Shown: positions 1 to 64,000 of the stretch, in pieces
Layout of the letters: every line of letters starts with the position of its first letter
How positions within the stretch are numbered: the stretch's first letter is position 1
Assembly: GCF_009914755.1 (NCBI RefSeq)
Contig: NC_060943.1
Length of the DNA stretch: 64,000 bases
Source: the human T2T-CHM13v2.0 reference genome, Homo sapiens
Reading direction: 5' to 3' (one strand)
The notes under the pieces: generated by a model
Told to the model about the DNA's origin: nothing
Seen by the model: only the letters and a program-made list of their open reading frames with translations
The model's database searches: none
Position numbers and translations under genes: made by a program

Positions 1-239
1 AAGATCGCTTTGAGTTCAGGAGTTTGAGACCAGCCTGGGCAAGATGGCAAAACCCTGTCTCAATTTTAAAAAATACAAAAATTAGCCAGGCATGGTGATG
101 CATGTCTATAGTCCCAGCTACTTCGGAGACTGACACAGGAGGATCACTTGAGCCCGGAGGCAGAGGTTGTAGTGAGCTGAGATGGCAACATTGCACTCCA
201 GCTGGGGCGACAGAGGAAGGCCCTGTCTGAAAAAGAAAT

Positions 240-1640
<1,401 letters not shown>

Positions 1641-1714
1641 GCCAGGTGTGCTGGTTTTCATGCCTGTAATCCCAGCACTTTGGGAGGCTGAGGTGGATGG
1701 ATCACCTGAATTCA

Positions 1715-1984
<270 letters not shown>

Positions 1985-3229
1985 TCATCCTAAGTTTGGT
2001 AATTGGGGTGGCCATTTGTGTTAACTAATTGCCTTTATCCAAATGAAAAATAAAAATTCTTATATCCTTTTGGCAAGCAGGCAGTTTTAGCTTATAAGCA
2101 GGTGCCTAAGGAAATAGAAGTGTGCTACTGATGCAGGTAAGTGCCATCATTGGGGATTCACCCAGGAAAGAATTCAACTGGTGGTGCTACACAAGGATCT
2201 TTCATTCACTCAGAGTTGCTTTTTCCAGAGTACAGCTAAAACCTATGCAGTGTGCCCAGAATCAGCATTTTGTGCTGTTGGCTAGCTATAGTTATACTCA
2301 CTTTTAATTACATGCAAATTAAGGGGTGTGCCATGCAGAACTTTCTAGAAAGGAGGCTATAACTTCCAGGTGATTGTTGTGGAAGTGAATGGTAACTTTC
2401 ATGTTGTTGCCATGGTACTTATCAACTGTCATGGCTCTGGTAGGAGTGTCTTACCCTAACAAGCAAGGAGAGCAACTAGAGATGGCTTTTGGTGCCATCT
2501 GCTGGTTCCCGGTGGCTTCTTCACTTTATCCTGTTGGGACCAGGAAACAAAGTAAGTCCTACCCAGTCTCCTACCTCACTATGGTCTGAAGGTTGTATGT
2601 TGTGTGTGTCCTGCCTCCACACCACCACTCCGCAAAGCCAAATGCTTAAATCCTAACCGCAGAAGTGATGAAATTAGGATATGAGGCCTTAGGGAGGTGA
2701 TTAGATCATGAGGGCGGGGCCTTCGTTAATGGATTTACTAGCAAGTTTGTCCAAGTCGCCTTATTTTGTTGTTGTTGTCTTGTTTTGTTTTGTTTTAGAC
2801 TTGTAGCAGCCTGAAGCCATGGTTTTTAGTTTCTGTTTCTAGTGATAAGTGGAAAAGAGGGATGAGGAAGAGGCTTTGCAGGCCCAACCAGAAACAAAAA
2901 CTAACAACCCATAACTGTATTCTTGAACACCCCTGTATGGGATTGGCCGTGGAGACTTTCTCACCCCTTCTATCATGTGATTATGAGGTATGAGGTAGGA
3001 AATGTCTTTGTGTTTAAGGAGGGACTGTTCTGAACGTCCATGCTGATTCCCACTGAAGACGTTAAACTCTAGAGTCTGTGGGAAAAGGAAGAAGCTTAAT
3101 TGAATGTCTTTCTTTTTTCTTTCTTTTTTTTTTTTTTTTTTTTGAAGCTGAGTCTCACTCTGTTGCCCAGGCTGGAGTGCAGTGGCGCGATCTCGGCTCA
3201 CTGCAACCTCCACCTCCGGGTTCAAGTGA

Positions 3230-3640
<411 letters not shown>

Positions 3641-3768
3641 TAGCCAGGATGGTCTCGATCTGCTCACCTCGTGATCCACCCGCCTCGGTCTCCCAAAGTG
3701 CTGGGATTACAGGCGTGAGCCACCGCGCCTAGCTGAATGTCTTTCTTACGAGCCCTGGGTACTGGGCT

Positions 3769-4815
<1,047 letters not shown>

Positions 4816-5848
4816 AGCTTGGTAACTCATGCCTATAATCCCACACTTTGGGAGCCCACGGCAGGAGGATCGATTGAGGCCAGGAGTTAGAGCCAAGCTT
4901 GGGCAACATAGTGACATCCCATCTCTACAAAAAGAAAAAAAAATAGCTGACTGTGGTGGTGGGCGCCTGTAGTCCCAGCTACTGAGGAGGCTGAGGTGAA
5001 AGAATCACCTGAGTCCAGGAGTTCCATGCTGCGGTGAGCTATGATTGTGCCATTGCACACCAGTCTGGGTGACAGAGTGAGACTGTCTCTAAAAAAAAGG
5101 AAAAAAAAAGAAAGAAAATCCATCAGCAGATAGCTCTTGGATCTACCTTCACTTTAGCCTCAGACCATGCCACAACCCCTCTGTTCTCCCCTGCTACCAA
5201 CTTTCCAAACCACTTTCTTCTCATCGGGATTATTGCCTTAACTTTCCAATTACGCTCCCTGATTCTACCTTTGATTCCCAAGAGTTGTACAAATGACAGA
5301 CAGATATTCTTAAAATATATATCAGATAATATTGCTCCAGTAGCTCAGACCCTTCTATGACTTTGCATTGCACTCATAGTAAAACCCAAAATGTTTAGTT
5401 GTTCTCATGGCCCCATATGATCTGACTGATAATTGACTTCCTTCCTGCTAGTCTCCATCCTACCCAACTCACTTAAACCATTTCAGACACAGGGCTTCTG
5501 CTGTTACAGAAGCATTGTCCTGCCTTCCTGCCTCAGGGCCCTTGCACTTGCTGTTCTGTCTTTCCTCAGAAATTGACAGACATCCCCTAAATTCCTTCAG
5601 TCATTTCCTGGAGATGAAGTGGAAATACTGTGTGTAGATGACTCTGAGTCCCAGTTTTCTCATCTGTCAAACTGTTGTTCCATCCCCATCCCAGCTTGGA
5701 AAAGGCTTTTTTTTTTTTTTTTTTTTTTTTTTGCTGGCCCCTTGCTCTGTTGCCCAGACTGGAGTGCAGTGGCACGATCTCAGATCACTGCAACTTGAAC
5801 CCTCGTGAGTTCAAGCAATTCTTATGCCTCAGCCACAGGAATAGCTGA

Positions 5849-6214
<366 letters not shown>

Positions 6215-6313
6215 TGAGTAGCTGGGACTACAGGCGCCCGCCACCACGCCCAGGTAATTTTTTTGTATTTTTAGTACAGACGGGATTTCACTGTGTTAGC
6301 CAGGATGGTCTCA

Positions 6314-6472
<159 letters not shown>

Positions 6473-6964
6473 CTAGGATTATAGGTGTGAGCCACTGTGC
6501 CCAGCCAATTTTCGTACTTTTAGTAGAGACGAGGTTTGACCATGTTTGCCAGGCTGGTCTGGAACTCCTGACTTCAGGTTATCCGTCCACCTCAGCCTCC
6601 CAAAGTGCTGGGATTACAGGTATGATGAAAATGCTTTTTCAAGTGATAACTTTCCAATAGGGAAGGAAGGTTTAAAGGTAAGTTTCAAAAAGCACCTGCT
6701 TGAGATGAAATGTAATACCATAGGTCTCCAGAAGACAACAGCGCATCACTTGGTTTGCCTTATAAATCCTTAATTCTCAAAACACAGGAATTAAGAGAAA
6801 CAGCGAACATTTGTAGACCTCTTCACCCTTCGTTAGGGGGAAAGTGAAAATAACTATTTGCTGGGCATCTCTTGTTCTTTTCTATTTTTATTATTTTAAT
6901 TGATGTCCCATTCCAGGATGTTGGGCATCTATTGTTTCATCTGGACACTATTTTATATCTGTGA

Positions 6965-7189
<225 letters not shown>

Positions 7190-7220
7190 TAGCCAGGCTG
7201 GTCTCGAACCCTTGACATCA

Positions 7221-7840
<620 letters not shown>

Positions 7841-8586
7841 TAGAGACAGGGTCTCCCCATGTTGCCCAGGCTGGTCTAGAACTCCTGGGCTCAAAGGACC
7901 CTGCCTCAACCTCCCAAAGTGCCAGGATTACAGGTGTGAGCGACTGCGTCTGGCCTACATTTGTGATTTAAATCAGCACATTTCTCATCTCTCAGAACTC
8001 CTCAATAACCATCGGTTGGAAAAAAGAGCAAAAAACCTAAATGTATTTATATGTAATCTCTAGGAGTTAACCTCACCGAAAGATACAACCGATTTAAGAA
8101 GAAAATGTTAAAACTCTCTTCAAGGGCCTATAGAAGAAACGGGATGAATGGAAACGTGATTCACTCTGTGGACTGGCAGATACCTCTGGAAATCTGGTGT
8201 TCTATTGTAATAAGTTCTCGGGAAGGTAGAGACTTTTATTTGGGACATAGAGGCTTGGCCAACCAGAATGGAGGACCCACCCAAGTCCCGCCCCCAAGCC
8301 TGAGCCCTCTCCTTTGCTCCACCCACTCTGCCTGAAGTCCCCTCAACCCCTCCGACTTCGCAGTCTCCCAGCCCGGCCTTCTGGGGCTGGTCTTCATTGG
8401 AAGCCACGCCCCCAGGTCTGTCGGATAAACATTTTACAACCTATTCTCTCTGAAGTCTAGTACCTGGAGGCTTCCTCTGGAAATAAGAACTTGGGTCTCC
8501 CGCCTGGCCAACATGACGAAACCCCGTCTCTACTAGAAATACAAAAATTAGCCGGTCGTGGTGGCACACACCTGTAATCCTAGCTA

Positions 8587-9540
<954 letters not shown>

Positions 9541-9576
9541 TTGCTTAGGCTGGCATCGAATTCCTGGGCTCAAGCT

Positions 9577-10443
9577 GTAATTGCCGGAGGGTTCTTCCTG
9601 CCCACTGCATAAAGAAAGACAATGGCATTGTAGTAAAGGAAGAGTTTAGTGGACATGAGGCTGGCCATGCCACGTGGGAGTCGAAGTTCCTACTCAAATC
9701 ATCTCAAAGCTCCTAGGTTAGGGGTTTTCCAAAGACAGTTTGGGGGAACGGGTGGGGATGGCAGAGTAACAGGTGCTTGCTGCTGATTGGTTGGGGCAGA
9801 TGCAATCATAGGGGGGTCGAAGCCTTCCTCCTACAGGCTGAATCGATTTTGGGTGGGGCCATAGGAGCAGGGTTGACGGGTCCATGAGGAGTGTTAGGTG
9901 TCAGACATGCAATAAAACCTGAAAGGGTATCTCCAAAGGCCAATCTGGGGTTCTGCAATAGTGGTGTTATTTGCAGGAGTAATTGGGGAAGTTGCATATC
10001 TCATAACCTCTGGAATAGTGGCTGACATACATTTCTGCGCCTTTGCAGGAATCAGGCTCCTCTCCTGCTGATGGCTCCCCATTAGTTTTACCAAAGCGAT
10101 TGAGTTTTAGGCAAAGCTTATTATCACCTAAACTATAGCCTAAATGTTTCTTAAAGTTACCTCAGCCCAATAGCCCAGGAAATATTAAGGGAAAGGGAAG
10201 ATGGGGGGTGGATTGGCTCAGATCTCTTTCACTGTCATAATTTTCTGATATATATTTTTTTGAGACAGGGTCTCACTCTGTTACCCAGGCTAGAGTGCAG
10301 AGGTGCAATCACAGCTCACTGCAGCCTCGACCTCCCCAGGCTCAAATGACCTGCCCATTCTGGAGTTCATTCAGCCTCACAAAATGTTGGAATTACAGGC
10401 GTGAGCCACCTCGACTGTCCTGATTATTATTTTTGCAAAGGCA
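9577..10443 (-). mobile_element. LTR8-related ERV1 LTR (Alu-interrupted)
   Basis: Termini tgtaattgcc... and ...tttttgcaaaggc resemble the reverse complement of LTR8-type ends. Confidence 0.6.
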
Positions 10444-10445
10444 AT

Positions 10446-10701
10446 GGTTGACAAAGAGTCAAACTCTGTAAAATATTTGAAGAGATTTATTCTGAGCCAA
10501 ATATGAGTGACCATGGCCCACGACACAGCCCTCAGGATGTCCTGAGAACATGTGACAAAAGTGGTTGGGGTGCAGCTTGGTTTTATATATTTTAGGGAGA
10601 CATGAGACATCAATCAAACACATTTAATAAATACATTGGCTTGGTCCAGAAAAGCAGGACAACTCAAAGCAGGAAGCTTCCACGCTATAGGTAAATTTAA
10701 A
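10446..10701 (-). mobile_element. MER4A-like LTR 3' part
   Basis: Reverse complement of the 9360-9540 element. Confidence 0.7.
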
Positions 10702-10726
10702 CTTTTTTTTTTTTTTTTTTTTTTGA

Positions 10727-10885
<159 letters not shown>

Positions 10886-11467
10886 TAGTAGAGACGGGGT
10901 TTCTCCATGTTGGTCAGGCTGGTCTCGAACTCCCGACCTCAGGTGATCCGCCTGCCTCTGCCTCCCAGTGTTGGGATTACAGGCGTGAGCCACCGCGCTC
11001 GGCCATATGTGCAATTTATTACATGTTAATTATACCTCAGTGAAGCTGTAGGGGCTGGGCATGGTGAGTAGTTCACACCTGTAATCCCAGCACTTTGGGA
11101 GGCTGTGGCAGGCAGATCGCTTGAGCCCAAAACTTTGAGACCAGCCTGGGCAATATGGTGAGACCCCATCTCTACAAAAAAAGAAAAATTAGCTGGGCAT
11201 GGTGGCATGTGCCTATAGTCCCAGGTACTTGTGTGGCTGAGAGGGTAAGGAACACTACAGCCCTGGAGGTCAAGGCTGAGATGAGCCATGATGCGCTCTG
11301 GCCTGGGCAACAAAGCAAGACCCTGTCTCGAAAAAAAATTTTTTCTTTTTTTCCTAAAGAATGTGTAGGCCAAGTTAACCCTCCAGACAGGTAAGAATGT
11401 GATATGTGTCATAGCCTGTAATTTATACAATAACATCAAGGCTGCTTTGGTCCAAGGGCAGGATCTA

Positions 11468-11632
<165 letters not shown>

Positions 11633-11731
11633 TTAAAACAAAAAACAAAAAAAAACAAAAAACCACCAGGCATGGTAGTGTGCACCTGTAGTCTCAATTA
11701 CTTGGGAGGCTGAGGTGGGAGGATTGCTTCA

Positions 11732-12088
<357 letters not shown>

Positions 12089-12615
12089 CTACAAAAACAA
12101 AAACTCCGTCTCAAAAAAAAAAAAAAATCTAGAAATGTTGGAGTTGTTCTCAGGACTTGGGTTAAGCAGAAGTCAAGATGGCAGTTGGCATCCAAGATGG
12201 AGTCATGATTGCCTTCACAGCCCCTAATAGGGCCCAGTTACTGGGCCTCCCTTCAGATACTATTGCATGGCAGCATGGCAGCTTTATATCCTGGGCAAGA
12301 TTGTGGAGTAAAATTACTCAGGTTCTACTTTACCAGCTATGTTGCTTTGGGCAACTTAACTTCTCTGTGCCTCAGTGTCTTCATCTCTACCTCCCTCAGT
12401 GGGCTGCTTATAGGAGTCCATGCATGAAGGACTGAGCACAGTGCCTGCCACATAAGAAGCACTCAGTAGGCTGGGTGTGGTGGCTCACGCCTGTAATCTC
12501 ACCACTTCGGGAGGCTGAGGCAGGAGGATCGCTTGAGCCAAGCAGTTTGAGACCAACCTGGGCAACACAGTGAGACCACGTCTTTACAAAATAATAATAA
12601 TAATAATTCTTTTTA

Positions 12616-12825
<210 letters not shown>

Positions 12826-13165
12826 TCATTGGAGGGCAGTCCTGAAGCCCCCAGCCCCTTATCTGGGAGAAGGCAATGATTAGGGGTGGGGAGGTTCCAA
12901 AAGGGGAGAAGCTCTGTCTGATGTCCCATCACCCCATCACCCCTTGGGGCAAGGCCCATGTTAGAGGTCACTAAGGCAGAATGAATTCTCCATAGGGTAA
13001 GCCCAGGAAGAAGACACCTGTAACCAGTGGTATGCCACAGCTCAGGAGAGCCAAATGCTGAATCTTCAACTATTTTGTGAGCCAGTTGTTAAACTGTTGG
13101 TAGCTTGAAACCAGCTGTGGTGAGACAGTGTTTACACCATAGTAATCTGCAAATGCTACAGATCA

Positions 13166-13348
<183 letters not shown>

Positions 13349-14208
13349 CTAAAAATATAAAAATTGGCTGGGTGTGGTGGCATGTGCCTGTAATCCCAGG
13401 TACTCAGGAGGCTGAGGCAGGCTGCAGCATAAACCTTGGAGGCAGAGGTTGCAGTGAGCTGAGATCGCACCATTGCACTCCAGCTTAGGTGACAGAGTGA
13501 GACTAGCATCTCCAAAAAACAAACAAAAAAACTAAAACGAATGCCTGCTGCTCCCTCCCTTCCAACTGGAAAGGCAGAGAGGAAAAAGAAAGGAAGCTTT
13601 TTTGCCCTAGAGTTGTTCCAGGTTGGGGCATCGGCAATGCACTTCCAGAACCACCTGCAGAGTCCAGCACAGGGCTGGTGTTGAGTCACCCTCATGTTCT
13701 CCCAAACTGACCCCAGCTCTCCAGACACTCTCTGCAAGCAAAACAAACCTCATTTCCCTCCTTGTTCCCACAGGCTCTGAGACTTCACCAATCTCTGTTT
13801 CTACCTGGTTCAACCCAGCCCCCTGATGTCCTGGGCTGGAGCTGCTGGGGTGGTCACAGCATTGGACAATCAGACCTTGACTAGGGCCACATCAGGGGCA
13901 CACTCATAGCCTAGTCCTCATGTGGCCAGATGGAGAAGGAATTTCAGGTGAGGTGGCTCATGCCTGTAATCCCAGTATTTTGGGAGGCCAAGGCAGGAGG
14001 ATCATTTGCACTCAGGAGTTAGAGACCAGCCTGGGCAACACAGTGAGACCCCCATCTCTACAAAAAATAAAAAGTAGCTAGGTGTGGTGGCACATTCCTG
14101 TGGTCCCAGCTACTTGGGAGGCTGAAGTAGGATGGCTTGAGCCCAGGAGTTCGAGACCAGTCTTGGCAACATAGGGAGACTCCTGTCTCTGTCTGTCTAC
14201 CTGTCTGT

Positions 14209-14394
14209 CTATCTATCTATCTATATTTATTTTTGAAACAGAGTCTCTCTCTGTTGCCCAGGCTGGAGTACAGTGGCACAATCTCGGCTCTCTGCAACCT
14301 CCTATCTATCTATCTATATTTATTTTTGAAACAGAGTCTCTCTCTGTTGCCCAGACTGGAGTGCAGTGGTACAATCTCGGCTCTCTGCAACCTC
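14209..14394. repeat. Tandem duplication (2 x 93 bp) of an Alu 3' end
   Basis: ctatctatctatctatatttatttttgaaacagagtctc...gcaacctc occurs twice with 3 differences. Confidence 0.92.
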
Positions 14395-14436
14395 CCACTC
14401 CAGGGTTCAAGCGATTCTCCTGCCTCAGCCTCCTGA

Positions 14437-14726
<290 letters not shown>

Positions 14727-16004
14727 TGAGACCAGCCTGACCAATATGGTGAAACTCCAACTCTACTAAAAATACAAAAATTAGCCAGGCATGGTGGCAC
14801 ACGCCTGTATTCCCAGCTACTTAGGAGGCTGAGGCAGGAGAATCATTTGATCCTGGGAGGCAGAGGTTGCAGTGAGCTAAGATTGCACCACTGCACCACT
14901 CCAGCCTGGGCAACAGATCAAGACTCCGTTTCAAAAAAAAAAAAAAAAGAGAGACAGAAAGAGAAGGAATTTCTACTGCAACTCTGAGTGGGAAGAGCAT
15001 GGGAGGAACATCTCTGGCTCTTCTCTGATGGGTAAGCTTGGAATAAGAAACCAAGTGTACCCAGCTCAGCTCTCTTCTCCAACCTGGCTCTAAGCACCAG
15101 AGGAGGCACCTGGGCCTGCTGAGCAGGTGGTGAACCCACAGAGCCGGGGCTTAGCCACACACAGCAACGCTCATCTCACGGGTAGGCACTCACACTTATA
15201 ATCTGACACCTGCATCTTTCAAGTGGTTCAGACTCGAAAGGCAGGAAAAGGTGGTGTTACTTACTGAACCCCTAAAGCCTGAGCCACCTGCAAGGCCCTG
15301 CCCACTCCTGTCCCCATTATCTCCTTTTGTTTTATTTTTTTTTTTTTTGAGACAGGGTCTCACTCTGTCACCCAGTCTGGAGTGCAGTGGTGATCACAGT
15401 TCACTGCAACCTCCGAGTCCCAGGCTTAAGCAATCCTCCCACCTCAGCCTCCTGAATAGCTGGGATACCAGCTGGGTAGATGCACACCACCACACCTGGC
15501 TAATTTTTTCTGTAGAGACAGGGTTTCACCATGTTGCCCAAGCTGGTCTCAAACTCCTGAACTCAAAGTGATTCACTTGCCTCAGATGTCCCAGGTTGGC
15601 CTTAAACTCCTGGGCTCAAGTGATCCACCCACCTCAGCCTCCCAAAGTGCTGGGTTTACACATGTGAGCCACCATGCCCGGCCCTGACCTCAACTTCGAC
15701 AGCTCTTACCCCTGCTCACTCTGCCACACAACCTTCTTTCTGTTTCTGGAAAATGCCAAGTTCATTCTCATCTTAGCAGTGCTGGCCTTTCCTCTTCTGC
15801 CCTAGCTCTTCTGATCTTTGCTTTCTCTTCACCTCTCAGATCTCAGCACAGAGGCCTACCGTGCTCACTCAACCATGCAAGTATGCCTCCATCACGTGAC
15901 CCTGGTGTACTGGCTCAGAGTCTCCAAAATTACAACATGGTGGCCGAGCGCAGTGGCTCACACCTGTAATTCCAGCACTTTGGGAGGCCGAGGTGAGCAG
16001 ATCA

Positions 16005-16250
<246 letters not shown>

Positions 16251-16437
16251 TTACCTGTTTGTTGTCCTGTCTTCTCCTCTATGAGATCTACGAGGGCAGG
16301 GTCTTGTCAGTTTTGTTCACTGTGGTGGCCCAGTTTCCCAGAACCTAGAACAGTGCCTGCAAAATAGCAGAAGCTCAAGAAAGATTGGTTGAATGAATAA
16401 ACTGAATACTTCTCGGGAAAAAAAAATGATTTTTTTC

Positions 16438-16443
16438 TTTAAT
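16438..16443 (-). terminator. FBXL12: Likely FBXL12 polyadenylation signal ATTAAA
   Basis: tttaat on plus strand, ~600 nt past the stop codon, followed by U-rich sequence on the minus strand. Confidence 0.6.
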
Positions 16444-17038
16444 AGTAAAATAATATACGTCTTGGAAAATACAGCATACAAAATACAGAAAATATAATTG
16501 AGCACTTTTATGAGCATATCGATCATTGAATCGCGAGTCTGCATCGCCTATCTCTCCGCGTCTCTTGCGTGCGTGTAGGTATATAAATGGTGTATAGGCT
16601 TGTGGGTGTGCATGCATAGACAGTCCTTCTTGGGTACTCATAAGGGGGCTCAGACCCTCAGGTGCCCCTGAGTCTTAACCCCACCCCTTCTTCATCCGTC
16701 CTGTTCCTGAAGACGACCATGAAGGTGACTCTTCATTGAGAGCCTCTGGAGGCTGGGAGCTTTTAGAGTAAGGCTTTGCAATGTAACCGTGAGGTAGCTA
16801 TGATCATCCTTATTTCCAGATGTGGGAACTAGGCTTCCCAGAGGCTGATGATATGACCAAGGCCACACAGCTGGCAAACAGTGATTCCAATGGTCTGGAG
16901 GTCCCTAGGCCTCTGTTCTCTCAACCTGGGGCTTTCAGTTTCCTCAAGTCTGATTATCTGCCCTCTTCAAGGTGCTGCTCAGAGGGTCTGGGGCTCAATG
17001 ATGAAAACTGGGATGGGTCCCAAGGGCAGGTGGAGTAG

Positions 17039-17860
17039 TTACATCCACCAGTCCATAGACTCTTTGGGGCAAGCCCTGACGATGACCATACAGTGGGGCA
17101 GCCCCTTACACAGGATCTTCTCCGCCTCCTGACCCTCCCACCCCAGCCCCTGCAGCTCAAGGACTCTGAGCTTGGGCATAGTGAGGCAGGAGGAGAGGAT
17201 TTCAGTGGGGGAGGGCATTTCTGGGGTGACGAGGGGACCCTGCAGGCACAGACTCTCCAGGGCCGGCATTCCCTCCAGCACAGCCAGGCCAGGGGCAGAG
17301 AGGCCCCTCACGGTCAGCCGGATCTTGCGCACATCTCGGAGGTGGCGGCTGATGGCCAGCAGGGTGCTGTCGGCAGACAGGGTGCAGCCCAGCACCTCAA
17401 GCCTCTGCAGATAGCTGAGCTCCTGCAGGCCAGCATCCAGCCCTGTCTCGGTCACACGGTAGGTACCACCCAGCACCAGCGAGCGCAAGGCCCGGAAGCG
17501 CGTCAGGCCCTGCAGGTGCTCGTCACGGAAGGCGGGGACGCGGTCCAGCACGATGCATTCAAGCAGGGGCAGCACGGTGGGGTCCTGCTGCTTGTGGAGC
17601 CAGGCCATGGAGATCTCGCAGCTGTGCAGCTCCAGGGTCCTCAAGGTGCTGGGCAGGCTGGTGATGGGCACCATGCTCAGGTCGGCCACGTGCAGGCAGA
17701 GGCGCTTCAGGTTGGGGCACTTCTGGCCCAGGGCTCTCAACAGAGCAGGGGACAACTGGGGGGCCTGGGAGCCAGAGAACAGGTAGCCACCCATCCGCAG
17801 GGAATGGAGCCGGGATGCCATGTACCTTCGAAGGAGGTGCCACATGACTTTAGGTCGCAT
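17039..17860 (-). CDS. FBXL12: FBXL12 coding exon 3 (leucine-rich repeats, MRPKVMWHLL...ESMDWWM*)
   Basis: Acceptor ctcttacag|ATG. LRR motifs (LKRLCL, LRTLEL, LRSLVL, LQRLEV). Spliced total is 326 aa. Confidence 0.97.
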   Translation of the reverse strand: MRPKVMWHLLRRYMASRLHSLRMGGYLFSGSQAPQLSPALLRALGQKCPNLKRLCLHVADLSMVPITSLPSTLRTLELHSCEISMAWLHKQQDPTVLPLLECIVLDRVPAFRDEHLQGLTRFRALRSLVLGGTYRVTETGLDAGLQELSYLQRLEVLGCTLSADSTLLAISRHLRDVRKIRLTVRGLSAPGLAVLEGMPALESLCLQGPLVTPEMPSPTEILSSCLTMPKLRVLELQGLGWEGQEAEKILCKGLPHCMVIVRACPKESMDWWM

Positions 17861-17988
17861 CTGTAAGAGCCAGAGATTGGGGTGACAGAGTGAGAGGTAT
17901 GGAGCTTCCAAGGCCCCTGCTGGGCTGGAGACACACAACCCCGGGGTGGGGGATTCTGGTGCCCTGCTGGGCTTCTGCCCTTGCCTAG

Positions 17989-18249
<261 letters not shown>

Positions 18250-19055
18250 TAGTAGAGATGAGGTCTTGCTATGTTGCCCAGGCTGGTCTCCAACTCCTGG
18301 ATTCAAGCAATCCTCCCATCTCAGCCCCTCAAAGTGCTGGGTCTACAGTCGTGAGCCACTGCACTCGGCCACTTAGAATAAATCTGGTAGGGGCTGGGCA
18401 CAGTGGCTCATGCCTGTAATCCCAGCACTTTGGGAGGCTGAGGTGGATGGATCATTTGAGGTCAGGAGTTTAATACCAGCCTGGCCAACATGGTGAAACC
18501 ATGTTTCTACTAAAAATACAAAAATTAGCTGGGCGTGGTGGCAAGCACCTGTAATCCCAGCTACTCAAGAGGCTGAGGCAAGAGAATCACTTGAACCCAG
18601 GAGACAAAGGTTGCAGTGAGTCGATATCGCACCACTGCACTCCAGCCTGGGCGATAGAGTGAGACTCTGTCTCAAAAAAAAAAAAAAAAAAAAAAAAAGA
18701 TAAATCTGGTAGGGGAAAAAAAGATACTAACAGAATCTATCTTTAGCAATAAATTTTTACCGTTTTTTCTGGACTAAGAAAAAGAGCAGAGCAACCCATT
18801 GATATTTTACCCCTTTCTTAATGATCACCTCCAGTAGAAATAAGCAACACAGAATAAAATTTTAAAAGCCGAAAACTACCCAGAGTAAATTAGGTCTATG
18901 TTAAAAAAAAAAAAAAAAAAACAACAAATGAAAAGGCTGGGCACGGTGGCTCACACCTGTAATCCCAGCACTTTGGGAGGCCAAGGCGGGCAGATCACCT
19001 GAGGTCAGGAGTTCAAGACCAGCCTGACCAACATGGAGAAACCCCGTCTCTACTA

Positions 19056-19229
<174 letters not shown>

Positions 19230-19645
19230 TCAAAGCCTGGTAGAGTGGAAGCTGCAAAAATCAACCCTGGGAAGTTAGACTTAGTAGAAAATAAAAAATA
19301 TATATAATTGATAGCACTGGGCATTTCATTCTAAGTACAGTTTATCTTAAAAAGAAAAAGTTAGCATGCTTACATCTGCCTTTTATTGCTGGATTTCTCT
19401 ACTTGGCATCATAGGGCCTAATGGAAAAAGGAAAATTGTCTAATAACATATTCTTTATGTGTGCTTACAAAGGTGTTTCTTTTCTTTTCTTTTTTTTTGA
19501 GACGGAGTTTTGCTTGTTGCCCAGGCTGGAGTGCAATGGCACGATCTCAGTCACCGCAACCTCCGCCTCCTGGGTTCAAGCGATTCTCGTGCCTTAGCCT
19601 CCTGAGTAGCTGGGATTACAGGCATGTGCCACCATGCCCGGCTAA

Positions 19646-19852
<207 letters not shown>

Positions 19853-19869
19853 TAGCCAGGATGGTCTCA

Positions 19870-19959
<90 letters not shown>

Positions 19960-20016
19960 TTAGTAGAGACAGGGTTTCTCCATGTAGGTCAGGCTGGTCT
20001 CAAACACCCGACCTCA

Positions 20017-20112
<96 letters not shown>

Positions 20113-20204
20113 TCACTGAAGAAAATAGCTTATCATCAATCCTTCAGAAAGCATGCTTACATTTGCCTTTTATACATGCATATATATACCCATGTAATAC
20201 AAAC

Positions 20205-23291
<3,087 letters not shown>

Positions 23292-24688
23292 TGAACCAAG
23301 AGAGAAAGAAACATGTTTTAATGAATCTTCTCAGGCGGCTGAGGCAGGAAGATGGCTTGAGCCCAGGAGATGGAGGTTGCAGTATGTTATGATTTTGCCA
23401 CTGCCTGGGTGACAGAGTGAGATCCATCTCAAAAAAATAAATTAGAAAAAGATAAACTGCAGAGCATAAATGTTATGGGCTACTTTTGACAGAGGAATCA
23501 AATCTTCCTTGCCAAATTTAGACCCGTGTGGGTCAGCAGAAATTGACTAGAAATAGTGGCCACCGAATGGTAACTCACAAGGGTAGCAGTTAAAGTTGGT
23601 AAAATTTTAAATGCACACAAAACCAATGGACGAATCAACTTTTCCTCGCAAAACCAACAACTAAGTTTCAACAACTGAGAAAAAGTTTCATATTATCAGG
23701 CCAGACACTGTGGCTCACACCTGTAATCCCAGCACTTTGGGAGACTGAGGTTGGGGGACAGCTTCAGTCCAGGAGTTCGAGACCATCCTGGGCAACATAG
23801 CAAGACTCTGTCCTTAAAAAAAGAACTTCAAAAGCAACTGTATTAAAGGGAGTTACAGATGGATATATACAGTAAAATTGTTTAAAAGTAGAACACTATC
23901 TAAATAGTAGAACAGCATTACCCGAAGTTCAGAAATACATTACTAACACTATAATTGTTTTTGGACACACACATATGAAGTAACGTAAAAGGAAGGGTGC
24001 AAATTCACTTTATAATAGCAATTATCTATGAAGACAGTTTCAAAAAGGGCAACAAATATATCTATAAATGTTTTGAGCCAGTTGCTGTGGCTCATGCCTG
24101 TAATCTGAACACTTTGGGAGGCTAAGTCGGGAGAATCACTTGAGCCCAGGAGTTCGAGACCAGCCTGGGCAGCATAGTGAGACTCCGTCTCTACAAAAAA
24201 TAAAAAATTAGCAGGTGTAGTGGCGAGCGCCCGTGGTTCCAGCTACTCAGGAGGCTGATGCGAGAGGATCGCTTGAGCTTGGGAGGTCGAGGCTGCAATC
24301 GCACCACTGCACTCCAGCCTGAGCAGCAGAGCGAGACTCTGTCTCAAAAACAAAACAAAAACTTGATAACATAGTCATAAATTAGCATTTATCGAATGAT
24401 AAATATGTGCCAGACTGTTCTAAGCCCTTTCCCTGCGTGATCTCAGTGAAGTCCCATAATAGCCCCGTGAGGCAGGTACTGTCCTTTATCCCCATTGCAG
24501 GGATGAGGAAATTGAGGCCCTGAGGTCGAAGAGGAGCTGGTAAGCGATGATGCCGAGATAGGCCCCGGATCGCCTGGCTCTAAATCCCCAGCCCGGGCCC
24601 CGACACACAGTCCCAGGGTGGGAGAGGTGGTCTTCGGGGTCCGGGCACCGCGACCGCGGCCCAGGCCCGCCCGGCCAGCTGCGCGTAC

Positions 24689-24761
24689 CGTGTAGAGCGT
24701 CAGGTCGACATGTCGCCACAGCCACCGGTCGTCCACCAGCCTCTTCCAGCGGTGACAGACC
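24689..24761 (-). CDS. FBXL12: FBXL12 coding exon 2 (rest of F-box, RVCHRWKRLVDDRWLWRHVDLTLYT)
   Basis: Acceptor ctcccccag|G and donor ACG|gtacgc. 73 nt. Exons 1+2 give 159 nt, 53 codons. Confidence 0.97.
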
Positions 24762-24871
24762 CTGGGGGAGGGGACGCGCGGTTAGAACGACCCCAGCCCC
24801 GGGCCACATCGCATCTCCAGGTGCCAGCTGCGCCCTCCGCCCTGCCCTTCCCCCCGGAGGCGGGGCCGCAC

Positions 24872-24957
24872 CTGGAGATGCGGATCCGGTCCCGTACCGG
24901 GAGGTAAGAGAAGATCTCGAGCAGGACCGAGTCCGGCAGTTCGACCAAAGTCGCCAT
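24872..24957 (-). CDS. FBXL12: FBXL12 coding exon 1 (F-box N-terminal part, MATLVELPDSVLLEIFSYLPVRDRIRIS)
   Basis: ATG at 24957 and classical F-box motif LPDSVLLEIFSYL. Donor CAG|GTGCGG at 24871. 86 nt, phase 2. Confidence 0.97.
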
Positions 24958-25199
24958 GATCCCGCCGACACGCACTTCCGCTTCCGGTTAAAGAGACCCG
25001 AGGGGTCCTGGGGGCGCCGAGGCGGCTGACAGGGCGGCGGCCGCGACCTTCCCGTAGCCGGTCGAGAAATTTGACCTTCCTCTCGCTGGGAAGTGATTCG
25101 GTCCCAGGGCCGGACCAGCCGCGGATGGGGACCAGAAACCAGCCTGGAAAGCGTGGCTGAGGCAGTGAGAGGCTTGCGGGAGGTGGCTGAGGCGTGATT

Positions 25200-25940
25200 T
25201 GGCCGCGACTGGGAACTAAGACCAAGTCCAGAAGGCGGGGCTGGAGTGAGGCGAAGCTCGGAGGCGGGGCTAGAGACGAGGACCAAGTCCGGAAGGCGTG
25301 GCCGGGGTGGGGTGAGGATCGGAGGCGGGGCTAGAGACCAGGACCAAGTCCGGAAGGCGTGGCTGGGGTGGGGCGAGGATCGGAGGCGGGGCTAGAGACG
25401 GGGACCAAGTCCGGAAGGCGTGGCTGGGGAGGGGCGAGACCCGGGGACGGGGCTAGAGGCGAGGCCCAAGCCCGGAAGGCGTCGCTGGAGTTGGGCGAGG
25501 CTCAGGGGCGGAGCCAGAGAACGGAACCAAGTCCAGAAGGCGGGGCTGGGGCGCGGCTAGGGGGCGGGGCTAGAGACGAGGACCAAGTCCAGAAGGCGTG
25601 GCTGGGGTGGGGCGAGGATCAAGCCCGGAAGGCGCGGCTGGAGCGGGGCGAGGCCTAGGTGGGGCTGCAGACGAGAACCACGCCTTGGAGGCGTGGCTAG
25701 GGCGGGTAGAGGCTCGGACAACCGCTGGAAGGCGGGGCTGGGGCGGGGCGAGACCTTGGGGGCGGGGTTGACGACGAGGACCTAGCCGAGAGGTCGTGGT
25801 CTGGACGGAAACCAGGCTGCAGCAGGACCAGGCGCCAAGGGCGTGGCTGGGGAGCGATGGAGACGCTCGGAAGGTGGGGAGCGGGGGACGGAGACAGGGA
25901 GAAGACTACGCCATGAAGGCGTGGTTGAGGCGGGGCGAGG
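25200..25940. repeat. GC-rich minisatellite with ~61-bp unit (two ~30-bp halves)
   Basis: Unit ggaggcggggctagagacgaggaccaagtccggaaggcgtggctggggtggggcgaggatc starts at 25260, 25321 and 25382, with more degenerate copies on both sides. Confidence 0.9.
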
Positions 25941-26141
25941 CCTGTGGGTCTGGCCCCGAGCGAATGGCTTGGTAGAGAGTCAGAGAACTCTATTTTTTTA
26001 CTTAATGATGCTTCTTGATGTCTATGCACAAGGATAAATTTGTATTACTGGAATATCGTGGCCAAAGGACCTGTTGAATTTTTCACTTTCATTGATACTA
26101 CAGATATTTTCTGAATTGGCAAGTCCACCAAGAAACTATAA

Positions 26142-26672
<531 letters not shown>

Positions 26673-26742
<70 letters not shown>
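26673..26742. repeat. Compound microsatellite (TG)n(TA)n(CA)n
   Basis: Read directly from sequence. Confidence 0.95.
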
Positions 26743-26743
<1 letters not shown>

Positions 26744-26754
26744 GCACGCCTCCT

Positions 26755-33500
<6,746 letters not shown>

Positions 33501-33759
33501 GCAGCTGTTGGGCAGCGTAGAGTCTACTCTAGGATCAAGCTTCGCCTACTGACTGGAGTCCGTATCCCGGGGGAACGCGATGGCCAGAGGGAAGAGGTGA
33601 GCCAAATGCTCACCAAGCCCAGCCCTGAATGAACCCAGGGGGTCAGAAGGGATGACTGCAGAACTCGTCCCCCACCCCCACCCTCCGCCCTTGCTCCTAG
33701 TTGCCGCTGCAAGAGGCTTCGGGCTCAGGATCAGGAGCTTACCCCTACTCCCGGGACCC

Positions 33760-34420
33760 TCTGGCGTCCCCACCATGTGACCGAGTCTCCCTGCAACAAA
33801 CAATGACTTCAAACGAGCTGGGCGCCGGCGCCTGACCTCTGACTCTCGCTCCACGCCCCTTCCCTGGCCACAAACCCGCCGAGGCCCCCCTCTCTACCCG
33901 GCGCGCCTACCACAGGCGCGACACCTGTCAAGCCTTGGGACACCGAAACCGTACCTGGGAACAGCAAACACACCACAGACTGCAGACCCGGAAGAACTTG
34001 TCCCAGTGTTGACCACACCCCCTGGCTAGGGGCAGGGCTTCCGGCCTCGAACTTTAACTTCCGCTTCCGGTTCCTAGCGTTAACTGCGACCGGGGTTCAG
34101 CGCTCGGGTGAGGAGCTGGTGGCGTCGGCAGGTTCGAGGCGATTCGAGGTGAGGGGGTCAAGCGGAGAGGCTCGGAGTCGGAGAAAGCTGTCGCGACCCA
34201 GCCACCCAGGGTCTGGGGTCGGTGGGAGGTGAGGCCAGGGAGTTTTGTGGCAGGGCTTTCAGGCGGCGAGAAGGGGCGGAGGCGCGGCTCCCCGGGGTTC
34301 GCGGCCCTGGGACAGGGGACTTGGGGCCTGGGAGTATTCGAGTCCGGGGGGTTGGGGGCAGAACGGAAGGCTCAGTAACCTGGAATTTTAGGGCCTGGGA
34401 CTGGGAGACTTGTAGGCTGG
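33760..34420 (+). promoter_or_regulatory. UBL5: CpG island and promoter of UBL5, with non-coding exon 1 (~34060-34148)
   Basis: CpG-rich. ETS sites including ACTTCCGCTTCCGG at 34057-34070. Donors G|GTGAGG at 34108 and 34149. Confidence 0.85.
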
Positions 34421-34501
34421 GGCTTCTGGGCCTGGGAGACGCCTGAAGCTCTGACTTTGCTGCCTCCCACCCACCCCCCGCTTTGTGTAGCTCCAGCTAG
34501 G

Positions 34502-34557
34502 ATGATCGAGGTTGTTTGCAACGACCGTCTGGGGAAGAAGGTCCGCGTTAAATGCAA
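34502..34557 (+). CDS. UBL5: UBL5 first coding exon (MIEVVCNDRLGKKVRVKC)
   Basis: ATG at 34502 and Hub1/UBL5 N-terminus. Donor AA|GTATCCAC (U12-like). Confidence 0.97.
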
Positions 34558-34755
34558 GTATCCACTGGCAGCCGAGAGGCAGTGGTACCCGCAGGGGTGC
34601 TTGGCGTGAGGCAGGCAACTCAATCTGTGTTGTCGGATGGTTTTAGTTAAACCCGGGAGAGGGGGCGGATGGGGTCCTGGCAGATGGTATTCTGCCCTAG
34701 AATGTCCTCTTCCTCGTTCTACCGCTTCCATTTGCCTTAACTGCTCTGCGCCCAG
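34558..34755 (+). other. UBL5: U12-type (minor spliceosome) GT-AG intron of UBL5
   Basis: 5'ss GTATCCAC and branch point TGCCTTAAC at 34733-34741, 14 nt before the 3' end. Confidence 0.8.
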
Positions 34756-34839
34756 CACGGATGATACCATCGGGGACCTTAAGAAGCTGATTGCAGCCCA
34801 AACTGGTACCCGTTGGAACAAGATTGTCCTGAAGAAGTG
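34756..34839 (+). CDS. UBL5: UBL5 coding exon ([29 protein letters not shown])
   Basis: Acceptor cccag|C and donor TG|gtgagt. 84 nt, frame consistent. Confidence 0.97.
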
Positions 34840-35000
34840 GTGAGTGCAGCGGTAGAGCCACTGGGTGGACTGGACTAGGCCGGAAGGTTTTGGTTGGGGG
34901 AGCGCTGCAGGCAGCCCTTTGCTTAGGCTTGGCTACCTCATTTGGCCTACAGACTGAAGAGCCTCCTTAGCCTTATCTCTGAAATGTCTCTTTTTCTTAG

Positions 35001-35038
35001 GTACACGATTTTTAAGGACCACGTGTCTCTGGGGGACT
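35001..35038 (+). CDS. UBL5: UBL5 coding exon (YTIFKDHVSLGD)
   Basis: Acceptor tttcttag|G and donor T|GTATCCTTT. 38 nt. Confidence 0.97.
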
Positions 35039-36128
<1,090 letters not shown>

Positions 36129-36172
36129 ATGAAATCCACGATGGGATGAACCTGGAGCTTTATTATCAATAG
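36129..36172 (+). CDS. UBL5: UBL5 last coding exon (YEIHDGMNLELYYQ*)
   Basis: Acceptor ttcag|AT. C-terminal di-tyrosine typical of Hub1/UBL5. Total 222 nt, 73 aa. Confidence 0.97.
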
Positions 36173-36260
36173 ATGAGAATCCTCATCTTCCTGCCCCGCT
36201 TTCCTCTCCCATCCTCATCCCCCACACTGGGATAGATGCTTGTTTGTAAAAACTCACCTT

Positions 36261-36266
36261 AATAAA
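36261..36266 (+). terminator. UBL5: UBL5 polyadenylation signal AATAAA
   Basis: 89 nt after the stop codon, followed by a GU-rich tract (ttgttgttgtct). Confidence 0.9.
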
Positions 36267-36769
36267 GACTTAGATGTTGCTTTGTTGTTGTCTCTGTATG
36301 ACAGCTGTCTAGTGATGGGTGGATCAGTCGCTGTTTGGTCATCACTGCACCATCAGCATGCAGCTGCTAAAATAAGAGCTCTGATCAACTGGATCCATGA
36401 GGGCAGAGTAGACCAGCAGGCTGGGAGTCTGTGTGGGAGCCCAGAGAGAGCTCTGGGGTTTGCTGTGGGTGTCTGAAGGTCAAGAGACTCTGGGATTATT
36501 GTCACCCTAATAAACCAAAGAACCTCCGGCTAATGACAGTAGATGTAATTGTTAGGAATTCAGATTCTGAAATCACACAGACCATGTGTGGAATGTCAGC
36601 TCTGCCACCAAGCAGCTGAGTGACACTAGGCAAAATTTTTTAACCTCTGTAAGCCTTTACTTCCTTATCCACTGGAAATAATTGCGTTTACTTCATGTCT
36701 GCTTTCAATCGGCATATTGTGAGGAGGTATAAATGAGTTTAAAGCATGTTTAAACATCCACAGTTCCTG

Positions 36770-40352
<3,583 letters not shown>

Positions 40353-40959
40353 TAATCAGTTCAAGGTCGCATAGCAAGTGTCAGTCCCAGGCTTTAAACC
40401 CAAGTCTGGCTCCAGACTTCTCTTAGCCTTCTACTGCATCCTGCGTCTAATTTGTTGTGGGCAGGTTTCCCTATGAGTTCACTTCACTGAGCCTCATTCT
40501 TTTTAACGGTCACATAGGGTTCTATGCTAGGTGAACTGTAGTTGCACCCTTTGCTGTCAGTGTCTTCAACTCCCATATCTACCCACAGTTCCCCAACTCT
40601 GGGTCCCCAAATACCTCCCCTGTGTCCCACGGGCTCTGCAGACTCTATTTTAAGTTGGCTAAAACTGAGCCCATCTCCTCCCACCTGCACCTCCTCCGTG
40701 TTCTTATATGAATGTCAATGTCGGCACCCACTGGTCACCCAGGATGGAGGAAGGAGCCAGACTGCGAGGGAATAAAGGAAGTAAGCAGGTTCCAAAGGAC
40801 GTGGAAGGCCTTTGGGTCCAGAGCCTAGGGAAAAGTTGAGCCCTGCAAAAAATAAAAGAGGCTGGGTTAGCTTTGGACATCTGTGGGAAACAGGTGGGAA
40901 GAGGGAGGATGGAGGAGCCAAATTTAAGCATCGGGTACTTAGGTGCTCATCTCCAAGGC

Positions 40960-41900
<941 letters not shown>

Positions 41901-43258
41901 GGGCACCCCTGGGAGGGAGACACCCCAGTACCCTGCAAAGGGCGTAGGGTGTTGCCCGGCCTCGGGTCCACAACCTACCCCTGCTAACACCCCTACTGTG
42001 TACACCTAATGCTGAGTCTGCGACATCGCCCGTGACATTCTGCCAGACGATGGCCCCTGTGCTTAGGCCCGATTTAAGGGTTAGCCACAATGATAATATT
42101 GCCAGTAACAGGGCATGTTTTTCTCTGTGTCAAGCGCTTTAAGTTCTCTCTGAATTGCCGCAACTCTGGGAGCCAGGTAGTTATTACTTCCACCTTACCA
42201 GCAAGGAAACTGAGGTCAGAAAACTGAAGGAACTCGTCCAAGATCATTCATTTCAGGGGCCGGGGGTTGGATTAGGACCTAGGCAGTTTGCCTACAAATC
42301 CCCCTCCCCGTGTCACTGCAAACTCCTGAGGAGCAGGCCCAGCATCTGTGGGCAGGTCCCGAGTCACTCTGCTGCCTCTAGAGCCCATAGCAATCGCATT
42401 TGCAATAATAATTCTCCTTGGTTGAGTGCCAGGTTCTGGTGAACTGTTTGGATACATGGACTCTCCTCATTAACCCCATGAGGTTTGATCTCCTTATTCT
42501 CTATTCCCCATTTTTCAGATGAGAAAACTGAGGTGCAGGGAGATTAGAGCCCATTGCCAAGGTTTTAGAGTGAGTCAGTAGCTCAGCTGCATTTGCACCT
42601 GGAACCCGCGCTCTCGCCCACCCTGCTCTAGCCCTGGCCTGTGGCTGGGACCTCCAGCATAAACCGGATGCTCTGCCCAGCTCTGGGCCCATTTCTGCTG
42701 TTTCTGCTCAGTTCAACCCTGATGGCTTCCTTTATGGGTGACACTCCATGTCACCCAGGCGAACTGTCAGCCTTTGGAGTGGCACCCAGTAGGGTCTTTA
42801 CTTCCAGTTTCTTGTTCACAGTCTTCACTCCTTCATACCCCTCACTCCCTGGGTAACATCGGGCCACCAGTAATGCTGGTTCCTAGCTCTGCAACACCAT
42901 GCACGGTGTAGTAGCTAAGAGCAGAGCTTTCGGGTGTGAAGTACCTGAGTACAGTTCCTGCCTTCCCCTGTGTGTGCCTGGAACAGAGTAAACACTCAGG
43001 AAGCGTTACCCACTGCTGCCATTCCCAGAGATGCAAAAGGTGAGGTCTCCGTTTTGCCATCTATACAATAGAGATAATAAAGGCTATCCCACTCTTAATG
43101 TGTGCCAGTTTCTGTCCTAGGCATTTTGTAGATGTGTGAGCTTATTTAGTGCTTTCTTATTATTATTTTTGGAGATGGTCTCACTGTGTGGCTCAGGCTG
43201 CAGTGCAGCCTCTGCCTCCCAGGCTTAAGCAATCCTCCCACCTCAGCCTTTCAAGTAG

Positions 43259-44016
<758 letters not shown>

Positions 44017-44571
44017 TGAACTCCTGACCTCAGGTGATCCACCCCACCTTGGCCTCCCAAAGTGCTGGGATTACAGGTGAGAGCCACCGTGCTTAGCCCT
44101 TTTAAAAATGTTTAAAAATTATTATTTAGTCCTTTCAATGACCCTAAGGTAGGAACTGTTATCTCCATTTTGCAGGTGAGAACACCAAGGCCCAGGGAAG
44201 ATATATCACATTTGAACCCAGATTCAGATTTGAATCCAGGTGGCCTGGCTGCTGAGTGCATGGTTTGAGTCACTCCCTGTCCCCCAGCTTCCTCTGTTCC
44301 ATCACTCTGGGTTATTTTCCTCCTTGAAGTTATCAGGGATTGATACTATCCTGTGTTTCATTTGCTTGTTTAGCACCTGTCTGCTCTCACCTAGAATGTT
44401 AGCTCTCTAAGGGCAGGGACTGTATCCTGCCACATTGGCCCACGTCTGGAGAGCCTGTGGCACATGGTGGATACACCATGGATTTGTTGAATGAAGGCGC
44501 CCCCTGCAAGCCAGGCCCTCACCCTGGCTTCTGGCTGTGGGCCCAGGGGTGTCCTGGGAGCACAACCCTAG

Positions 44572-44868
<297 letters not shown>

Positions 44869-45254
44869 TAGAAGTCACATCAGACCCTTCACCCCAGCTT
44901 GCTCAGCTGCCAGGCGTGGTGTTGGCCAACACAAAAACGCCAGTGCATGACCTGACCCTGACCTTCACAGCAGCCATTCTCTTTCTTTTCCATCTGGCAT
45001 TTGAGGGTGAGCCAGGTAGGGGCAGAGGACCCAGCCTGGGGGCTGGCAGACATGGGTTCAGGTAGTAGCTGTGCCTCTGTGAACTCTGTGACCTTTGGGA
45101 GGGGACTCGTGTCACCTCCCCTAGACTCAGCTTTCTCTGTAAAATGGGCATCCTCTAAGGACCATTGTGAAGGTTCAAGGGAATAAGGCAATGGATTTTG
45201 CACAGTAGGCCCTCAGTCTGTGGGAAGTGTTGTCAATAGTAATATCATCCACTA

Positions 45255-45895
<641 letters not shown>

Positions 45896-48800
45896 TCTAA
45901 AGCTGTCCAGTTTGGCTGCCACTCCCACCCTGTGCGGGAGGATCACTTGAGCCCAGGAGTTTGAGACCAGCTTGGGCAACATAGCAAAACCCCGTCTCTA
46001 AAAAAATAAAAAAATTAGCTGGACATGGTGGTGCACGCCTGTAGTGTCAGCTACTTAGAAGACTGAGGTGGGAGGATCCTTTGAGCCCAGGAGGCAGAGG
46101 TTGTAATGAGCCGAGATCACACTACCGCACTCCAGCCTGGGTGACAGAGCAAGACCCTGTCTCAAAAATAAATAAGATAATATCAAAAATTGGTTTCTCA
46201 ATTGCACTGGTCATACTTTAGCTGGTGGCTGCCATCTTTGACAGCGGGAATATAAAACATTTACATTCTTGGCCGGGCGCGGTGGCTCACGTCTGTAATT
46301 CCAGCACTTTGGGAGGCCAAGGTGGGTGGATCACGAAGTCAGGAGATCGAGACCATCCTGGCTAACACGGTGAAACCCTGTCTTTACTGAAAATCCAAAA
46401 AAATTAGTCTGGCATGGTGGCGGGCACCTGTAGTCCCAGCTACTCGGGAGATAGGCAGGAGAATGGCATGAACCCGGGAGGTGGAGCTTGCAGTGAGCTG
46501 AGATCGTGCCACTGCACTCCAGCCTCGGCAACAGAGCGAGACTCCGTCTCAAAAAAACAAAAACAAAAACAAAAAAAAACACTTTTCCATTCTTGCAGTA
46601 AGTTGTGTCTGATGCCTTTCTCAGAGTCCCCAAACCTGGGCTGTCCCTACTCCAAACGACCCATCTCTCAACCATGCCCAGACAGCCTGGGTTGCTATGC
46701 AGCTCTGCCACGTCCTGGCTATGTGCTCTTGAGCAAGTTACTTAACATCTCTGGGCTTCAATCTTTTTCTCCTTCTTCTTTTGAGACAGGGTCTTGCTCT
46801 GTCACCCAGGCTGGAGTGCAGTGTTCATAGCTCACTGCAGCCTCAACCTCCTTGGGATCAGGTGATCCTCCCACCTCAGCCTCCCAAGTAGCTGGGACTG
46901 CAGGCTCATAACACCACACCTGGCTGATTTTTGTATTTTTAGTAGAGACAGGACTTCACCATGTTGCCTAGGATGGTCTCAAACTCCTGGCCTCAAGTGA
47001 TCCTTCCACCTCAGCCTCCCGAAGTGTTGGGATGACAAGCATGAACCACCGCCCCCAGCTGTCAGTCTTTTTCATTTATAAAATTAGTATTAGAATAATA
47101 AGACCCACTTCACAGGGTAGTTGTGAGGACTCCTGGCTAATACAGTAAAGCGGGAGTAACAGCTCCTGGCATCGGTAAATGTTCTGTCATTGTTAGTGGT
47201 CACTGTCATTGCTGTTGTTGGTTGTGGTAGCACAGGGCCCAGCACAGAGTGTACACTCGGTCAGTATTGGCTGTTGTTTTACTCTCTCATCACTTGGTCC
47301 AGTTGGCCTGTAGGATGTTATTACATATGCACACCCCCAACATGGCATCTAGGACAGTAAGTGCCACCCGTTAGTCTTATATGTAAGCATGGCAGAGAGA
47401 AGCTGAGTTCTTGCACAGAATCTTGAAGGCTGATTGAAGAGCCAGCCTCCTGACCTCTGAGGGCAGGGACTGGATCTCTCTCTTTCCCCTGTATTCCCAT
47501 CCTGCCACACAAAGCCTGGCCCAGAGTCAGCCCTCACAGCCTTGTTTCATGAGCCAGTAGGAAGCAAGAAGGATTCCTGGCACAGGACGGGGCAGAAGTA
47601 AAGGCCTAGGACTAGGATGTAGCCAGAACTCTGGGGAAGGCTTTGCAGGGAGCTAGGGGGTGATGAGACCCTTCACGGGCAGGTCCCAGCCAGGTTGAGG
47701 AGGGTCCTTGTCAGGTGAGGAGGTTTGGTTCTTTCCTGGAGGCAGCAGGACATATGTGGCCATGTGGGACCAGGAGAGGAACCCACAGTGCTCTGCTTTC
47801 AGCAGAGATCTGTGAAGCTAGAATGTCAAGGGCCAGGGAAGTGGAAGGCCCAGAACCTTCAGGGGTTCTGGTTGCCCCAGAGCAAGAAGAAGAAGTGGAG
47901 GGAGAAGCCAGGAGAGAATTGCAAGATGACCCTTCAGGTCCTCCCAGCTCTAGTGGTCTCTGTTCTGAGGCTTCCGGACCCTATAAGAGTGAGCAGGAGG
48001 GTGCAGGCATTTGGGGATGGAGCGGCATGAAGTGGGCTCCTGGGGGTCAGCAGAGCAGCCAGGCGCAGGACAGAGCTGCTCCAAGCAATCCTGATGAGAG
48101 CTGGCAGAAGGCTGAGGTCGGTGGGGATAGTGAGGAGGGCATGGGTCTGGGTGTGGTGGGCGAGGGTGTCTCGCCCATCTCTGGGTTGGACAGGTGCACC
48201 TGGTAAGTAGCCAGGCCCTGAGGCGTCACCGTAGGTACCTGCAGATTCTGGAATGTCAGCAGGAGCCTTGCCTGCCCACCTGGTGGAAGCTGTGGGAGGA
48301 ATTGGAGCAAGAGGCGGTGTGACTTGAACTTGGGGGCTGGAAGTGGAAGAAGAAGTGAGAGGGAGCAGACCCGAGAGAGATTCAGGAGGCAGGATAGAGA
48401 GGACTGGGTGATGGATTAGGTGGGCAAGGGTGGGATGTCTGGGGGAGGGTCAGGGCAGAACAGCGTGGCCCACCCTGGGCTCGTACAGGGCTGGATTTCA
48501 GTGCCAGCTGTGTGGTCTTCATTTCCTGAGCCTCAGTTGCCTCATCTGTAGAATGGGGAGAGGGTGGCTATGAGGATCCAGGAGCTATGGGCTCAGTGGC
48601 TGGCGTGCTCTGCACGGTGGAGCCTCAGCCCCAGTCATTGGGGTGTGGACGATGGGGGAGCTGAGGTCAAGTCAAGGCCTCTGCTCACGGGCAGCCCCTG
48701 CTGCCACCCCACAGCCCGTAGAAAGAGTTCCGGATAGGACCACAGGAGGCCTGGTGGGCTCAGCACACAGATGATGACCTTGGCACACGACCTCCCTCTC

Positions 48801-49674
48801 CTGGTATCCTCCTGCCTGAGACGGTGCTGGGGCAGATCTCCTCAGAGGTCGATAGGAGGATGCAGTGAGGTGGCCCCGGCCGAGGTACACTCGGTAACAG
48901 ATCATCATGTGCAGTGTCGGCGCAGGCATTGGGCACCTGGGCCTCATTTTCTCTTCCATGAAGTGGATGTTCTCCCCTCGAGGGTTCATGCCGGGTGATC
49001 AGGAGACCATGATTTGGGCAGCTCACTCCCCAGCTGGCAGCCGGGCTAAATCTCATCAGTGCCCATTTAGATCTGGTGCTCCGCCCTTGCCCCGAAGGGA
49101 CAGGCTGCCTGCAGAGAGAGCCGGGACCTCCACATTTTCTGCTGAGGCTCCTTTTCCCAGCATTGGCTCCTCTGCAGCTGCTGGGCCACAGCCAGAGGCT
49201 GTCAGAGATCCAAGGGAGTCATTGCCAGTGTCCTTGTCTAAGGAGGATGGGCCATGGAGAAGCCCTCCCTGCCCGCTCTCCACCCAGATCTGTTGACAGC
49301 CACCCCTCACATGCCCAGGGCCTGGAGGGTCCCAGCAAGGCTGAGACTATGAGCAGCTGTCCTACTCACATACCCATCCCAGCATCCAGGTCAGCCCCTT
49401 TGTCCTGGGGTCCTCAAGGTCACTGGCGCCCTTCCAGCCTGCTGGCCTTGGGCCAGCCTCTAGCCCCTCCTTCTGGATCTTGGTCTTCTCAGATCTGACC
49501 CTGTCACCTCTTTCCCCGACCAGGCCCCTTCCCCTCTGGTGCCTGGGCAGCCTGGGGGAAGTATGCTGGAAGCAGCGTAATGATCTGGCAAGGCAGAGGA
49601 GACAGCACGTCTTGAAACATTTTTGGGGTCAAGGACTACCCCATTTGTTCCCTCACTCCCACCTAGGTCACTGA

Positions 49675-50375
<701 letters not shown>

Positions 50376-51398
50376 GGATGGGCAGCTTGGATCTGTCAGG
50401 GGCCTGCTCTGCAACAGCCACTGCTTAAGCGGTCACTGATTCACTCCTTGGAACAGGCTCCAACGTGGGAGCAGCGGTTACCCCATTTTACAGGCCAGTT
50501 GAGTGAGGCTCCAAGAGGTAAAGTCACCTGCCAGACTCTCATTGTTCAGGAGCAGCAGAGGTAGGATCTGGACCTGATGGAGTCTGGAGTCAGCACCCAT
50601 AACATGTCCTCCTGGACCTTGGGGATACACTGTGAGCAGGCTGGCTGGGGTCTGCCAGCACAGATAGGTGCCATTCTGTTTTGCATACTATTTCAGGGGG
50701 TCCTGAACACCTTGAAGCAGGTGGAGGCCCCTGCTCCAGACTGGGAGCTCCTGGAGAGGCCACCCTGTGTCTGTGTGGTTCTAAGCTGGAGCCACATCGA
50801 ATCAGGATGGGGCTCCAGCACCCGACAGTCCCCATCAAATTTCACAGGTTTTGGCGCCGTCGGGCAAGGCTGACACATTGTCTTGGAGGAGGCCCAGGAA
50901 GTCTGGCCTTAGGGTCGCAGCCTGAGTTTCAGGCAGATAGGGCATGAGATTCCAGCATTTCTGCTTCGAGCCCCGTGGTAGATCCCTGTCTCCCTCCTTC
51001 CCCATGGCCTATTTCTGTCTCATTTATTCATTAACTTCTTGAACATTCGTGAACACCTGTTTTGTGCACAGTGCTGGGTTCTGAGGGTGCAGCAATGAAG
51101 AAGGCCAACCCAGCAGCCTCCATTCCTGCACTGTGAGGCGGGCAAGCAACACACCAATGGGACAGTAGTAAATGCAGCACCCAGGGGGAGGCACCTAACA
51201 CAGTGGGGGATTAGGGGAGGCTTCTTGGGGAGACCAGAGGATAGCTGATGAGTTTCAGGCAGGACAAGAGGCTTAAACCAAGGTCTGCGAGGTGGGAGTC
51301 GGAGGATGTCATTGTCGCGGGGTCAGGTACAGGCTGAGCTAACAAGACACACAGGACCAAACCCCTCAAGGTCAGCCTCACAGAGCAGGAACTCAGGA

Positions 51399-51672
51399 AG
51401 AAAGCGTTTTTGTTTGTTTGTTTGTTTGTTTGTTTGTTTGTTTGAAATGGAGTTTTCGCTCTTGTTGCCCACGCTGGAGTGCAGTGGCAACGATCTCAGC
51501 TCACTGTACCTTCTACCTCCCAGTTTCAAGAGAAAGCGTTTTTTTGTTTGTTTGTTTGTTTGTTTGTTTGTTTGAAATGGAGTTTCGCTCTTGTTGCCCA
51601 CGCTGGAGTGCAGTGGCAACGATCTCAGCTCACTGTACCTTTCTACCTCCCAGGTTCAAGAGAAAGCGTTTT
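51399..51672. repeat. Tandem duplication (2 x ~131 bp) of a truncated Alu with three copies of agaaagcgtttt
   Basis: Motif at 51399, 51531 and 51661, with near-identical Alu fragments between. Confidence 0.93.
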
Positions 51673-54091
51673 AAAAAAAAAAATCATTCCAGCTACTTGC
51701 GAGGCTGAGGCAAGAGGATTGCTGCAGCCCAGGGGTTTGAGGCCAGCCTGAACAATAAAGTGCGACCCCATCTCTGCAAAAGGAAAACAAAAACAGTCAT
51801 TGCAGGCTCCCATCATAGCAGAAAATTTTCCAAGAGAGCTGGCAGGTCAGAGGCAGATCTGGGTGATATGAGCTATTGGTGTGCCAAAGTGTGGCTTTTA
51901 TTTGTTTTTAAGTGGTATGGCTTGCACACTATGTGTGTGAGAGAGGACAACTTGGGCGGGCTGTCCAATTTCAGGGATCCCTGTGGCTGTGTCCCCAGCC
52001 CTGGCCGCTGGGGGCTGTGGCAAGGTGATGCTTGTTCAGGGCCTGGGCCTGGCTCCTCAGACGCTCAGTGCCTGCAGGCAGTCCTGCTTCCCCGAAGTAG
52101 GTGGGTACCTCTGGGGGCACCGTGCGATCCCCTGGCTGGCTTAGTGGTCCAGACAGAAGGGGGGACAGGGGACTCCAGTGCTCTGTGCCTAAGGCCAAGG
52201 AGATACCTAGAAGTTCAGGGAGAGGAGGGGTGGGAGGGGGTCCTAGCAACATCTGGTTTAAGTCGGAGTCACTGGTGGATGTGTCTGGCACAGAGGAGGA
52301 CCCCGTGGCAGCCCTGGAAGCGGGGCATTCTGATCAAACCAGGGCATCACGGGCAGAAGCCTCTGTAATGTGCCATCCCAACAGAAGCTGGGGCCCTGTA
52401 TGGCATCGATGTCCCTGTCAGACCAGGACACGTGGGCCGGCAGGGCCAAGGATAGGGAGAGCAGAGCAGTAGAGGCTGCGTCATCCCTGGGATGCAGTCC
52501 CCATGGAGGGGAAGAATGATGACAGCAAGGGACGTTGGTCAGGGTCCTGCTCGGTGCCGGGCACTATGCTGCATGTCACAGCCACTGGCACAAGACTGTC
52601 AGGCGGAGGGGCACAGGGATGTCAGGGCAGCAGGTCGTGGTGACATCCAGCTCAGATACCAGGACACTGGTGGCTGCCATGACGTGCAGCCAAACAGGGA
52701 GCTATGGCTGTGCTCTCACGGTGGTACCATTTCCACTGCAGTCCCAAGCAGGTTAGAGCGTGAGGCCGAGGGGCCCTGGGGACACTTGGATCAGTCCAGT
52801 GTGTTCAGCAGGTGCCACGGTTGGGTGTCCAGGCCTCCCAGCACTGGCTAGGTCACCCAGCAGTGTTCCCGTGGGTCTCCAACAGGCTCCAGGCCAGTGT
52901 ATCAGCTATGTATGTCCTGGGCAAGTTGGCCGGCAGGTGTGTCATGGCATCATTTAGGTCAGAAGGAGCAAGGGTAGAAGTGTCAGGGTGACATTAAGAA
53001 ACCCCCTACTGAGTGTGTCAGGGTGACCTTCACGTTGGAGAGAAGAACTGGTGTCCCTGGAGAGTGGCTGCCAGGCCTTAGGGTACACGGGGCGGGTGCA
53101 GTTCACCCAGAGGGCTGCCCTGGCTTGCTGGGGCTGTCGCACCACTGGCCTAGGGAGGACACTGGAAGGGACGCCCGTTTGTGTCAGAGCAAGAGGATTG
53201 GGGTAGGGCAGGCTTTGGCCCATGGGCACCTTCCTGGGGGTGGCCTGGAGTCAGGAAGGCGGTAGCCATTCCTCCTGACCTGGCACGTGCACAAGACTGC
53301 ATACACACACTTGCTCACACACAGTCACACCACACACACCACGTGCACACACACGCAGCCCTCCCCACTTGGCTTCCAAAACGTGAGTCACTCAGATGCT
53401 ACTCTGCTGCCGTCTTGCCCCCTCTGCTGGCAGCCCTGTTCCTCCTAACTCCACCAGCCCTGGCCTCCTCCGCCTCCTGGAGAGTCAGAGCCGATGGGCT
53501 AGTTTGGGCCACACAGGGTGGGGCCACCCTGAGTTCTGCCAGCATGCAGACTGTAGGTGGGGAGCCGGGAGAAGAGCTATGTTGCCTGCCTCTGGGACCC
53601 TGGGGCTACAGCCCACGAGTGTCCCTTGCAGAGCCCACCAGGGTGCCTTGGAGGCCCATCCCAGTGCCAGGCTGTTCTTCCCAGATGGGACAGCTGGGGC
53701 CACAGGCTGCCGTGGCAGTGCTGGGCTTTCTCTGGACAGCTCTCCCACCTCTGCCCAGGGGGCCCGGGGGGCCAGCCCCCTGCCTGGGTCAGCCTCTCCC
53801 TGCCTGCTGCTCTCCTCTGGCCCATCCAGCTTGTATGTAGATTTTCCCTCACGTGTGTGTGTGTGTGTGCATGTGTGTGTGCTGGTGAGAGTGACAGCGG
53901 GAGCAGGGATGTGAGACCTGCAGGGTGGCAGGGCTCATGGATGACTGGCGGGGTGCATTAAGTGCTCATGCTCGTGAAAGGCACCTCTTCTTGGGTGTGG
54001 GTGAGGACAGGTGTGACTGCGCATGCAGGTATGTGTGAGGAGAGGGGTTGTGGGGAGCATGTGCGCCTGTGAGGGGAGGCTTTCCAACTGA

Positions 54092-54358
<267 letters not shown>

Positions 54359-55226
54359 TAGAGGCCGGGAGGGTCTGGGCATTGGGCTCCCAGGTGCCAC
54401 ACCGGCCTTCGGGGTCCAGCAGGTGGCAGCACAGCCCCTTCCTCAGGCTTCAGAGGCTGCTCTGCTGGGCAGGGCCAGGGCCACACAGGGAGGGGGGCTG
54501 CAGCACTTTCTTCCTGGCATCATCTCTACCCTGGGGGGCATGGTCTCTTGTGTGTCTGTGCACAGATGTCCTCATCCCAGGCCCACCAAGGTGGGTACAT
54601 CCTGTCCTCTGCCTCTTCCTTTTTGTGGTTTAAGGTTGAGGGCCCTGAGAGTCCCAGGGCCTGTCCCCCAGAATCCCTCTCAAAGGTGGGGAAACCAGGG
54701 GTGAGAGGAGGTGGCCCTGAGTTTAGGCCTGTCTGGCCAGGACAGTGGAAATCAGGGACAGAGGGGACTAGGCCTCCTCCTCTTCCTCCTCTTCAGTCCT
54801 CGGGGTCTACAGAAAAACATCAGGGAGAGGCCAGGATGGGTTGCAGGGTGTGGTGTGCAGGTGTCTTAGTGGGGTGGGGCGGCAGCATGGGGCCAGCAGC
54901 TGCCCACCTCCTCCGAGGAGGCTGGTGGGACAGATGACATGGCAGGGCTGGGAACCAGGCCCAGGGAGACGAGTTCACTACCGAAGTGGCCCCTAAATGC
55001 ACGGCGGCGGCCGTAGCCCTGCCTGCTATCCTTCATGCTGTCCTCGGGCTTCCCAGGGCCTCCTTAATGGCCCTGCCACCCCCAGCTGGGCCGCCGCTCA
55101 GCACTGGCAATAAACATGGTGACGGATGAGTGTGGACGAGTGTGAGGCTCAGCGCAGGCAGGAGCCCCATCTGTCGCGGCTGCCACCCGCCCTGCCTCAT
55201 CCTGGCCTCTGCCAGCCCAGCCCTGA

Positions 55227-55364
<138 letters not shown>

Positions 55365-55829
55365 GGGTGGGGAGCCCAGGCCTGGCCTCGGGGCAGGGCA
55401 GGGCGGCTAGGCCGGCCAGCTCCCCCTTGCCCGCCAGCCAGTGGCCGAACCCCCCACTCCCTGCCACCGTCACACAGTATTTATTGTTCCCACAATGGCT
55501 GGGAGGGGGCCCTTCCAGATTGGGGGCCCTGGGGTCCCCACTCCCTGTCCATCCCCAGTTGGGGCTGCGACCGCCAGATTCTCCCTTAAGGAATTGACTT
55601 CAGCAGGGGTGGGAGGCTCCCAGACCCAGGGCAGTGTGGTGGGAGGGGTGTTCCAAAGAGAAGGCCTGGTCAGCAGAGCCGCCCCGTGTCCCCCCAGGTG
55701 CTGGAGGCAGACTCGAGGGCCGAATTGTTTCTAGTTAGGCCACGCTCCTCTGTTCAGTCGCAAAGGTGAACACTCATGCGGCCCAGCCATGGGCCCTCTG
55801 AGCAACTGTGCAGCACCCTTTCACCCCCA

Positions 55830-55835
55830 ATTAAA
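55830..55835 (+). terminator. PIN1: Likely PIN1 polyadenylation signal ATTAAA
   Basis: ~465 nt after the stop codon, followed by a pyrimidine/GU-rich element. Confidence 0.75.
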
Positions 55836-57591
55836 CCCAGAACCACTGCTCTGCTCTCCTGTGTCTCATTTCTCCTCAGGGAAGCATAGTGGGGAAGATG
55901 TCGTGGGGAGGGGATCATAGCCCCCCCATCCTAAGGGTCCCAGCTGCAAGTTCTCCCCCGAGGCTTCCCCTTGCCCTGGGCCAGGGGGAGTCACAGCAGC
56001 TGGCTCTTGGGGACATGGGCACTGTCCAGCTGCCCAGCACCCTGAGATCTGCTTCCCTGCCATCTCAGGGGCTTCCAGAAGGTTCGTGGGTCCAACCCGG
56101 CACCTGGCCCAGCACCCATTGCAGCTGCAGTTACCATGACAACAGGGCCCTCCCGGACTGGAGGGGGCTCCTGCAGGGAGGGGGATGGGAGCAGACATGG
56201 CTTTTAGTGCCTGAAGGTGGAGCAGAGGGAATCCTGGGGTGGGTGGCGGGGAGATGGGGTCCCCCGCCAGTGTGGGGGCTGTGGATGTGGCATGCCTGAC
56301 CCCCATCCCCTGTTCAGTCGGGGGGCTGTGGGTCTGATGGAGAAGTGGTTATTCCTGCATGCCCTGTTCCCCCTCCACTTGATGGGGACCAGCCCAGATT
56401 GCGGGGGTGCCTGGCTGGCAGAGCTTAGGGACCTGAGCAACTAAAGCCCGGCCCCAGGGGACCTCCCCTCCCCCATGCGCTGAGTTTCTAATAAAGGCCA
56501 AGCCTCATAAACAATCACCTGTGCCCGCTCCCATCTGGCTGGCTTCGGGAGCAATCGCTCATTCGCCTGCTGCCTGCCTGCCGGAGCATTTGTCATTAGG
56601 AAGGTTTAATGGGTTTCCTCTCAGCTCCAGAGGGCTGGGGAGAGCCGGCTGCATGGATACACCGCCAGGCAGAATGTTCTCCCATCGCCTGGTGGAGGGG
56701 GGTTGGGAGTGAGGCAGCCATGCCACCATTCACACCAACAGTTGGATGTGGGGTTGGGGAAGTGACTGCACCCCTCCTGGAACAGTAGAGGCCCTGGGTC
56801 TGGAAGGATCGGAAATTAGTGGCTGGGGCCCAGAGGGTTTGCTGAGTTCCACTCCAGGGTGAAGAATGGGCTTTGTGTCCTGACCATCAGCAGCAGGGCC
56901 CAGGGAAGGCTGTGCATCGTTCTGTGTGGGAGCCGCTGCCCCCACCCGTGTGTATGTGTGTCTGCGTTTGCCCAAGAATGTGTGGGGCCATGTGACTGGT
57001 CGTCTCTCTGTCCTGTGCATTTTGGGAGTCCTCCGGTTCTGAGAGTCCTCCGGTTCTGAGTGTGACCACCTGCCCCTCCAGGTACCCCCTTCCCTTGTCT
57101 GTCTGTGCAGTGGCCAAAACCCAAATGAGAATGTCGCTGTTAGGTAAACATGCCTCCAGAGCCCACTTCGGGGCCGGTGATTCATTATTAAGCAGCTGCG
57201 CATTCCCTCACCTCCCACCCACCCCCTCACCCCCTCCTGTCTAGAACCAGGGCATAAATCCCAGGCCTTTAGGATGGTGACAGTGTAGTCTTCCCTAGTG
57301 CCACTTACAGGCACCTCCCAGGCCAGACCCGCCCCAGGGGGTCAGTCTCTACGTGCCCCTGGCTTCTGTGGCCGCTGGGCAGAGCTGGAGCAGGTCACCT
57401 TGGGGTAAACGGTATTACTGCCCCAGGACAGGAGTTGGCTTCGCTGTGCCCACGTCCATGATGAGAGGGGAAGTCAGTGAGTTAGCAGTGGATAGCCGAA
57501 GACGCACACAGATTGATCCTGGCCTGGGAAATGTTAGTCTGCCTGCCCATCCTTGTTTGTAACAAAAGCCACAAACTCAAAAGGAGCTCTG

Positions 57592-57593
<2 letters not shown>

Positions 57594-57629
<36 letters not shown>
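57594..57629. repeat. (GT)n microsatellite
   Basis: Read directly from sequence. Confidence 0.95.
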
Positions 57630-57630
<1 letters not shown>

Positions 57631-58245
57631 TCTCTCTGAGGACCTGATACAGATGTGATGGACACACCCACACCCAGCCCTAATCTCGGTGTGAGGATGT
57701 GGCTCCCCAGCACTCAGCATAGTGTGGACACAGATTGTGGACCTCAGCAGCCTCAATTCTCCACCTTACTTTAGGAGAATCCAGTATCTAAGGCCGATAA
57801 ACTACCTCGTCCCCTCACTGTGGAGACTCTCTGCCTCCAAATAAATGTGAGTTGGGGGGGATACAGATGTTCTAGGTGTCCTGGCTTTGTGCTGCTTTTC
57901 ATTTCGTTTCTTCAGCAGGTACAGGGTAAAGTGCCTCTCCACATGCTAATCCGGGAATTAATCCTTTTTCCGATGTCAAACATATTCGCTTAAATGGAAA
58001 TTAATTGCTTTTCTTGAGGATTTCTCTAAAAATTGGTTTTAAATGAGTACATTAGGCAGTCCCATTTATTATTCGTTGGTTTCGTTCCCAATATGGCCCC
58101 GGTATCCGAGTTCCCGGAGATGCCAGCACGGAGCGGAGATGATTTAATCAGGGTAACCATTAATTAGAGATGAGGAGAGCCTCCCCCAGGAGGAGTGGGA
58201 GTGCCCCCTTTGTGGCCTCAGCAGGGTGGCGGTCTGGGCCAATAG

Positions 58246-58731
<486 letters not shown>

Positions 58732-59252
58732 TAGAGACGAGGTCTTGCTATGTTGCCCAGGCTGGTCTTGAACTCCTGGGCTCAAGCAGTCCTTCCACCT
58801 CAGTCTCCCAAAGTGCTGAGATTACAGGCATGAGCTGCTGCATCCAGCCTACTCCTAGTTCAGTCCCTTCCTGTCTCCCTCATACTCTTCTTTCCTGCCT
58901 CCAAAACTTCTTGTCTTTTCCTCTCCTTCCCCTCCAAGAATTCTGGTCCCCCATCAAGGGCTGTCCCTGCCCAATCCCTCCTGCAGGCAAACAGGCTCCA
59001 GGTGTGAGGTATGAGTGTGTTCAATTGAAGGCACCTGAGTGCCCCTTTAAAAGGCTGTTTCTAGCTTTTTTGGGATTAGTTTACTCGGCACAAATGTGAC
59101 TTGTCTAAAAACGATTTTTGAAATTACAAAGCAACAAGAGAAAAAAGAAAATGGAAAAATTCAGCTGGGCCCTACTCTTTCATACTCAGCTTCTTAAAAG
59201 CCAGCTCGATTGTTAAAAACCCATTAAAAAATTGCCAGACTGGCCGGGCTCA

Positions 59253-59569
<317 letters not shown>

Positions 59570-59902
59570 TCAACAGTGATTGCAGAGTGGCAATCCAGTG
59601 ACGGGAGAATACTCATTTGAGGCCAGTTTTCATTGCTGTGCTAGAATTCTCGGTTGTTTTGATCAAACTGCTTTTAAACGAATTGCTTTCGATCAAAACA
59701 ACTTTGGATTGGGTCTCCTCACCCATCTCCCCAAAGGGCTGGCCCTGGGGAACCCCTTCCCCCCAGTTCGCTTAAGCTTGAGTCATGGAATAAGGGGATC
59801 CTCACTGGAGATGGGTCTCCAGGCTTGGACTTCGGGGCCACCTCCACCTCTGTCGCCATTGGACACACACAGTCACCGAAGCGTCAAATGTCAAAGGTCC
59901 TG

Positions 59903-59908
59903 TTTATT
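59903..59908 (-). terminator. OLFM2: OLFM2 polyadenylation signal AATAAA
   Basis: tttatt on plus strand, ~445 nt past the stop codon. Confidence 0.85.
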
Positions 59909-60351
59909 CCGGCAAACCGGAAAGAAAAAGTGTAAATAAAAAAAGAAACAGATCCATGCACTCAACTCCTGGGGGTGGGGGTGGGGGTGGGAGTGAGGGA
60001 TGAGGAATGGGTGGGAAGCAAGGAGGGAGGGGTGGAAGGACAGAGAGAGAGAGACAGAGAGAGGCAGAGACGGAAAGAACTGGAGAACCAGAGCCATAAA
60101 AAGAAAAAGACATCCATAAAAAGGCAGAAAGAAAGAAGTGGTGTATTAAAAGCAGAGATCAATAAAGGAGAAGAGGGGAAATTGAAAAAATAGACAGAAA
60201 TACATAGGCAGAGAACAAAAGCCCAGCAAAAAGGCGGGGAGAAAGGGCGTGACAGAGACAGAGAGATCACCCTTGAGGGACACAGGCAGAATGAAAAGGG
60301 CCCCCAGCCCCCGGAGGCCCCCCAGGCAGCAGCCCGAGCCACAGCATTGGC

Positions 60352-61029
<678 letters not shown>

Positions 61030-61209
61030 CTATGGTAGCAGCCGCTGGTCACTGGGGGGAACCACCACCAACGACCCAAGGGTCCCAGCACCAGCTACAG
61101 CCATTAGAGTTCAACAGTCACTAAGTGGTCATTAGTCATGGGAACTCTGTTGACCATTCATTACCAATTATGGCCCTAGTGCGACCATGATCATCTCCTG
61201 GTGACAGCA

Positions 61210-62182
<973 letters not shown>

Positions 62183-62283
62183 CTAACCCCTGTCACCATG
62201 AGGTGACCAGGCGTGTCATCAACATCATTGTTGTCATCATGTTAACTAGCATTTGTTGTTGTTTTTGTTTTGTTTTGTTTTGA

Positions 62284-62585
<302 letters not shown>

Positions 62586-62972
62586 TAAGTGATGGGCAGT
62601 CATGACCATGGAAGCTACTAGAAGTCCGAAGGTCACTGAGCAGTGCTTGGTGGAAGAGGTCTCTTGTCCTTGGGAGGGCATTGGTCATTGGGTAGTTACT
62701 TGGACGTCAGTAGTCCCTGAGAACTGGTCAGTAGAACTCAGTAACCATTAGCCACTATACAGACACTGGAGGTCAACAGAGTGGGATTCACAAGGCTGCA
62801 AAGCCCTTGGTCACTTGGGGGTTACTGGACAGGGAGGTCCAATGGCCCTGGGGGATCCAGGACACTTTGGGCTACAAGACAGTCACCAGTGTGGACTCCC
62901 TAGGCACCTATGGGCAGTCAAAGGCTCTGTCCCTCCCAGGCCCTGACCCCAGGGGTGGGCGCAGTCACTCAC

Positions 62973-63079
62973 CCGGCTATCCGCACTGGGGGCCATCGTG
63001 TCAGTCATCCAGGAGCCGAAGCGGGACCCCATGGCCCGAACGGTGATGGGGTTACTGACCCCGGTCAGCTTCCCACAGC
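62973..63079 (-). CDS. OLFM2: OLFM2 penultimate exon (GCGKLTGVSNPITVRAMGSRFGSWMTDTMAPSADSR)
   Basis: Acceptor cccag|GC and donor CGG|gtgagt. 107 nt, frame consistent. Confidence 0.96.
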
Positions 63080-63393
63080 CTGGGAGGCAGGAACAGGGGG
63101 AATGAGGATGGGGAAATGAACAGCCCAAGAGAGGCCAGGCAAAGATGAAGTGCTGTGATCAAGTTGGGAAAGCTGGGACCAGGGATGAGGGAAGACTCAA
63201 AAATCTGGTCCCAATATGTTGTTCAGTTGTGAGTGAGGGGTTAGAGGCCAAGGGTCAGGGCCATTTCCAGCTTCTGGACTCAAGTGTAGCCTTAGGTAGG
63301 AAGGTCAAGGGTTGAGGTTTAAAAGTTAGAGGTCAAAACTGTGTCCAGCTTCTAGGCACAAACAGGTGATACTGGAGTTGGGTGTGGCAGTCA

Positions 63394-63729
<336 letters not shown>

Positions 63730-63880
63730 TCACCCTTTGTCTTTGATGCACACCTGGCCCTTGACATGTGGCTCATATTGGACCCTAGATTCTTCCCAGA
63801 CATGACTCCATTGTAGGAACTAATGGATACCAAATCCCAGTCATTTGTTTGACCTCTGGTCTGGACACAGGAGGACCCAC

Positions 63881-64000
63881 CTGGAAGCTCTTGGCCGAGA
63901 GGGACCCATCAGCTGCCCGGAGCCGCGCATCCAGGCTCCGCATGAGGGTCTCCATGCCGCGTACATACTGGAGGTCGCGATACGTCCGCAACTCAAGGAC
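63881..64000 (-). CDS. OLFM2: OLFM2 exon, truncated by window edge (VLELRTYRDLQYVRGMETLMRSLDARLRAADGSLSAKSFQ)
   Basis: Open frame ending in CAG|gtgggt, phase 0 with the next exon. Confidence 0.94.

What the first reader, a model, noticed from the sequence alone, without database searches (positions are those of the whole stretch)
24810..24882. Perfect 15-bp hairpin sequestering the FBXL12 exon-1 splice donor
Seen: plus-strand cgcatctccaggtgc (24810-24824) is the exact reverse complement of gcacctggagatgcg (24868-24882). In the pre-mRNA, the last 11 exonic nt plus GUGC of the weak donor (CGCAUCUCCAG|GUGC) can pair with an intronic antisense copy 43 nt downstream. The GC-rich loop can pair further (cctccg/cggagg). 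Retaining the 110-nt intron shifts the frame and stops in exon 2 (ORF ends at 24700). Inference: this is an RNA-structure switch that blocks U1 binding and tunes how much F-box-containing FBXL12 is made.
Basis: partly seen in the sequence, partly recalled or inferred. Interest (0 to 1): 0.8.

Follow-up and report, generated by a model that had tools for sequence, protein, structure and literature searches.

The report
Strong hairpin over FBXL12 exon-1 donor
An old inverted copy of the exon 1 end of FBXL12 sits inside its tiny first intron, so the pre-mRNA is predicted to fold a very strong hairpin over the main splice donor; an ancient retrocopy shows that this intron was once left unspliced in mature RNA, but nothing yet shows the hairpin controls splicing.

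Summary
24810-24824 and 24868-24882 are perfect 15-nt reverse complements, 43 nt apart. On the minus (gene) strand the 5' arm is the last 11 nt of exon 1 plus GUGC of the donor. The stem is predicted at -30.3 kcal/mol and P~0.94. No composition-preserving shuffle gave such a repeat (0/100 window, 0/2000 local).

New here: FBXL12P1 on chr2 is a retrocopy that lacks intron 2 but retains intron 1. This shows a polyadenylated intron-1-retaining FBXL12 RNA once existed. It also shows the inverted repeat is old and was once at least 20 nt, so it looks like an inverted duplication that has since eroded.

RefSeq has two weaker, more exposed upstream donors in exon 1. Transcripts using them lose the intact F-box frame.

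Against a special role:
- The donor is not weak (74th percentile).
- Three of 279 other chr19 donors have equal or higher predicted opening energy.
- No RefSeq transcript retains intron 1.
- Cross-species conservation and RNA data could not be tested.

Verdict: a plausible constitutive brake on the main donor, a new member of a known kind. A regulated "switch" is unsupported.

The parts
24868..24882 (-). 5' arm of the stem: last 11 nt of FBXL12 exon 1 (24882-24872, codons of R-I-S-R) plus intron +1..+4 (GUGC, 24871-24868); contains the main donor CAG|GUGCGG
24810..24824 (-). 3' arm: intronic antisense copy, intron +48..+62
   Evidence: pair probabilities about 0.94 for 13 of 15 pairs and 0.45/0.55 for the two end pairs
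24825..24867 (-). 43-nt G+C-rich loop, itself folded (inner helix CCUCCG 24860-24855 with CGGAGG 24839-24834)
24833..24855 (-). Four G-runs in the sense RNA that match the G3+N1-7 quadruplex pattern; six runs of three or more G in the intron in all
   Evidence: pattern match only
24800..24892 (-). Whole extended hairpin: imperfect basal pairs + 15-bp stem + inner helices; -57.5 kcal/mol, z = -3.6, 0 of 200 shuffles as stable
24762..24871 (-). Intron 1, 110 nt, 76% G+C; length is not a multiple of 3
24780..24786 (-). Branch-point-like UCUAACC about 20 nt upstream of the acceptor; predicted unpaired (mean 0.89); the surrounding GUUCUAACCGC is unchanged in the retrocopy
   Evidence: branch-point consensus recalled
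24892..24900 (-). Alternative donor CCG|GUACGG (exon end 24898), 26 nt upstream of the main donor and just outside the perfect stem; used by 4 of 10 RefSeq transcripts; shifts the frame when spliced to exon 2
24970..24978 (-). Second alternative donor GAA|GUGCGU (exon end 24976), in the 5' UTR upstream of the ATG; 1 of 10 RefSeq transcripts
24955..24957 (-). Start codon of full-length FBXL12 (NM_017703.3)
24700..24702 (-). Stop codon reached if intron 1 is retained (85 codons); its last base is 11 nt upstream of the exon 2 / exon 3 junction
17858..17860 (-). ATG (Met54) that opens exon 3: start of the F-box-less protein annotated for 6 of 10 RefSeq transcripts and described as Fbl12deltaF
   Evidence: PMC5668677

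Best explanation
The intronic arm is the remnant of an old inverted duplication of the exon 1 / intron 1 junction, of the kind that replication template switching produces. The copy was at least 20 nt when the retrocopy FBXL12P1 was made; today 15 nt remain perfect.

Once RNA polymerase has transcribed about 62 nt past the exon end, the nascent RNA can fold a very stable helix that buries the main donor from -11 to +4. I propose it acts as a constitutive, kinetic brake. Transcripts that engage U1 before the 3' arm appears are spliced normally and give the full-length F-box protein. Transcripts that fold first either keep the 110-nt intron or use one of the two weaker, more exposed upstream donors. 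Retention, and the 24898 donor when joined to exon 2, shift the frame. The 24898 donor with exon 2 skipped stays in frame but drops residues 21-53. The 24976 donor removes the start codon. So none of these products encodes an intact F-box.

Shown: the sequence, the frames, the alternative donors, and the past existence of an intron-1-retaining mature RNA. Inferred: that the helix forms in cells, that it competes with U1, and that it causes these outcomes.
For: - Perfect 15-bp stem, duplex -30.3 kcal/mol, pair probability about 0.94 when folded within the first 664 nt of the pre-mRNA.
- In step-wise folds, donor accessibility falls from 0.23 to 0.02 exactly when the 3' arm is complete.
- The cost to free -3..+6 is 16.4 kcal/mol, rank 4 of 280 donors, against about -7.2 kcal/mol for U1 pairing.
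- The main donor is the strongest of the three in exon 1 (weight-matrix percentiles 74, 33 and 17) but the most buried (mean P(unpaired) 0.03, 0.35 and 0.51). Even so, 5 of 10 RefSeq transcripts use the weaker upstream donors.
- FBXL12P1 is colinear with the mRNA from inside exon 1 to 12 nt before its 3' end. It lacks intron 2 exactly, keeps all of intron 1, and has an A-run plus a 12-nt target-site duplication.
- The intronic arm differs at 1 of 15 positions between gene and retrocopy, against 25 of 91 in the rest of the intron.
- The retrocopy's intronic arm is a perfect 18-nt complement of the present exon, running 5 nt further along the exon than today's stem (second row).
- Hairpins that block U1 at a donor are an established mechanism, e.g. 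MAPT, SMN2, VWF, ATM and BCL2L1 (PMC9977717 passages; PMC1802598 abstract).
Against: - No experiment or RNA data were available here.
- The buried donor is the one used by the RefSeq Select transcript, so any block is partial.
- 0 of 10 RefSeq transcripts retain intron 1, and no intron-1-retention protein appeared among the 16 named-source hits (15 further candidates were left out by the tool).
- Predicted burial is not unique. SBNO2, CRB3 and KHSRP donors have equal or higher opening energy, the median donor already costs 6.1 kcal/mol, and 10 of 280 have mean P(unpaired) below 0.045. Such predictions therefore do not by themselves forecast poor splicing.
- The 302-nt region as a whole is not unusually stable for its composition (z = -1.6; 5 of 100 shuffles as good).
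- Short G+C-rich introns are retention-prone without any hairpin (PMC1831480 and PMC4216919, listing and abstract starts only).
- The lower divergence of the arm is not significant (Fisher p = 0.11), and part of it lies on the unconstrained retrocopy lineage.
- The stem has shortened in the gene lineage, which does not suggest selection for maximal pairing.
- The retrocopy's own donor carries 3 changes, so I cannot exclude that its source RNA retained the intron for another reason.
Confidence: 0.42

Rival explanations
1. Neutral relic. A template-switch or inverted-duplication mutation created the repeat long ago. The exon arm is held in place by protein coding and the splice signal, and the intronic arm has simply not yet decayed. 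In cells U1 binds co-transcriptionally and helicases clear the helix, so it has no measurable effect. Retention of intron 1 in the retrocopy only reflects the general sluggishness of short G+C-rich introns.
For: - Template switching makes perfect reverse-complement repeats in one step and can re-homogenise them (PMC8794818 abstract and opening text; PMC5453318 listing only).
- The repeat was at least 20 nt and has eroded to 15 nt in the gene.
- With a per-lineage neutral divergence of about 0.13, no change in 15 nt has a probability of about 0.1, so it is not surprising (my calculation).
- The buried donor is the main one used.
- Other normally used donors are predicted to be as buried.
Against: - A 15-bp G+C-rich helix of -30 kcal/mol with a short, self-folding loop is far stronger than the U1 pairing.
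- All 2-3 changes on the gene lineage fall in the distal 7 of about 22 ancestral positions and none in the proximal 15. P is about 0.02-0.09 if the events are independent (my calculation).
- Weaker upstream donors are used in 5 of 10 curated or modelled transcripts.
Confidence: 0.38
2. One reading: a regulated RNA-structure switch, opened or closed by a helicase, an RNA-binding protein, a G-quadruplex in the loop or the polymerase speed, that sets the ratio of F-box-containing FBXL12 to F-box-less products according to cell state.
For: - Everything listed for the brake model.
- The loop carries a quadruplex-type G-run pattern that would compete with the inner helix.
- F-box-less FBXL12 forms exist and are reported to matter: a dominant-negative-like Fbl12deltaF that rises after UV (PMC5668677), and a shorter form reported in mitochondrial fractions (PMC3575844 passages).
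Against: - No evidence of regulation of this intron or donor was found. Six searches naming FBXL12 gave only exon-skipping and alternative-terminator events in tumour splicing tables and nothing on intron 1 or a hairpin.
- The published source of Fbl12deltaF is a promoter in intron 2, not splicing.
- Retention and 24898-donor transcripts put a 47-85-codon frame from a well-placed ATG in front of Met54, so they should translate the short protein poorly (inference).
Confidence: 0.1
3. A DNA-level element. The two arms each carry an E-box-like hexamer (CAGGTG / CACCTG) about 350-410 bp downstream of the transcription start, inside a RefSeq 'silencer' interval. The repeat would then be a paired protein-binding site or a cruciform-forming site.
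For: RefSeq lists 'silent region_10044' at 24715-24874, which covers the intronic arm and 7 nt of the exon arm. Both hexamers are in the sequence. That repressors such as ZEB/SNAI bind this hexamer is recalled, not tested.
Against: The identity runs 15 nt (formerly at least 20), well beyond a 6-bp site, and one hexamer is simply the donor consensus. No binding data were available. The silencer call comes from a large screen and its interval also covers exon 2.
Confidence: 0.05
4. A Microprocessor substrate. The roughly 33-bp imperfect hairpin across the exon/intron junction is cleaved like a splice-site-overlapping pri-miRNA, destroying the transcript.
For: Overall stem length and loop size are in the pri-miRNA range. 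The only Rfam hits on the hairpin are miRNA-precursor models.
Against: Those hits are far below threshold (20 bits against a gathering score of 76, E = 0.34; and 19.6 against 100, E = 0.91). No miRNA is annotated here. No small-RNA data were available.
Confidence: 0.03

Closest known systems
MAPT exon 10 donor stem-loop
   Same: A hairpin spanning the exon/intron junction that limits U1 snRNP access and so sets an isoform ratio (PMC9977717 passages).
   Different: The MAPT stem is short (recalled, not checked here), sits at an internal cassette exon, and causes exon skipping. It is validated by disease variants and probing. Here the stem is 15 bp and perfect, sits at the first exon, the expected outcomes are intron retention or upstream-donor use, and nothing has been tested.
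SMN2 exon 7 terminal stem-loop 2 (TSL2)
   Same: An inhibitory structure over a donor. Destabilising mutations raise use of the donor and strengthening ones lower it, and U1 recruitment is reduced (PMC1802598 abstract).
   Different: TSL2 acts on a weak donor. The FBXL12 donor is average to good. TSL2 has mutational and probing proof.
BCL2L1 (Bcl-x) alternative donor choice with a U1-blocking hairpin and G-quadruplex
   Same: Competing donors in one exon, with a hairpin and G-quadruplex-type sequence nearby (table in PMC9977717). FBXL12 exon 1 has three donors, a stem over the main one and a G-run pattern in the loop.
   Different: I read only the review's table row. Details of the BCL2L1 structures were not compared.
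Hairpins created by replication template switching
   Same: A nearby reverse-complement copy that makes a perfect stem in one mutational step and can be re-homogenised (PMC8794818 abstract and opening text).
   Different: One-step origin cannot be shown without outgroup genomes. Here only a gene-against-retrocopy comparison was possible.
Semi-processed pseudogenes (e.g. mouse preproinsulin I; a TMF1 insertion)
   Same: FBXL12P1 lacks one intron and keeps another, and has an A-run and a target-site duplication (class described in PMC4151081 passages).
   Different: It is 5'-truncated and dead. RefSeq annotates only the part up to the exon 2 boundary, so the retained intron lies outside the annotated pseudogene.
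Fbl12deltaF from an alternative promoter in intron 2
   Same: Also yields FBXL12 without the F-box, starting at the ATG that opens exon 3 (PMC5668677).
   Different: It is a transcriptional route, independent of intron 1. It shows that the hairpin is not needed to make the short protein.

Membership tests
Donor-sequestering pre-mRNA hairpins (MAPT exon 10 / SMN2 TSL2 type) | The helix includes the donor nucleotides that pair with U1 (-3..+6) | tested here: met
   Perfect stem covers -11..+4. P(unpaired) is 0.00-0.16 at each of the nine positions -3..+6, 0.16 at +5 and 0.03 at +6. This is prediction only.
Donor-sequestering pre-mRNA hairpins (MAPT exon 10 / SMN2 TSL2 type) | The structure forms in the RNA (enzymatic or chemical probing) | not testable with these tools
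   No probing data available. Thermodynamic prediction only.
Donor-sequestering pre-mRNA hairpins (MAPT exon 10 / SMN2 TSL2 type) | Stem-disrupting mutations raise donor use and compensatory ones restore inhibition; U1 recruitment is reduced | not testable with these tools
   Needs a minigene, genome edit or antisense experiment.
Donor-sequestering pre-mRNA hairpins (MAPT exon 10 / SMN2 TSL2 type) | An alternative processing outcome exists at this junction | tested here: met
   Upstream donors at 24898 (4 of 10) and 24976 (1 of 10) in RefSeq. Intron 1 is retained in the retrocopy FBXL12P1. A causal link to the stem is not shown.
Donor-sequestering pre-mRNA hairpins (MAPT exon 10 / SMN2 TSL2 type) | Pairing conserved or covarying across species | tested here: inconclusive
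   No non-human vertebrate DNA was reachable. Gene against old retrocopy: intronic arm 1 of 15 different against 25 of 91 in the rest of the intron, Fisher p = 0.11. The distal part of the old stem is lost in the gene.
Known RNA families, including miRNA precursors (Rfam 15) | Score at or above a family's gathering threshold | tested here: not met
   Best hits on the hairpin were 20 bits (threshold 76) and 19.6 bits (threshold 100).
Semi-processed retrocopy (for FBXL12P1, chr2) | One parental intron removed exactly and another retained; A-run and target-site duplication | tested here: met
   Intron 2 is absent at the exact junction. Intron 1 is present (chr2:68035127-68035270). An A-run and a 12-nt direct repeat flank the copy.
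Template-switch-generated inverted repeat | A nearby reverse-complement copy longer than chance allows | tested here: met
   15 nt today. An 18-nt perfect match between the present exon and the retrocopy's intronic arm, 20 of 21 in alignment A3.
Template-switch-generated inverted repeat | An outgroup or ancestor lacking the copy, showing a one-step origin | not testable with these tools
   No other vertebrate genomes available.

The most novel reading that the evidence does not exclude
The hairpin is a kinetic gate kept since before the primate radiation. Whether U1 captures the FBXL12 exon-1 donor in the one to few seconds before the antisense arm is transcribed (my estimate from usual polymerase speeds) would then depend on polymerase speed, helicases and G-run-binding proteins. 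In that reading, DNA damage or growth signals would set the balance between SCF-competent FBXL12 and RNAs that cannot encode an intact F-box. The intron-retaining RNA would be stable because its stop codon lies only 11 nt before the last junction, which predicts escape from nonsense-mediated decay.
Probability: 0.1. Interest if true: 0.7.

Novelty: new member of a known kind. Interest (0 to 1): 0.45.

Why it matters
FBXL12 is the substrate receptor of an SCF ubiquitin ligase, with reported targets in the cell cycle and DNA repair (introduction of PMC5668677). Forms without the F-box are reported to behave differently, even as dominant negatives.

If the helix really limits use of the main donor, it would be one of the strongest natural donor-sequestering hairpins on a routinely used human donor. 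That would make it a clean system for studying the race between U1 binding and RNA folding. It would also offer a handle, an antisense oligonucleotide against a purely intronic 15-mer, to raise full-length FBXL12 without touching the protein code.

The retrocopy finding stands on its own. It is a fossil record of an intron-retaining transcript, and it shows that old retrocopies can be used to date and polarise intronic RNA structures when other genomes are not at hand.

Tried and rejected
- **Cross-species conservation.** No tool here reaches non-human vertebrate DNA. I used the human retrocopy as the only old comparator.
- **Protein search for database proteins translated through intron 1**. 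The 3 hits with high coverage turned out to be exon-2-skipping frameshift forms. Others read into intron 2. None retains intron 1. Fifteen candidates of unnamed source were left out by the tool.
- **Known RNA families.** Rfam gave nothing at threshold.
- **'Weak donor'.** Rejected. The weight matrix was built from only 275 chr19 donors; MaxEntScan was not available.
- **Uniqueness of burial.** Rejected. By opening energy the donor is 4th of 280, not first. By mean P(unpaired) it is 3rd of 280 and lowest of the 121 with G+C of 0.65 or more.
- **Significance of low divergence in the intronic arm.** Not reached (p = 0.11).
- **A larger null of 120 twenty-kb chr19 tiles**. Not obtained. Only 20 pieces of 10 kb were delivered.
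- **Literature.** None of the 6 that name FBXL12 listed a paper on this hairpin, on intron 1 retention or on FBXL12P1 structure. The 'hairpin' hits were judged from titles and abstract starts only.
- **Closed supplements.** Supplementary tables were closed, and lists of retained or detained introns, of conserved complementary regions and of RNA quadruplex sites may mention this intron.
- **Dating of the retrocopy.** The estimate, on the order of 60-100 million years, rests on divergences and on lineage rates that I recalled. Treat it as rough.

Full report
**1. The observation**

The plus strand at 24810-24824 is the exact reverse complement of 24868-24882: 15 of 15 positions, with 43 nt between the arms. 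FBXL12 is on the minus strand. RefSeq ends exon 1 at 24872 and starts exon 2 at 24761.

In the RNA, the 5' arm is therefore the last 11 exonic nucleotides plus GUGC of the donor CAG|GUGCGG. The 3' arm is intron positions +48 to +62. Intron 1 is 110 nt and 76% G+C.

Read from the ATG at 24957, an intron-retaining RNA stops at 24702-24700 after 85 codons.

**2. Is it more than chance?**

- In the window, the only other perfect inverted repeats of 14 bp or more with a loop of 100 nt or less are one 23-bp repeat-derived pair and simple-repeat pairs.
- Dinucleotide-preserving shuffles in 500-nt blocks gave a 15-bp one in 0 of 100 window shuffles and in 0 of 2000 shuffles of 24400-25400.
- For 280 RefSeq NM_ donors (the window plus twenty 10-kb chr19 pieces), I measured the longest perfect stem that includes the GU, with the partner between -100 and +150. 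The counts by stem length were 2:1, 3:35, 4:81, 5:94, 6:42, 7:17, 8:6, 9:1, 10:2 and 15:1. The single 15 is FBXL12.
- Extrapolating that tail gives about 3e-5 per donor, which is a handful in a genome. Chance is not formally excluded genome-wide (my inference). The next section shows a better explanation of its origin.

**3. What the fold looks like**

- The two arms alone give -30.3 kcal/mol.
- When the first 664 nt of the pre-mRNA are folded, 13 of the 15 pairs have probability 0.93-0.94. The donor (-3..+6) has a mean unpaired probability of 0.03.
- The 93-nt hairpin (24892-24800) folds at -57.5 kcal/mol, z = -3.6, with 0 of 200 shuffles as stable.
- In step-wise folds the donor is moderately open (0.45, then 0.23) until the last base of the 3' arm is added. 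It then drops to 0.02.
- Against special status: the 302-nt region as a whole is not unusually stable for its composition (z = -1.6; 5 of 100 shuffles as good).
- The cost of freeing the donor is 16.4 kcal/mol, the 4th highest of 280. SBNO2, CRB3 and KHSRP donors cost as much or more, and the median is 6.1.
- By mean unpaired probability the donor ranks 3rd of 280, and lowest of the 121 with G+C of 0.65 or more.
- Predicted burial alone therefore does not show poor splicing.

**4. The donor and its competitors**

The donor is not weak. A leave-one-out weight matrix built from 275 GT donors puts it at the 74th percentile. Its pairing with the U1 5' end is -7.2 kcal/mol, against a median of -8.7.

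RefSeq lists 10 transcripts:
- 4 use this donor.
- 4 use CCG|GUACGG with exon end 24898, which lies 26 nt upstream, just outside the perfect stem.
- 1 uses GAA|GUGCGU with exon end 24976.
- 1 starts downstream of exon 2.
- None retains intron 1.

The two upstream donors are weaker (33rd and 17th percentile) but more open, with mean unpaired probabilities of 0.35 and 0.51. The 24898 donor spliced to exon 2 shifts the frame and gives a 47-codon product. With exon 2 skipped it stays in frame but drops residues 21-53. Six of the ten transcripts are annotated as coding only from the ATG that opens exon 3, Met54. That is a protein without the F-box.

**5. The retrocopy, the main new finding**

A search of the reference with exon 1 - intron 1 - exon 2 found one other place, on chr2, at the RefSeq pseudogene FBXL12P1.

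- The chr2 copy (chr2:68033625-68035321, minus strand) aligns to the intron-1-retaining mRNA from position 302 to 1971 of 1983, at 83% identity.
- Intron 2, about 6.8 kb, is absent at the exact exon 2 / exon 3 junction. All of intron 1 is present, at chr2:68035127-68035270.
- The copy is 5'-truncated inside exon 1. It ends in an A-run and is flanked by a 12-nt direct repeat, so it came through an RNA intermediate.
- RefSeq's annotation of FBXL12P1 stops at 68035126, the first base of the exon 2 equivalent. The retained intron therefore lies outside the annotated pseudogene.
- The one paper that names FBXL12P1 is unrelated by its title and abstract start.

A polyadenylated FBXL12 RNA with intron 2 removed and intron 1 retained therefore existed in the germ line when the copy was made. 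This is the class called semi-processed pseudogenes (PMC4151081 passages).

**6. What the retrocopy says about the hairpin**

Divergence between gene and copy is 0.12-0.15 in the exons and 0.245 (27 of 110) in intron 1, with 34 gap columns. This fits an intron that drifts on both lineages. Non-CpG Jukes-Cantor distances are 0.147 for the 3' UTR and 0.26 for the intron. With lineage rates that I recall, this puts the insertion on the order of 60-100 million years ago. The estimate is rough.

- The intronic arm differs at 1 of 15 positions. The loop differs at 11 of 43 and the 3' part of the intron at 14 of 48. Fisher p = 0.11. This is suggestive but not significant, and the retrocopy lineage is unconstrained anyway.
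- The retrocopy's intronic arm continues to match the exon complement beyond today's stem. It is an 18-nt perfect complement of the present exon (second row) and matches at 20 of 21 positions in alignment A3.
- The repeat was therefore at least 20 nt, and the gene lineage has lost the distal part through one deletion and two substitutions.
- The simplest origin is an inverted duplication of the junction, as template switching produces (PMC8794818 abstract and opening text).
- That all the gene-lineage changes fall in the distal 7 of about 22 positions has P of about 0.02-0.09 (my calculation). This is a hint, no more, that the proximal 15 bp are protected.

**7. Mechanism**

I favour a constitutive kinetic brake (confidence 0.42). 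The helix is much stronger than the U1 pairing. Transcripts that fold before U1 commits would be diverted to intron retention or to the upstream donors, and none of these outcomes keeps an intact F-box frame.

The retaining RNA has its stop codon 11 nt before the last junction. By the 50-55-nt rule, which I recall as established knowledge, it should escape nonsense-mediated decay. That fits its survival to retroposition.

The main rival is a neutral relic with no measurable effect (0.38). F-box-less FBXL12 already has a published source in an intron 2 promoter (PMC5668677, parts 1-2 read; the terms 'hairpin', 'first intron' and 'retention' are absent from that paper). A shorter form lacking the F-box has also been reported in mitochondrial fractions (PMC3575844 passages).

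DNA-level and Microprocessor readings are minor. The first rests on a RefSeq silencer interval at 24715-24874. The second is weakened by Rfam hits far below threshold.

**8. Comparison with what is known**

Hairpins that hide a donor from U1 are well established: MAPT exon 10, SMN2 TSL2, VWF, ATM and BCL2L1 (PMC9977717 passages; PMC1802598 abstract).

This case meets the structural criterion only by prediction, and it has alternative outcomes at the junction. Probing, mutational and U1-recruitment criteria could not be tested, and conservation is inconclusive. I file it as a candidate new member of a known kind. It is notable for the length and perfection of the stem on a routinely used first-exon donor, and for the fossil evidence of retention.

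Six searches naming FBXL12 listed nothing on this structure. Tumour splicing tables list only exon-skipping and alternative-terminator events for FBXL12, and one paper names it without an event type in the passage seen. Supplementary tables were closed and may hold relevant lists.

**9. Verdict**

Interest is 0.45. The decisive tests are a mammalian alignment of intron 1, isoform-resolved RNA data, and a stem-disrupting and compensatory minigene or antisense experiment.

Noticed in passing
L021:1328-1522 (chr2:68035127-68035321), outside the window: FBXL12P1 retains FBXL12 intron 1 and part of exon 1. RefSeq's pseudogene interval stops exactly at the exon 2 boundary, so this part is unannotated.
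   Followed up: yes
window 24715-24874: RefSeq functional element 'silencer, silent region_10044' covers exon 2, most of intron 1, the intronic arm and 7 nt of the exon arm. Both arms contain an E-box-like hexamer.
   Followed up: no
window 24833-24855 (minus strand): The hairpin loop carries four G-runs matching a quadruplex pattern. In the retrocopy this G-rich part is 26 nt longer.
   Followed up: partly
window 26150-26672 (+), overlapping the FBXL12 upstream alternative first exon on the other strand: The SNORA70-like snoRNA plus RPL10P15 form one roughly 520-bp unit with 44 matches in the reference (a lower bound). The chrX matches are split by a short gap that the other copies lack. It looks like a family of retrocopies of a partly processed RPL10 RNA that starts inside the snoRNA. 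One look only.
   Followed up: partly
window 14566-14588 / 14671-14693: A 23-bp perfect inverted repeat with an 82-nt loop, the longest in the window. It looks like two oppositely oriented Alu pieces (by recall).
   Followed up: no
window 26673-26743: A (GT)n run facing an (AC)n run, giving perfect inverted repeats up to 18 bp.
   Followed up: no
window 24689 downstream into intron 2; proteins P0004, P0005, P0006, P0008: Named-source proteins of human, two monkeys and a bear read from exon 2 straight into intron 2. P0001-P0003 (sheep, chimpanzee/catarrhines, cat) are exon-2-skipping frameshift forms.
   Followed up: partly
L005 (chr19:1078897), L015 (chr19:6456096), L014 (chr19:6405373): Donors of SBNO2, CRB3 and KHSRP have predicted opening energies of 18.9, 17.5 and 16.5 kcal/mol, as high as or higher than FBXL12, without a long perfect stem.
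   Followed up: no
L022, 3' flank of the retrocopy (chr2, just below 68033625): The sequence next to the target-site duplication looked LINE-1-like to me by recall. I did not test it.
   Followed up: no
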